From a virus, in IMG/VR virus record IMGVR_UViG_3300050120_000121, positions 35,905-99,904 of that record: 64,000 nucleotides of DNA. The stretch is one strand, 5' to 3'. A program made the position numbers and the translations under genes. Shown here piece after piece: positions 1 through 64,000 of this stretch. Positions within the stretch are counted from its first letter, which is position 1. Every line of letters starts with the position of its first letter. Below the pieces are notes generated by a model. The model did not search any database, had not been told where the DNA came from, and saw only the letters and a program-made list of their open reading frames with translations.

Positions 1-64
1 AATTGGCTATGTCGATGATGGTTGCAAGTCGCTTCGCGGGACGATTCGCTCTTGCTGCAAGTCG

Positions 65-526
65 ATGGAAGAACCCGATGTAAAAGCCCATCTCGAAGCA
101 CTTCATGACACTCTCGGCGAGCATAGCACGGCACTTCAAGGTCTACGTCAAGAAAAATACCCGATGTCCAGCGTCTTGAAAGATGAGGACATGGGCGGTG
201 GGGACGAGTCTGGTGGCGAAGACGAGGGCGGTGGCGACTCCGATTCAGCGATGAAGTCGATGTTGGCAACGTTCAGTATAAAGCGACATGGATTCGGTGG
301 TTGCGTTGAACATGTCAAGGATGTTCTGAGGACTTGCAAGAGTCTGTCCGCCGACGAAAAACGAAAGTTGAATATTGCCATCGACGGCTTTACGAAGATC
401 AAGTCGCAGGCCAAGTCACTCTACGAAGAATCATTGAAACGCGACACAAAAACCGAAAAGAAACCCGCGATTACCTCCGCTCAACAGGCCGAAATTGACG
501 CCGCGTTTGCTCTGCTGAAGTCTTAA
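65..526 (+). CDS. C-terminal part of prohead protease/scaffold-region protein (probably starts before the window)
   Basis: Acidic/helical ORF immediately upstream of the capsid gene; position only. Confidence 0.5.
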   Translation: MEEPDVKAHLEALHDTLGEHSTALQGLRQEKYPMSSVLKDEDMGGGDESGGEDEGGGDSDSAMKSMLATFSIKRHGFGGCVEHVKDVLRTCKSLSADEKRKLNIAIDGFTKIKSQAKSLYEESLKRDTKTEKKPAITSAQQAEIDAAFALLKS

Positions 527-584
527 ATTCGTGGCCGAATGGCCAGATGTCCGGTCCACGATCTCTGTTCAAGGATTGAATGAA

Positions 585-1928
585 ATGCCAACTGTTGAAG
601 AACTCGTTGCCGAAACGAAAAAGACTGTTGCCGAACGCGATTCCGTCAAGGCTGAATTGAAATCGCTGAAGGACAAACTCAGTTCGACGGTCGATCCATC
701 CTTGATCCATCGCGATGCAAGCGGTGCGTCGGCTGGCGGATGGGAAGAATCCGATGACGAACTGACGGCGGTTGTCGGTCGCGATGACTTGCGGGGAGTT
801 CCGAAGCTCGAACGCCGATCGAGTGCGAAGTCAGTTATCAAGTCGCTCGTCAAGCAGGGCTACAAGCCGTATGGCGAGTTCAAGAGCTTTGGCGAATTCA
901 TCAAGTTCGGCGTTGAAAACCGCGACTACAAAAACAAGATCGAAACTCGCGTTGGCGACCATTTCAAATCGGTCAGCAAGGCGATTCAGGGGATGACGAC
1001 CACTGACGGTTCCGATGGCGGATTCGCGGTCATGCCGGAATTCAGCAAGAACATCCTGGAGCGTTCATTCGACAACAATCTGTGGAATGAAACCGACTCC
1101 TACACCGTCAGCGGAAACTCGATGACGTTTTTGGCCTCGGCTGAAATAAGCCGGGCTAACGGAAGTCGTCACGGCGGTCTGCAAGGCTTCTGGCAGGGTG
1201 AAGGTGGGGCTGGAACCAAGAGCAAGCCAACCATTCGCGAAGTCAATTTGAAGCTGGGCAAAATCATCATAATCGTCTACTTGACGAATGAACTGCTGGC
1301 GGACAACGCCTACGCTCTCGAACAGTACGTGACTCGCAAGGCAGGGGACGAAATCAAGTTCTTGCAAGGCGACTCGCTCATCAACGGCATCAGTTCTGGC
1401 GGTCAGCCGATGGGTTGGATCAATTCGCCGAATCTGGTCTCGGTGGCGAAGGAAGTCGGTCAGGACGCGAAAACGATTCAGACGATCAACGTCGAAAATA
1501 TGTACTCGCGGTTCTTCGCTCCGATGCTTCCGAAAGCCAAGTGGTATCACCATCAGGACATTCAGCCACAACTCGACACGATGACTTTGGGTCTCGGTTT
1601 GGGACAGGTGCCGGTCTACCTGCCGCCCGGTGGGATGTCGGAAGCTCCATACGGGATGCTGAAGGGCCGGGCAATGCAGCCGACGGAATTCAATGCAACG
1701 TTGGGAACGCAGGGTGACTTGATGCTGGCGGACATGAGCCAAATGCTGTCCATCAGCAAGGGCGGAATTCAGCAGGCCGTTTCGATGCACGTTGAATTCT
1801 TGACCGACCAACTGGCCATGCGGTTCACTCTGCGATGCGGTGCTCGTCCTTGGGAAAACACTCCGCTGACGCCATACAAGGGCACAAATAGTCAGTCGAG
1901 TTGTATCGCTTTGGACTCGCGAGCCTGA
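585..1928 (+). CDS. Major capsid protein, HK97 fold
   Basis: DGGFAVMPEF, WQGEG, LLADNAYALE, INGISSGGQPMG, LKGRAMQPTE, F.TDQLAMRF motifs; N-terminal coiled coil; AAGGA at 571-575 before ATG 585. Confidence 0.93.
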   Translation: MPTVEELVAETKKTVAERDSVKAELKSLKDKLSSTVDPSLIHRDASGASAGGWEESDDELTAVVGRDDLRGVPKLERRSSAKSVIKSLVKQGYKPYGEFKSFGEFIKFGVENRDYKNKIETRVGDHFKSVSKAIQGMTTTDGSDGGFAVMPEFSKNILERSFDNNLWNETDSYTVSGNSMTFLASAEISRANGSRHGGLQGFWQGEGGAGTKSKPTIREVNLKLGKIIIIVYLTNELLADNAYALEQYVTRKAGDEIKFLQGDSLINGISSGGQPMGWINSPNLVSVAKEVGQDAKTIQTINVENMYSRFFAPMLPKAKWYHHQDIQPQLDTMTLGLGLGQVPVYLPPGGMSEAPYGMLKGRAMQPTEFNATLGTQGDLMLADMSQMLSISKGGIQQAVSMHVEFLTDQLAMRFTLRCGARPWENTPLTPYKGTNSQSSCIALDSRA

Positions 1929-2548
1929 AGCATTTTTTGATAGCTGTTCCATCGGCAGAGTTTACATGATCTCTGTCCGGTGGATTGACGGACGTATGTA
2001 TTGTCTGCTGTGAATTCATGACCATGAATGCAATGCGTTTTTTCTTGATTGTAATGACGTTCACGTTTTCGGACGTACGGTCTCTTCGTTCGGTTTTTTC
2101 TCCATACGGCGATGCAAATCGAACAAAGCCTAGTTCCTCTGGTATCAAACACAGTTGTCTCTTCGGTGAATTTATGCCCATTCTTGCAATGGGTTCTCTT
2201 TCTCAAATGATGGTTGTCCCCACGAGGTTGATTTTGCGGTCGAACTTGGGACGAAATTCGACCCTTCGCGGCCGCGTCTCGCATGTTGTCGGTTTGAGTT
2301 CCCAAGAACAAATGGGACGGATTGACACAAGAGCGATTGTCGAATTCATGCAAGACCATCAAGCTATCGGGGATTGGCCCAATGTAAAGTTCCCAAGAAA
2401 CGCGATGAGCGGTAGTTCTGACTCCGGTTCTACTGATCGTCGATTGACCATATCCAGCCTTTGTTTTCGATCCAATCCAGTTCCAGCAACAGCCGAAATC
2501 AGCATCGGCTACATGAGTCAAGAACGAAGCAATTTTGTCTCTCTTCAT
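1892..2548 (-). CDS. Free-standing HNH homing endonuclease, antisense to the structural operon
   Basis: CWNWIG, GYG, AHRVSW, HEFDNRSCVNPSHL..GTQTDN; two THCxxGHxFT...R.C..C repeats. Confidence 0.88.
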   Translation of the reverse strand: MKRDKIASFLTHVADADFGCCWNWIGSKTKAGYGQSTISRTGVRTTAHRVSWELYIGPIPDSLMVLHEFDNRSCVNPSHLFLGTQTDNMRDAAAKGRISSQVRPQNQPRGDNHHLRKRTHCKNGHKFTEETTVFDTRGTRLCSICIAVWRKNRTKRPYVRKRERHYNQEKTHCIHGHEFTADNTYVRQSTGQRSCKLCRWNSYQKMLQARESKAIQLD

Positions 2549-2623
2549 GGCGAGTCTCCGGTTAATGTGTAATCGGGATTGTGACTTGCGGATTCTAGAT
2601 ACGACTTAACGAGGATACAAGCC

Positions 2624-3187
2624 ATGCAAGGCAACCGGACGTTTCTTGAGGGGTTGGATATCCACCCGCTGTTCTGGGAACAGGACGCGAACACGGACAT
2701 CACGGGCGATTGGCTTGGAATCGCCAATTATGGGCGAGCGTACATTCTGTTGGATAAGGCGGGGTCCGAACAGGTCGACGATCTTGGTTTGCAGATCTTG
2801 CAGGCCAAGGACAACGCCGGAACCGGTGCCAAAGGCATGTTGGTCAGCCGGGCATGGTATAAAGCCGGGACCATGACCGCTCAAGGGTTATGGACGGCGG
2901 TTGCTCTCGGACCATCCGACTTTCTCGCATTCGGAACCAATACGTCATCTGGCGGTGTGAGCTATGCCACAACCGTCGATACGCGGGTGATTCCCGACGC
3001 GACAACTCTGCCGTTTTCGATGCTGGTCGAGATTCGGAACGTCGAGTTCGACCAAGCGAACGGCTTCAAATACTTCACCGCGTTCATCGAAGGTGACAAC
3101 GTGAACAACACGTGCCTAATTACGGCACAAGGGATTCTGATGGACTGCGGCATCGCCGGGGCCATTCCTCCCAATCCGACGACCTGA
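2624..3187 (+). CDS. Putative head decoration/minor capsid protein
   Basis: Follows capsid; ILQAKDNAGTGAK and D.ANGFKY motifs typical of post-capsid beta-rich proteins; GAGGA RBS. Confidence 0.6.
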   Translation: MQGNRTFLEGLDIHPLFWEQDANTDITGDWLGIANYGRAYILLDKAGSEQVDDLGLQILQAKDNAGTGAKGMLVSRAWYKAGTMTAQGLWTAVALGPSDFLAFGTNTSSGGVSYATTVDTRVIPDATTLPFSMLVEIRNVEFDQANGFKYFTAFIEGDNVNNTCLITAQGILMDCGIAGAIPPNPTT

Positions 3188-3201
3188 CATTTCTGCCAAT
3201 G

Positions 3202-3232
3202 AGCCGCTCAGCTTCGTCTGAGCGGCTTGTTC
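3202..3232 (+). terminator. Intrinsic terminator-like hairpin
   Basis: AGCCGCTCAG-cttcgt-CTGAGCGGCT followed by TGTTC. Confidence 0.55.
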
Positions 3233-3256
3233 TGATTCTCCTACACAGAGAGGGCC

Positions 3257-3742
3257 ATGATGGCCAACGAACAATCCCAAAAGCCAGACAAGTCACGACA
3301 CGAACGGCTGGAGACAATCGCTCTTCAGATTTTCGCATCGGCCATGTCGGTTGGTGTGCCTCCAATGCTTATCAATCAAGCGGCCAGACGAGCGTTCCAA
3401 GGGGCGAATGCCTTCATGGAACAATCGGACAAGTATGCTAGCGGAACGCCGATTCAACCGTTCATTCCGACCGGAATCCAGATGGCGAACTGCTCTGCTC
3501 CGAATCTGTCGAAAACGCATCCAATCAATCTGGTGGCCGTCAAGCATCAGCGACGTGACCACAGTTGGGCGGGTGGAGATTTGGAATTGGTCGCGAAGAT
3601 TTGGGAACGCATCAAGGGAATTGACGTTGCCGATCCGGACATTGACCGACGACTGGAAGATTCTGACCTCGGAATCAACTGGACTCGTGATGAGATTGTC
3701 ACTGCCAAACATCTGTTCCCCGCGTACGTGGGCAAGAACTGA
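3257..3742 (+). CDS. Hypothetical phage protein
   Basis: 161-aa ORF with GAGGG RBS in the structural operon. Confidence 0.65.
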   Translation: MMANEQSQKPDKSRHERLETIALQIFASAMSVGVPPMLINQAARRAFQGANAFMEQSDKYASGTPIQPFIPTGIQMANCSAPNLSKTHPINLVAVKHQRRDHSWAGGDLELVAKIWERIKGIDVADPDIDRRLEDSDLGINWTRDEIVTAKHLFPAYVGKN

Positions 3743-3786
3743 TTTCATACCTGTGCCTCGAAGTCGCTTTATTGCGGAGTTAGAAC

Positions 3787-4674
3787 ATGCCAGTCACGAA
3801 TAGTGCGAACTTCAAGCAAATTCGAGCCAGCGAACGGTTCACCGTGCATCCCTCGACTGGAAACGTATTCTTCGTTGACTCGGTGACGGGTTCGGCGACT
3901 GGCGGATATCACCCCGATGGTCCGGCCGCAACTCTCACGCAAGCACTGGCACTCTGTACCGCGAACAATAACGACACGATCTTCGTGTTTCCGACTCATG
4001 CGGAAGCGGTTGTCGGTGCGGCTGGAATTGCGTTCAACAAAGCTGGCGTCACTGTTGTGGGGATGGGAAGCGGTCGCGGACGACCAACGATTACCCTGTC
4101 GACATCAACCGCGGCACAAATCACGATCACGGCCGCGAACACGACGATTCAGAATTGCGTGTTTGACCTGACGGGAATTGACGCCATCGTCGCGGGAATC
4201 GCCATTACTGCCGCTGATGTCGCAATTCGCGGATGTGAATTCATCATGCAAGCCGCTGCTGCATCTCCAGCATTGGGGATTCTGACAGCCGCGACAGCCG
4301 CGAGGCTCGTGATTGATTCGAATCGGTTCTTGGGACTCGCGACCACGACAGGCGGAACTCTCGCCGCATGCGTTCAGCACGAAGTGGGCGTCGACTTCCA
4401 AATCACAAACAACTATTTCCGTGGCAAGATGACGCAAGCGGTCCTCAACGCCACAACGATTCTTGGCGGATTGATCGCGAATAACAAATTCCACATCTAT
4501 ACCGGAACTAAGGGAATCTCTCTTGCGGCCGGTACGACTGGTTCGGGATTTGATAATCGACTCTCGGTTCCATCTGGAACAACGCCTGTCGTCGGTGCCG
4601 GATTCACATGGGCGTCGAATAATTATTCAACGGAAGCTCTGGCTGTTGGAACCCCAACCGCTGCGGCATTCTGA
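3787..4674 (+). CDS. Right-handed beta-helix (pectate lyase-like) virion protein
   Basis: GNVFFVDS...ATLTQAL...DTIFV start followed by ITIxN/xIxxNxF beta-helix repeats. Confidence 0.7.
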   Translation: MPVTNSANFKQIRASERFTVHPSTGNVFFVDSVTGSATGGYHPDGPAATLTQALALCTANNNDTIFVFPTHAEAVVGAAGIAFNKAGVTVVGMGSGRGRPTITLSTSTAAQITITAANTTIQNCVFDLTGIDAIVAGIAITAADVAIRGCEFIMQAAAASPALGILTAATAARLVIDSNRFLGLATTTGGTLAACVQHEVGVDFQITNNYFRGKMTQAVLNATTILGGLIANNKFHIYTGTKGISLAAGTTGSGFDNRLSVPSGTTPVVGAGFTWASNNYSTEALAVGTPTAAAF

Positions 4675-4699
4675 TCGTCGACACGAATCGAAAAACAAA

Positions 4700-4736
4700 A
4701 GCCAGTGGAACGCATCGTCGGTTCACTGGCTCTTTC
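4700..4736 (+). terminator. Intrinsic terminator-like hairpin
   Basis: AGCCAGTG(G)AAC...GTTCACTGGCT then CTTT. Confidence 0.5.
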
Positions 4737-4762
4737 GCAAGGCGGTAGAGAAAGGCGAACGG

Positions 4763-5422
4763 ATGGCACTTTCAACCGTTCCATCTTGTATGGCGCAAGC
4801 CGGAATGGTGTCCGTCACCGACGCACAGTCGGCACAGATGCAAGCGTTCATCAATGGAATTTCGGATCTCGTTTATCATCAGCTTCATCGCAATTTTGAC
4901 GTCCGAACCTATACCGAATTTTACAGCGGCGATGGTTCGCCATTCATTCTGTTGCGACAGTATCCGGTGATTTCAGTTACGTCGATTTGCGAAGATCCTG
5001 AAGGTAACTTTGGGCAGACAGCCGGTGGATTTGATTCATCGTTGAATCTTGTTCAAGGGGTCGACTGGGTTCTGATGGCTGGTCAGAACGGAATCGGTTC
5101 ATCTGGAATGATTCGGCGGATCAAAGGTGCGTGGTGGGCACGTCACACGCGAGAACTTGGCATCGTTTCGAATTTGCCACCATTGCCGAGCGGAAACATC
5201 AAGATTGTTTATACGGCCGGATACTCTCCGATTCCGTACGCGATTCAAATGGCCGTCAACTCTGCGGTGATGCGAGCAATGGCGACAGCAGCGGCCGGCG
5301 GTGCGGCTCAGTCGATGAGCTATGAAGATGCGACGATGACGTATGTGTCACCAGCGGATTTGGCGATGATCTTCGGCACGATTGAAAGCACATTGGGCAG
5401 TTATAAGGCGATTGTGATCTGA
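4763..5422 (+). CDS. Head-tail connector/adaptor protein
   Basis: TYTEFYSGDG, LRQYPVISVTSI, NIKIVYTAGYS.IP..IQ.A pattern; position. Confidence 0.78.
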   Translation: MALSTVPSCMAQAGMVSVTDAQSAQMQAFINGISDLVYHQLHRNFDVRTYTEFYSGDGSPFILLRQYPVISVTSICEDPEGNFGQTAGGFDSSLNLVQGVDWVLMAGQNGIGSSGMIRRIKGAWWARHTRELGIVSNLPPLPSGNIKIVYTAGYSPIPYAIQMAVNSAVMRAMATAAAGGAAQSMSYEDATMTYVSPADLAMIFGTIESTLGSYKAIVI

Positions 5423-6048
5423 TGATGACCAGGGCCATCGCAGCGGGAATCATGGGGGCTTTAATCCCTGAACGCGGTCCGGCTGTTGTCACGCTGAACT
5501 ATGGTAAATCAGCTTGTCCGCAGTATGGTACGATTTCTGGCAGTGGATCGACGATTACCGGGGTCGGGACCAAGTTCGTCACTGGCAATCCGCAGATTCA
5601 AGTCGGAACTAAGATCGTCGTCAACAACTCAGCCGGAAGTCTGAACTATCTCGACGGCGGCGGGGTGAATTCGGTCGTCAGCGGCACACTGCTGAACGTG
5701 ACGGCGATTGCATCGGATACATCCCTAACGGTTTCACAGACGGGATTGGCGTTTGCTATGAAATCGTTCTTCACGGATTTGCGGACTGTGGTGAACATCA
5801 ACGGAGCATGGAAAAAGCCAGTCTCGGGCAAACTTCAGCGATATGGCATGATGAATCTGCAAGGGGACGAGACGCTGCTGCACATACCCGACAACGAACT
5901 GAACGCGGCGGGAAACGGTTACGAAATCAAGACGGACGACACGATTGTGTTCGCAGGCGACACGTTCCAAGTCACATCGTCAGGCACAACATTGAAAACA
6001 GTTTTGACCGATTGGGTTTGTGTGTGCCGAAAGGTGTTGGCGAATTGA
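5422..6048 (+). CDS. Putative head-closure protein with inserted beta domain
   Basis: Position after adaptor; C-terminal IKTDDTIVF.G.TFQV...W..VCRK typical of closure proteins. Confidence 0.5.
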   Translation: MMTRAIAAGIMGALIPERGPAVVTLNYGKSACPQYGTISGSGSTITGVGTKFVTGNPQIQVGTKIVVNNSAGSLNYLDGGGVNSVVSGTLLNVTAIASDTSLTVSQTGLAFAMKSFFTDLRTVVNINGAWKKPVSGKLQRYGMMNLQGDETLLHIPDNELNAAGNGYEIKTDDTIVFAGDTFQVTSSGTTLKTVLTDWVCVCRKVLAN

Positions 6049-6059
6049 AAGGCTGAAGA

Positions 6060-6536
6060 TTGCCAGGAATTTCGAATCATTTCGATACGATGACCTATCT
6101 CAAGGCCGTTATTGACAAATTGGCTTTGACGGGACTGACGGGCGGATGCGTCATTCAGGAAGTTGCTCAGTTTCAAGATGGCCAGATCGGAATTCCCTTT
6201 ATTTCCGTCTCGCCATATGGACCTGAGCAGGCTGGCGAAGAATTGAATGATGTCGATGGCCATTATTATGGAACGGCCGTCATCATCATGGCCAAAAACG
6301 ACACCAGTCTTTTAGAACAGCGATTGGCATGGCGGCAAACTCTCTGGCGAAACTTCAACAATGTCTCGCTTGATACCCTGAATTCGAAGTTCACGCTCGG
6401 ATTGCCGTCGATTGGGATGAATTACACGCTGAAAGTGGAGCCGGGCAATTCGTTGGAACCGCAAACCGCATTTGATCGCAAGGGATTTATCAGCGGAATG
6501 ATTGTTCGGGCACGATTTCAGGAACCGCGCTCGTGA
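6060..6536 (+). CDS. Putative tail terminator/completion protein
   Basis: Size, position and P.ISVSP motif. Confidence 0.5.
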   Translation: MPGISNHFDTMTYLKAVIDKLALTGLTGGCVIQEVAQFQDGQIGIPFISVSPYGPEQAGEELNDVDGHYYGTAVIIMAKNDTSLLEQRLAWRQTLWRNFNNVSLDTLNSKFTLGLPSIGMNYTLKVEPGNSLEPQTAFDRKGFISGMIVRARFQEPRS

Positions 6537-6988
6537 GTCATCTGCTGAACGGAATGAGTGCATTGGACTCGCTTTTCGCCGATATGGAAACTCGCGTTCA
6601 GGACGCAGACTATACGCCGGTTCTCGATCCGTTTCAGCAAACACTCGCGGAGCAACACGCAGGGCAATTCGCTGGCGAGTTTGATTCGAATCTGGACTCA
6701 TGGGCACCGTTGAAACCATCGACGATTAAGCGAAAGGGACACGATCGAATCTTGTATGAAACAGGGGCATTGCGGGCGAGTCTTGTGACGGTCGGAGGGC
6801 CGGGAAACATTCATGAGGTTACACCGTCAACTCTCCTATTCGGCACAAGTGACCAGAAAGCGTTGTATCATCAAGAGGGAACACGTAAGATGCCCGCACG
6901 ACCACCAGTCGGAGTCAGTGAGGAGAATATTGACAAACTGGTAGATCAGATCGCGGATTCGACAGTCGAAATCTTGATGAGAGGCTGA
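6533..6988 (+). CDS. Phage virion morphogenesis protein (Mu gpG-like)
   Basis: WAPLKPST, IL..TGALRASL, FGT...A.YHQ.GT.KMPARP..G motifs. Confidence 0.85.
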   Translation: MSHLLNGMSALDSLFADMETRVQDADYTPVLDPFQQTLAEQHAGQFAGEFDSNLDSWAPLKPSTIKRKGHDRILYETGALRASLVTVGGPGNIHEVTPSTLLFGTSDQKALYHQEGTRKMPARPPVGVSEENIDKLVDQIADSTVEILMRG

Positions 6989-6989
6989 T

Positions 6990-7325
6990 ATGGATATCAA
7001 CGGCTGTCAAATTGTTTCTGTCCTGAACGCGGATGCGGTGGATGGATTCACGCCTACGGTTTCGCGATACACGGGATGCCGTGAGTTTCCGAGGGACGAT
7101 CAGATCCCGAAAGGCTCCGTAAAGGTCTCGCGAGGACCATTCGCTACTATTCGCGATGCGATTATTTACGCACACTCATGGAGCGATGCGGATACGCCGC
7201 CTCCAATGCCCATTACTCCTGTCGCCGAAGTTCCAGTGACGATCGAAACCGCATCGGAAACCGTCGCGATTCAAATTGAACCAGCTTCCGCAAACCCGCC
7301 AATTGTGAGCGATGAAGTCAAATAG
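6990..7325 (+). CDS. Hypothetical protein, Pro/Glu-rich tail
   Basis: Coupled ORF with GAGG RBS. Confidence 0.55.
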   Translation: MDINGCQIVSVLNADAVDGFTPTVSRYTGCREFPRDDQIPKGSVKVSRGPFATIRDAIIYAHSWSDADTPPPMPITPVAEVPVTIETASETVAIQIEPASANPPIVSDEVK

Positions 7326-7433
7326 ATCCGGTGATGGCACCGAGAAGCAATTGCCTCCGCCGACGAATGGCAAAATGGAACGACTTGGAAAAGTCGTTAA
7401 AAACTCCAGTAAAAAAGAACAAGGGGTGATGTT

Positions 7434-8303
7434 GTGACAGAGGCAATGGCGTATCGTGGGCGTGTCACTCTTGGCGGAAACTATGCCGAATTCGTATCCG
7501 ATACGATCAAGCAAGAAATCGAAGTTGTCCAAGACGAAGGGATTCGCGGGACTCGCAGCCGAGTCATGGAACGCTTGGTGCTCGGTAATGTGAAGGTCGG
7601 CGGGAATATGGTGTTTAATCCGACTCCCGTTGAAATGGCGTTCTTGCTGCCATTGGTTACTGGAAGTTCGACAACCGCCACAGTGTTGACGGACGCATTA
7701 GCCGATGTGACTGTTATTAAAGATTCTGGGACGGTCACTGACACGTTTATTGGCCGGATGAGCAAATACACATTCGAATTTGAGCCGGGCGAAAAGGTCA
7801 AATTGACGGCCGATTTCGTTGGGAAAAGTCGCTCTGTCGGGGCTGGTGGATCGCTGTCGACGGCACCGGATATTACGGTTGCTCCGTACTTTACGGCACA
7901 AATGGGGAGCGGAATCACGATTGGTGGTACCGTCTATCAAATTGCCAAGGCGACGTTGTCCATCGACAATAAGATCAGTCCGACGTATATGGCACAATCG
8001 ACGACGGCAACCGATTTGGAGCCGACAGACAGAATCGTAATGCTGGAATTGGAAACGAAATATAACGCAGCAGAAAACGCTTTGCTGATTCTGAATGAAG
8101 CTGGTCCCATTATCGGATCGGCTTTGACCGCATCGCTCGCCCTGACGAATGGGGCGAACAGCATGACGTTTACGTTTGGTGCGTTGGTGGCTCCTCCCGA
8201 GACGATCACGATTCCGAATCGAGCCGCAAAATTACGTCTGCCGCTCAGATTCCAATGCTACAAGGTTGGAACCACGCTGGAAGTTGTGCCAGTTCTGGTC
8301 TAA
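7434..8303 (+). CDS. Tail tube protein
   Basis: GIRGTRS, VGGNM.F.PTP, L.IDN motifs; beta-rich; upstream of chaperone and tape measure; no sheath gene present. Confidence 0.75.
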   Translation: MTEAMAYRGRVTLGGNYAEFVSDTIKQEIEVVQDEGIRGTRSRVMERLVLGNVKVGGNMVFNPTPVEMAFLLPLVTGSSTTATVLTDALADVTVIKDSGTVTDTFIGRMSKYTFEFEPGEKVKLTADFVGKSRSVGAGGSLSTAPDITVAPYFTAQMGSGITIGGTVYQIAKATLSIDNKISPTYMAQSTTATDLEPTDRIVMLELETKYNAAENALLILNEAGPIIGSALTASLALTNGANSMTFTFGALVAPPETITIPNRAAKLRLPLRFQCYKVGTTLEVVPVLV

Positions 8304-8543
8304 TCAGGATCGTTTCGGAACCGTACCCGATCGAAATCCAGATTCTTCGACGACGACGGTTGCGGTTCCCAGATCCAATGCCTTGGCGAGTTTATTGTGT
8401 GCTTCGCCAACTTGGATGAGCAGATCGGCGAGCCATTTCTCGCGGATGGTGGATTCGGAATCATCGCGAATCAGGATGGCGTTGCGGAAGAACTCAGCGG
8501 GAAGTCCTTCTGCGGGCACTTCGATGTTGTATTTGATAGTCAT
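8304..8543 (-). CDS. Small antisense hypothetical protein
   Basis: 79-aa ORF with AAGGA RBS on the minus strand filling the tube-chaperone gap. Confidence 0.55.
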   Translation of the reverse strand: MTIKYNIEVPAEGLPAEFFRNAILIRDDSESTIREKWLADLLIQVGEAHNKLAKALDLGTATVVVEESGFRSGTVPKRS

Positions 8544-8612
8544 GCGGATTCCTTTCGAGTTGTTCGGCAGGAATCATCTTAACACGGACTTTGTGCGAGG
8601 GAAGCAAGATTT

Positions 8613-9032
8613 ATGGCGGGAGCATATATTGACGACGGCTGCGACATTCCGGGCTATATCAAATCTGGTGAGGAACAGCCCAACGGCGAACGGCTTTACG
8701 GCGATTTGAACTTTGTCTATCGGAGGGCAATTCGACGGGAAACTTTGACACTCGACGGTGAAGTCAAAGTCGCGATGGCCGACGAACTGACCGATCCGAC
8801 ATGCAAGTTGAAGGCAGAGGATCTGGCCTGCAAGTTCATTGTCAAAAAGGTTTCATCGTGGGATCTGAAGAACGGGAAGGGCGAACCCGTCAAAGTCTCG
8901 TTGGATGCGTTGTATCACCTGCATCCGATCATGTTCGGCAGATTGTACAACATCATTCGCGGATGGAGCACAAGCGATCCTAAGCCAGATACGGCACCAG
9001 AAATGAGCGATGAGGAACAGGAAAAAAACTGA
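8613..9032 (+). CDS. Tail assembly chaperone (gpG-like)
   Basis: SWDLKNGKGEPV motif; ends GAA AAA AAC TGA. Confidence 0.78.
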   Translation: MAGAYIDDGCDIPGYIKSGEEQPNGERLYGDLNFVYRRAIRRETLTLDGEVKVAMADELTDPTCKLKAEDLACKFIVKKVSSWDLKNGKGEPVKVSLDALYHLHPIMFGRLYNIIRGWSTSDPKPDTAPEMSDEEQEKN

Positions 9033-9475
9033 GAGAGGGTCTCTGGCTTCTGCTGGACGACCCGCAATTAGCGAATCGAAGTTGTGCAATCTGCCTGAAA
9101 TACAAGTTTGACGAAAAGACGGGATTGCTTCAGTTTGGAACAGATCAGAATCCGGAAGAACGTCTCATCGGATGCGGAGACATCTTCCTTGCACCATGCA
9201 GAGACATGAGTTTAGATATTCGCGGTCGTAGAAACAGGACTTGCCGAAAAGGAAGTCCTGAGCATCCGAGAACTCTGTCGGAAGCGAATCAGAGATGTTA
9301 TGAACACTACCGCGAATGTAGGGCCGTAGGGCGATTTCCAGATGATCCGATCGTGAGACGAAATGCAGCAATTATTCGAGAAATTGAGGACGAAATTGCT
9401 TCTAAGCGGGAACGCAAGTTTTGCGAGAAGGTAGACGAATTGGTTCAGGTCGCAGAATTCGCCTTGTTGAAATGA
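9023..9475 (+). CDS. -1 frameshift extension of tail chaperone (gpT-like)
   Basis: Slippery A AAA AAC at 9023-9029; the -1 frame is open (LREGLWLLLDDPQLANRSCAICLKY...) into ORF 9125-9475. Confidence 0.8.
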   Translation, partial: KKLREGLWLLLDDPQLANRSCAICLKYKFDEKTGLLQFGTDQNPEERLIGCGDIFLAPCRDMSLDIRGRRNRTCRKGSPEHPRTLSEANQRCYEHYRECRAVGRFPDDPIVRRNAAIIREIEDEIASKRERKFCEKVDELVQVAEFALLK

Positions 9476-9482
9476 GTTGCCG

Positions 9483-11465
9483 ATGTCATCCCAAACAATT
9501 CGCGATGTTCTAATCCGCGTGGCCATTGAGCAGGGCAACGTCACGCTGAACGTCGACACTGACGAAGCGATGAAAAAAGTCGAAGCGTTGCATTCGGCGA
9601 TCACATCGGTCAAAGGTGTCAGCGGTTCAGGATCGTCCCCATTGTCGGGCAATCTTGGCGACATTTTCGGCATTGATCTGCAATCGTCAGGATCTGGGCT
9701 GTCGTCACAGGAAACCGATTGGCTAGCGAAGATCGCACAACAGCCGAACAATCCGAAGCGATCGGGCGGTGGATCTTCGAAACCTCCCAAGAATGAATGG
9801 TTGGAAGCGGCTGAAAAAGCCGAACAGGAACGTGATGCGTCCCACAAGAAATTCTTGTCACAACAGGTCGCCGACGAAAAAGCCGCACAAGACGAATATG
9901 ACAAGATCGCTCGCGAAGGATTGGCGTCGTATTCCAAGATCATGGAAGAGCGACGAAAAGCCGCCGAACAAGAAAAGGCGATGCGTCGTGAGCAGATTGA
10001 AGGCACGAAGCAAGTCGCACAAGGATTCCTCTATCTGGCAGCAGCAAGCCAGGCGAATTCCGAGCAAATGGTTCGCGGAATTGTGCAGATTCAAGGGGCG
10101 ATGAAAACGCTGGAAGGCGGATTCGCGGCGGGCGGTCCCGTTGGTGTCGCAATCACAGCGATGATCGGCGGAATTCTGGCGTATGACACGATTATCGAGC
10201 ATTCGAAATCGTTGAACAAATCGTACTGGGAAGAGATGGCGGCGGATTCCAAACGGGCCGCAAACTTTGTTTCTCAGTCGGCGGTCTTGGGCGGTCAACA
10301 GGCTCAAGAGAGAGTTGCGAATCGAATTGATACTTCAAGTACAGAACATATTGCTGGTCAATCTGTTTGGCAGAGAGCAGTTGAGAAAACAATTCGCGGC
10401 GTCGAAGCCAATCCGGATGAGTATTCTCCTGGAATGATGGGGTTTATTCGTCGAAGAGAAACGAGAAGGCGAGAATCAGACGACAAAACACAAAACCTGA
10501 GGGGACGAGAAGAATTCCTTGGCGAAGGCATTGGAGGTCTCGACGAAGCTCGCGATGCACTCGAAGAGAGACGGGCAACCGCCCAGCAAGCTCACGACAG
10601 TGCGATTGATAATCAAGAAACGGCGGAGAAACATGCTCGCGAGAATGCCGGATTCACTTGGATGGAGAGACTGAAGGAAAGTGCGATCTATCAAACTGTT
10701 ACGGGGGGCGGAGAAGTCTACGAAGGCGGTGAAGCTCCCAACAAAGGATCGCAAGATACTGCGGCTGAACAGGCTCGACTTGCCACGATAGAAGCGATTA
10801 AAAACGCCAAGGAAAAAATCGCCAGTATTAATGCCGAAGACAATTCCATCATTCAGCAGAAAGCACGTCTGGAACAGGAGTTGATCGCAACTCAAACCGA
10901 GCGATTGAATGTCACAAAGGAACAGAAGCAAGCCGCCTATGAGGAAATGAAAAGCACTCGTGATGCCGCACGAGCAGACGCAATCAATTTCGGTTCCCAA
11001 GACTTCGGTCAGCAAAACAAAGGATTGAGACTCCAAGCCAAACACGAACTGATCGAAAAGCAGAAGGAAGAAAACATTGCGGCCGGTCGTGACGAGTGGG
11101 AGGGGGTCGCGGAATATACGCAGGATGAATTGCGATTCGGATTGAGCAGTGGCGGAATCGAAGGCAAATCGGCTCGTGCTCAAGCGGCCCGTCAAGCGAA
11201 AACAAAAGGTCGGAAGTTCGAAAGCGATGAAGTTGCCGAAGCCGCAAAAACCGAACACGACAGGCTCGATGTTCCGTTAGAGGCGGAAATCAAGAAAACG
11301 GAAGCGTCTATCAAAGATGGTTCCGAATCATTGAAAAACACGGCGAAAAGTGCGGCCAGTATGACGGTATCCGTTCAAGAAATGATAAAAGACACGAAAG
11401 AGATGGAGAATAAAATCAAGGAACTGGAACAACTCTTCAAGTCTCGCCAACAGTTGCGGTGGTAA
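9483..11465 (+). CDS. Tape measure protein
   Basis: About 660 aa, helical A/E/K/Q-rich with one hydrophobic segment, directly after the chaperone. Confidence 0.8.
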   Translation: MSSQTIRDVLIRVAIEQGNVTLNVDTDEAMKKVEALHSAITSVKGVSGSGSSPLSGNLGDIFGIDLQSSGSGLSSQETDWLAKIAQQPNNPKRSGGGSSKPPKNEWLEAAEKAEQERDASHKKFLSQQVADEKAAQDEYDKIAREGLASYSKIMEERRKAAEQEKAMRREQIEGTKQVAQGFLYLAAASQANSEQMVRGIVQIQGAMKTLEGGFAAGGPVGVAITAMIGGILAYDTIIEHSKSLNKSYWEEMAADSKRAANFVSQSAVLGGQQAQERVANRIDTSSTEHIAGQSVWQRAVEKTIRGVEANPDEYSPGMMGFIRRRETRRRESDDKTQNLRGREEFLGEGIGGLDEARDALEERRATAQQAHDSAIDNQETAEKHARENAGFTWMERLKESAIYQTVTGGGEVYEGGEAPNKGSQDTAAEQARLATIEAIKNAKEKIASINAEDNSIIQQKARLEQELIATQTERLNVTKEQKQAAYEEMKSTRDAARADAINFGSQDFGQQNKGLRLQAKHELIEKQKEENIAAGRDEWEGVAEYTQDELRFGLSSGGIEGKSARAQAARQAKTKGRKFESDEVAEAAKTEHDRLDVPLEAEIKKTEASIKDGSESLKNTAKSAASMTVSVQEMIKDTKEMENKIKELEQLFKSRQQLRW

Positions 11466-11468
11466 TCC

Positions 11469-12200
11469 ATGCAGTTTCAATACGGGACATATTTTCATAC
11501 GCCGAATTCGGTGTTTTTCAAGGGAATTCAACGCGAATTCGTCCGGGGGAAAACGCAGCGAATCCATCTGGCACGCACACATTGGAATCTAGAAGGGAAA
11601 CTGCTCGGAACGTCGATGACCGACATCATGAATCAACTGGAGAATTTGCAGGCGGCATATGCAGTTGATGGCGAAGATGCGGTCATGCTGGACAACTTCG
11701 GGGCTCCCACTAATTTCATCGTCGATACGAATCAAACGGTAGGCGGTGTTCGAGTCACAAATCCAGTCAGCCACGAGGTTTTAAGCGGTGCTCATGGCGT
11801 AACCTATCTGCGATATTCGGTCGGATTGACATGGGATATCCTTTGGTCTGCGAATACGGATGTTTTGGAGTTTTCGGAAACGCTGGCATTCACGGACAAT
11901 CAAGGCTTGCCATTGCAGATCGAGCGAATCCCGGCAAACGGACTGCCGATCATCCAGAACATCACGCAATCGAGTTTCTTCTATGCCACGCAATCCGGCA
12001 GTATGAAACAGTCGGGACCGAATCCGAATCCGCCGGGTCCAACATTTCCCGGATTGTTTCGGGGAACGCCCGATTCGCATTATGTCTCGCCAACGGCGAT
12101 TCAGGCGATACGCGGAGTTCCGTACGAATACGGTATCAACTGGAAATACGAATTCATTTCAATCAGTCCGTTCATAGGCGGCAGCCCCAATTTTAGATAG
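11469..12200 (+). CDS. Putative distal tail protein
   Basis: Position immediately after tape measure; beta-rich. Confidence 0.5.
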   Translation: MQFQYGTYFHTPNSVFFKGIQREFVRGKTQRIHLARTHWNLEGKLLGTSMTDIMNQLENLQAAYAVDGEDAVMLDNFGAPTNFIVDTNQTVGGVRVTNPVSHEVLSGAHGVTYLRYSVGLTWDILWSANTDVLEFSETLAFTDNQGLPLQIERIPANGLPIIQNITQSSFFYATQSGSMKQSGPNPNPPGPTFPGLFRGTPDSHYVSPTAIQAIRGVPYEYGINWKYEFISISPFIGGSPNFR

Positions 12201-12208
12201 GACGCATC

Positions 12209-13462
12209 TTGAGTACTAAGCGATGGTTGGGAAACGCCGCAAGCGTCAAGGATCTATGGACAATCGCATTGTCCGGCACAGTAACTTCGCAGACGTTTTC
12301 ATTCGTCATGAATGGGAAGACAATCGCATATACGACGACGACTGAAACGATTGCACAGGCTCTGGCAGCTTTTGTGACATTGTGGAATCAGTCAAGCAAT
12401 CCCCCTGAATTTGCCGAGTTGACGGCCGTTGGATTGCCGGTTGGTGGACCATTCACGTCCATGACAATTACGCAAGATGTGTCCGGCAGACCGTCTGCGA
12501 TGACCGTTGCGACGAGCGGGGGAGCGACGTTCACGGTGACGAATACCGCTCCGGCTACGGGGCCAAATTTCTTCGACAACGCTCAGAATTGGTCTGGTGG
12601 CGTGGCACCGGCGAATTCGGACGTTTTGGTGTTCGATAACGGGGCGGTTCCATTGAAGTACAATCTGTCGACATCACTGACAGGCATCACTCTGCAAGTG
12701 AATCCCGGTTACGGTGGTCAAATCGGATTGCCGCTCATCAATGCCGATGCGACGACGACGTACAACGAATATCGAGCCACAAGCCTGACAACGGTTGGTG
12801 GAACGGTCACAATCAACGCTCCGAATCTGACGCGATGCAATCTGGCGTTTGGAGCGAATACGGCAACAGTTCGTATTCTCGCGACCAGTCAGCAACGACC
12901 AGATCAGTACACGCCAATTGTGTTGATTACCGGAGGAGACAGTTCGAGCGAATTGGATATGACGTTCGGAGATTGCGGAACGGCCTATTATCAGGGAACA
13001 ACCGCCACGTTTACCGCCATTAAAACGGGATATGCGACAAATGCTTTGACTGATGTGAATCTGATTTGCGGTCCTGGATCGACGCTGACGACCGTGACGA
13101 AAAACGGCGGAAATCTGAACAGCCGAGCCTCTATCACAACGCTGACACAACGTCTCTCAGGTGGAAGTGTAACACTGTCTGATGCGGCGGCGGTAACGAC
13201 GTTGAATGTCCAAGCGGGGACTTGCTTTTTGAATACGACTGGAACCGTGGCAACAGTCAACTTGTATGGACAGGCAATCCTTAACGCTGATGCCGATCCG
13301 AGAGCGAAAACCATCACGAATTCGATCAACGCTTACTCATCTGGCGTGACCGTCATTGATAATCAGCAGAGCATTAACAGCGGAACATTGTCAATCGCCT
13401 TGAACGGAAACGCCAATTGCATTGTGCAACATGGCAGCGGTTCAACGCTCGTCATGACATGA
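12209..13462 (+). CDS. Thr-rich tail-associated structural protein
   Basis: NWSGGVAP...D.LVF motif and beta-solenoid-like T/V/G repeats. Confidence 0.55.
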   Translation: MSTKRWLGNAASVKDLWTIALSGTVTSQTFSFVMNGKTIAYTTTTETIAQALAAFVTLWNQSSNPPEFAELTAVGLPVGGPFTSMTITQDVSGRPSAMTVATSGGATFTVTNTAPATGPNFFDNAQNWSGGVAPANSDVLVFDNGAVPLKYNLSTSLTGITLQVNPGYGGQIGLPLINADATTTYNEYRATSLTTVGGTVTINAPNLTRCNLAFGANTATVRILATSQQRPDQYTPIVLITGGDSSSELDMTFGDCGTAYYQGTTATFTAIKTGYATNALTDVNLICGPGSTLTTVTKNGGNLNSRASITTLTQRLSGGSVTLSDAAAVTTLNVQAGTCFLNTTGTVATVNLYGQAILNADADPRAKTITNSINAYSSGVTVIDNQQSINSGTLSIALNGNANCIVQHGSGSTLVMT

Positions 13463-13499
13463 CGCAAATCGTCTTCAATCATCGCAGGGAACGCGGAAA

Positions 13500-15266
13500 A
13501 TGCCGTTGCAGGGACTCGTCACATATCCGGGGATTCAGCAATTTGAGGATTTCACGATCACGGACATCAGCGGGATTTCGCCTTCAATTGGAGTGATGAC
13601 GATATACCCTCAGTACGGATACCCTTCGCTCTATGGCGATCTGACGCTGACATACGACACGAACACGATTGTATTCCCAAATTGTGTGATTGACTCTGCT
13701 AGTTACGAACGGAATTCGGGGGGTCAGATTGTTCGCGTCCGATTCTTCGATGAGCGATGGAAGTGGGAGCGGGCGACAATCACGGGCCGATACAATATCC
13801 GAGCCCCTGACAATTTCATTTTGCCAGCACAACAGAAAACTCCACAGCAATTGGCAACACTCTGCTTTCAGGCAATGGGTGTCACGAACTTCGATGTGTC
13901 GGCATTGCCGAACGATGCTCGCCCCGAAGTCGACTGGAATCCAGCCAGACCGGCCGAAGAATTGGCAAAAATCTGCGACGATCTCGGGTGCCGAATTGTT
14001 CCTCAGCGGTCAACAGGGAAATGGTTCGTCCGCGTAGTTGGCGATGGAGCCAGTCTTCCCGATGGACTTCCGTATCAGGATGCGGGCAACGGAATTGATC
14101 CAAAAGAATTTCCGGACTACATCAAGATCACGACGGCACCGACAAAGTATCAAGTTGCATTGAAATTGGAGCCGGTTGCCAAGGACTTGGATCAATCGTG
14201 GAAAACGCTTGATGTTGTGAGTTATTCACCGAACTCAGATCCGACGCAAGCCTATGGATTCGGACAAGAACCGAAGGAAATGGCATTGTGTAGCCGGACA
14301 AGAGAATTGCAGCCGGACGGATCGCGGATTAGTCCCCAAGAATTGGCAATTCAAACCGTGTTCCGATGTTGGCGGGTTTATGATACGTCGACCGCATCAA
14401 CCCCAACGCTTCAGATTCCGGGATACACGAAGGGCAACGTCAATCGAAAGCAACTGATTCTGTCCGATGAACTCGTGCAAACATGGGTCGATTATCTAGG
14501 GGCCGAACACGCACGTCCGGCATTGATTTTCGGGTCATTCTTCGATGATTTGACAGATGGATCGGATGGCAATAAACCGCCTGGAACGCGAATTGATTAT
14601 CAAGCAACAGCCTATCGCGATTTGCAAGAGGAACGATCTTCGTTCAGTTTGTCGCTCGATCCGATTGATAATGATCGAACAATTGTGACGACCTCGCGGC
14701 AGATGGTTTTCCAGCAAACGCCGAATTCAACCGGGCAGATCTTTTTCAAGGACGCGACGTTATTTCTGGCGTGTTCTGTTCTTGTCCGAGACGCGACGAC
14801 GTGGCAACCTGTCCGCGTGTCCTACTTGAAACAAATCGGAGCAGGAACGAATCAGAACTTTGTGGCAGAATATGTGAAAGATGAGATTCAGCCGTGGAGC
14901 ATCGCTGACTACGATGTCAATGGAAACGCGGTTTCGACATCCAACAATAACGACGAAGTCAAAACACAGTGCCAGTATTATGCGGATGCCATCGCGAAAA
15001 CATTCGAAACGGTTCTCAGTTCGACAAGAACGTACATTGGATTGTTTGGAATCGACATGGACGGAGCGATTGAGCAAGTGACCTATCGCATCGGCAAGCA
15101 AGGGGCGGATACAATCGCATCACGCGGGACCGAGCACAATTTTGACATCCCTCCCTATTTGGAACGCAGGCAGCGTGAAGGACGTAAAGACGCTTTGGAA
15201 ACGCAACGATTGAAGGATGAGATTCTGCGTCGGCAAATCAAACTACGCGGAAAGTTCAATACATGA
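13500..15266 (+). CDS. Putative tail tip/hub protein
   Basis: 588 aa in tail-tip position; PAEELAKICDDLGCRI resembles hub-protein segments. Confidence 0.5.
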   Translation: MPLQGLVTYPGIQQFEDFTITDISGISPSIGVMTIYPQYGYPSLYGDLTLTYDTNTIVFPNCVIDSASYERNSGGQIVRVRFFDERWKWERATITGRYNIRAPDNFILPAQQKTPQQLATLCFQAMGVTNFDVSALPNDARPEVDWNPARPAEELAKICDDLGCRIVPQRSTGKWFVRVVGDGASLPDGLPYQDAGNGIDPKEFPDYIKITTAPTKYQVALKLEPVAKDLDQSWKTLDVVSYSPNSDPTQAYGFGQEPKEMALCSRTRELQPDGSRISPQELAIQTVFRCWRVYDTSTASTPTLQIPGYTKGNVNRKQLILSDELVQTWVDYLGAEHARPALIFGSFFDDLTDGSDGNKPPGTRIDYQATAYRDLQEERSSFSLSLDPIDNDRTIVTTSRQMVFQQTPNSTGQIFFKDATLFLACSVLVRDATTWQPVRVSYLKQIGAGTNQNFVAEYVKDEIQPWSIADYDVNGNAVSTSNNNDEVKTQCQYYADAIAKTFETVLSSTRTYIGLFGIDMDGAIEQVTYRIGKQGADTIASRGTEHNFDIPPYLERRQREGRKDALETQRLKDEILRRQIKLRGKFNT

Positions 15267-15928
15267 CAGCTCTCGTACCGCAGATTTCAGTATTCGTGCA
15301 AAACGATAGCGGCATGGATATTCCACCGCGATCAGTTGTAGTTGTGACGTCTGTTGAGATTTCGCCGACAGGACCGGGGCAGGAGTCTCGGGCGATTCAT
15401 CATGTGACGAAATATACAGGACAAGTCGGAAATGTATGTGTCACAGGGAATGTGACGATCGCGGCCGGGAATCAGGGTCGAGCCTACTCCGATTCGTTTT
15501 TATATGTATCAATTGATCCGTCTGTGGCAACTCCAAAAGTCATGGAGCAATGGGGTCCAGTTCCGAATAAGTGGACAATTGGACGCGGCGGAATGGGGTT
15601 TTTCTGTCAAGGATATGCGAGCACCGGAGATACAATCGTCCGAGCGATATTTCTTCGGAAGGATGGGTATTATCTCGGTAAACTGACGGGGTCGCTCAAT
15701 GCGGGAACAATGGCAACGCCGACGTCTGGAACATTCAATGTCTGGCATCCAAACCCATCCTCAAGTCCTCCTGGCCAAGGGCTGATCGTCAGCCCGAATT
15801 CCGCGTTGCTCGGATTAACGGCCTACAACTATTCCGCCAGCAATTCCGGATCGACTGGATATGACTGCATCGTGCAGATGTTGCCGACTGGACTGACATT
15901 CGTCTCTGTGGGATGCGCTGTATCATGA
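15263..15928 (+). CDS. Tail-associated structural protein
   Basis: Coupled (ATGA) to the previous gene; G/S/T-rich. Confidence 0.5.
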   Translation: MTALVPQISVFVQNDSGMDIPPRSVVVVTSVEISPTGPGQESRAIHHVTKYTGQVGNVCVTGNVTIAAGNQGRAYSDSFLYVSIDPSVATPKVMEQWGPVPNKWTIGRGGMGFFCQGYASTGDTIVRAIFLRKDGYYLGKLTGSLNAGTMATPTSGTFNVWHPNPSSSPPGQGLIVSPNSALLGLTAYNYSASNSGSTGYDCIVQMLPTGLTFVSVGCAVS

Positions 15929-17517
15929 TGGCAAGGACAAAAGCTTCATGCTGCCCAACTGGCTATACAACTCGATCGTACGACACGTCTGGAAACAAGA
16001 TTTGGAGCGCGAACTATTTCGGTGGTTCTTCGGCCGGCGCAGTAACCTGTCAAGCCGTAGATGCATCACGAGTCTATGTCGGAGGCTCCAGAATAACCGC
16101 CAGTGGCACTTCATGGTCGGTCGTCTGCTTCGATATTGTGACTGGGCAATTTCTTTGGAGCCATGATCTCCTGAACGATCTCACTCCAACCGATCCGTCG
16201 CTCGGAATCCCGATTCAGATGCAGATCGACACATCAGGAAATCTTTCTTGCATGCTGTGGCCTGGAGCCTACAACTCGACAACCGCACAAAAACAGAACT
16301 TCGTTGTTCTCGACACGACGGGGGCCACGGTAGCGACCTATCAGTACACTCAACCAACCATCTCCGGGAAACCGATCTATTCCGTGGATTTCACGATCAA
16401 TGGACTCGGCGACTATCATATTGCTGGATCAGCTATCGGACTGACGGATTCCAACGGATTCGTAAACGATTTTCACATGCTGGACTGGGCCAGCGGGTTT
16501 GGCTCATCGCCGACAGACCATCACATCACAGACCTGTCAGGGAGCAACGCGACGGCATCCGGAATCATTGCCGCCTGCATGTTTCGACAAAGTTCACACG
16601 ACTATATCAGCGGGAAGCCACGCCTGGTGCCAGGATCATTCACCAATGGGTCCGCATCTCCACTCTTGTGGTCCGCTCCGTCAATGTGGGGTGGACCATC
16701 CGGTAATGCAATCGCGACATCATTTTCCAGTTTCTCGCAAAACATTTTTCAGCGAACACTGACCTTGCCAGGCACGGCGATAACCGCGACAGGAACGACA
16801 CAGGGAACGGCCGCAGCACTGACTGCGAATACCGCATACAACATCACGCGATCAACCGGAAATCTTGGTGTCATCCTGCCGTCCGCAAGTGCCGGAGACC
16901 GTGTGTGTACAGCGGTCATGAGTCCGAATTCGTTCGGCACACCAGCGCAGAGAAACATTTACCCGCCGTCTGGCGGCTACCTGATCGCCTCGAACTTCAC
17001 GCAGTTGGCTGTGAATACGCCGATCACATACAACGATGGAGACTATTTCGTCTGCATTGGCGGTCTCAACTGGATCCAAATGTTCGATGACGGCGGCATC
17101 ATATCGGATCGGATTTCCGTGGACACGTCGGGTAACGTGTTTTCGATCACGCTGACTGACGGAGTCATCGGGAAGTACATTCCGTCTGGCGCGCTCATGT
17201 GGCGAAAGGGCAAGTTCGCTGCCAACACGATTCAGGATGCTTCAGGCAATACGTATTCCATCGGCAAGCGCTCAGGGCCAACAGGTGCATCTGTGTGCGC
17301 TCGCGATTCCAACGGAGCGTGGCTATGGGGTCATTGGAACATGGGGTCGTGGCTTCTCCACGGAAGCGGTTCGACTGCCGATATGCCACGATCCTGTGTC
17401 GCAATCGAGCCAAGCGGATCAAACATTATCATCAGCGGTTGCGCCGATGAAACCGGATCAGGTGGCCCATGCAATTCGGTAAACGACCTGAACTTCGTGT
17501 CCGATCCGTGGCCGTGA
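15913..17517 (+). CDS. Putative receptor-binding/tail protein with beta-propeller repeats
   Basis: Repeated YD.SG...W, VD.SGNV, D.SGN.Y blades; last gene of the tail operon. Confidence 0.6.
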   Translation: MRCIMMARTKASCCPTGYTTRSYDTSGNKIWSANYFGGSSAGAVTCQAVDASRVYVGGSRITASGTSWSVVCFDIVTGQFLWSHDLLNDLTPTDPSLGIPIQMQIDTSGNLSCMLWPGAYNSTTAQKQNFVVLDTTGATVATYQYTQPTISGKPIYSVDFTINGLGDYHIAGSAIGLTDSNGFVNDFHMLDWASGFGSSPTDHHITDLSGSNATASGIIAACMFRQSSHDYISGKPRLVPGSFTNGSASPLLWSAPSMWGGPSGNAIATSFSSFSQNIFQRTLTLPGTAITATGTTQGTAAALTANTAYNITRSTGNLGVILPSASAGDRVCTAVMSPNSFGTPAQRNIYPPSGGYLIASNFTQLAVNTPITYNDGDYFVCIGGLNWIQMFDDGGIISDRISVDTSGNVFSITLTDGVIGKYIPSGALMWRKGKFAANTIQDASGNTYSIGKRSGPTGASVCARDSNGAWLWGHWNMGSWLLHGSGSTADMPRSCVAIEPSGSNIIISGCADETGSGGPCNSVNDLNFVSDPWP

Positions 17518-17531
17518 GATCGTCGAAAAAA

Positions 17532-18815
17532 TCACTTACCGGCGACCTCTCCTGTCTCGGCGTACTTGAATGGATCTTGGTACGTCACGCCGCCCCTGAT
17601 CGAGTCAGGGTTCACCGAATGCGTCGAGACGGCACCGGTTCGCGTAAATAGCGCGAGGATGGCCTTGTCCCCGCGTTCGTATCCATTCGCAGACGGATCG
17701 CTCCAAACTCCGTATTCGGGACATGACGACGTAGGGTAACTCGACGGATTCGACCAATACTGCCGATCGCGATCCGCGTCTTTCTGATCTGCAATGTAAA
17801 ACTCGATCAATCCCTTCTGCGCCGCTGGTCCCATGATGGCGCCTGATGGCGAAAACAGAATGTCCATCTGCGTGGAGTAATCAAATCCGCTCGGGTCTGT
17901 TGAGAGTGGCGAAAAGATTTTCCACGATGACGGCAGTTTTGATCCGCGATTGCTAGCGAGCGTCGCTGCATTGACCTGTTCGATTGTGTTGACGTAGGAG
18001 GCTGTTCCGGGGCTTCCGATGACTCCCGACGAACGGTCCAAATGAATGACAGAACCCTTTGGGAGTTGAATCATATCGGAACCCGGCAAAACACTGTTCG
18101 GCAGAATGAGTTGATATGTCATCGGTCCGCCGTTCATGAATGCGTTGATTTCTTGCGGATTGTTGTTCGTGGGCGGATTTGGATAGGCTGTCGTCAGTCG
18201 CAATCGCGGAGGATACGTTGGAGTCACGCCAGCAGCGGTTGCATTGGCCAGAAGATCAACAGTCACCGTATACCACAGTCCTGTCGGATCGTTCGGAATC
18301 TTGATCTTTGCTCCGTTGGTCAACAATCCTTCATTCATGAGGTCGACCCATGCGGTAGGGATTGCATCAGGATTCGCAGGATCACCGTCAAAACCTCGCA
18401 CGATCCATGCCAGTGGATTTGCCACTCCACCGACCCATTCATCAGATATCCCATTGTTGTCAACATCAATCCGCTCCAGCCGAATCTGACCTTGTGTCCA
18501 TGCCGGCGTCTGCTGAATATAAATCATGCTTGACACAGTTCGGCTTGTCTGACCGACAGTTGACGAATCCAGCAAGAATCGCAAACCTCGCGGGGCTCTG
18601 GCGTAAATCGCGCGATCACGCGCACCAGCAAGAGCCGACTGAAGCTGACGAGCCGCCCCGCGAACCTTGTCGTTATTGACCGACAGCTTCACGGCCGACA
18701 TCGTGAGTGTCGCCAGGATGAGCATAATAACGACGACGATCAGCAGTTCGACCAGAGTGAATCCAACACGAGTTTTCCGCACGATTTGTCTCCTCGAAAG
18801 TGAATGTTTGAACAC
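17532..18815 (-). CDS. Prepilin-type N-methylation domain protein (FimT/GspH-like minor pilin or pseudopilin)
   Basis: Basic leader then G|FTLVELLIVVVIMLILA; VRGAARQLQSAL..AR.RA helix; DILFSPSG. Confidence 0.9.
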   Translation of the reverse strand: MFKHSLSRRQIVRKTRVGFTLVELLIVVVIMLILATLTMSAVKLSVNNDKVRGAARQLQSALAGARDRAIYARAPRGLRFLLDSSTVGQTSRTVSSMIYIQQTPAWTQGQIRLERIDVDNNGISDEWVGGVANPLAWIVRGFDGDPANPDAIPTAWVDLMNEGLLTNGAKIKIPNDPTGLWYTVTVDLLANATAAGVTPTYPPRLRLTTAYPNPPTNNNPQEINAFMNGGPMTYQLILPNSVLPGSDMIQLPKGSVIHLDRSSGVIGSPGTASYVNTIEQVNAATLASNRGSKLPSSWKIFSPLSTDPSGFDYSTQMDILFSPSGAIMGPAAQKGLIEFYIADQKDADRDRQYWSNPSSYPTSSCPEYGVWSDPSANGYERGDKAILALFTRTGAVSTHSVNPDSIRGGVTYQDPFKYAETGEVAGK

Positions 18816-18869
18816 GAAACATTCTACACAACGGAAAACAGCGGCAACCGGATCAAATTTGCTCCAAAA

Positions 18870-21685
18870 TCACGTCAGATCGACGTTGTACGCTTCGGAC
18901 ATCAGTTTGACTGACTCGGCAGTCCAGTCGTCATTCGCGTCAATTTGCAGATCGACAGGCTGAACTTTGCATCGTTTCGAATAGCGAGCCTTGCGGACAA
19001 ACGGAATCCAGCTTCGAGCGGCGTTCAACTGTCGCCAAACTCGACCAACGCGAATCCATTGACCGTTCTCAAATGAGAGGATCAGGTAGACGGTGATTGT
19101 GCGAATCACTGGTAACATTTCCAGAATCGGCCGAGGTGAAACGAACCATTCAATATCGACACGGGATTACTCGTCGAGTATTCCGCGATTCGGATCAACG
19201 TTTGGTCGACGATTTCCACGACGAGATATGGATATCCGGGTGATAGAAGATGACCCATGTCGATGTCACATTCATGGAAGTTGAAGCAAACGATCTCATC
19301 GCCGATCGAAATTCCGGTTTCGTCGATCAATTCAAGCATCATTTCGGCTCCAATGTTTTCGGCGGAACTGCGTCGGGGATTCGCTGCCAGAGACAATCCA
19401 TCTGATCAACTCGTTTCTGGTAGAAGTCGCTCAATTTTTCGGACAGTCGCCCCCCATCGAACGGATTGAATTCCAGCCGAACAATCGTCGTTGTGCCCAA
19501 ATGAAGCCGATACCACCACCCCGAACCGTCCGGCCGATCCAACCACGGCGCAGGCTGCTGGATGTCGGCATAGCGGACCCATTCGCCGTGCTCCCGTTCA
19601 ACCAAGTCCTGCCAGCCGATGCTCACGACTTCAAGATCGTATTTCTGAATCGTCATTGTGTTTCCCTATTCAATATGCCCACAGTGCGGACAGGTCACGC
19701 CTGCGTTACCGGCACAATCTCGGTTAGCCTCATCGTCCCACGGTTCTCGTTCGGAAAGCTGCTTCTCCAGCTCCGCAATCCGCTCGCGTAGTGGAGCTGT
19801 CGAGAATTCAACAACAACACTGGCCGCGTCTTCATAGGCTTTCTGAACGGAACGCTTCAGTCCGTGCCAACCGATCTTCGGCAGCCCGCTGTACCCTTCA
19901 TAAAGAATTTGACCCGCTGACTTCTCTTCGCTGCTCATTGGCTGGACTTTCCAAAGTTGATGGCATCGACATACATCTTATTGTCACGCACCTTGTAGAA
20001 CGCTTCGAGACGAATTGCCGCCATTTGCCAGTTCAGGATTTTCGGAGTCCAGTTACCATCAGGATCTTCGCCTCTCAGTTCGCACAGCTTTCGTGCGGCA
20101 ACTTCAATCTGCTGGTCGGTCATTCTGAATCCCTGCAAAACGGCTTAATCGCAATCAATCCGAGAAAGAACACGCCATAGAGGATTGGATTTGATGTCGG
20201 CACAATTGAGTATTTCGCGGCGATCCGATCCATCAGGAACATCAGCAATCCGATCGCAGCAAGATAGGAGCAAATCCAGTCTCTCATTTCACTTTCTCCA
20301 GATATTGCGACAGGGTTTGATTCCAGTGGGACTGACAGGCGGCTTTGGCAGAGTCTGCATTGTCGTGAGTTCTCCCATCAACAACGATATCTGACTCCTG
20401 ATTGTCCGCATGAATTGCTTGGCATGTGATGCCAGTTGTTGTTCGGTTAATATCGACACGATACACGCCGTTGATGACTTCACAACGCCAATATTCAGGA
20501 TACGGCAGTTCCCATTGCAGCGGAGCAATGCGATAGAGCGATTCGGTCATTCGACAATCTCCAAGTCAAATTCGCACATCATAACAGTCGAGCCATCGAC
20601 CAATTTAACTTCGACATAGAATTTGCCGAACAGAGACTGAGAGTATGAAAGCACAACGTCACCAATGGTTCCCTCGCGAATGAGAAAATTGTCGGTCCCG
20701 ATGCGACTGTCTCGAATCACGCGAACCATCGAATGTTTTGGAATTCGGCTCATCAAAGCGTCCTTTCGATCTTATGGCGAATCAGGGGTTTGGGGATCGT
20801 CAAGATCGACCGTTTCAGTTCGATTGACGAGTCTTTCAACGGCCGGATTTGACAAAAGAAACTTCTCGCCGGACTTGAGCGTCAGCCATGAATCAACGAT
20901 CGACAAAATGGCATCAGGATGAAAATAGATCGGCCTGCAACCGGAATGTCGAGTGCGGAACAAGATCGACTTTGAAGGCGGTTTCATCAAGATTCCTTTC
21001 GAACTGGTGGCGAAACAAGCAAGTGAGGCATCTTTTCGACAATGTCATCGACTCGCAAAAATCCTTCCAGTCCATCAACCTGAAACAGCCCGAAATAGGC
21101 ATCGAGCCATGTGCATTTCTTGGGACCGGATGGAAATATCGCCGTGAACGTCGAAAAATCAAATCCTTCAGTCTTCGCCAATTGTTGGCAGTCATAAAGA
21201 GAAATCATCAAAGCATCTCCCGAAAATCAGAATCAATCTCGCACACATCCACATCAAATGCCGTCAGGTCCATCTGGAAGCGGTTGCCATAGTGTCGGCA
21301 AATCGCCTGTCAGATCGTCGCCAGTATTATCGAACCAGTGTCCGTCAGTTCCGCAATCACCGTCTTCATCAGCATCGAAGATCCATTGTGCTGTGAAAAC
21401 TCCAGCATCCGCTCGCCAAACAATGATTTGCGTGCCATCTCTCGGGGCTGAATCAAACGACCGCCAACGGTGAACTTCCCACGGAGAAACGCGATTGAAA
21501 CATCCCATGAGATCGTCTGTGGCAACTCCACAATCAGGACAACCCCAAACGTCATGCTCTTTCGGCGAAACTCGTGCAGGAGTGTTGCAGCGTTTGCAGA
21601 AGTAAAGCGGAATCACTTCCCATGAATCAATGAAGGCACATTTGGTAGGCATTTTTCGGTTTGCTTTGAATCGACTCCGCGTCAA
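18870..21685 (-). other. Leftward operon of small hypothetical phage ORFs (21254-21685, 20987-21211, 20772-20990, 20547-20756, 20284-20550, 20120-20287, 19935-20123, 19666-19938, 19339-19656, 19106-19320, 18870-19118)
   Basis: Chain of ATGA-overlapping ORFs; 21254-21685 has W...DSAPRDGT.I...PT.WQPLP (DUF551-like); 20120-20287 is a two-TM peptide absent from the ORF track. Confidence 0.7.
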
Positions 21686-21707
21686 ACGTCAATCAGCTAG
21701 TTTCGGT

Positions 21708-21947
21708 TCACGAGTTTTCTGGAATAACGAAGAATGGAAACTCAATTCGCGACTGTACGGTTTCGTTTGTTGGATCGACGATCCGAACTTCCTTTTTCTC
21801 TCCCTGAGTCGTGCAATAGATTCTCAGAAGCGTAACGGCATATCGAAACACGTCGCAGGTTTTCAGTCCGGTGATGGATTTGAGGCGTTCCAGTTCAGCG
21901 GCAGATTGTTCGTTTAGGTCGATTGTCACTCGCTTGGATGGCATCAA
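21708..21947 (-). CDS. Ribbon-helix-helix-like regulator
   Basis: KRVTIDL...ELERLK...DVFRYAV.L pattern. Confidence 0.6.
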   Translation of the reverse strand: MMPSKRVTIDLNEQSAAELERLKSITGLKTCDVFRYAVTLLRIYCTTQGEKKEVRIVDPTNETVQSRIEFPFFVIPENS

Positions 21948-21964
21948 TGATATTCCTTGTTTCG

Positions 21965-22584
21965 TCAGAATTTTCGGCCGTGCTCTTCCTCATGGCAAGA
22001 CTTGCACATAATCTCCAAGTCGGTTTTTACGTTCTCTTTTCCGAGTCGTTCATACGTCAGGTGATGGCATTGCAGTTTCTTGAATCCGCCGCATCTGTTG
22101 CATTGTTTTCCGTGAATCCCAAACGCTTCGAGTCGCTTAATCTTCCATCTATCGGATCTCATGTATGCAATGTAAAACGGAGAAAAATTCGGTGTCGGTT
22201 GACTCGTTTTTCCGCCAGCACGTTGCTTCGAGCCGTTGCATTGTCGGTCCCGCTTCGCTTGCCTCCGCTGAAAACGATCTTGGATTTTGCATCCCCACAG
22301 CAGCAATTTCTCTCCCGAAAGACCCTTCGGCGGTTTGTATTTCTGTCCGTCAATTACGACAAAATCAGGAGTTCCAATTTCTGGTATGCATAGGCGAGAC
22401 TTTCGAAATGCGAGCTTGTCCTGTTGTTTCTGAATCTTCCTTTGCTGTTTTCGAGAGACAAAGGCTGGCTCTGGAGGCAGGAGTATCGGGGATTGCTCCG
22501 CTCGTTTAAATCGAGCATTATTCGCGGCAATCTTTTCCGCTGAGAAGTGCTTGACGATGGAGTATGGTTCCAATCGCCTTGAAC
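21965..22584 (-). pseudogene. 3' part of phage HNH gene split by the IS4 cargo transposon
   Basis: Y..YMRSDRW..KR, CNRCG, LQCHHLTYERLG.E...DL...CKSCH; joins in frame to 28127-28195 across the target duplication. Confidence 0.85.
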
Positions 22585-22769
22585 GAATGGCACTAGGATA
22601 AGGAAATTCCTCCCCCCTCGCCAATCCCGCGGCCGACATTCCTGCCCGCGGATCGACCCCCTACTCTTCAGCCTCACTCCCAATTGGTGGCGAACGTGAA
22701 ATCCGCGGGATACGATCAAATGGAACGTCTCAAACGATGAGCCACCATTCTCGTTCCATCGGATGCCTG

Positions 22770-24485
22770 ATGCCCACCCATCTCGTCAACCTCGATGCGC
22801 TCGTGCAACGCCAGGATTTTCGACACGGTTCGGACGAACCACCGCAACGCAACCGATTGAGCAGCGAAATCAAAATCGGGGAACTGGAAAGCAATTTCTT
22901 CCATCTTCTCAAAAAGCCGGATTTCCAACGAACGACGAACAACTGGTCATCCAATCGGATCATGGAATTCGTCAAGAGTTTCGTTGATGGAGATTTGATC
23001 CCATCCATCATCATGTGGTGGTCGCAAGACACAGGAACTGCATTCGTCATCGACGGGGCGCACCGGATGAGTGCTCTCGCGGCATGGGTTCATGATGATT
23101 ACGGAGACGGGGCCATTTCGCGAGCGTTCTGGAAATCGAACATTCCCGCGGCTCAGAAGAAACTCGCCGAAGCAACGAAGTTGCTGATTGATCGGGAGAT
23201 CGGGCAGTATCAGAAGCTGAAGCGTCTTGTTCAGGATAATCCCGCGGGAAGCGACCCTGTCATGCTGGCACGGGCTAAGAATATGGCGACATTCAAGATC
23301 GACCTGCAATGGGTCGAAGGGAGCGCGGAAACCGCGGAGCGATCTTTCTTCCGAATCAATTGCAGTGCCAGCATCATCGACCGCACCGAACTGGAAATCA
23401 TCAAGTCACGTCGGAAGCCAAATGCGATTGCGACCCGAGCATTAATGAATGCAGGCACGGGACACCGCTATTGGTCAGGATTCTCCGATGAAGTTGGCGA
23501 CGAGATTGAAAAACTGTCGAAGGAAATCGCGGTCAGCCTGTTCCAGCCGATCTTGGAAACGCCCGTAAAGACAATGGATTTGCCCATCGCGGGACAAGGG
23601 TATTCATCGAGTGCGTTCCAAGTCGTTTTCGATCTGGTGAATCAAGTCAATGGGGTCGCATCGTCGAAGCGAGCCCCGCGGATGCCGAAGGAAAGGAAAG
23701 TCGATCATTCAGTCGTTGCAGAGGATTCGGAGGAAGACGAAGTTCCCGCGGATGAGATCGCCGCGGACAATAGTCTTCCCGACGACAAGGACGGCAAGCA
23801 AACAATCGCCTATCTGAATGCCGTCAAGCGTGCCGCCCTATTGGTGTCGGGAAGCAAGGGTGGATCTCTCGGGCTTCATCCGGTGGTATATTACTACGGA
23901 AAGACTGGGCGATTCCAATCATCCGCATTGCTGTCGACGATCAAGTTTGTGGAGGAACTGAAAAAGGAAAACCGCCTCGCTGAATTTACGCAGCATCGCA
24001 ATGATTTCGAGGAATACCTCGTTCATCACCGCCATTTCGTGAACAGTCTCGTTCACACGTATGGAAGCCGATACCGGTCGGTCGACGCATTGGTGACGAT
24101 GTACCGAATCATTCTCGCCCAAGTGATGGAAGGAAACGTGGATCACGACAAGATCACGCAAAAGCTGATCGGCGATTCGGCGCTGAGTTCATTAAGAGCG
24201 GCCATCGTTCCGAAGAAATCCCGCGGGAACAAGGAAAGTTCAAAACTCTCCGCCGCGGATCGGAGTGCCGCATTTCTCGCGACGGCAATCAATGGTGCCC
24301 CGCGGTGTTCAATTTGCAAAGCACGACTGCATTTGAGGGGTGTCAGCATCGACCACGAAAAGCGCAGGCAAGACGGCGGCACGAACGATGTCAGCAATTT
24401 GAATCCGACGCATGCCTACTGCAATTCTGGATTCAAGGAAAAGAAACACCGCGAAACGAAGAAAAAAGCCGCGGACAAGTCGTAA
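22770..24485 (+). CDS. DUF262 (ParB-like) + HNH protein, GmrSD-like nuclease
   Basis: PDFQR...W, IPSII, VIDGAHR, FFRIN motifs; C-terminal CSIC...IDH...GG...N...H..CN. Confidence 0.82.
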   Translation: MPTHLVNLDALVQRQDFRHGSDEPPQRNRLSSEIKIGELESNFFHLLKKPDFQRTTNNWSSNRIMEFVKSFVDGDLIPSIIMWWSQDTGTAFVIDGAHRMSALAAWVHDDYGDGAISRAFWKSNIPAAQKKLAEATKLLIDREIGQYQKLKRLVQDNPAGSDPVMLARAKNMATFKIDLQWVEGSAETAERSFFRINCSASIIDRTELEIIKSRRKPNAIATRALMNAGTGHRYWSGFSDEVGDEIEKLSKEIAVSLFQPILETPVKTMDLPIAGQGYSSSAFQVVFDLVNQVNGVASSKRAPRMPKERKVDHSVVAEDSEEDEVPADEIAADNSLPDDKDGKQTIAYLNAVKRAALLVSGSKGGSLGLHPVVYYYGKTGRFQSSALLSTIKFVEELKKENRLAEFTQHRNDFEEYLVHHRHFVNSLVHTYGSRYRSVDALVTMYRIILAQVMEGNVDHDKITQKLIGDSALSSLRAAIVPKKSRGNKESSKLSAADRSAAFLATAINGAPRCSICKARLHLRGVSIDHEKRRQDGGTNDVSNLNPTHAYCNSGFKEKKHRETKKKAADKS

Positions 24486-24511
24486 TGGCTTTATCTATAA
24501 ACAGTACCCGT

Positions 24512-24985
24512 TCAACACGTCCTGCGGCAATTCTGTTTCGGCATCCCATCAGTCTCCAATTTACAAACAGGCTTTCCAGCAGACGGCGGAGCATCCTTCG
24601 CCATCTTGAGTATCTTTTCGACTTCCTTCCGCTCTATGTCGCTCAGATCATTGACAAGGAATCTCGGTGCGGGATGCGTGTAGAATCGTTTGGCGAGAAC
24701 TGGAGCCAAATGTCGGAAGTCCTGTCCCTCAGAGTCCCAAAGAATAAAGCGATCGAACATCACGACAGGGCCACAAATTCCGACATTCTTTACGTGTGGA
24801 CCGATTCCAATCCAAGTCAATTTGTTTGCAATTCCCGTCAGAACCGGTTCTCGACTATCTCCTCCGATTCCAATTACTGCTTCAAAAAGAATGCTGCGCA
24901 CTTGTCCCATGCAATCACGCAGACCGAAGCGCCCCTGTTTGTCTGGGTCGCCGGTGTGTGTTCGCTTATAGATGAGCGTTCGCAT
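24512..24985 (-). CDS. Hypothetical cargo protein (YKRTH.GDPD...DCMG.VR)
   Basis: Globular ORF convergent with the DUF262-HNH gene; probable start MRTLIYKRTH. Confidence 0.6.
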   Translation of the reverse strand: MRTLIYKRTHTGDPDKQGRFGLRDCMGQVRSILFEAVIGIGGDSREPVLTGIANKLTWIGIGPHVKNVGICGPVVMFDRFILWDSEGQDFRHLAPVLAKRFYTHPAPRFLVNDLSDIERKEVEKILKMAKDAPPSAGKPVCKLETDGMPKQNCRRTC

Positions 24986-25583
24986 TCGTTCCGCCTTTAT
25001 TCGCCGACAATTTAACACGGCGAAACGCGCCACGTTTCGCGGCATGCGGATTCTACCAGAAGCCGACCATCGTTCGCGATGCGTCGGCTTTTTTCGTTTG
25101 CGGATCATTCACACAGATATTTGAGTGCTCATCAATTCGTCCATAATTCCTGAATATCCACGTCTCTAATTGACCAAGAGACCGTTTTTTCGCATGCAAT
25201 TGCGATAACCATCGCTCATTGAAATTATTTCGCTCCTCTTCCGAGGTTCGTACACTCTCCACATCACTGGTGAAATACCGTCAACATCCTTGTGCGGTGA
25301 TCGTCCGCCAATTCGCATCGGATAATTATTTTTCGCTCGCTGGATGCTTCTCTGTACTCTGATGGAATGCGGCCATCATCTGGTCGCGGCGTTTTTCGTT
25401 TATTTCGATCACCTTTCATGTTGTCGGAAGAGGACCAATGTCAGAAAATTTTTGCAGTCGCAGCGATTCTTCCGAAAATTCCGCTTCCCTCGCGAAACTT
25501 GCAGTGGTAAAAGATGAGTCGCAAGAACGTGAAATGTATTTCACGTCAGGCATAATGTGACAGGATTGAACGGAGGGAAACCA

Positions 25584-25982
25584 ATGGCCGACGACGACAT
25601 GATGGCCAAAATCATCGACAAGCGTGCGAAACTGGTGGAACATATCGAGAAGATGCAGCTCAGATTATCCGTCTATGACGAACTGCTGGCGGAAAGCGGG
25701 GAAGATCTGAATTCAGGCGGAAATCCGGCCGCCAGCACGGAAAAGAAAATCGGCCCTACAGAACACGTCCTGAAACTGTTGGGCGAACACCCAGATGGAA
25801 TGACTCTAACAGAGATCATCGACGCGCCAGCGACTCGTGTTGAGAGCGAGTCCAAAGATCCGAAGGCCAATATCCGCAGCACGGTGACATACATGCTCCG
25901 AGCCGAGAGGCTGCAAAAGAACACGACAACCGACAAAATCACGATCAAGCCAAAAACCGTGAAACCGCCCAGTGAAGCGTGA
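25584..25982 (+). CDS. Coiled coil + winged-helix-like protein
   Basis: VLKLL.EHPDGMTLTEI...NIRSTV..M pattern; GGAGG RBS. Confidence 0.6.
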   Translation: MADDDMMAKIIDKRAKLVEHIEKMQLRLSVYDELLAESGEDLNSGGNPAASTEKKIGPTEHVLKLLGEHPDGMTLTEIIDAPATRVESESKDPKANIRSTVTYMLRAERLQKNTTTDKITIKPKTVKPPSEA

Positions 25983-26295
25983 TGATCCGAATCTTGACAC
26001 GAACATGAACGCGAGGTGCATGATGGACAAAAAATAAAACCCCAAGTCGCAAGGTGCGATCAAGGGGCTCCGATCGAAAGTCCCATTTTGATTCCACTCG
26101 GACCAACATGCTTTTGGGAAAGGGCAGGTCTGAGCGGGTCTAGCTAGGCACCCACGATGTCTGCGGTAATTCGCGGCTTTGCACCGTCGTTTTGGTTTTT
26201 CCTCAGTCGAAGGCAATATCGGTCTCAGACCGGTCAAGGATGCACGCAATTGTGATGTATCGTAGCTTTTCACTGGACCGAAATCCAGAACGTTT

Positions 26296-26508
26296 TTAGT
26301 CAGGGATGGCTTTGGTCGCTGATGCCTTTTTCTTTTCTTTCTTCGCGGCTTGCTTTAGGCGGTCGCGAATCCATTTGGAAAGATCGAGCCCAGCGATCTT
26401 GGCCGCATCCTCAAATTCCTGACGCTCTGACGTATCGACCCGAACTATGACATGGGCGTCTTTACGCTCGTCATCGTCTTTCGCCGGTCTTCCACGTGAT
26501 TTCGCCAT
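26296..26508 (-). CDS. Ribbon-helix-helix regulator divergent from the transposase
   Basis: RGRP, VIVRV...E...F..AA...GLDLSKWIRDRL. Confidence 0.75.
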   Translation of the reverse strand: MAKSRGRPAKDDDERKDAHVIVRVDTSERQEFEDAAKIAGLDLSKWIRDRLKQAAKKEKKKASATKAIPD

Positions 26509-26732
26509 GCTCGCATTGTAATCCGAAAAATCATTTCGTCAACAGATGTTTCCGATTGACTTCGGTGATTAAACGGATTACAATTAATCCCGTTGGAACG
26601 CCAATTCCGACATAAGAAAAACCCCGCTTCGACGCCAATCGAAACGGGGTTCCAGATCAAACCGGCGAACCGGAATGCCCTGTAAGCAATCGCATTCTAT
26701 GGATTCGCCCAAGTCAAGAAAAGGACGAATCC

Positions 26733-28118
26733 ATGCCGCGAAAAGACTTCAAGGCTGTGCGTGACACTTTTGCGAACGATAGCGGACTTCCGTTCGGCCG
26801 CATTCTCACCCGCGATCATGTCGTGGGCGTGCTCGAATCCGAAGGACACAAATACCGTCAGCGAGTGTTCTGCCCGTTGGTCACGCTTTGGGCGTGGCTA
26901 AGCCAATCTCTCAGTCAGGACAAATCATTGAATGAGGCGGTCAGTCGCATTCTGGCACATCGCGTTGCAACCGGATTGCCAGCATGCTCAGCCTCGTCGT
27001 CAAGTTACACTGACGCCCGCATTCGATTTCCGCTGCCAGTGTTGATTCGACTTGCAAAAGAGATCGGGCGAAAGGTTCACAACTCTGCCGACGAGGCATG
27101 GCATTGGCGCGGACGAGAAGTGTTCCTTGCCGATGGCACCACTCTTTCGATGCCTGACACTGAGAAAAACCAGTTGAAGTACCCTCAAGTCAAAACTGTC
27201 GCCGCGGGACTTGGGTTTCCGATTATGCGGTCGGTTGCATTAATCTCCTTGTCGACGGGTGCTGTCATGGATTTTTCATGTGGTCCATTCGAAGGGAAAG
27301 GCACGGGTGAGGGTGCTCTGTTGCGACAGACGCTCGATACGATGAATCGCGGTGATATTCTTGTCGCAGATCGGTATTACCCAAGCTATCGCACGTTGTC
27401 CGCCTTACTGCCCCGCGGAATCGACCTCGTGTCGATCAGTAACGCGTCACGAATCGTCGACTTCACGGAAGGATTTCAACTGGGCGACAACGATCACATC
27501 GTAACGTGGTATAAGCCGACGCGACCCGCGGGGATCGGCGACGAAGAATTCGCGGCGTTTCCAGACACGATCTGCGTCCGGGAGTTTCTTATAGATGTCG
27601 AGTCTCGCGACGGAGGGACCGAACAGGCAATCGTTGTCAGTACGTTGACCGATCCAACAATTCCGCAGGAAGAGATTTCGAATCTGTACTGGAAACGATG
27701 GAATTGTGAACTGGACTTGAGGTCAATCAAATCCAGCATGCATATGGATATTCTCCGCGGGAAAACGCCAGAAATGGTGCAAAAGGAAATCTATGCCCAC
27801 TTGTTGGCTTACAATCTGATCCGCGGGACGATGACGGAATCGGCCAAGAGAACGGGACTCATTCCGCGGCAACTGAGTGTAAAGGGCTGCATGCAAGCCG
27901 TCGAATCATTCACTCCTGCAATGATGGCGACATCCGCGGGAGATGTTCTGTATGATGCCCTGCTGACGACCGTTTCGGCTCATCGCGTGGGAAATCGGCC
28001 GGGACGATTGGAACCGCGGGTTAAGAAACGTCGTGATCCGTGGGCGAAATCGAAGATGAAAAAACCCCGAAACGAGTACCGGAGACGTTTGGCGAAAGAC
28101 GCGAAAACCTTATCCTAG
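26733..28118 (+). CDS. IS4-family DDE transposase
   Basis: VFLADGT, ILVADRYY, LY..RW.CE...RSIK (YREK); stop codon lies inside the right IR. Confidence 0.93.
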   Translation: MPRKDFKAVRDTFANDSGLPFGRILTRDHVVGVLESEGHKYRQRVFCPLVTLWAWLSQSLSQDKSLNEAVSRILAHRVATGLPACSASSSSYTDARIRFPLPVLIRLAKEIGRKVHNSADEAWHWRGREVFLADGTTLSMPDTEKNQLKYPQVKTVAAGLGFPIMRSVALISLSTGAVMDFSCGPFEGKGTGEGALLRQTLDTMNRGDILVADRYYPSYRTLSALLPRGIDLVSISNASRIVDFTEGFQLGDNDHIVTWYKPTRPAGIGDEEFAAFPDTICVREFLIDVESRDGGTEQAIVVSTLTDPTIPQEEISNLYWKRWNCELDLRSIKSSMHMDILRGKTPEMVQKEIYAHLLAYNLIRGTMTESAKRTGLIPRQLSVKGCMQAVESFTPAMMATSAGDVLYDALLTTVSAHRVGNRPGRLEPRVKKRRDPWAKSKMKKPRNEYRRRLAKDAKTLS

Positions 28119-28126
28119 TGCCATTC

Positions 28127-28195
28127 TCGCCTTGAACCGACGAGTTTTGGAGTTCGAAGAAATCTCTCTAGTCGACTTGATGATTGCGGTTCCAT
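28127..28195 (-). pseudogene. 5' part (MEPQSSSRLERFLRTPKLVGSRR) of the interrupted HNH gene
   Basis: ATG at 28195-28193; frame continues into LEPYSIVK... at 22573 once the transposon is removed. Confidence 0.8.
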
Positions 28196-28465
28196 CCTTG
28201 CGGTCCAAAAAAGCCAAAGCCCCGCAGCGGTCGTGAGGCGACACATTGCAGGGCTTCAGGTTCCGCCGAAGCGGGATGAATCAGATTCCATCAAGTTGCC
28301 TCACAACTCGACGACGCGGCTTTGCAGAGGCTCCGCAGGCTCCAGAGGGGTTGGGTTTTGATTACATGATTCCTCCCAGAATGAAAACCGCCGTTTTATC
28401 TGAACCGGCGAAACCGATGATGGATACCCATTGTCGCAGGATGTGGCGATTATCCGCCGAGTCTG

Positions 28466-28933
28466 ATGATTGTCAAACGCAATCCGCATCACTTCGGATC
28501 ACGAGAAACCGATCCCGTATCGGCAGATTGCCGAAAGTCGCTATATTTCCATCTGAGAAAGACTCTCGCACCACTGGAAAGGATTCCCACATTGTCACGA
28601 AGCGTTTTAAGGGAGGTTGTCCACGATCTATTCCAAGGTCGCTGCTGCTGGTGTGGGAAAAGGGTGTTTCTCAGCAAAGCGACGAAAAAAGGACATCTGC
28701 GACATGACGCATCAACCGTTGACCATGTCGACCAGCGAAACGACGGCAACCGAAAAGCACGTTGCCGAGTTGTGTGCTCATGTCACCAATGCAATCAAAA
28801 GCGAAGTCACGATTCATACTGCTGCCTACTGAAAGTCACTGAGCGACCTGCCGACGTTGTGCCTGACGGAATGCCTGTTTTGTGGGTGGACGAGGCGGAT
28901 GAGTTGATTCTCGATCAGTTTCAGGCGAGATGA
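28466..28933 (+). CDS. HNH endonuclease
   Basis: CCWCG...STVDHV...G...VCSCHQCN.KR; start uncertain. Confidence 0.75.
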   Translation: MIVKRNPHHFGSRETDPVSADCRKSLYFHLRKTLAPLERIPTLSRSVLREVVHDLFQGRCCWCGKRVFLSKATKKGHLRHDASTVDHVDQRNDGNRKARCRVVCSCHQCNQKRSHDSYCCLLKVTERPADVVPDGMPVLWVDEADELILDQFQAR

Positions 28934-28960
28934 TTTCGACAATTTTCGGAAATCTTGTGA

Positions 28961-29056
28961 AATAGTATTGACGAAACAAATAAACGTCGATACTATCTCT
29001 CATGTGACGTGTGCGAAACGTTGCGGCTCTTAACTCTTGCGAAAGACGAAAACATG
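28961..29056 (+). promoter_or_regulatory. 96-bp promoter-leader-start module, copy A
   Basis: TTGACG(28968)-17 bp-TACTAT(28991) inside inverted repeat ATAGTATTGACG/CGTCGATACTAT; 93/96 identical to 44969-45064. Confidence 0.88.
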
Positions 29057-29452
29057 ACGACAAAAACTGCAAAACGATTCCAAGTCGGACAGGAAATCTT
29101 CCAGGTCAGCGAATGGAGCGAAACGCAGATCGGTGATCGCAAGCACAACCGCGTTCAAGCCGTTCGTGTCGAATATCGAGTTCATTCGCGAATCGTTGAC
29201 GCATGTGGAAAAAAACAAATCACGTTTGTTGAACGAGATGAACGCAAAATTACCGACTATGTGCTCGGTCGACGACACGACGCCGATTCATGCGTGCTGT
29301 TCGCGACAAAAGATGAAGCGTTTGCCGAAATTGCTCGGATGATCGAAGAAAAGAAATCAAGCATAGCTGATCGGGTCGCTCGTGAACCTGAGTGGTTCGG
29401 GTTGCAAGCGAACAACGAATACTTCGTCAATCAAACCGTGTTCGTCGGGTAA
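29054..29452 (+). CDS. Hypothetical early protein
   Basis: ATG is the end of the repeated promoter module. Confidence 0.7.
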   Translation: MTTKTAKRFQVGQEIFQVSEWSETQIGDRKHNRVQAVRVEYRVHSRIVDACGKKQITFVERDERKITDYVLGRRHDADSCVLFATKDEAFAEIARMIEEKKSSIADRVAREPEWFGLQANNEYFVNQTVFVG

Positions 29453-29950
29453 TTCCGAATCTCAACTGGGGCGAGTCACTGATTCGCCCCGTGTTTTATC
29501 TCTCAAACTGAAAGAAATTGCCATCCTTTGAAGATACTGACCTCGATCTGCATTCGGACGCCAATGCGTATCGGGGAATGTTAAACGAGGGCTTCGAAGT
29601 CTTCGATGATGAACTTGGCGTTGCACGTCGTGTCCACTTGGTGAGCCATCGAGAAGATCCCAGTGTTGGCGTAACCTCATCCGCATACTGGCTTTTAGAG
29701 AAAGTAGGAGACATCGAACCATTATGAATTCCGCCACTTTGGAAACCATGCAGCGAATCATCGAGCAGATTTGCCCGCCGAAGCCGACGAACTGGATCTG
29801 GCGTGGGAAGGATCGAAAGTCCGTAAGATTTGGTCTTACTGAAGTTCAGGCACGTTCCCTGCAACTTCAGTACGGTGGCGAAACGGAGCGACAGGCGTGA
29901 CACTTGAGCAAATCCCATACGAAACGGTCAAGCGATTATCGCAAGCGAAA

Positions 29951-29987
29951 TACATTCCGGCGGGATACATTCCGGCGGGATACATTC
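29951..29987 (+). repeat. 15-bp tandem duplication TACATTCCGGCGGGA (about 2.5 copies) in ORF 29897-30112
   Basis: Encodes YIPAGYIPAGYI. Confidence 0.85.
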
Positions 29988-30128
29988 GCAATACCGTTCT
30001 CGTGATCTGTCACGAGAACGGTATCCAAGCGACAGAAGCAGAACTGACAGAAGTCATCTATCGCGTTAAATCGGCACTGAAGCAAATCTGCTGTCGTGAT
30101 CTCTTGTGGTAGCCAAAAAGGATACTGA

Positions 30129-31169
30129 ATGACAACTGTAAGCGTGAAAAGCACCGGAGCGATTGGTGATGGCGTAACAGACGATACAAGGTCAATCCAA
30201 ATTGCCATCGACTCAGGTGATACAATCCTATTTCCAGACGCTCCGAAGTTCTATCGAATCACAAAAAGCCTGCTGATCGGCGGGACAAATCAAGTCGGCG
30301 GGAAGCGATTGATCGGCGAACGAAACTGCCGTGGCGGATTCGGTATTCCATTGATCCAGGGGAGCGGAGGTTTCCCGTTGTTTCTGATGAATGGGACATC
30401 ACTTCAAAATCGCAGTATCCTGCTGTTCAATCTGTCGGCGTCTCAAGTCGCGAACTCGGTATTGTCGGCAAACTTTGCGGCGAACCTGTTTGTCGATGAA
30501 TGCTTTTTTCAGACGACTTCCAACAAACTCGCCACGGTTTCGGTCAGCAACAGTTCGGGTGTGACAATCCGCGAATCAACCATCCTTTGCAGTGGGGACA
30601 TTCCTACTCAACAGGGGGGATGGGCGTTGACGGCATACGGGCAATGCAACGTCTTGCGAATCATGAACAACCAATTCGCGGGCGGTTCGCTAGGCGGTGC
30701 GGTTCACATCGAGCAATCGGAAACATTGCTGTATCAGGGGAATCGAACGGAACTCGGGGTTTATGGCTTGGTTGTCGGTTCCGGAGTCAACTTGCTCAAT
30801 CCGACCGCTGGCAACGTGACAGGAGCGGGACCATCCAACGGCGTGACGATTCAAAGTAACTATTTCGAAAACATCGAGCATTCCCTTGTCATCGCATCGG
30901 CAAACAATCTGCCAAATGCGGGAATCGGCCAAGCAATCTTCGGACTTTTGATCCAAGGGAACATGATTGGCGTTAAGGATGTTGACAATCCGTTGATTGT
31001 CTATGGGCGAGTCGGATCAGGGGTGATCTGGTGCAATAGCTTGTGGCGAAAAGCGGGCGGAACTGCGGTTGCGATTCGCTCGACGTTTCCGGCGAATGCC
31101 CAATATCCCGTCCCGTTACTCGCTCCAAATAGTGTCAGTAATGGCAGCGGAGCGATGACGGGACCGTGA
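30129..31169 (+). CDS. Pectate-lyase-3-like beta-helix protein
   Basis: SVKSTGAIGDGVTDDT.SIQ.AI...TILFP...YRIT..L start and IxxNxF repeats. Confidence 0.82.
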   Translation: MTTVSVKSTGAIGDGVTDDTRSIQIAIDSGDTILFPDAPKFYRITKSLLIGGTNQVGGKRLIGERNCRGGFGIPLIQGSGGFPLFLMNGTSLQNRSILLFNLSASQVANSVLSANFAANLFVDECFFQTTSNKLATVSVSNSSGVTIRESTILCSGDIPTQQGGWALTAYGQCNVLRIMNNQFAGGSLGGAVHIEQSETLLYQGNRTELGVYGLVVGSGVNLLNPTAGNVTGAGPSNGVTIQSNYFENIEHSLVIASANNLPNAGIGQAIFGLLIQGNMIGVKDVDNPLIVYGRVGSGVIWCNSLWRKAGGTAVAIRSTFPANAQYPVPLLAPNSVSNGSGAMTGP

Positions 31170-31197
31170 AAAGAATTTTTGAGCTGAAAGGGAGACG

Positions 31198-33845
31198 ATG
31201 GTTAGTCAGTTCGATTTAGGGATGATTTGCGCGGCAGGAATCGTGTTCCATAGTTTCGGCGATGACGTTGAGGCATTCGAAATTCTGAAGGCGACCCATG
31301 CCGACAAAATCGACCCGATGGAAGTCGACGAATTCGACCGGGATGTATTGCTGTCGTATCGGGACTATGTGAAAGAACAGGCTGCCTACTGGCGGCTTCG
31401 AAATCGCCAGATACGAAAAAACGCAAAGCTGAGTGTCAGCAATGGAACAGGACCGACTGTTGGTCCGTGAAAGGAATGTCGATGTCAAAAGAAACCAGAA
31501 CAGAAGTAATCGTGACTTGCGATCTGTGCAAGAGTCGATGCCCAAAAAAGGACAGCGATTATACGGAGATCCGCGTTTCTAGACACGACGAACATCCCAT
31601 CTCGCATGATCCGGAAATTATTACCGCGCATGTGTGCAGCAAATGCAGCTCGGCACTTCTCCAAGCATGGAACGCCTACTGCCGGTGAAAGGAAATCCCA
31701 TGAGCCAAATCATCAGAGGATCGTTAGAAAAATGCGGTTGCGGCAAGATCGTTCGCTATCTGGTGGCAGACGGCAAAACAGCCTGCAACAAACAGATGCG
31801 ATGCCCGACGTATGATGAACTGAACGCGAGAATCGGCGATTTGTGCGGTCTGATTTTCATGATGAAGAGAAAACTCGACAGGGTCGATCGAGGATGCTGC
31901 CTCGCTTGCGGAAAGATGAGGAAGGGAAAATATGATCGAACGCCATTGGAAGACTGCTCCAATCCGCTCTGCCTAACCCACGAAATCAACAAGATGTGTC
32001 CTGAACTCCCAGTCATATCAGAAAGGAAATCCGATGAGTGAAACCAAAAACTTCAGCCGTCGAGACGTGCTGACCGTCACAACGATGCGACTCCTAACAA
32101 AGCCAAACAGCGATCGCGACAACGGAATTGATAATCTCTACAAATTGCTGAATTGGATGACGAATGACGAACTCTGCACGCATCAACTGCCGAGGGCCGG
32201 TAAGGAATGCCAGCCGTGGCTATTGCGATGGTTCCCCGAACTGAACTCGGTCGACGTGCCAGAGACGTTCACAAGCGGTGAGCATATCGAATCATGGCTG
32301 GAATCGCTGACCATTCCGGAATCGTTCGACGTTCCGAGAATTCCTCGTGATGGCCACGATGTAATAAATCCACTCGAAGAACTCGCTCAAATGGTCGGTC
32401 GAGAGAAGATTATCGTAGTTCAGTCCGGGGTGATACAGAGTGACCGGCAAACGACGATCAGCGGCAGAGATCCAGGAGGAACTCGACGCAGTTAAACAAC
32501 GATCGGGAGATTTGGAAGTCGCAATTCGCAAGACAGAAGAATCCCTCAAGGCCATGAATGATGAACGCGACAAGTTGACAGATGGGGCATGGAGGCCCAT
32601 TCGACGGGAGAATCTGCCGCCTAACGATGGATCTGGCTGAAGCGAAACGATTGGAGCATGACGAGATTGCAATTCGTATTCAGTGGGAATCTGGCAAGAG
32701 TCCATATTTCTCGCCGGGGAAGTACTATGTTCTGGAAAAGGTGACTGCCAAACAGATCTCAATTCGCTTGAGCGGACATTCTCGCTCGGACAGGTACAAC
32801 CTTGATGGATCTTCGGTTTCTCGTCATGGGCACGAGCGAATCGACATCCGCAAAACATTTGGGATCGACTCTGATTCCGTACCGCCAAACTGGAAACCGG
32901 AGTCCAAATGAAAAAGAAATCATCGAAACCACGAAAGCAGCACAAGCCCACAACCGTAGCGGAAGAGTGTGCAGCGTATCGTGATGGACTCAGTGAATTC
33001 GTCTGCGAGCTTGAACCGTATATCAAATTGTGCCCAGAACTCCGGCGGAAATTTGAGACGCAAGTGATGGCGAGCCGCATGAATCTCGTGATGCAAATCC
33101 ACCACGTGTACGGTAGGTCAACGTATGTCGCCGAACACGACTGGCATACGAGCCTTCTGCAAGCCTTCAAGGCATCGCATGACGTTGGGCACAGTCGCCC
33201 ACTCGTTTTGGAAATCTGCTCGTTGCGGGCGAAACTGAACCGTCACGAGAGATATCTGGATCTATTGGAAGTCGGCATCGTGAAGGAAATCACCGAACCG
33301 AGTCGACTGCATTGGAACGTTCCGGCATTGGACAAGATCTGCGGATGTGTCAGTTTACGTGGCCGAATTGAAGGCATCTTGATTCCCGCCGTGAAGGGGG
33401 AACCGTTTGAACGACTTTGCGACGAAATACTCGAAGGACTGAACAAGTGAGCGAAAAAACAATCAGCGTCAAAGTGGATTCGGTAGTTCATCGGGTGTTC
33501 AGCGATCTGGCGGAAACATCGAAATTGACGGTCGCGAAATGGTTGGAGATGTTAGGCCGGCAACAGGTCTCACCATTGAAAACGCTTCCCGACTTCGAGC
33601 CCGTCACAAAACGCAAAACAGGACTGAATCCCGCACAAGGGGAGATCCCGACTCAGATCGTCGAACTGTTCAAGTCACGACGCAAAATGGCGTTCACGGA
33701 GATTGTGGACACGTTGGAGTCGATCAAAAGCGAAGGCGTGCATCGTCGGAACATCAGAAATGCGATTCTCAGACTGTCGAAAAACGGTACACTGTCAATG
33801 GATGACGGACGGATCGTGTCACTAGCCAAACGGAAAAAATCATGA
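31198..33845 (+). other. Run of small coupled hypothetical phage ORFs (31198-31470, 31467-31688, about 31700-32041, 32034-32495, about 32627-32911, 32908-33450, 33447-33845)
   Basis: GTGA/ATGA overlaps; several CxxC motifs; 33447-33845 looks like RHH plus winged helix. Confidence 0.65.
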
Positions 33846-34542
33846 CGGCGAAAAGCATGGATGCGACAGCAGTCCAATTCAAGGCATTCATTCACAATGA
33901 CGCATACAAGGTCGGTGACGACGGGTCATTGTGGAGACGTGCCAGAAGCTCAAATCGGGACCAGCCGAATGGAACGATTCAACCTGACGACCCGGATGCA
34001 GGTTCGCCGGTTCACGAGACTGACGAACGCTCACAGCAAAATCACCCGCAATCATGACGCGATGCTCGGGCTGTATTTCGCTTGGTACAATTCGTAGGAG
34101 CAGATGTGATCGTGATGTTTGAACTTGCCCTACAGGGCGACCACTTAAAAGTGGTCGAGGAGAAGCACTACCGTTTGGTCGGTTCGGGTGAGATCACATC
34201 TGAAGATTTGAAAGCAATGGCGGAGATGTCTGACTGACTACACATTTCCATCAACACAAAGTCGACCCAGTACCAGAATCCGGCCCGAGCCTTTTGAAAG
34301 GGAAACTCTTGCACTTCACAACACATCGACCAGACGGCACAGCACGGCGGGCAAAAATCAACGGGGATGATGCTCGCGAGATTGTGCGGCTGTTTGGCGA
34401 AGGGATTGGCAAACACGAATTGGCGGCACAATTTGGCGTGTCATATTCCACGATCAACGCGATTATCGGCGGTCGAATTTGGAACCGCGAAACAGTGGAT
34501 CAGCGGCGACAATTGAACTCATTGAAAGGGAAGACATGCTGA
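33842..34542 (+). pseudogene. Disrupted NUMOD4/HTH endonuclease-like gene
   Basis: N-terminal YKVGDDGSLW (NUMOD4-like) and C-terminal AKI...AREI...G....LAAQFGVS.STI..II.G..W separated by an IS relic. Confidence 0.55.
33930..34274 (+). mobile_element. IS1-family relic with passenger-gene fragment
   Basis: IGTSRMERFNLTTRMQVRRFTRLTNAHSK...LYFAWYN matches IS1-type transposase C-terminus; ends GTCGACCCAGTACC (reverse complement begins GGT). Confidence 0.72.
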
Positions 34543-35291
34543 TTAAAGACACCGTATTCGGAATTATCGACTTGGAGACAACGGGGCTTCTCGCGGAAAC
34601 TGATCGCGTCGTCGAAGCGGCGATTGTCTGGTGTGAACCTCGCGGGATCTATGCCAATCACACTTTGCTCTACGATCCGGGAATTCCAATTCCACCAGCG
34701 GCGTCCGCGATTCATCACATTACCGATGATGACGTGGAAGGATTGCCGAAGTTCAGCAGTGAGATATTCTTCGGCGACGAAGAAAACAGCGACGTTGACT
34801 TCTACGCCGCTCACAATGCCGAATTCGACGGAGCGTTCCTGAAGCCAGTTCCGAAGCCACTGGTATGCACGATGCGACTCGCACAGAAGCTCTATCCCGA
34901 GTTTGAGTCTCATTCCAATCAGTTTTTGAGATACCGACTTGGATTGAAGCCGCCGATTGATCGACACGCCGCATGCCATCGCGCATTGCCTGACGCTCTC
35001 GTGACGGCAACTTTGCTGATTCACGAACTGAATGAAGTTCTAACATCGGTCGACATCGACGTTCGCGAATCGGTCCCAAACAACACTGTCGAAGAATTGG
35101 TTGCGTGGATCGAACGGCCGATGATTTTGCACAGAATCCGATTTGGAAAGCATGGACCGAAAGATGGCAAACCCGGAATGTTGTGGTCAGAAGTTCCGAA
35201 AGACTATCTGCGGTGGATGGTTGGAAATATGGCCGACGCTGACCGAGACACGATGTTTACCGCTCGTCATTATTTGGGGATTGGGAAATGA
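34536..35291 (+). CDS. DnaQ/ExoX-like 3'-5' exonuclease with C-terminal FGKH (DUF3820-like) domain
   Basis: IDLETTG, AHNAEFD, CTMRLA, HRALPD, FGKH...VP.DYL.W. Confidence 0.9.
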   Translation: MLIKDTVFGIIDLETTGLLAETDRVVEAAIVWCEPRGIYANHTLLYDPGIPIPPAASAIHHITDDDVEGLPKFSSEIFFGDEENSDVDFYAAHNAEFDGAFLKPVPKPLVCTMRLAQKLYPEFESHSNQFLRYRLGLKPPIDRHAACHRALPDALVTATLLIHELNEVLTSVDIDVRESVPNNTVEELVAWIERPMILHRIRFGKHGPKDGKPGMLWSEVPKDYLRWMVGNMADADRDTMFTARHYLGIGK

Positions 35292-35578
35292 TTTTCTTTC
35301 GGCACAATCCGCCAGCAGGTTCACCGGCAAGCCACTGCGAACATTGGTCGGCTGATACGTCGGACGGACTTCATCTGATTGCTCTAGTGAGCATTGAGCA
35401 ACCTGGAGACGTGTTGCATGTCAGTCTGTCGGTTCAAAGCGAGACGTCGCCGTTTGTTCGCAAGCCAAGTTGGCGAGAACGATTGACGGCGGTTCAAAAA
35501 TGGTTCCCGAGACTCAGCGTTGAAACACTATGGGGCGAGACTCAGCCGAACGTGTTTCATATTCTGGAGAAGAAATAA
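35288..35578 (+). CDS. Hypothetical protein
   Basis: Coupled ORF; LHVSLS...R.PSW.E...PN.FHI motif. Confidence 0.6.
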   Translation: MIFFRHNPPAGSPASHCEHWSADTSDGLHLIALVSIEQPGDVLHVSLSVQSETSPFVRKPSWRERLTAVQKWFPRLSVETLWGETQPNVFHILEKK

Positions 35579-35946
35579 TGGACACGGAACGCTTACAACG
35601 GCGAGTCGACGGCCGAACTCAAGCGAAAGCGATTTTCGACCTGTTGACGCTCGATCATCCCGACAAGATCGCAGCGTTTTTCGACGAACTCGATTCGCGA
35701 TTTCGACCGAAAACCGAAGTTGCGAAACAGATTGAACGTCGCAAGATTCGCGAACTGTCGGTCATCACAATTGACTTTGGGGCACATTCTGGCAAACAGA
35801 TGGACGAAATCCCACGGGAATACCTTTCGTGGCTTCTGGAGTCATCTGAGCAGACTTGCAGCGATATCCGCGAATATCTGGAAGCGACTGCCGAACGTGG
35901 CTCACCAGACGACGTAGGCGACTTTGAGATCGAGGACACGGAATGA
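35578..35946 (+). CDS. DUF3820-like protein
   Basis: FGAHSGK.M.EIP.EYL.WL. Confidence 0.7.
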   Translation: MDTERLQRRVDGRTQAKAIFDLLTLDHPDKIAAFFDELDSRFRPKTEVAKQIERRKIRELSVITIDFGAHSGKQMDEIPREYLSWLLESSEQTCSDIREYLEATAERGSPDDVGDFEIEDTE

Positions 35947-36284
35947 CTGAATTCGAACAAGCGAAACTTATTGCCGAAAAGATTCTGGACGAACCGAACG
36001 CCGATCCTGACCGAGATGAAGCCATTATCGCCCGTCAGTTCAATCGGCTGGTCGAGCGAATCGAGAAGCGGAAGCCGATGAATCCACTGGAAACCGCAAC
36101 CGGATGGTACACGGAGGAAGAGATTTTCACGTTCATCAATCGAAAACCAAGCGTATTCGACGACTCACGTCAGAAGGTGCCGACAGACGTCCGAAGCATC
36201 GAATTCGCCGCATGGATGGCAAACGAATACCGTCTCGCAATGGCCAAAGGAATCCAGATGGCGAACAACGCGAACTCCGGTTGA
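35943..36284 (+). CDS. Hypothetical protein
   Basis: ATGA-coupled ORF. Confidence 0.6.
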   Translation: MTEFEQAKLIAEKILDEPNADPDRDEAIIARQFNRLVERIEKRKPMNPLETATGWYTEEEIFTFINRKPSVFDDSRQKVPTDVRSIEFAAWMANEYRLAMAKGIQMANNANSG

Positions 36285-36452
36285 CGAACTGACCGACTCT
36301 CGGCAATAATCCCGACTCGCGACAGGTCATAGATGTTGCGAACGTCAGACAATTCAAAACGTGACGCGGTGATTAGTGCCCGTGTCCAAGAATCCATACG
36401 ATCCAGTATCCGCTTTTCCTTGCACTAATCAGGGGGAGGCGGATTCTTTTTT
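36281..36452 (+). promoter_or_regulatory. Promoter and attenuator-like leader upstream of replication genes
   Basis: TTGACG-18-AATAAT; hairpin 36408-36444 plus T tract; its loop GCACTAATCA is complementary to TGATTAGTGC (36370-36379). Confidence 0.6.
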
Positions 36453-36458
36453 GGATAC

Positions 36459-36725
36459 GTGATGACTGATATTTCCGATTTTCAGATCACTGCAAAAGGC
36501 GTCGCCGGATTCATTTTGATGAATGCGGTTCCTCAATCAGAGTTGACGTTTGACATGCTGAAAGACATCAATGCCGAACTTGAACAGATCGACACGGAAA
36601 ATCAGGAATATGATTCGGCCGTAAAAGACATCTGTGCAAGATGTTATTGCGGAATCATCGACTCCACGCGAGCCGCTGCCGAAGTCCGCGAATTGAACGA
36701 TTCGATGAGAACATCGAGAAACTAA
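36459..36725 (+). CDS. Hypothetical protein
   Basis: ORF between leader and initiator. Confidence 0.5.
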   Translation: MMTDISDFQITAKGVAGFILMNAVPQSELTFDMLKDINAELEQIDTENQEYDSAVKDICARCYCGIIDSTRAAAEVRELNDSMRTSRN

Positions 36726-36777
36726 GTCGTTTCATATTTCCAAGTTCAGACGATTACTTGAGACGGAGCCTGCGGAG

Positions 36778-37725
36778 ATGGGCGAAGATAGATCGTGGAT
36801 CAAAGCCTATCGCTCAATGATGGACAAGACCGCCATTTGGGACAGCGACTGCATGACTCGACTCTGGCTTCATTGCTGCTTTACGGCGAACTGGAAGGAC
36901 ACGGAATGGACAATTCCAGCGACGTATCAAAAGATCGTTGTGCCTCGCGGATCGTTCATCACTGGGCGTCAGGCTCTCCACGCAAAGCTGTACCGAGCGA
37001 AGGACGAAAACGGGTTTGTGATCCATCACGACTTCATTCCGAGTGAATCGACGCTGTGGCGCAGAATTCAGGCTTTGGAAAAAATGGGATGCCTGAAAAT
37101 CGAAAACGTGAACAACCGATGTTCGATGTTAACCGTTGTCAATTATGACACTTACCAAAACGTTGAACAGCCATTTGAACAAGCGACTGACGGCAGGTTG
37201 AACAAGCGAACGCTGGAGCGTGAACAACCGATCGACACATCAGAAGAATTTAAGAATTTAAGAATTGAAGAAAGAAAGAAAGAAAATGGCGTTTCGTTTT
37301 TGCAAAAAGATGTCCAGATTCAGGACCAAGTCGAGTACCAAAAACAAGCCGACAGACTCACGGGATTCTCTCCGATTGTTGGCCATCTGTGCCAAGGATT
37401 CATTCGAGCATATCCAAGAAAAATCAAACCCGCTCTCGTGCCGGACTCGTTCGATTCCGCAATCGTGATTCTGGTTCAGCGTGGAATGACGATTGGCGAA
37501 TCCGCGGCGTTTTTGGAATCTCAGGCCACAAAATACGCTGCAAGCCCGGCTGGAAGAGATTTTGACGGTTCCGTCGATGTTCGACCAGCCCCGTCGAAAT
37601 GGCTTGACGAAGGACGCTACGACGAAGATCCAAACGAGTGGCGAGTCCCGAATGGAAACGTCAGGCAACACGATGTCCATCAGAAGCCGCGAATTAAGCC
37701 GCTCCAGAAAAAGGAAACAGCATGA
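36778..37725 (+). CDS. Phage replication initiator
   Basis: WIK.YR, LW.H....ANW, RGSFITG, TVVNYD.YQ, YPRK, P..WL..GRY.D; precedes DnaB. Confidence 0.85.
   Translation: MGEDRSWIKAYRSMMDKTAIWDSDCMTRLWLHCCFTANWKDTEWTIPATYQKIVVPRGSFITGRQALHAKLYRAKDENGFVIHHDFIPSESTLWRRIQALEKMGCLKIENVNNRCSMLTVVNYDTYQNVEQPFEQATDGRLNKRTLEREQPIDTSEEFKNLRIEERKKENGVSFLQKDVQIQDQVEYQKQADRLTGFSPIVGHLCQGFIRAYPRKIKPALVPDSFDSAIVILVQRGMTIGESAAFLESQATKYAASPAGRDFDGSVDVRPAPSKWLDEGRYDEDPNEWRVPNGNVRQHDVHQKPRIKPLQKKETA
37108..37287 (+). repeat. Putative replication origin: iterons plus AT-rich tract
   Basis: Five TGAACA(A/G)(C/G)C(G/A) repeats near 37109, 37164, 37176, 37199, 37221 followed by AAGAATTTAAGAATTTAAGAATTGAAGAAAGAAAGAAAG. 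Confidence 0.75.
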
Positions 37726-39092
37726 GAGATCTCGAACAACTTCCACCGCAAAATCTCGAAGCCGAGCAAGCGGTTCTTGGTTGCCAGATTCTCGGAGGGA
37801 AGTTTGGTGCCAGCAAGCATCTCGATCAAATCAACCTCTTGCCAGAAGTTCTGTCCGTTGATGATTTCTACAGCGACGTTCATCAAGAAATTCAGCGGGC
37901 GATATGGCGATTGAAAGACAAGATCGGGGTCGTCGATGTGTTGCTGTTGGCCGACGAACTGGAATCCACCGGGAAATATGCAGAAGTTGGCGGGACCGAT
38001 TATCTAATGAAACTCATTGATAAATTGGAGGATTCGACTCATTCCCTCCATTATGCCGCGATGGTCACCAAATGCTCTCGTCGTCGGAAGTCGATTGATA
38101 TTGGCAATATGATGATTCGGAAGGCGTATGACCCCACGAGGAGCGATGAAGAGTTTATTTCAGAAGCCCACGAAGCCGCGATGAAAATGGCGGAAATGTT
38201 ACACGTCAAGAAATCTCATCCCCGATTCCTGTCGGAACACGTCAACGAACAAATCGACGGACTCGAACGGGGTGATCTTCCTGTTGTGTTCTATGGGATT
38301 AAAGAAATTGACGGATTAATGCGGGGCATGGCACCGGGAGAACTGATTGTCGTCGGAGCGAGGCCGAATCACGGGAAATCGGCATTGGCGTTGCAGTGGC
38401 TTGACGCAGCGGCGGCGAAGGGTGTTTCGAGCTTGATGATTTCAGAGGAAATGTCCGCTCAAAATATCGCGTCAAGAACACTGACATATGTGAGTGAACT
38501 TCCGTCGTCATCATGGAAAGAACAGATTGACAATCTTCGACTGGAAGCGACATCCCATTTTAGCCGTCGTGCTGGTGTTCTCATCGCGGAAAACTGCGGA
38601 ACGATTGCGGCGTGCGAACGAGCGATTGATCGGGCCGTCCAGTCTCATGGGATCAAGATCGTCGCCGTCGATTATGCTCAAATGATTGACGGTGACGGTG
38701 AAACAAAAGCTCAGCGGGTTGGTGACGTTTCGAAGCGACTAAAGAAAATGGCAACGAAACATGGAATCAATCCGATCTTGCTGGCTCAACTAAATCGAGG
38801 GGTCGAGACGCGAGATGATTTAACTCCGCGATCATCGGACCTGAAAGATTCCGGATCACTTGAAGAGGATGCGGATATCGTCTTACTCCCCTATGTTCCG
38901 GCAATGTTTGACGAGACGTATTCGGACAAAACTGAATATCGAATCATATGCACGAAAAACAGAAGCAGACCGGGACGGGGCGAAGTCATTCAGATGAAAA
39001 CGGACTTTGGTCGACAACGGATTGTGTCGGTTGATACGACTACTGGCGACGGACGGGTTTATGATCAGCGTGATGTCGATAGGTTCTTTTGA
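37722..39092 (+). CDS. dnaB: Replicative DNA helicase, DnaB family
   Basis: PPQNLEAEQAVLG, GARPNHGKS, SEEM, VDYAQ, LAQLNR, DLKDSGSLEEDAD. Confidence 0.95.
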   Translation: MRDLEQLPPQNLEAEQAVLGCQILGGKFGASKHLDQINLLPEVLSVDDFYSDVHQEIQRAIWRLKDKIGVVDVLLLADELESTGKYAEVGGTDYLMKLIDKLEDSTHSLHYAAMVTKCSRRRKSIDIGNMMIRKAYDPTRSDEEFISEAHEAAMKMAEMLHVKKSHPRFLSEHVNEQIDGLERGDLPVVFYGIKEIDGLMRGMAPGELIVVGARPNHGKSALALQWLDAAAAKGVSSLMISEEMSAQNIASRTLTYVSELPSSSWKEQIDNLRLEATSHFSRRAGVLIAENCGTIAACERAIDRAVQSHGIKIVAVDYAQMIDGDGETKAQRVGDVSKRLKKMATKHGINPILLAQLNRGVETRDDLTPRSSDLKDSGSLEEDADIVLLPYVPAMFDETYSDKTEYRIICTKNRSRPGRGEVIQMKTDFGRQRIVSVDTTTGDGRVYDQRDVDRFF

Positions 39093-39632
39093 CATGAACA
39101 ATTGTGGAACTATCAGGAAAATGGGTACTCGAATGGAGCGTGAAAGAAAAGTCGTTTCACATTCAGACTCTCAGTCAAGCAATCAATGCAAACATCAACA
39201 CAATGATAAACGGATATCCAGTCGACTATGCGATTGTCTTCATTGGAAATTCTCACGCAGAGGCTGGAACCGTACCAGCCGAAACACACTGACGACGGAT
39301 TTGCAGATCGGGCGTTCAAATAAGGGGACGATATGAAAGCAACATTTGACGGTGCGGAGTGGGAGTATTTCACTGGGAGAGTCGGATTCATAAAATTCAA
39401 GGGTGATGATCGCGAATACCTTTGTGTAGATCATCCGACGCAAGTCGATAAATCGTGGCAATCCGAATTTGGGCGATTCGAGTCCATCATAAGTTTGATT
39501 GCAGATCTGAATCTGCGAAGGCGTTATATGGCCGATGGTTCGACGGCAGCAATTATTGCGAACATCATCGACAGACTCGAATCACTCGAAAAACAAGCCG
39601 CGAACGATAATAAGTAGGATCGGAATCCGAAA

Positions 39633-39929
39633 ATGGCTCAGCGTGGTTCATCGCAGAAGCGGGTGATGAAGGACAAACTCTTTCACGGATACGCAACAGC
39701 GAAATGCTGCTTCTGTCGCAGAACACTGAGCAAGTCAACAGCGACGATCGAACACGTAACGCCATTGGCACACGGAGGCGGATGGCGTCTCGAAAATCTG
39801 AGGGTGAGTTGCTTTGACTGCAATAACGCACGAGGCGTTCAACCATTCGAAGAATTCAGGAAAAAGAAACGGGATGCGATCGCTGCAAAGGTCGCGAAGT
39901 CACAACAACAAATGAAAGAAAATCAATGA
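39633..39929 (+). CDS. HNH endonuclease
   Basis: CCFC...ATIEHVTPL.HGG....NL..SC.DCN..RG. Confidence 0.85.
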   Translation: MAQRGSSQKRVMKDKLFHGYATAKCCFCRRTLSKSTATIEHVTPLAHGGGWRLENLRVSCFDCNNARGVQPFEEFRKKKRDAIAAKVAKSQQQMKENQ

Positions 39930-40672
39930 GCAAACCGACAATCGAAAAGACGAAGCCAGCACAACCGAAAACCAAAGCCCAGCGGACATTCAAGGATGAT
40001 GTCGACCAACTGGCGAAATCACGGGAGATCGCGTTGACGGCGGTCCTGTCGCTGTTTTCATCGGCGACGAAATCTGACGCAGAATTCAAGACAGCGGATT
40101 CAAAGCTGAATTCGTACATCCAACGTAAGCGAACATTTGCGATTCAATGGACTGCGGATGGCACGCGGCGGGAAAACATTGAGCGGGCGAGAAAGCTGGT
40201 TTATTTCGTTCGCACCCGGATCGAATCAGAGCGGTTTGTCGGCGAAATCTTTCGTAGGACAGATGACGGCGAAACAATCCTTTTGACACTGAGCGGACAT
40301 GAGACGGCGAAGGCAGCAAAACAGGCTTGTTACGAATGGGCAGCGGCCGAATCAGTGGAAGTCATCAGATCGTATCGGCGGTTTTACGAAGGGGAATTAA
40401 CCTACGAAACCGAGATGGAGAAACTCGCGGCGATGCGAATGGTTGCGACTGAGGCGAATCACAAACTTGTGATGCTCGGCCGGAAAAAGGGTGTGACGGC
40501 GGAAGAGTTCGAGTCGACGGTATTCGAAGCCTGGATCTCGATCAGTCGCTACCTGATGCGGCAGATGTTGTGCAAGTCTCAGTGGACAGCAGACGGAAAA
40601 TGGACGGGACCGAAAAAGAAAGTCAAGAAAACTGTTGATCCGATTGATGGTGAGATTCGTTCAGATGTTTGA
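39926..40672 (+). CDS. Hypothetical protein
   Basis: 248-aa coupled ORF. Confidence 0.6.
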   Translation: MSKPTIEKTKPAQPKTKAQRTFKDDVDQLAKSREIALTAVLSLFSSATKSDAEFKTADSKLNSYIQRKRTFAIQWTADGTRRENIERARKLVYFVRTRIESERFVGEIFRRTDDGETILLTLSGHETAKAAKQACYEWAAAESVEVIRSYRRFYEGELTYETEMEKLAAMRMVATEANHKLVMLGRKKGVTAEEFESTVFEAWISISRYLMRQMLCKSQWTADGKWTGPKKKVKKTVDPIDGEIRSDV

Positions 40673-40915
40673 ACGGTAGCAACAAGGTCTAGTGGAGGCT
40701 AAAGACCTGTTGCGAGACTGCCAACTGACCGATGAATGTTGGGATGAAGTTTTGGAAGCGTTGCTCGAAGCCCAATGGGTCGATGAGGCGGTTCCGTTGC
40801 TGAACGAGCAAATCAAAATCTGCGAAGCGGCAATGATCGCGGATGAAGCGAACGCGAGCCTGTTGGCGAAAGGGTTTTGCCGAAGTTTGTGTCACGGATG
40901 GAAACGGGGTGAATT

Positions 40916-41030
40916 GTGCTCGTGATTTCTCGAAAGACGAACGAAGCGTTTTTGATTGGCGAAAATATCGTCGTGCGAATCTTGGAGGTAAAAAACGGCA
41001 AGTGTCGTATCGGCATTGAGGCACCAAGCG
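40916..41030 (+). pseudogene. csrA: csrA 5' part, interrupted by transposon
   Basis: MLVISRKTNEAFLIGENIVVRILEVKNGKCRIGIEAPS. Confidence 0.92.
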
Positions 41031-41247
41031 GGCTTTGCCCCATAAGTCCGTCCCGCCGTCGACTTACGGAACAGCGACAGAAGTTATGGAACATCTCTAG
41101 ATCTTGGGTAATTCGCGGTCGGGACACAAGGAGTTGATTCGCCCGCATGCATCAAACATCGCTTTTGCCAATTCGTAAGATTCGTCGGAAGTCGGCAGCG
41201 GGCCGCATTCGCAAGACATGATGAATGATGCTCCAGTCACATCGCAT

Positions 41248-41610
41248 TTATTGCTTTGGTTGAGGAGTCCCGAGCCTGATGAATTCGTCGATGTCGTAAT
41301 ATCTTCGTTCTGTCGACTCGTGGGAGAAATTAATGACGGCATGTTTGTACCCCGCAGTTCTCAGGAAATCGGCCATGTTCACGAGATCTGATGCTGAATG
41401 GATTGAATGAGTCTTAAACGCACTGGGATCATCTAAGCCACTGATGAATGCGTTTGCCAATTGGATATCCTTGAAAACTATGAAGGATGGGCCTTTGGGG
41501 CCGGGAATCCGATAAATCGCATGCTCGACACCGAATTGCGAAGCGGAAAACGCATGAATCACTGTCCAGACTGGATAGTTTGGGAAAACGATCAGTTCAT
41601 CGACTTGCAT
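41248..41610 (-). CDS. Hypothetical cargo protein
   Basis: GGGAG RBS; globular 120-aa ORF. Confidence 0.6.
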   Translation of the reverse strand: MQVDELIVFPNYPVWTVIHAFSASQFGVEHAIYRIPGPKGPSFIVFKDIQLANAFISGLDDPSAFKTHSIHSASDLVNMADFLRTAGYKHAVINFSHESTERRYYDIDEFIRLGTPQPKQ

Positions 41611-41772
41611 TGCACAAACTCCCAATTGACGGCCGCTCGGGAGTTGTTACGATGACCAGCAACCACGCTTGGACATCGTTCTCCCAAGAACGAAAGAACG
41701 CGACGGATTCCAATCCGTCGCGTTTCTCATTGTCGCGTGTCACTCGTGAACTGCAAGAGGATTTGCGTTCGA

Positions 41773-42195
41773 TTATTTCCGAAGTCTCTTCAGAGCGACG
41801 TTTGTGCTGTACTCAATATCTGAGTAGCCCGTCGCGATACGCTCTCTCCATTCTTGCTTTTTTGCATCTTGTGCTGGTCCGACTCGTGAAATGAAATCGT
41901 AATTCCCGGCAATAAGTGAGAGGTTTTCATGGATCAATTTCATGTGGTCATGAACGAACTTTAGATTTGCATCGTATCGAATGTCCGGCACATCGCTGCA
42001 CGACGATTTCAATTCGCGGGCCATTTTTTCGCACCACTGCGATTGTTCCATTCTTTTGCAGGAAGCGATCTTGTCGGGAATGGAATTGAGGTAATCGTTC
42101 GCGGCCGCGCGGAATGACTTCTCACGCAATTGCGATTCCGATGGTGAACATCCGAGTGCACCGAGTGCAAGAATCGAAACTAAAATCATCTTCAT
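41773..42195 (-). CDS. Putative lipoprotein (cargo)
   Basis: MKMILVSILALGALG|C lipobox. Confidence 0.65.
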   Translation of the reverse strand: MKMILVSILALGALGCSPSESQLREKSFRAAANDYLNSIPDKIASCKRMEQSQWCEKMARELKSSCSDVPDIRYDANLKFVHDHMKLIHENLSLIAGNYDFISRVGPAQDAKKQEWRERIATGYSDIEYSTNVALKRLRK

Positions 42196-42280
42196 GATGA
42201 GCAGTCCAAAATTGAAAAGTCGCATCGGTCTGCCACAAGGCTACCGATGCGACGTGGGAAAGTTCAATCGTCTCTTGTTA

Positions 42281-43501
42281 TCAGCAGGATAGAAGGTTCG
42301 CCTCCAGTCCGTGTTCGTACATTTCGTGAATCAGAACCGACAGATTGTGGCAGAGAAGTTTGCATAACACTTCGTTCCGCATGGCCACGTCAGTCTTGCT
42401 GCGAACCGCATCGCCGAACTTCCGCTTGACGGCTGAAAAGACGGATTCGACATTGCTTCGACGATGGTACTTTTCCAGAAATCTCTCGCGGTTCAATGAA
42501 AAGAAATGGAACGCTTTTTGGAACAACCCACCGCTGCCGCCAGTCGTTCCAGAACGAAATGTGATGTAGGCTTCGGCACCATGACTCGCGACCGATTGGA
42601 AGTTGTTTTCGGAGGCATATTGCTTGTCGCCGGAAACCTGCCTCATCGTGAAGTTCTTCGCCGTCTGGGCGAGTAGTTCGGGCATGATTGGGGAATCGTT
42701 GGAATTCTTGTCGTAGATCGCGACGGCGGTCACAATGTGCGTTTTGGTCCCGCTGCAAATGTGGGCTTTCGTCCAAGTGTGTTCCGTGCAGAACTTTCCA
42801 TATTTCACGTCGAACCATCGCGTGAACTTGCTGGACGTGAAGCCCGACGAATCGCAGGCGAACTCATCTTCGATTTCTCTCAGGGGCAACGACGATCGGA
42901 CAATCAGATCGGTCAGGATTGGCGTCAACGCAGGATTTTCGAGATATCGGCAAATCGAGTTGTAGGCCATCGTTTTCGAGACGAACCCCTTCGCTTTGGC
43001 TTCTTCCATGTCAACCATGAATCGTCGGGTCGATACCGTCGAGAAGATCTTGAAGACACAGGCAAATAGTGCGTCGCTGATGGGAACGGGCGGACGACCT
43101 TTCATGTTGTGAATCGGTTCCGTCACACCTTGACAGAGATCGCGAAGCAATACCTGAAAATGCCGTTTTTCGTTGGTTTGTGCCTTGTTGTAACTGGGCC
43201 AGTCTTGTGGGAACGTCGGCTTTTTCACTGTTTCAGTGATAGTCACGGTTCGCGTCGTGGTGGTTTCCGTTTCGGTCACGGTAGTTTCTCGACGAATGAC
43301 GATTTCGACCGCGTACAAATGTTTGCACGTTTTGCCGGTCGCTTCGAAATCAGGGCACGAACAGAACGGGGCTTGGGGATCGGGAACGCAGGTGTATTTC
43401 CCGCTTCCGCTCTGTGAAGGAACGAGCCACGCTTTCCCCTTCTGAATCAATTTGGCTGTTGCAGCGATCAGGATTCCGCGTTGTTGACGTTGTTCGCACA
43501 T
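42281..43501 (-). CDS. DDE transposase (IS5/IS903-like core) with N-terminal SWIM zinc finger
   Basis: CSCPD...CKH SWIM; W..YN.A, DSSG, KAH, GDKQY, YHRRSNVE..FS..K..FG. Confidence 0.88.
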   Translation of the reverse strand: MCEQRQQRGILIAATAKLIQKGKAWLVPSQSGSGKYTCVPDPQAPFCSCPDFEATGKTCKHLYAVEIVIRRETTVTETETTTTRTVTITETVKKPTFPQDWPSYNKAQTNEKRHFQVLLRDLCQGVTEPIHNMKGRPPVPISDALFACVFKIFSTVSTRRFMVDMEEAKAKGFVSKTMAYNSICRYLENPALTPILTDLIVRSSLPLREIEDEFACDSSGFTSSKFTRWFDVKYGKFCTEHTWTKAHICSGTKTHIVTAVAIYDKNSNDSPIMPELLAQTAKNFTMRQVSGDKQYASENNFQSVASHGAEAYITFRSGTTGGSGGLFQKAFHFFSLNRERFLEKYHRRSNVESVFSAVKRKFGDAVRSKTDVAMRNEVLCKLLCHNLSVLIHEMYEHGLEANLLSC

Positions 43502-43754
43502 GGTGAAGCCTCTTTCCCTTTGAGGCGTTCCCGGTAGAATGTTCGCTGGTAGGTCGCATTCAGTGGAAACGCTGTTTGTGATTCCGTCCCTGATTCGATT
43601 CGTAGTCGAGTCAGGGATTTTTTATTGGCCATTGCCAACACGAGCAAGCATACTGATGATTCTAAAACATTTCAACTAATGCTTGCTAGGGAATGCATTA
43701 TTTGTTAAACTTTTTTCGTTGACGATGCATACTCACGAAAACAGGAGCGGTATC

Positions 43755-44807
43755 ATGAAAAAGAAAGAATCCAGCGAACACGCCAAAGCCTTGTCATCAC
43801 TCGGGGCATCCAAGGGAGGGAAGGCTCGTTCAGCGAATCTCACTGACGAGCAGAAATCAGAGATTGCCTCAAAGGCAGCCAAAGCAAGATGGGGTGACAA
43901 ACTGCCGACCGCCACACACGGCGATGACGAGCATCCATTGCGAATTGGCGATACCGAAATCGGTTGCTACGTGCTCGACAACGGGGAGCGTGTGATTTCC
44001 CAGCGGGCATTGCAGGGAAGCATCGGAATGAACGCTAGTGGTGGTGCGCAGCGACTGATACGTATTTTGGCTACATTTTCAGCTAAGGGTATTGACACAA
44101 AGGACTTAAGCTCGCGTATCCGCGATCCAATAAAATTCAAGACTCCAACTGGTCCAATTGCCCACGGATATTCTGCAAATGTGTTGGCGGACATCTGTTC
44201 CGTCATAAATACGGCAGCCCGTGCTGGAATTCTTCAAAGCCAACAAAAGCATATTGCAGATCAATGCCAGATACTTTGGGATGGATTTGCTGTCGTCGGA
44301 TTAATTGCGTTAATCGACGAGGCAACTGGATATCAATACGACCGTGCCAGAACCGCATTGGCCGAAATTCTGACTGCCTTCTTGAAGGGGTCGCTCGGTG
44401 AATGGGCCAAGCGATTCGACGACGATTTTTACAAGGAATTGTGTCGACTGAGAAACATTCCGTGGCCACCAGCTAAAAATCTGCCGTCCTATATCGGGCA
44501 TTTGACGAACGACATCGTCTATGACCGTCTGGCACCGGGTCTTTTGGAAGAACTTCAGTCAAGAAACCCAAAAACTCCACGAGGACATCGGAAGAACAAG
44601 CATCATCAATGGTTAACGGATGATATTGGACATCCGAAATTGAAGGAATATCTCGCTGCCGTGAAAGCGCTGATGAGATCCTGCGACGATTGGCCAGATT
44701 TCCATAAGCGACTCGACCGAGCGTTCCCGAAATTCGACCTGTCGGCATTGGATATTCCAGACAATGTCATCATGATCGAAGCCGAGAAGAAGGCGGACGA
44801 GACTTGA
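43755..44807 (+). CDS. P63C-domain protein with N-terminal KGG..R...L...IA.KAA.ARW segment
   Basis: CYVL.NG.RVISQ, VG.IALIDEATGYQ.DR, W.KRF...FY, TN.IVY.RLAPG, HQWLT...G.P.L. Confidence 0.88.
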   Translation: MKKKESSEHAKALSSLGASKGGKARSANLTDEQKSEIASKAAKARWGDKLPTATHGDDEHPLRIGDTEIGCYVLDNGERVISQRALQGSIGMNASGGAQRLIRILATFSAKGIDTKDLSSRIRDPIKFKTPTGPIAHGYSANVLADICSVINTAARAGILQSQQKHIADQCQILWDGFAVVGLIALIDEATGYQYDRARTALAEILTAFLKGSLGEWAKRFDDDFYKELCRLRNIPWPPAKNLPSYIGHLTNDIVYDRLAPGLLEELQSRNPKTPRGHRKNKHHQWLTDDIGHPKLKEYLAAVKALMRSCDDWPDFHKRLDRAFPKFDLSALDIPDNVIMIEAEKKADET

Positions 44808-44878
44808 ATCGCGTGGCGAAACCGTTTATGGAACAGACTCAAGACTTGTGGAACAAACGGGACTTATGAGGCAAAGCC

Positions 44879-44949
44879 CACCAAGCGACGTGCCGATCCA
44901 CCGGCAAGAGGTCGCCATTCGAATACAGGCGGAGAAGGAATCGAAATAA
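44879..44949 (+). pseudogene. csrA: csrA 3' part
   Basis: PSDVPIHRQEVAIRIQAEKESK* restores the canonical AP..V.IHR.E C-terminus. Confidence 0.92.
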
Positions 44950-44968
44950 ACTTTCGGAATTCTGCGAG

Positions 44969-45064
44969 AATAGTATTGACGAAACAAAACAACGTCGATA
45001 CTATCTCTCGTGTGACGTGTGCGAAACGTTGCGGCTCTTAACTCTTGCGAAAGACGAAAACATG
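44969..45064 (+). promoter_or_regulatory. 96-bp promoter-leader-start module, copy B
   Basis: TTGACG(44976)-17-TACTAT(44999); near-identical to 28961-29056. Confidence 0.88.
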
Positions 45065-45394
45065 TCCAATCTGCGAAATCTACGATGCCTGCACGAAACC
45101 GCGTCCGAGATGCTGCAATGCTACGGTCGACGATCAGGCATCACGAATGAATCCTGGTGGCTGGATTACAATGACGACGCGATTCTGAGCTCGAAGTTTG
45201 AACGCAAATATCATACGCCAGCGGGTCGCTTGTCGTCAGGCTGGCGAATCTGCATGGTCGATCAGGACGGCGATGATTGCTGGTACGAAATTGACGAAGT
45301 TGCCGTCTGTCGCGTGATCTATGCGATTACGGTGGGAGCGGACTTGGATATCATCCGCGAATCGTTGGAAGACTTCCGCGTGAGCGACGACGAG

Positions 45395-45453
45395 TAATCT
45401 GACAACCACACGGGCGGGACAGACACCGCCCCCTTCTGAGGGACGCGACAATG
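45395..45453 (+). repeat. Stop-hairpin-RBS-start spacer, copy 1
   Basis: TAATCTGACA...GGGCGG-GACAGACA-CCGCCC...CGCGACAATG. Confidence 0.85.
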
Positions 45454-46020
45454 GCCATCAAAACACTCTCCGCAAAAGACGGGAAAGCCCGCTATCGCGT
45501 TTGCGTTGAAGGCAAGGGAAATGCGGCTGTCAAAGCGACCTGCGACACGCTGGACGACGTCCGCGAGTATCTGGCAGCCAATGGCACCTGGGCCTACATC
45601 GCGGCCGGAATTCAAGCCCTTGAGATCCACAAGGAGCGAGTCGCGATCCATGATCGGGATGTCGAGCACCGACCAGGATCTGGCGAGACAGTCAAGATTT
45701 TTGGCGAACTGCCAAACAGCCGCACATACACCCGCCGTACGGTCGGCGAAAATCCACGTATGACCGACTGACCACCAAACAACGGAGCCATCATGAGACG
45801 GACAATTGTATCTCGCGCTAAAATTGTTGACCTCTGCAAAAGAGCCGGATTGTCACGATTGATGATCGAGGAAATCGAGTCTGGTGCGGACGCTGATCGA
45901 TGCCGACAAATCTTCAAAAGCAACCTCAAGGACTGCCGCCCCAGCGTGCTTGTCCTGTCGGACCCGGACGCGGCGTGGGATGTCTATCACCTGCTGTACG
46001 GCGACATCACCTTCGCGGAA

Positions 46021-46080
46021 TAATCTGACACCAAACACGGGGCGGGACAGACACTGCCCCTTCTAAGGATCGCGACAATG
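46021..46080 (+). repeat. Stop-hairpin-RBS-start spacer, copy 2
   Basis: TAATCTGACA...GGGGCGG-GACAGACA-CTGCCCC...CGCGACAATG. Confidence 0.85.
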
Positions 46081-46899
46081 CTGACACAAGCCACACTGAC
46101 GACCCAGTACGATTCAGCGGATCACGGTTCGGTCGAAGTCACCGCGACGATTTCCGCGTTCGGAATCGGTATCAACAGCGTGCGTCGGAACAGCGATTGG
46201 CGGTCGGTCGAGTTGTCGGCACGAGAACAACGCGACGTGCGAAATCTTGTCGGCTGGTACGCTGAAGACGCGAGTTTGACGAACTGACAACCACGCGGGG
46301 CCGGTCAATCGGCTGGCCACTCAAACAACAAATTAAGGAACGACGAATCATGACGACTGAAAAGGCCAAACAGGTACTCGCCGACGAAATCAAACGAGCC
46401 GTGGAATTCAACCGCAGGGGCGATGTCGTGATGCGTGGCCAAGTGCTGCGAAACATCGAGGATCTACCGCTGCCGACGCGATATGTTGACGCAGCGATCA
46501 AGGCCGCGAACCTGACCTGACCACACACCGCCCGGTGATCGGGCACAACGCCAACTCAACAGGGGAATGATTATGACGACGACACAATTCGACGCACTTC
46601 CGAACGGAACCCGCGTCAAGCTGACGACCGATCCTGTTGCCGGTCGTGTCGTTCGCTCACCGGAATGGACCGCGTCGGAAATCCACTGGGATGACGGGAC
46701 GGGAATGGTTATGCGCACGGATTCTCTGGGCGCTTCCGATTGGCTGCAAGACCTCGAAGCCATCGACACGCCCATGACGGTTTCCTCGATGTGACCGCCC
46801 GACCCGCTGCTCTCCCCACTGGCTACGGCTGGTGGGGGAATATGCGGATCGCATTTCAGTTCAATCTCGCAAACTATATTTACGAATGAAGGCAAAACC

Positions 46900-47721
46900 A
46901 TGTTTGGATTTGGCAAGAAACGGCGAACGTCCGCAGAAAATACGGAAGCAAATCGCGGTCTTTACGAACGGGATGTCGAGCGGTTGCAGATATTGTTGTC
47001 AGTGGCGGAAGCTGATGTCGCTCGTCTGACCGCATGCGTGGCAGATCGAGGCGAGATTATCGTTGAGAAGTCCAAGACGATCGAAGTCTTGTCCGGCATG
47101 AAACTGATGATGGCCGATCGGGATGCGGAGATCGTCCAGATGTCAGTCCGCATGGCGAATCTGGAAAAGACGAACGCCGTTCTTCAATCGGAAAACCAAC
47201 TACTGACCGTAAAAGCCAACGAACTGGAAGTTGAACTGGCAGAAACGGAAACCGCGTATGAATTAGTTAAATCGGAAGTGGCAGCTATGCGAACCGATGT
47301 TCTTTCTTCGGAATCTCGTTCAGATCGGATTGAGAACTCATTGCGTAAAACTCATCTCGCTCTGATGTCGGTGATCGACGAAATGGAATGCCCTGAAACT
47401 GATGGCGAATTGCCAAAGGTCGAAGAGTACCTGACACGGATCGGCGATGATCTGTATCAAACGACTATGGGCCGAAGGATCGGTGATGGGATGAGTGCGG
47501 CGATTCAGAAGGCTGCGGACTTGGGCGAACAAATCGTATTCACGCACAACAGCACGTCGATAGACGTTCATCCGACAGATTGCCTGAGCGATGTTGAACG
47601 CCGATTTCAGGAACGGGCCGAGATCAATCGAAAAATCAATGCACCGTTCAACGACATTCCGAAACAGATTCCGATCTACGAAGACGGCGATGAGTGGGAC
47701 AAAGGGAGGATCGCAGACTGA
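46900..47721 (+). CDS. Coiled-coil hypothetical protein
   Basis: Long heptad L/E/K region. Confidence 0.65.
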   Translation: MFGFGKKRRTSAENTEANRGLYERDVERLQILLSVAEADVARLTACVADRGEIIVEKSKTIEVLSGMKLMMADRDAEIVQMSVRMANLEKTNAVLQSENQLLTVKANELEVELAETETAYELVKSEVAAMRTDVLSSESRSDRIENSLRKTHLALMSVIDEMECPETDGELPKVEEYLTRIGDDLYQTTMGRRIGDGMSAAIQKAADLGEQIVFTHNSTSIDVHPTDCLSDVERRFQERAEINRKINAPFNDIPKQIPIYEDGDEWDKGRIAD

Positions 47722-47961
47722 TGACAACTCTTGAAGCGTATCTCATCGGTTCTCTCGCAGTAGTGGCAGCAGGTTGGATTCTGTGGCAGATTGGAGCCTT
47801 GAAATGACGACGTTTTGTCAAGTATCGTTGCTACTGTGTGCCGTTCTGTCGTTTGTCACGAAATCGATTCAAGCCGAGTCTGGCGAGCTACAAAAGCCTG
47901 CGAAACAGTGCGAATCCATCTGGACAGAGATCGACGAAATCATCAATCGAAAGGACGCATC

Positions 47962-48816
47962 TTGACCGAAACCAACGAACTCCCAGAAGTAATCGAAGTC
48001 GGCGGATATCCCGCAAGCGACTGGAAACCGGAGATTCAGAACTCGAAAGGATCGACGGCAATTGTTGCTGCGAACCCATTCGCGTTGATTCAGCATGCTC
48101 TTGATCGAAACGTTGACGCAGATCAGTTGGAGAAGCTCTTATCATTGCAAGAGCGATGGGAAGCAAACGAAGCTCGAAAAGCATTCATGATCGCGTTTTC
48201 AGAATGCCAAGCAAAGTTGCCAAAAGTCATTAAGAACAAAAAAAATACACATACAAACTCAATGTACCCTACGCTTGAAAGCGTGAATAGCACCTGCATC
48301 CCCGTCATCACGGAATGCGGTCTGTCGCTGTCGTTCAGCGAAATTGACATGCCGATTCCAATTCCGAACGTGGGGCGAATGAGGGCCATCCTGCGACATC
48401 GTGGCGGCTACTCGGAGGAACATCACGTCGACTTGCCGATCAGTGAACAGGGCACGGGCGGAAAGCAGGTATTCACGCCTACTCACGCCAAAGGGGCTTG
48501 GTCAACATACGCTCAACGCTATCTGACGTGCTCCATATTCTCGATTACCATCGCAGACATGGACACTGACGGCGTGGCGGCATCGCAGACGCTCAATGAG
48601 GAACAATGTTCAACGCTTCGCAAAATGGCGGAAGACTGCGAAAAACTGGGGGCATCATTTTCCGAAGCTCGATTCATGTCGTGGGTTAGTGAGGAACAGA
48701 AGAACCGCGAAAATGTGAAGGTATATGAGGACATTCAGCAACGGTTCTTTAACAAAGCCATCAAGGCTCTCGACAAAAAATACAAGGACGCTGTCGCGAA
48801 GATTGGAGGTCAGTGA
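47962..48816 (+). CDS. ERF-family single-strand annealing protein
   Basis: AF..AF...Q..LP.V.K, Y..L, GLS.SF, G...TYA.RY, D.DG. Confidence 0.85.
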   Translation: MTETNELPEVIEVGGYPASDWKPEIQNSKGSTAIVAANPFALIQHALDRNVDADQLEKLLSLQERWEANEARKAFMIAFSECQAKLPKVIKNKKNTHTNSMYPTLESVNSTCIPVITECGLSLSFSEIDMPIPIPNVGRMRAILRHRGGYSEEHHVDLPISEQGTGGKQVFTPTHAKGAWSTYAQRYLTCSIFSITIADMDTDGVAASQTLNEEQCSTLRKMAEDCEKLGASFSEARFMSWVSEEQKNRENVKVYEDIQQRFFNKAIKALDKKYKDAVAKIGGQ

Positions 48817-49478
48817 TGCGTATTTTCATGTGCGAACAGCGGTCGATTGAGTGGCTAGAGATTCGCAAAGGAATACCGACAGCAAGTCAATTTGATCGGA
48901 TTTTGTCACCCGTCAAGCAAACTCCGTCTACTTCGCAATCTGGGTACATTGATGAGTTGCTGGCCAAACGGTTTGAGCAGAGTTATGAAATCTATCAAGA
49001 GGAAGGATTTATTTCGAAGGCGATGCAGGACGGGATTGACGGCGAGCCAGCGGCAAGGGCTTGGTACTCATTTGATCGAGATGTTGACGTTCGCGAGGTT
49101 GGATTCTGCCTTTCATCGTGTGGCCGTTTTGGTTGTTCGCCCGATGGACTCGTTGAGCCAAGAGGTCTGATTGAGATCAAGAAACCTCTGCTGAAAACCC
49201 ATATCAAATGGTTGCGGGAAGGCGTCTTGCCGAATGACTACAAGTGTCAGGTTCACGGAGAACTTTTGGCAACGGAACTGGATTGGGTCGATTTCATTTC
49301 ATATTCACCATGTGAAGACTTGCCGAATCTGGTCGTGAGAGTTGTGCCGGACAAGTTCACGAAGTTGATGGACGACGAATTGCAGCGGTTTTTGGAACGG
49401 TATCAGTACGCAATGGAAAAACTCGGATTGCAGGTCAAGCGACCGATTGACACAGTGTCACCAGTAGCAGAAGTCTGA
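48813..49478 (+). CDS. YqaJ/lambda-type recombination exonuclease
   Basis: EQRS.EW...R.G.PTAS, GCSPDGLV, IEIK.P, Y..QV.G.L. Confidence 0.92.
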   Translation: MMRIFMCEQRSIEWLEIRKGIPTASQFDRILSPVKQTPSTSQSGYIDELLAKRFEQSYEIYQEEGFISKAMQDGIDGEPAARAWYSFDRDVDVREVGFCLSSCGRFGCSPDGLVEPRGLIEIKKPLLKTHIKWLREGVLPNDYKCQVHGELLATELDWVDFISYSPCEDLPNLVVRVVPDKFTKLMDDELQRFLERYQYAMEKLGLQVKRPIDTVSPVAEV

Positions 49479-50104
49479 AAGGAAACGAGATGGCGATTGT
49501 CGACAAAACGATTCTGAAGTTCGAGTTGCTTAGCGAGGACGTGCAAATTTTTATCCGTTGCGAATCAGTCATATTCATCAATTGTGACAGTGGCGACGAA
49601 ATTGAAATGACAATCGCAGAAGCTCGCGAACTGGCGAAAGCATTGGAGGAAAATGCGACAAAAGCCGAGAAGTTTGGAATAATCTCGTGATCCGAAATCA
49701 ACGATGATCCGTTACGATAGAGTAGTTGCCGTGCTGACGGCGAACTCAGCCATTGGAATGGTTCATCCAGCGAACATAGTCAAAACCCGCTTGATACCGT
49801 AAATCGAACCCTTTAGCCGTGAATGGGCATAGCAAAACCCGGACGACGGATCTGTGTGACGAGACATGGTCATAGCGGCAAGTGAATATCTGATTCGCGA
49901 ATTTAAACAGACTCATGAAAAGACTGTCGCCGATACGATGGTTAATCTGGCGGAAGTCACAAGTGAAGTGATTGCGAATCAATAGTGTTCAAACTGGAAA
50001 CGGATTTCCAATGTCTCACGTTACTTGCGGAATCGTATCGTTGGTTGCATTCGCGGCTGTTGGCGGATTGCTGAAGTGGCTACTCACGCGGTGAAAGGAA
50101 TATT

Positions 50105-50485
50105 GTGGCGAAAAAGAAATCGAGCATCAGCCCAACTCAACGGACTCTCGCTCTGTGCCGAAAGCACGGATGGACGTGTCAGACTGTGGAAAAATGGAAC
50201 GCACATGCACACATACGGCAAGACCTTTTTGGCTTCGTGGATGTTTTGTGTATGAACGGAACATCATTCATCGCGGTTCAGTCGACAACAGGAGATCATG
50301 CGGCTGAACGAATCGCGAAAATCAAACTTGAGCCGAGAGCGTTATTATGGCTCCAGACTGGCGGAAGGATATTTGTTCACGGATGGCGAAAATTGACGAA
50401 CGCCAGAAGTTGGACATGTCGAGAGATTGAACTGACGGAAGCGATGTTGAAATCGGATGCAGTGATTTTGGGGGACGTGGCATGA
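50105..50485 (+). CDS. Phage PD-(D/E)xK-type nuclease-like protein
   Basis: SPTQRTL, VEKWN, RQDLFGF.D.L, AVQ.T, VHGWRK. Confidence 0.65.
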   Translation: MAKKKSSISPTQRTLALCRKHGWTCQTVEKWNAHAHIRQDLFGFVDVLCMNGTSFIAVQSTTGDHAAERIAKIKLEPRALLWLQTGGRIFVHGWRKLTNARSWTCREIELTEAMLKSDAVILGDVA

Positions 50486-50881
50486 CCGAAGTTCAGCGCA
50501 TCGCCATTGAAGTCTACGAACTGATGAAACAGGAGGACGCGGAGGTAAAGCGGCATCTCGAAGCAATGAAATCCCTGCGAATACGACTGGCAACGATTCG
50601 AAGCAATTGCTAGCACAAACTGGAGGGATCACAAGGCGATCCAGCTGGCGGCCCAAGTCAGCATTTCTGCGAAATTTGTGGAAAGGATTTGCCGTGACTG
50701 AGCGATTAGACAATCCAGAAGAAAACGACTTCGAAGGATTCTGGGAAGATGAGATTGATGAAGTCGACCAGCAGATCGAATGCCCAGACTGCAAAGGTCA
50801 AGGCGGATTTGTGGTCACGGAAGATCATCGAACTGATTACGAAGTCTGCCTGCGATGCGGCGGTGAAGGGGTCGTTTTCGA

Positions 50882-51382
50882 ATGATAACGACCGTTCAAA
50901 ACGTTCGCGGCCAGAATCCCGAAGAATGGTTGGCCAATCCCAAAAACGTCTATTGCGGGCGATGGCAGAGACTCAGGACCGGTCGATACGCTGGTCAGCA
51001 TTGGCCGGAATCGGGACTTGGAAACCCGTTCAAATTCATGGAACTCGATCGACCTGATGAACGCCGATACAAGCTGTTCAGCTTTCTAAAATGGTTGGCG
51101 ACCGAACTAGAAACAAACATTGAGCGGCGAAACATCTTCCGAACATTACCGGGGAAGAATCTGGGATGTTGGTGCGTGAACTGGGACGGACTCAAGCAAT
51201 TGCCGATGTGCCACGCCGCATGGTTGGCGAATGTCGTGAACCTTTTGGCCGATGTTCGCGTTCTCAGCGTGGCAGTGTCAGAAAAAGGAAGTTTCGCCGC
51301 ATTGAGACGCGGAGATCGTCCGCAACTTCTGAGAAGCCATACTTACGAATGGGTTCTGTTCGATCAGAAGTGGTTAGTGTAA
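50882..51382 (+). CDS. DUF4326-like protein
   Basis: VYCGR, S.LGNPF, L.GKNLGCWC...CHA..L. Confidence 0.8.
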   Translation: MITTVQNVRGQNPEEWLANPKNVYCGRWQRLRTGRYAGQHWPESGLGNPFKFMELDRPDERRYKLFSFLKWLATELETNIERRNIFRTLPGKNLGCWCVNWDGLKQLPMCHAAWLANVVNLLADVRVLSVAVSEKGSFAALRRGDRPQLLRSHTYEWVLFDQKWLV

Positions 51383-51543
51383 ATCGTGTTTTTCAACTCT
51401 GCGAAAGGAAAGCAACTGTGACAGCGAAACTGAAGGCAGCTTTCTGAGATGGAATCTGACACTCGTTTCTGTTAAAAGCGAAAAGCCGTTCGTTGGCACG
51501 ATACGGCTTCTCTAATCACTCGACGCTTTTACGGAGCATCGCC

Positions 51544-52224
51544 ATGACTGTTGAATTTGTAGTCGCACCTCTGTTGACACGCAAGAAGTTCAATGACTTA
51601 ACTGGGAAAGAATATAGCTATTTGACCGTAGATTCGTTCGCTGGTGCTCTACCGATGTCAAATGGTAAAAAACAATCTCATTGGAATTGCGTTTGTCGTT
51701 GCGGAATCAGAATTTCAGCTATTCCTCATGGGCGACTGACGAGCGGAAATTCGGAAAGCTGCGGTTGTTTGTTTCTAGAGAGAGTCACTCATCACAACAT
51801 GGGGAAAACGGCTGAGTATAAAGCATGGGGAACGATGATTCAGCGATGCACCAACGACAGAAATCCAGCATGGAAGAATTATGGGGGTAGAGGAATTGCC
51901 GTTTGCGACGAGTGGCTGAAGTCGTTCATATCGTTTTTCGAATATGTTGGACCAAAGCCTACTCCAAAACACTCACTTGATCGGTTCCCAGATGTCAACG
52001 GGAACTATGAACCCGGCAATGTCCGTTGGGCCACGTCGAAGGAGCAAAGTCGGAACCGAAGGGGAACGAGATTGATTTCGTTCAATGGGGAAAGAAAATG
52101 TATTACCGATTGGGCTGAAATAGTTGGCATATCGTGTGGTGTTATTTGGGGTCGGTTGGATTCTGGATGGAGCGTAGAAATGGCGTTCACTGCTCCAGTA
52201 AAAAAGAAGAAAGAAAAACAATGA
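51544..52224 (+). CDS. Free-standing HNH homing endonuclease
   Basis: W.C.C.CG, SCGC, EY..W..M.QRC, YGGRGI.VC.EW, SLDR.PD.NGNYEPGN.RWAT. Confidence 0.88.
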   Translation: MTVEFVVAPLLTRKKFNDLTGKEYSYLTVDSFAGALPMSNGKKQSHWNCVCRCGIRISAIPHGRLTSGNSESCGCLFLERVTHHNMGKTAEYKAWGTMIQRCTNDRNPAWKNYGGRGIAVCDEWLKSFISFFEYVGPKPTPKHSLDRFPDVNGNYEPGNVRWATSKEQSRNRRGTRLISFNGERKCITDWAEIVGISCGVIWGRLDSGWSVEMAFTAPVKKKKEKQ

Positions 52225-53318
52225 TTGTTCTTGATAGGGCGTTGTTTACGACCAATTTTTCGGTTGCATGTGCGGCAGTGCCGTCCAAGACATCTAAGGA
52301 TGTTTTGAAGTCGGTGATGCTGACCACAGACGGCGAACTCTTGACGCGCAGTGCATCAGACGGCGAGGTTCACTTAAAATCCACGTTGCCGCATCAAGGC
52401 GAGAAAATCAAGGTCCTGCTCCCCGCCGCCCGCGTATTGGCGATTCTGCGAGAATTGGACGGCGAAACACTGAAGTTGACCGTCAAGCCGAACAAACTGC
52501 GAATCCAGTGTGGTTCAGCGGATTTCGACATCGGCATCAGTGACGCAGCCGACTATCCCGAAGTGCCAACATTTGACGCAGATTCGTATTGGGAGATTGA
52601 ACCGCAAGCGTTTCGCGAAGCCATCAGGCGAACCGTGTTTTGCGTCGATATGGATAGTGCCCGCTACGCATTGGCGGGGATTCAGTTTGAACTTGGCGAA
52701 AAGATGACGCTCGCTTCAACGGATTCGCGGAGGTTGTCGGTTCAAACGCTCGCGGCGAAAGCTGTCAATAATCCTCCAGTTCCAAACCTCGCGGCATGTC
52801 CTGTAGTGCCAGCGAAAGCCGTGAAGCTGGTCGAGAAGTCGTTAGAGATCGGAACGCCAGTTCAAGTTTCATGCCGATCCAATGACGCGAGTTTTCGAAA
52901 CGGCAACATCTCGATCACAACGCAACTACTTCAAGGGCGATTCCCAGATTGGCGAAAAGTCATCCCCAAGAAGTTTATCAACAAGATTCTGATTCCCGTG
53001 AATCCGTTCGCACAACTATTGCGTCAGGCTGGAGTGATGGAGAGCGAAGAATCGCGAGCAACTGATTTGACGTTTGACAAAGGGACACTCAAGGCACAAT
53101 CCGCGTCAACCGAAATTGGACAGGCAAAAAGTGAAATCCCGATTCCAAACGATCAAGAACCGATGACAATCAGCTTGGACGGCCGATACGTTCGCGAATA
53201 TCTGAAATGCCTTGACGCTGGCGAATCGGTGGAAGTCTGTTTGGTCGCACCGGATGACCGAGTGTTATTTCGCGTTGGCGAGTTTTTGCATGTAATCATG
53301 CCGCTGTCGAAGGATTGA
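52221..53318 (+). CDS. dnaN: DNA polymerase III beta sliding clamp (phage-encoded)
   Basis: DYP.VP, RYAL.G, STDSRRL, L.GRFP.WRKVIP, VIMPL. Confidence 0.92.
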   Translation: MIVLDRALFTTNFSVACAAVPSKTSKDVLKSVMLTTDGELLTRSASDGEVHLKSTLPHQGEKIKVLLPAARVLAILRELDGETLKLTVKPNKLRIQCGSADFDIGISDAADYPEVPTFDADSYWEIEPQAFREAIRRTVFCVDMDSARYALAGIQFELGEKMTLASTDSRRLSVQTLAAKAVNNPPVPNLAACPVVPAKAVKLVEKSLEIGTPVQVSCRSNDASFRNGNISITTQLLQGRFPDWRKVIPKKFINKILIPVNPFAQLLRQAGVMESEESRATDLTFDKGTLKAQSASTEIGQAKSEIPIPNDQEPMTISLDGRYVREYLKCLDAGESVEVCLVAPDDRVLFRVGEFLHVIMPLSKD

Positions 53319-53774
53319 AACTCCTGTCGAACATTCGCGAACGGGGTCGACTCGGCAACTCAATGGATCGGCTATGCGTTTGATGAGCCGAAACGGTGGA
53401 AGGATAAATGTGGTGTGTCAAAAGCGGATCTGCCATTTGACGGACCGTGGGGAATTCGGTTTCCGCTGGTCGAACTCGGCATACTCAGCATTGATTGCTC
53501 CGTCATCATCCGCAAGGCTGGCCTGAAGCCAGTCAAGAAATCACGCTGTTGGATGTATCCTAATCAACCGAATAAGGAATGGAAAGAACTCAAGGAAGAG
53601 TCGCCAGAAGAATTTGAGAAAGCATGCATCGTCGATGAGGAGATACGAGAAGCGGACTTCGAGCATGCGTTTTTTCTTCATCAAAGTGGCGTGCCATTGA
53701 GGGAAGCTGATTTAGATGCTGGCGACAGAAAAGCACCGAATAGACAATGCTCTCTGGGAATCTGTTTTGTGTGA
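53315..53774 (+). pseudogene. Truncated PAPS-reductase-like (adenine nucleotide alpha hydrolase) gene
   Basis: Only the C-terminal half remains: WIGY..DE..R, FPL, DC, KSRCWMYP, FLH.S..PL; N-terminal catalytic region absent. Confidence 0.6.
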
Positions 53775-53978
53775 CGACTGACATTGCAAACGAGCATGTG
53801 CCTCGTTACAACTCCGCCGAAAACGCGAAGTGCGAACGCGACATTTTTAACATTTGCGAACTCAGCCGATCTATTGCAACAGGACTCGCACTCTTGTTTA
53901 ACTACCGTGTCAATCTCTCTTTTGCGGGATTGGCGTTAATACCTCAGTGGATGGTTTTCGCAAGCGGTTCACGGGGCG

Positions 53979-54506
53979 GTGGGCTTTAGGTCGGCTGAAT
54001 TTCTGGAGGGACTGAGAATGGTCACTGAAACGGTCGAACCGCCTCCAATTCCAGGACGTTTCCGAAAAACTCGAACCGTCGAATGGTGGGGATATAAATC
54101 GGAAGTGACTCCCGCGATCGTTGATGCATATCTTGGCAATGGCCGGCGACTGTTGAGATTCCAACCTCTGAATACGCGACCAGACTATTATCTGATCCGC
54201 ATTGATTCCAAGTGGGATTGCGGCGGCGACAAGTTCATTGACGAACATTTGGATGACATCATCGAAGCGATCATCAACCAGTACAGCGAAATGGAACGTG
54301 AGCGTGAATATATTGAGGAAAATCTTCGGGAGCAGGGAATTGAGGTCACTGGCGACAACACGGACTTGGATGGGAACGAGGATCGACGTGCATGGCAGCT
54401 AAAGCGCAGCGAGCTTCCATTCGAAAATCCGGTAATACAAAATCAGCGAGCATTGTTTGATGTCAGTTGCGAAGGTGAATTGAACACAATCAAGGAAACG
54501 AAATAA
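53979..54506 (+). CDS. Hypothetical protein
   Basis: GGAGG RBS; likely start near 54018. Confidence 0.55.
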   Translation: MGFRSAEFLEGLRMVTETVEPPPIPGRFRKTRTVEWWGYKSEVTPAIVDAYLGNGRRLLRFQPLNTRPDYYLIRIDSKWDCGGDKFIDEHLDDIIEAIINQYSEMEREREYIEENLREQGIEVTGDNTDLDGNEDRRAWQLKRSELPFENPVIQNQRALFDVSCEGELNTIKETK

Positions 54507-55918
54507 TGGCGACAAAGCAGAAACCGACGAAGGCAGAACTGTCAACGGCAACTGATGCTGGCATGGACGCTCGAAAATCATGGGTCGATGGCGGACCTAA
54601 GCCAGAGTGCGATTATGCAGACGGTCCGCTGATGACGGCATGGTCAAACGGCTGGCGAGGTCAAGACGACTTTGAGAAAAAGCAGACTGTTGAACTCGCT
54701 GGCGGAATTGTGGTGGAAGTGGTCGACGGAAAAGTTGAGCATGATGTTGTCACTGACGGCGAAACTCAACTTGAATCGCACGGCCACAACGTCACCGATC
54801 CAGAAGTCGCCGAACATCGCGAAGAATTGGCCGGACTGATGACGGCATTCGACAATCACGGCGTTCAGATCGTTGAGGAGCAATGGCGAGCGTTGAGCGA
54901 CAACGAACGATCCGTAGCGGCGAAATGGGCGAATGACATGCGAATCGGTGAAGTCCGTCCGTGTCCTGAATTCTTGCTGAAGTTTGCGACCGAAGAATTG
55001 AAAGCGGCATCGGTTCAACATCACGCTGTTCAAGCCGAACAACGGCGAATCTTGGTTTGTTGCCGGTTTCTGAAGCCGTCCGCGATTCTGCCGACAGGCG
55101 ACGAAGGCGAAGATGCCTTGAAAATGACGTTGGTAATTCCCGATTCGGAACTCAATCGCCCGTCATTGGCGGAAGAGTTTCTGCACGGGAAACGGCTCAA
55201 CATTGAATTCAGCAGACGCTCAGCCGACCCAGCGAAATGGCAACCGGAACTACCGGGATGCGAAACGATGCCAGAAATCATCGAATGCGTGAGCGATGTC
55301 AAAGGCTACTCTCGCAACATGACCGCGTACAAATTCGCGTTCAAGATTTCCACGGACCTGATCGACGACAACTCGGCAAATCGAGAGTATGCCAAACAGG
55401 ATGGATCGGTTCGATTGACGTTGATTGGCGACATTCCAGCGAAGAAAAAAGAGGAAGAACCGACAGCGGCGATTATCGAGAAGTCACGACCGTTGCCATC
55501 AGGTCCAAGTCTGTTCGGAGATGACGAGTCAGAATCAGACGACGATTCAGATGTCCCCTATGTCGAGCAATGCGGACCCGACGGCGAGTTCTTTTCACCA
55601 GACGAATATATCGTCGATTCACACGTTCCGCACGCTTCGACAATCATTTCCATCGGCATCAAGGACGGGTCGTATTACGGTTCAATTGACACGGTGTTTT
55701 TCGATGACGAGGGCAATGAATTCTCGGAAGATTGGGGAAACCCGCAACTTTCAAATGGAGGATCGGCAAGTCTGTCATTGGCCGTTCAGAAGGAAATCGG
55801 AACCGCGATTGACTATCTGATGGAAAAGAACGCATCCGCGAAATGCCTCAAGGACTTACGGGACGAACTGAAACGACTTGAAGACGGCGGCGAACCTCGA
55901 TTGATGCCGGAGGAATAA
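54506..55918 (+). CDS. Acidic hypothetical protein
   Basis: 470-aa ORF, AAGGA RBS. Confidence 0.65.
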   Translation: MATKQKPTKAELSTATDAGMDARKSWVDGGPKPECDYADGPLMTAWSNGWRGQDDFEKKQTVELAGGIVVEVVDGKVEHDVVTDGETQLESHGHNVTDPEVAEHREELAGLMTAFDNHGVQIVEEQWRALSDNERSVAAKWANDMRIGEVRPCPEFLLKFATEELKAASVQHHAVQAEQRRILVCCRFLKPSAILPTGDEGEDALKMTLVIPDSELNRPSLAEEFLHGKRLNIEFSRRSADPAKWQPELPGCETMPEIIECVSDVKGYSRNMTAYKFAFKISTDLIDDNSANREYAKQDGSVRLTLIGDIPAKKKEEEPTAAIIEKSRPLPSGPSLFGDDESESDDDSDVPYVEQCGPDGEFFSPDEYIVDSHVPHASTIISIGIKDGSYYGSIDTVFFDDEGNEFSEDWGNPQLSNGGSASLSLAVQKEIGTAIDYLMEKNASAKCLKDLRDELKRLEDGGEPRLMPEE

Positions 55919-56081
55919 CCGATGCTGTTCAATATCTGGATCACCGGTGTCGTCTTGACGTTCATATATCTGTCCACAGATCCCGTTTTGCGTGACGCTG
56001 GGTCGCTCAACGGAATCATGTCTGTCGTTTGGCCATTCACGTGGATTTGAGCGACGAAGGCAAAGTCGGAAAGGGCTGTGA

Positions 56082-56960
56082 TTGAAAACAACGCGAACCA
56101 AGAAATCCAAAGTCGCCTGCGAATGGATGGAATGCACAGTTCTCGACGCGATTGAAAGCCAGCACGAAGGAACCGAAAAAGGCGTCTTTCTGCGTGGCGT
56201 CCGGGATGCGACAGGATTCGGGTCGTCTCGCACGGCAGATGGCTTGTATATGGGCTGTTGGCAATCAGTCGGCGTGCAACTTCACGGATTCGAAGTCAAG
56301 GTCTCGCGTGGCGATTGGCTCAGGGAAATTCAGGACGTTTCGAAGGCCGGTTGTTTTGAGAAATTCTGTCAGTACTGGTGGATTGCCGTTCCCGATGGCA
56401 TCGTTGAATTGGCGGAAATGCCAGCACAATGGGGATTGAAAGTCGTCTCAAAAAACGAGAACGGATCGTATTCGGTTCGCGTCAAGAAAGCGGCGACGAT
56501 CAATCCGAATGCGTCACTTGATTACCGTTTCTTCGCGTCATGTCTGCGTCAGTGCAAGCGGGAAGATCCAATCGCAGCAGAGATCGAGCAGATTCGTCAG
56601 TCAGCCTACAAGGCAGGCGAGGAATTCGGCCGATCCCAAAATAGAACTCAGTGGGAATTGGATCGCGAGCGAGGCGAGATAGATAAATTAAGGAAGAAAG
56701 TCAAGGAATTCGAGGAGGCGTCAGGAGTTCACATATTTGATGGATGGAACCGACACCAAAAGATCGGAAAAGCCGTTCAGCACGTTCTCGATCACGGAAC
56801 CTGTCCCCACGACCGTCTTCAAATGATTATTGACCATTGCGACAGAGTGAAACTTGATCTTCAGCAACTGATCGAAGAATCAAAACAAACAGACCCTCCC
56901 GCGCCGAGAGAGTCTGTCGATGAGAACAGCGAAGCCAGTTATCCGACGCTCGCTGATTGA
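56082..56960 (+). CDS. MmcB-like PD-(D/E)xK nuclease-fold protein
   Basis: R.AD, G.EVKVSR.DW..E, C.YWW...P, E.P..WGL. Confidence 0.75.
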   Translation: MKTTRTKKSKVACEWMECTVLDAIESQHEGTEKGVFLRGVRDATGFGSSRTADGLYMGCWQSVGVQLHGFEVKVSRGDWLREIQDVSKAGCFEKFCQYWWIAVPDGIVELAEMPAQWGLKVVSKNENGSYSVRVKKAATINPNASLDYRFFASCLRQCKREDPIAAEIEQIRQSAYKAGEEFGRSQNRTQWELDRERGEIDKLRKKVKEFEEASGVHIFDGWNRHQKIGKAVQHVLDHGTCPHDRLQMIIDHCDRVKLDLQQLIEESKQTDPPAPRESVDENSEASYPTLAD

Positions 56961-57157
56961 TTTGGAGTCAGGCAAGTCATCAATTCTGGCCGTTTAGCGG
57001 CCATCTTGTGAGATTGGCGAAAGTCTGCGAGTGGACCACGATCAAGATCGACAACGCCAAAACGGTTGCGGAATAGATCGAGAATTCTCGCACCTTCCTC
57101 GGGTGAGATAGTTCTCGATGCCTCGGATTCGAGGTCGAATAGGGTTGCGGTTGTCAT
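56939..57157 (-). CDS. Small hypothetical protein, divergent from the late-like operon
   Basis: AAGGA RBS before MTTATLF. Confidence 0.5.
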   Translation of the reverse strand: MTTATLFDLESEASRTISPEEGARILDLFRNRFGVVDLDRGPLADFRQSHKMAAKRPELMTCLTPNQSASVG

Positions 57158-57187
57158 GTGCGGATTCCTTTCGGACAGAAAACGGGA

Positions 57188-57214
57188 TTGACAGAACAAA
57201 AATGTTCTATCTTG
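57188..57214. promoter_or_regulatory. TTGACA overlapped by palindrome AGAACA-N4-TGTTCT
   Basis: Lies in the divergent intergenic gap. Confidence 0.45.
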
Positions 57215-57294
57215 ACGTATCACACGTTGGGCGGCATGATTGCCCGCGAATGGCGGAATGATCCGCGACATAATTCGAATCAAATTGGAGTCAG

Positions 57295-57594
57295 TTGATG
57301 AAGCTCACAGCGGTAATGATTTTTCTGGTGGCAACGAGTTCACTGGCGGAAGCTGGTTCGCGAAGTCGTACGGTGACGGTAAGTACGTCGCAAACGGCAA
57401 GACAAAGCGATGAGCCGCGATTGGGTTCCGTGGTCGAAAAGACGGTTTTGGTTCGTCCGCGACTGGTCGGCCGAGTCTATGTTCCTGTTTCAGCGGTCGC
57501 GGTCAGCACAACCGAGACGACTCGAACGACCAGAAAAACGAAGTGCCAGTGCGGTTGCGGTCGCAGTTCCGCGAAATGCCAATGCGGAAAATGA
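57295..57594 (+). CDS. Small secreted basic protein with Cys-rich C-terminus
   Basis: Signal peptide ending AEA; CQCGCG....KCQCGK. Confidence 0.65.
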   Translation: MMKLTAVMIFLVATSSLAEAGSRSRTVTVSTSQTARQSDEPRLGSVVEKTVLVRPRLVGRVYVPVSAVAVSTTETTRTTRKTKCQCGCGRSSAKCQCGK

Positions 57595-57645
57595 ATCGGC
57601 GTTTCCGAAACTCTTAAACTGAATCTATAATCCCAATCTGTTGGG

Positions 57646-58341
57646 ATGGTGATGAAAAAACTTGAAATAGCTGATGGCGAAACAATTGGGATTCTGACGG
57701 CTATTCGGGATGCTGGATTGAAAAAAGTTGGGAAGGTGTTTCGAACGTCCACGTTGTTTCTGTGTAAATGCGGAAAAGAAACGGTTATCACAAATTCCGA
57801 TGCCAGATCCGGGAAAATCAAATCGTGTGGATGCCTTCGCGTCGGCCCTCCAAAAAAGCATGGGCATGCAGCGACGTACAATCCTTCCATAGAATATCGG
57901 ACATGGTCAGCAATGATTGGTAGATGCAGCGAATCTAGCCGCGGAAAAAAAGGCGGAAAGAGATATGTTGATCGGGGGATCATTGTTTGCGAGCGATGGA
58001 AGGATTTCGAGAATTTTCTTGCTGATATGGGACCGCGATTGTCAGTCCAGAACAGCATTGACAGGTTCCCCGATCAGGACGGAAATTACGAACCGGGAAA
58101 CTGCCGTTGGGCCACGAGCATCCAACAGGCAAACAACACATCCGCGAATGTGTGTCTCACATTTTACGGCAAGACAATGACTCTTACCGAATGGTCTAGA
58201 ATTAGTCTCGTGCATTCGAACACAATACGAATGAGACTCAGAAAAGGGTGGAGCGAAAAACTGGCAGTATGGACGCCAACGATGGTTGGAAGGTTCCAAA
58301 AAGGAAACAGAAGCAAGCGGTGGGCTCCATTGTCCACATAA
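57646..58341 (+). CDS. Free-standing HNH homing endonuclease (paralog of 51544-52224)
   Basis: C.CG, SCGC, EY.TW..M..RC, RGI.VC.RW, IDRFPD.DGNYEPGN.RWAT. Confidence 0.88.
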   Translation: MVMKKLEIADGETIGILTAIRDAGLKKVGKVFRTSTLFLCKCGKETVITNSDARSGKIKSCGCLRVGPPKKHGHAATYNPSIEYRTWSAMIGRCSESSRGKKGGKRYVDRGIIVCERWKDFENFLADMGPRLSVQNSIDRFPDQDGNYEPGNCRWATSIQQANNTSANVCLTFYGKTMTLTEWSRISLVHSNTIRMRLRKGWSEKLAVWTPTMVGRFQKGNRSKRWAPLST

Positions 58342-58509
58342 AACACCAGATGGCGGCGACGTCCGATAACAGTCGCAACTATACCAAAGGTTGAGCGGCA
58401 ACTGCTTGGGTGACGACGTAAGCCGAATACAAGATCAATTCTCGAATCATGTTGACCGACGCATGGATCGGTAGTGAATCGAGACGGCGAATCATCGAAA
58501 GTTGCAAAT

Positions 58510-58585
58510 GGCGAGATAGAGAAGCCCGGTCCATCTCGTGAGCCTCATAAGCTCAAGATCGGTGGTTCAAATCCACCTCTCGCCC
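58510..58585 (+). tRNA. tRNA with CAU anticodon (Met-like, atypical)
   Basis: GGCGAGA/TCTCGCC acceptor, GAGA/TCTC D stem, TGAGC-CTCATAA-GCTCA, GGTGG-TTCAAAT-CCACC; CCA not encoded. Confidence 0.9.
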
Positions 58586-58619
58586 CTGAATCACAAATCC
58601 CTTCTAGTCAGGACGAAAC

Positions 58620-58901
58620 ATGCCCGCAAATCTGCCAACTCCCGCTCCTGTCCCAACGTTGTTCGAATCCATTGAAGCTCGTGCATTGGCGGTCGAGACG
58701 TGCGTTGAAACACATCTCAAAGCGGTTTCCGTCGCCGGATTGACGAAACTCAATGCCGTCATCGCGAATAGCGGAACTCTGCCGTTCGGATTGGAGCCGT
58801 ACAAGGTGGAAGTCGAGTCTTTTTTGTCCGACGCTCTGATCCTGGCACAATTGGCCGCTCAATTGGGACTCATCACGGCAACACCAGCGACTCCCGCATA
58901 A
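58620..58901 (+). CDS. Small hydrophobic protein
   Basis: AGGA RBS; Ala/Leu-rich C-terminus. Confidence 0.6.
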   Translation: MPANLPTPAPVPTLFESIEARALAVETCVETHLKAVSVAGLTKLNAVIANSGTLPFGLEPYKVEVESFLSDALILAQLAAQLGLITATPATPA

Positions 58902-58948
58902 TTCACGCTCAATATCAGCAGGACGCACAAATCAATCGAAGGGACGCG

Positions 58949-59437
58949 ATGAGCAAAACACTATGGGTCGGGGTTGGATGTCTGGTTGTATTTGTCGCGT
59001 CTCTTGGCATGTGCCTACATTTGGCGTCGATTCCGCAAGTCATGTCTGCCACGGATGGACCGCCTCCAACAATCACTTGGACATCCCTTTGGGGAATGAT
59101 CGCATCTGGTGCGTTTGTTCCGATGGTATTGGCGTTCTGGAAGGAACATCAGTCACAGATTGATTCCGCGACAACGGCGATTCAGGGAGTGGTCACAACC
59201 GTTACCGGAAATGCGAAGTCGTCAACGGCAATTGAAGCGGTCTCTTCCGCTCTGGCATACGCTGCGAACAAGACCGACGCGAACGCGAAAGCACGGTTTG
59301 TAAACGCTCAGTTGGCAGAAATTCGCGACATCATGGGCAATGATTCAGCGATTGCCAATCCGCTCAATGCTCTCGTGATTGCCATCACGAACGCACAATT
59401 CCCAGTTGATCCTCTCAAGATTTCGGTTCTCAAGTAA
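58949..59437 (+). CDS. Membrane protein with two TM segments (holin/spanin-like candidate)
   Basis: Hydrophobic segments near aa 5-26 and 42-63, soluble helical tail. Confidence 0.55.
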   Translation: MSKTLWVGVGCLVVFVASLGMCLHLASIPQVMSATDGPPPTITWTSLWGMIASGAFVPMVLAFWKEHQSQIDSATTAIQGVVTTVTGNAKSSTAIEAVSSALAYAANKTDANAKARFVNAQLAEIRDIMGNDSAIANPLNALVIAITNAQFPVDPLKISVLK

Positions 59438-59447
59438 AGGTCCGCAC

Positions 59448-59906
59448 ATGCGAAAATGGATGTTCGGACTTGTTTGCGTTCTGGTCATCGGATGCACTGT
59501 CAGCGAACGCGGGATTACGTTCAATTGGGGCGGCAAGTCTGGTCCCGTTTCTCCGGTCAATCCCGTTCAGCCGATCACAACACATGAGTTTCGGTGTCTT
59601 TTCATCCGAGACAATGCCACAGATTCAAAGGTCACATCAACTCAGCGGGCAATGTTGACGGGCGGAAACACTCGCAAGTTTCTGGAAGAGAACTGCGTCA
59701 AGGTTGGCGACGATCCAGGACATCGGTACGTCGACAAAACGACTGAGCTTTCAGGGATATGGAAAGACATGGTCGCGAAATATCCCCCAACGGGTTATCC
59801 GTGGGTGATTCTGACAAACGGTGCGGATGGCGAAGGATTTCTGTTGCCAAACGACTTCGAGCCGGAATTCACAGCGAAAATGAACAAATACGCGGGGGTC
59901 AAATGA
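59448..59906 (+). CDS. Lipoprotein
   Basis: MRKWMFGLVCVLVIG|C lipobox, Pro-rich linker. Confidence 0.7.
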   Translation: MRKWMFGLVCVLVIGCTVSERGITFNWGGKSGPVSPVNPVQPITTHEFRCLFIRDNATDSKVTSTQRAMLTGGNTRKFLEENCVKVGDDPGHRYVDKTTELSGIWKDMVAKYPPTGYPWVILTNGADGEGFLLPNDFEPEFTAKMNKYAGVK

Positions 59907-60691
59907 GCGATCTATTTGTCATCAACGATACGAACGCCGATCAGCATGCCAGAGATACATCCCATCTGTGCGGCTGCTTGCCAAGACGTGAAGTGTTTGG
60001 AGCATTGCCGTTCGCAAGTCCCGCTCCGATTGATTTAATCGCTTGGGAGGACATGCCGGACATGATTTCGGATCAAGCGAAAAATAAGAATTCACTTGTC
60101 GATATCTGGCAAGACTCGAAGATCGGAATTTTGAATCAGGGCCAACTCAATTATTGCTGGAGTTTCAGCGGTGTAATGGCATTGATGCTTCAGAGGGAGG
60201 TTGACGGGCTTCCGTTCGTTCATCTGTCGCCAAGCTCGGTCGCTGGGCCTGTGGTCAACTATCAGAACTGCGGATGGTATATTGAAGACTGCTTAAAGCG
60301 AATGTGTTCGGACGGGGCGAGTTCAATCGAATTCGTTCCAGAAACGACATGCAATGCGGCCGACTTCAAGCCGGGTTGGAAAGAATCCGCGTCAATGAAC
60401 AAGGTCACAATGTGGCAGGACGTTGGATCAAATGTTCAGGCACAGAACACGAAGTTATTGAGGAATCAGCCGCTGGCCGTTGCCCATTCGTGGTGGTCTC
60501 ATGCAATCGTTCACCTGAGATTGACGGACGACAATCCGAAACTGCCCGCGAATAACCCGCTTCGATATGGTCGCGACCCGTTAAATTCATGGGGCGCTGG
60601 GTACGGAAAGAATGGACTATTCCATCTGACGGGACAGCATTCAATCGCCGATCAATCGTATGGGATTCTTGAAGTCAAATTTGCGGCGTGA
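59903..60691 (+). CDS. Papain-like (C1-type) cysteine peptidase
   Basis: NQG..NYCW.FS, LSP.S, SHAI, NSWG..YG.NG. Confidence 0.85.
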   Translation: MSDLFVINDTNADQHARDTSHLCGCLPRREVFGALPFASPAPIDLIAWEDMPDMISDQAKNKNSLVDIWQDSKIGILNQGQLNYCWSFSGVMALMLQREVDGLPFVHLSPSSVAGPVVNYQNCGWYIEDCLKRMCSDGASSIEFVPETTCNAADFKPGWKESASMNKVTMWQDVGSNVQAQNTKLLRNQPLAVAHSWWSHAIVHLRLTDDNPKLPANNPLRYGRDPLNSWGAGYGKNGLFHLTGQHSIADQSYGILEVKFAA

Positions 60692-60721
60692 GTCGTAGTC
60701 TCTTTCCACGGAAGGAAAATC

Positions 60722-60811
60722 ATGCAATCCCTCTCAAACTGGCTCAATGCAATCCATGTGATTGGGGGTCTCATCGCTTTCGCCGCAGAGGTGTTGGCGG
60801 TGACACAGTGA
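60722..60811 (+). CDS. 29-aa hydrophobic peptide
   Basis: GAAGGA RBS; MQSLSNWLNAIHVIGGLIAFAAEVLAVTQ; GTGA overlap with next gene. Confidence 0.5.
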   Translation: MQSLSNWLNAIHVIGGLIAFAAEVLAVTQ

Positions 60812-62568
60812 CAAATGACAATTCCCGTATTCGACGCTTATGGCTCAACGTCGGCCTATCCGTGGCCATCTGTGGTGATTTGGGTTTCGCGGGAGAAAAA
60901 GGTTTCCAAGTCCCGAAGCCGTTCTCCGCTCCCAAGACATTTCAATCACCGAAAGGTTTTGAGATCCCGCGACCGGAGAAGTCCGAACCTGTACCGAAAC
61001 CGATTCGCGAACCTGAACCCGTCAAACCGCTCAAACTGGAATTGCTCGTTCCGGTCTCATCGGCTCCGCTTTCGTCACCGATAGACGCTTCTGTGATACT
61101 TGGCGTCAACGGGAAAGACTCCAAGGGGCATGCGATTCAGGTTTTCGGATCAGGGACCGTGATTCTGTCGCATGACGGCAAATCGACGATCCTGACGTGT
61201 GCTCACAATCTGCGAGGGATTTCGCAACCGTCCATCTCGGTCACAAGCCAAACGAAACTCTACTCGGGAACCGTTCAGAGAATCGACGATCCGAATGACT
61301 TGGCGTTGATCGAGGTCAATGGCGAACTTCCCTACGTAGAACTGGCGGAATCAATCCCGAAGGTTGGCGACGTTCTGACTAGCATTGGATCGTCAGCGTC
61401 AAAGCTGGAAGAGCGATCTCACAAACTGACAGCCATCGACAAATACGACGCTCCGAAGAATTTCGAGACGGACGGCAAACAGGAACCCGGTCGATCTGGC
61501 GGCGGATTATTCTTCAACGGGGAACTCTGCGGAGTGATTCAGGGTCGCGTAGGAACGTCTCAACTGCCGATCTATGTCTCAGCCGATCCGATTCGCAATC
61601 TGCTCGCCCGTCAAGCGTACGGCGATTCACAGCAGACGGAAATCGAACTTTGGATGGCTCCATTTCGATGTCCACCATGTGACGTGTTGAATGCGTCGGT
61701 TGGCCAAGGGAATGAGCGAGTCAAAGTCGTCGGCCGGTACATCGCTCCGAAACACTGGAATCCGAGCGGCACATTTCCGTTTGTTCGAATCAAGGATTCA
61801 AAGGACCAATGGCATCTGTACCACGGCTTGCGGAATCTCGCGGATGTCGAAGGACAGATTGCGAAACTGAATCCGCCAGTTGTGTCGGCTCGATATGAAG
61901 GCGAAACACCATCGGGAGTGACGCTGAACGGGTCGGCAATCATCCAAACGGGATTCGATCGACTGACGGAATTCTTCGGCGACGGTTCTGAATTCGCGAT
62001 TGATTGGACGCGGATCGGCGGGAAAGACGCATTGCCCGCGAATGGCAAGTACACGAAAAAAGACATCTTCGGCAGTTCTGGCAGCATTTCGATTGGCGTG
62101 AAGTCAACGAAGAAACTCCCGGTGAACGCGATTCGATTCGGGTATCGTTTCGGACCAGGATCGGACGGTCGCGAAAAGCTGTTTCTGAAAACGGAAGATG
62201 AAATTGAATGCGAGATTCCTGAAACTGGCATCGTCGGTTCAGGTCCGCAAAAAGTCGGCATCATCCCGATATTCGTGGCTTACGAAGTCATTTCGCTGAT
62301 CTATGACGTCTACGCGTTGTTTAATCCGACAGTGGACGTGTTTCTCGGCGAGTCCGTATCCGTGAAGTCGAAACTCAGCCAGAACGTGTTGACAGTCACG
62401 ATGATCGACCCAATGCCGAGACTTCGGCTGAACTGGTCATTCTTTTTCGGATTCGTGAAATACGAATATTCCAGGGACTTCACGGGGCTGATCCTATCGC
62501 CGCAGAAGGGAACAATTCAATTCCATCATTCGCATTTTTACAGAGACGTTTCGTTGCCAATCCATTAA
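60808..62568 (+). CDS. Trypsin-like serine protease fused to a CPPC thioredoxin-like segment and a large C-terminal domain
   Basis: Signal-like N-terminus, GSG.V, LTCAH, DLALI, GRSGGGLF, RCPPC. Confidence 0.85.
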   Translation: MTNDNSRIRRLWLNVGLSVAICGDLGFAGEKGFQVPKPFSAPKTFQSPKGFEIPRPEKSEPVPKPIREPEPVKPLKLELLVPVSSAPLSSPIDASVILGVNGKDSKGHAIQVFGSGTVILSHDGKSTILTCAHNLRGISQPSISVTSQTKLYSGTVQRIDDPNDLALIEVNGELPYVELAESIPKVGDVLTSIGSSASKLEERSHKLTAIDKYDAPKNFETDGKQEPGRSGGGLFFNGELCGVIQGRVGTSQLPIYVSADPIRNLLARQAYGDSQQTEIELWMAPFRCPPCDVLNASVGQGNERVKVVGRYIAPKHWNPSGTFPFVRIKDSKDQWHLYHGLRNLADVEGQIAKLNPPVVSARYEGETPSGVTLNGSAIIQTGFDRLTEFFGDGSEFAIDWTRIGGKDALPANGKYTKKDIFGSSGSISIGVKSTKKLPVNAIRFGYRFGPGSDGREKLFLKTEDEIECEIPETGIVGSGPQKVGIIPIFVAYEVISLIYDVYALFNPTVDVFLGESVSVKSKLSQNVLTVTMIDPMPRLRLNWSFFFGFVKYEYSRDFTGLILSPQKGTIQFHHSHFYRDVSLPIH

Positions 62569-62578
62569 GGGGTTAATC

Positions 62579-62929
62579 ATGAATCGAAGATCGTTTGTCG
62601 GTTTGTTTGCATCGGCAGTTGCGTTGATTCCATTCGCAGGGTTCGCGAGCACTCCGGAGCGGATGAAGCTCACGGTAATTCACGAGCCACAAAACAAGTG
62701 GTATCGGGTCGTCGGATCGTTCGAGGCGAAGAAAAAGTTCCACTTTGCGTGGCAGACGAAGTTGTGGCCGGAATGGCAGCAGCACATTCGGCCACTGGAA
62801 GAGAGAACTGCGTTTCTGTGGGACATGATGCAAGGTCACGACGGCCTGTTCTCAACACCGAATCGACAGGTCGTCGAGGCGATCAAACACGCGATCTCAA
62901 ATTGCGGTTGCGTCGTGACTGTCCTCTAA
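62579..62929 (+). CDS. Protein with twin-arginine-like signal
   Basis: MNRRSFVGLFASAVALIPFA. Confidence 0.55.
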   Translation: MNRRSFVGLFASAVALIPFAGFASTPERMKLTVIHEPQNKWYRVVGSFEAKKKFHFAWQTKLWPEWQQHIRPLEERTAFLWDMMQGHDGLFSTPNRQVVEAIKHAISNCGCVVTVL

Positions 62930-63068
62930 AAACCAAAAGAAAACCATTCCATGATTTCGCTTCTGATTTGGGCCATCTGTGTTTTGATCTTCATCTACAT
63001 CGCGAAATCGACTTCATTATGCGAAATGTGGCGATGCCAAGCCTCAATCACGTGAACCGCAGATCAAT

Positions 63069-63826
63069 ATGTGGCTTCAGCGTCTCACCGATACCTCCGT
63101 CAGACTTCGCGACAAGTTGATTGATCTGGACAAACAATTGTCGACATCAATTTTGAACAACTGTTCGCCAGTCGATGGGGACAATATTAAAAGCATTGAC
63201 GAAGAGCTTTGCGGATTCGCGACTCAGATCCGAGAGATCGAGCGAATCCTTCTGGGTGCCGAGTATGTCGCGGATTCCATCAAAAGCCGTTGCGAGATTT
63301 GATTGATGAATCTGTTCTCGATATTCAAGAGGAAACGAGAATCCTATTCAGGTGAGATTCACCACGTTTGCCATACGGAACTTCAATTCAAGCATTCGCC
63401 AGCAGTTCGGATATCCGCCCTAAAAGAGAAGTGGCGGCGAATGTCGGATAGTGAAGTCTGGAGCGAAGTCACAGCGATGTCTGAAGATTTCGCAAGAGGC
63501 GGACCGAACGGCGAAGGATACTGGTTTATGCACATCCTGAAGGAATGCAAGATCAAGATCGGACGGACAAAGGTGCTTCGCTGCTACAAATGCGACGAGG
63601 AATTGACGGTGGTTCCGTGAAAAAGCCGAAGCCATTTGAGAAAGGATGCAAATTAAGATCAGCGGAACTCGCAAGAATTCGAGCACTGTTTCCGCCGTGG
63701 CAGGGAGGTTGGATTCTCATGCGTGACGGCTTTCAATGGTTCGGTCCAGATGGTCCGAGAAATCCGTGGTATCCCGACAACTATCCCGATTCGATGAAAA
63801 TGGGAATCAATCACGCATCAAATTGA
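63069..63826 (+). other. Small hypothetical phage ORFs (63069-63302, 63303-63620, about 63617-63826)
   Basis: Tightly coupled ORFs. Confidence 0.5.
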
Positions 63827-64000
63827 AATGAACGAATGTCGGACCGAACCTATCGACCATACTGGCGGTTCGGCAAGGAAGCCTTCTGCGACAAATGCAA
63901 CCGGGGATGTTTGGTGTTCAAACGAGAAAAAACGTCAAGCGGAGTGATTGTTCAGCATCGCCGGTGTAAAGGATGCGGAAAGACATGCCTGACGACTTAT

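Follow-up and report, generated by a model that had tools for sequence, protein, structure and literature searches.

Lysis cassettes of the lambda S-R-Rz/Rz1 type sit between the replication/late-regulation genes and the terminase. They encode a small membrane protein and, after it, an enzyme without a signal peptide, be it a glycosidase, an amidase or an M15/M23 peptidase; their spanin pair consists of a short Pro-rich o-spanin lipoprotein and a coiled-coil i-spanin. A papain-like core that cuts wall peptides is present in PeiP and PeiW, the pseudomurein endoisopeptidases of archaeal phages. The SAR endolysin Lyz of P1, which is activated by disulfide isomerisation, is a precedent for thiol-disulfide control of a periplasmic lytic enzyme, and LysB of mycobacteriophages shows that an extra enzyme can be directed at an envelope layer peculiar to one lineage. 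The P1 Lyz and LysB systems keep a canonical muralytic endolysin. In the clan CA endolysin domains CHAP, NlpC/P60 and Amidase_5, wall peptides are likewise cut by a papain-like core (PMC10318531).

The locus studied here belongs to IMGVR_UViG_3300050120_000121 (G000), a 99,904-bp phage record from peat whose presumed hosts are planctomycete bacteria. The window analysed is a 64,000-nucleotide stretch of this record. Its segment 58949-62568 codes for a 2-TM protein, a lipoprotein, a C1 peptidase and an S1C protease-thioredoxin-like fusion. As in the lambda-type cassettes, the block lies past the replication genes and before the packaging genes, a small membrane protein precedes a signal-less enzyme, and a lipoprotein is encoded; among the related cassettes, one includes a Pfam holin. 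Unlike in those cassettes, the enzyme has a C1 papain fold, the lipoprotein is a 152-aa thioredoxin-fold protein, and no coiled-coil i-spanin is present; the two thioredoxin-fold partners and the S1C protease have no lambda counterpart. In contrast to the P1 Lyz and LysB systems, no muralytic endolysin is recognisable, and the redox function resides in a separate exported protein. The block is probably a phage lysis or envelope-opening module built on a cytoplasmic papain-fold cysteine peptidase, not on a lysozyme or amidase. Its features are listed below.

58510..58586, + strand: tRNA-Met gene (ARAGORN; Rfam tRNA, 61.9 bits), directly 5' of the cassette, context only
58620..58901, + strand: 93-aa ORF, cassette membership doubtful
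58949..59437, + strand: 162-aa 2-TM protein, holin-like candidate (hydropathy scans)
59448..59906, + strand: 152-aa lipoprotein, the helper (lipobox V-I-G-C; structure search)
59903..60691, + strand: 262-aa papain-fold (C1) cysteine peptidase (AlphaFold/Foldseek fold, conserved catalytic residues)
60722..60811, + strand: 29-aa hydrophobic ORF (GGAAGGA ribosome-binding site; codon-position GC)
60808..62568, + strand: 586-aa exported, membrane-anchored fusion protein (Trypsin_2, S1C fold, conserved residues)
Fusion, aa 5-27: TM helix
Fusion, aa 28-88: Pro-rich disordered linker
Fusion, aa 95-268 (61090-61611): S1C protease domain, with H133 at 61204, D164 at 61297 and S230 at 61495
Fusion, aa 277-354 (61636-61869): thioredoxin-like domain, with CPPC at 61669-61680
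Fusion, aa 376-586 (61933-62565): beta-rich C-terminal domain, fold unknown
62579..62929, + strand: 116-aa ORF (translation), 11 nt 3' of the fusion gene

The first-pass annotation had described a tightly coupled operon in a late position where lysis genes often sit, and both points were confirmed. The lipoprotein stop overlaps the C1 start in an ATGA at 59903-59906; two further overlaps, at 60688-60691 and 60808-60811, read GTGA. The module is conserved between replication and packaging genes and lies directly upstream of the large terminase gene (TerL) in many relatives. In G000, TerL is roughly 12 kb from the cassette, provided that the contig ends adjoin, and the block is flanked by genes for a tRNA and an HNH endonuclease.

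The C1 peptidase was examined by profile, structure and residue conservation. It matches Pfam PF00112 at E 0.0023 with 18.5 bits, below the 20.7 cut-off, which the relatives P0153 (38.6 bits) and P0065 (33.3 bits) clear. Its AlphaFold model (pLDDT 75) matched cathepsins K/L/V/S in Foldseek with probability 1.0 and E of about 4e-8; all of the top 50 PDB matches were C1A enzymes, at probability 1.0 over about 215 aligned columns. The papain-like peptidase with intact Q/C/H/N residues proposed earlier is therefore borne out by a cathepsin-type fold and by conservation in 78 diverse relatives, in which Q79 (codon 60137-60139), C85 (60155-60157) and H200 (60500-60502) are invariant and N228 (60584-60586), with S229 and W230, is at least 90% conserved. 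The fold and the Q/C/H/N-S-W constellation are those of the C1A papain family (cathepsins K/L/S, ficin, cruzain) and of phage 'Peptidase C1A' proteins in BFVD. Unlike the C1A family, the phage enzyme has no signal peptide or I29 propeptide, has its own N-terminal motif G-x-x-P-R, scores below the Pfam threshold and is phage-encoded beside exported thioredoxin-fold proteins. It also differs from the clan CA endolysins: CHAP and NlpC/P60 profiles match nothing in G000, the fold is closest to cathepsins (C1A), no wall-binding domain is present, and a conserved redox partner lies alongside. The family comprises 951 clusters at E<=1e-3, nearly all stand-alone proteins of 250-290 aa, and several members carry inteins just ahead of the catalytic Cys. 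Such insertions are typical of genes that a phage cannot lose and argue for an indispensable function. A BFVD phage protein of 484 aa labelled 'Peptidoglycan binding-like' can be aligned with the C1 model over 218 columns (E 1.4e-5).

The proteins encoded upstream of the peptidase are a membrane protein and a lipoprotein. Hydropathy scans of 58949..59437 agreed with the earlier call of a 2-TM protein: TM segments lie at about aa 5-26 and 44-64 of the 162-aa product, whose C-terminal 100 aa or so are rich in Ala/Thr. The gene is two genes upstream of the C1 peptidase gene, so that a small TM protein of the kind sought as a holin is present. Relatives are encoded at the corresponding place in L006, L007 and L087 (E 8.5e-15 to 2e-7); no holin family was matched in Pfam or PHROGs. 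For the next gene product, first read as a lipoprotein of spanin-like topology, the lipobox VIGC stood and the topology did not, as the 152-aa protein is globular. Its residues 46-151 adopt a thioredoxin-like fold without CxxC, with TM scores in an Atlas structure search of 0.75-0.80 to viral clusters of 267-274 aa and 0.57-0.60 to Thioredoxin clusters. A two-component spanin was thus rejected in spite of the lipobox, and no i-spanin-like partner was seen.

The fusion protein, described earlier as an exported trypsin-like protease joined to a CPPC segment, retained this description. It has a Pfam Trypsin_2 match (E 1e-12) behind its N-terminal TM helix, and its S1C domain gave Z 23.2 to Deg2 and 22.9 to DegS, with Z 21-23 across Deg/HtrA proteases. 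All 10 relatives compared retain H133, D164, S230, C288, C291 and P324. The CxxC of C288/C291, P324 at the cis-Pro position and the order of secondary structure fit a thioredoxin-like domain. No Pfam Thioredoxin match was obtained for the fusion protein; in hhalign against a Pfam-positive phage thioredoxin the CxxC was aligned in a weak match (E 0.021), and the relatives' proteins at this position are Pfam Thioredoxin. With HtrA/DegS/DegQ proteases the fusion shares the fold, a DegS-like N-terminal membrane anchor and a periplasmic location. It differs in that no PDZ domain was detected (Pfam, E<=0.1), the C-terminal part consisting of the thioredoxin-like domain and an extra 210-aa domain. 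Cellular Trypsin_2-Thioredoxin fusions of planctomycetes also join an S1C protease to a CxxC thioredoxin, but their identity to the phage fusion is only 26-37% and is confined to the protease domain.

The gene neighbourhood was compared among IMG/VR phages. A core trio of exported thioredoxin-fold helper, C1 peptidase and exported thioredoxin is found in many of them, often directly upstream of the large terminase gene, and the cassette core recurs in hundreds of uncultured, otherwise unrelated phages. The helper (cluster 1) lies at offset -1 from the C1 gene in 40 loci, an exported thioredoxin cluster at +1 in 13, and TerL at +2 in 14; behind TerL come the genes for portal, S49 protease and capsid. 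Among the 58 loci with at least three genes on each side of the C1 gene, the helper (39/58) and a small TM protein (32/58) occur upstream and an exported CxxC protein (27/58) downstream. In L136 the third gene upstream of the C1 gene encodes a Phage_holin_4_1 protein (E 8e-25), and a Pfam-positive holin was seen at this distance in two near-identical related records. Pfam assigned Thioredoxin at +1, and Trypsin_2 + Thioredoxin fusions at +1 in both domain orders. The serine protease is a recurrent yet optional fusion partner of the thioredoxin, and most related cassettes are without it; a conserved papain-trypsin core, as first envisaged, does not hold. G000 and the 37-kb phage G001 have only five proteins in common: three come from the cassette, and in a fourth case the shared part is the N-terminus of the 1282-aa protein encoded after the cassette. 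All four cassette genes occur in unchanged order in L007, a contig of a Schlesneria MAG.

Muralytic enzymes were sought as the domains of canonical endolysins (GH24, GH25, GH19, SLT, Amidase_2/3, M15, M23, CHAP, NlpC/P60). The first-pass annotation had recognised no lysozyme, amidase or M15/M23 motif in the window, and this absence extends to the whole 99.9-kb record. Within the 99,904 bp, Pfam hmmscan detected no muralytic domain in the cassette, in the large ORFs or in 73 other ORFs, PHROGs found no muralytic enzyme, and six-frame searches with 10 lysin families gave no match, the GH19 search having had no working control. Divergent endolysins can escape Pfam. As the record is rated 83% complete, a lysin could also sit in the missing part; synteny with L087 suggests that the contig ends are adjacent, which would count against this. 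None of 45 related cassette records of at least 30 kb matched PF00959, PF01510, PF13539 or PF01464, in a survey of four families over cassette-bearing records alone, with no cassette-free comparison set, whose controls detected T7 and T4 and missed lambda R.

A lysis role is likely because the conserved trio lies near TerL, a holin is encoded in two related records and no endolysin was found in the 45. We infer the timing, release, substrates and redox-partner role as follows. Late in infection the 2-TM protein would permeabilise the inner membrane. The signal-less C1 peptidase would thereby enter the periplasm and cut the peptide bonds that hold the wall, either in stem or cross-link peptides of peptidoglycan or in wall-bound proteins. 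Two pre-exported thioredoxin-fold partners would act there, one of them the CxxC-less lipoprotein helper, while the redox-active CxxC thioredoxin might keep the catalytic thiol reduced or open substrate disulfides. In the G000 lineage this thioredoxin is fused to an inner-membrane-anchored HtrA-type protease and a C-terminal domain, and the fusion would add a second proteolytic activity in the periplasm. No published description of a papain-thioredoxin cassette was found in the literature, and this envelope-opening route is probably previously undescribed.

As a special case of lysis, the thioredoxin could reduce disulfide cross-links between the Cys/Pro-rich wall proteins of Planctomycetales and the two proteases digest the layer, with no peptidoglycan hydrolase needed. 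Wall preparations of planctomycetes contain Cys-rich YTV proteins, and many Planctomycetales have reduced peptidoglycan gene sets (PMC8567305). In line with this, the presumed host clade (Schlesneria, Planctomicrobium) has YTV-domain genes in 5/5 genomes, the invariant CxxC lies beside a periplasmic protease, Planctomycetota commonly encode cellular Trypsin_2-Thioredoxin fusions (115 stretches matched), and G000 yielded no muralytic domain. The same five genomes each carry 5-7 Mur-ligase genes, including tandem pairs, so peptidoglycan is probably made and must be breached too, and the C1 peptidase itself may be the enzyme that cuts the wall. The serine protease is missing from most related cassettes. 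This special case thus appears unlikely; a disulfide-linked protein wall is a candidate target, because Mur ligases and YTV wall proteins occur side by side in the presumed host clade. Also unlikely is its general form, in which many uncultured tailed phages, including phages of Planctomycetes, would lyse without glycosidase or amidase, a holin-released papain-type protease, activated or assisted by exported thioredoxins, dismantling a protein-based or protein-tethered wall and the HtrA-reductase fusion of the planctomycete lineage attacking a disulfide-cross-linked YTV layer.

The block might instead be a periplasmic accessory set that remodels the envelope by degrading or modifying host surface proteins (superinfection exclusion, receptor destruction, host takeover) and has no part in lysis. 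Its neighbours in G000, the tRNA and HNH endonuclease genes, mark typical points of exchange. The complete phage G003 encodes an S1C relative beside its integrase, at a place that accessory genes also occupy, and genes for a TM protein and a lipoprotein lie upstream of this relative. Cellular S1C-thioredoxin homologues look like periplasmic housekeeping proteins. However, the C1 peptidase has no export signal, its gene carries inteins, the trio is kept in hundreds of phages, often ahead of the terminase, a Pfam holin occurs within the L136 gene block, and no alternative lysis genes were found in G000, nor any of the four lysin families in the 45 records; a role outside lysis is accordingly rather improbable. 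In many relatives the C1 gene immediately precedes the genes for TerL, portal, S49 protease and capsid, a placement that could point to virion assembly, such as maturation of head or tail proteins. G000 already has a head-protease-like gene (phrog_80) adjoining its capsid gene, the relatives have their S49 protease gene, about 12 kb would separate the cassette from TerL with the contig ends joined, and the signal peptides, lipobox and TM anchors of the partners place them in the envelope and not in procapsids, all of which makes an assembly role highly improbable.

If the module lyses cells, the short list of ways in which phages open bacterial envelopes would gain a new class of enzyme together with a redox partner, and a family that is now unannotated, with roughly a thousand sequence clusters, would be given a function. 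What the planctomycete wall is made of is disputed, and the module would offer a direct handle for experiments on it, since the cuts made by the proteases and the reductase would reveal load-bearing polymers. The enzymes could also serve as reagents for lysing planctomycetes, whose cells are hard to break.

Three small ORFs accompany the block. The 93-aa ORF had been called a small hydrophobic protein, a description that was not upheld: no segment passed the TM scan, no Pfam or PHROG match was obtained, and tblastn found no match in L003-L007. The 29-aa ORF is plausible from its ribosome-binding site, and the codon-position GC typical of neighbouring genes fits its frame and not the 60688 frame; it is not conserved, being missing from the related cassettes L007 and L087, in which the protease genes overlap directly. 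Alternatively, a 626-aa protease ORF could start at GTG 60688 and include this stretch as its N-terminal extension. The 116-aa ORF has no family match in Pfam or PHROGs and is not seen in related cassettes. It begins with a twin-arginine-like signal (N-R-R-S-F, then a hydrophobic stretch) and may be co-transcribed with the cassette.

Four genes of the cassette (window 58620-62568) were found in identical order in G001, a related 37-kb IMG/VR phage; they encode a 2-TM protein, a lipoprotein, a C1 (papain-fold) peptidase and a fusion of an S1C (HtrA-like) serine protease to a thioredoxin-like domain. Because G001 and G000, the full record from which the window is taken, share almost nothing beyond the cassette, it behaves, as judged by gene content, as a selected module. 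The same order was seen in L007, a 27.6-kb contig from the bin of a Schlesneria MAG, which also carries Erf and exonuclease genes common to G000. No paper describing the cassette was found in the literature.

Neighbourhoods of the C1 gene were compared at 88 IMG/VR loci recovered with two C1 subfamily alignments, and their ORFs were clustered. A 78-sequence alignment was too diverse to serve as query, and a narrow C1 alignment found nothing in IMG/VR and GTDB. A helper of ~268 aa, which shares its C-terminal domain with the window lipoprotein, is encoded by the gene next upstream of C1 in 40 of the 88 loci and by a gene no more than three away in 50. At the 58 loci with enough flank, an exported CxxC protein follows the C1 gene in 27 and a small TM protein precedes it in 32. 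Pfam analysis of representatives identified the protein downstream of C1 as Thioredoxin and detected, in three other phages, Trypsin_2 together with Thioredoxin, with either domain coming first; for this reason the serine protease of the window is regarded as one case of a recurrent, optional fusion to thioredoxin. Thus, of the papain plus trypsin-CxxC grouping put forward in the first-pass annotation, the CxxC partner recurs across the surveyed loci, but the serine protease is optional and falls outside the conserved core, which on this gene-order evidence consists of helper, C1 peptidase and thioredoxin. TerL is located two genes downstream of C1 in 14 loci, followed by portal, S49 protease and capsid genes, and the terminase in the C1 loci was recognised by its GpA nuclease domain (Pfam). 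At L136, a related C1 locus, the protein encoded three genes ahead of C1 matches Phage_holin_4_1 (E 8e-25).

The membrane-associated proteins of the cassette were largely as originally described. The 2-TM protein (162 aa) has two hydrophobic segments at its N-terminus in a hydropathy scan, and the lipoprotein (152 aa) has a lipobox at its start. Residues 46-151 of the lipoprotein, in the ESM Atlas's own model, give TM 0.75-0.80 against viral proteins of 267-274 aa and TM 0.57-0.60 against clusters of the thioredoxin family. CxxC is absent from this protein, and a sequence comparison with the PDB gave no significant match. The first ORF (93 aa), previously read as a small hydrophobic protein, has no segment passing the TM scan and no relatives, and is not counted here as a membrane protein. 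The 29-aa peptide fared in between: it is missing from L007 and from L087, the G001 locus, in both of which the two protease genes overlap, but in the window it has a strong ribosome-binding site and fitting codon-position GC. Because of these two features, a small ORF is favoured over an N-terminal extension of the S1C fusion gene, the possible extension being in a different frame. A further ORF of 116 aa with a twin-arginine-like signal peptide (window 62579-62929) begins 11 nt past the protease gene; it matches no family, and the related cassettes have no counterpart of it.

The papain-like assignment was confirmed. For the model of the 262-aa C1 peptidase, the top 50 Foldseek matches in the PDB are all cathepsin-type enzymes (probability 1.0); the Pfam C1 score of the protein is slightly below the cut-off, and a signal peptide is absent. 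A C1 profile search gave 951 clusters (50% identity) at E<=1e-3; at the stricter E<=1e-10 there were 693. With few exceptions the members are stand-alone proteins of 250-290 aa; among the closest homologues is a C1 protein 90% identical, encoded on a 109-kb contig. In GenBank phages, tblastn returned no match for the C1 peptidase or the S1C protease. The C1 model is matched across 218 alignment columns by a 484-aa BFVD phage protein with the annotation 'Peptidoglycan binding-like'. CHAP and NlpC/P60, enzymes of the papain clan, have an established role as wall peptidases (PMC10318531). By analogy, the C1 peptidase itself may be a wall-cutting enzyme. Several metagenomic C1 relatives (P0023, P0074, P0144 and P0160) carry inteins, with Intein_splicing and Hint domains, just before the catalytic Cys motif.

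From N to C terminus, the S1C fusion comprises a TM helix, a disordered Pro-rich linker, the S1C protease, a CPPC domain and a beta-rich domain (about 210 aa) containing a single hydrophobic helix. The protease domain matches Deg2, DegQ and DegS in structure (Z 23), and the CPPC lies at the start of the first helix of a beta-alpha-beta domain. The intact H/D/S and CPPC residues noted earlier hold up, with H133/D164/S230 and both cysteines invariant in ten relatives, as is the Pro at the cis-Pro position. The structure-neighbour list for the fusion was filled by protease-domain matches and does not represent the C-terminal domain, for which neither an Atlas feature search (best score 0.79) nor a sequence search of the PDB gave a match. 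The best cellular matches of the S1C domain are in Planctomycetaceae and Schlesneria MAGs, and its relatives occur in Planctomycetota genomes (GTDB; L008-L086) in at least 115 stretches, from Pirellulales, Planctomycetales, Isosphaeraceae and Thermoguttaceae. Those few cellular relatives that have Pfam annotation (P0011-P0016) also contain a thioredoxin domain. Across Planctomycetota, fusions of Trypsin_2 to Thioredoxin are common.

The G000 record is linear, 99,904 bp long and 83% complete (CheckV), the window being its final 64 kb. Its gene map was drawn from PHROG and Pfam scans.

Gene map of G000 around the cassette
Genome 10.4 kb: TerL (PHROG/Pfam)
Genome 16.4-20.1 kb (16436-20080, locus L001), upstream of the window: portal fused to pyrophosphatase and topoisomerase IB (Pfam InPase E 8e-56, Topoisom_I E 2e-25)
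Start of window: head protease-like and capsid genes (PHROG/Pfam)
Up to about window 17.5 kb: tail genes (PHROG/Pfam)
Window, about 26 to 58 kb: replication and recombination genes, namely DnaB, helicase loader, Erf, exonuclease, polymerase parts and HNH (PHROG/Pfam)
Window 51493-52224 and 57646-58341: a pair of HNH endonuclease paralogues (phrog_374, E 2e-60 and 1.5e-46)
Window 58510-58586: tRNA-Met (CAT), with an HNH endonuclease gene before it and the cassette after it; 33 nt separate it from the first cassette ORF
Window 58620-62568: cassette, directly after tRNA-Met

The tRNA-Met gene may mark a module boundary. Both HNH paralogues lie in the replication region, one of them just upstream of the tRNA-Met gene and the cassette. 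A scan for promoters and terminators gave a result no better than shuffled sequence. A 1282-aa protein encoded at the start of the record (genome 3042-6890), which looks like a fibre or host-recognition protein, is 46% identical over its N-terminal 131 residues to a G001 protein (L087 14247-15299) encoded 2.7 kb downstream of the cassette there. The 1282-aa protein and the cassette may travel together, and this linkage in G001 suggests that the two ends of the G000 contig probably adjoin. If so, the cassette would lie between the replication genes and the block leading to the terminase.

The earlier observation that no muralytic enzyme is recognisable was upheld and extended. No muralytic domain was detected by hmmscan of the cassette, ten large ORFs and 73 further ORFs, and a six-frame search of the full record was negative for GH24, Amidase_2, SLT, Amidase_3, GH25, M15_4, M23, NlpC/P60, CHAP and GH19. 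The positive controls T7 gp3.5 and T4 e and gp5 were found by the six-frame search; its PF00959 search misses lambda R (J02459), so that absence is weaker evidence for PF00959 than for Amidase_2. A PHROG 'endolysin' match in the portal fusion protein was rejected as a lysin, being due to the inorganic pyrophosphatase (InPase) domain. G003, a complete 112.9-kb phage with a distant S1C relative, was negative for eight lysin families. GH24, Amidase_2, M15_4 and SLT were likewise searched for in 45 records of 30 kb or longer that carry a C1 gene, seven with a rating of complete; none gave a match. The anticorrelation between cassette and endolysins raised as a question in the first-pass annotation is consistent with this count; it is suggestive, not proven, since it covers four families on 45 records with no matched set of cassette-free phages.

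The cassette is predicted to be a lysis or envelope-opening module, a reading to which we give somewhat better than an even chance. The membrane protein would release the signal-less C1 peptidase, which would work alongside the exported thioredoxin-fold partners. About one third of this likelihood goes to the special case in which the specific target is a disulfide-linked protein wall, opened, as first envisaged, by two proteases and a thiol reductase. Cys-rich YTV proteins have been reported from planctomycete wall preparations, and many Planctomycetales have reduced peptidoglycan gene sets (PMC8567305). Five genomes of the presumed host clade contain 4-8 YTV-domain matches each, in favour of such a target, but also 5-7 Mur-ligase genes each. 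With both gene sets present, the likely host probably has both polymers, peptidoglycan and a YTV protein wall; the protein wall stays a possible target of the cassette, but peptidoglycan would have to be dealt with as well. Outside the lysis or envelope-opening prediction, an accessory role of the cassette in envelope remodelling is considered improbable, and very little weight is given to a role of its proteases in assembly.

In G003 (112,930 bp, with terminal repeats), a block beside the integrase (L089 5275-11608) encodes a TM protein, a lipoprotein, a GNAT acetyltransferase, a 339-aa protein and the S1C relative, which is 23% identical. The neighbours of the S1C relative are topological analogues only, not homologues of the window's genes. 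A tail-fibre-like gene (1199 aa) follows the block.
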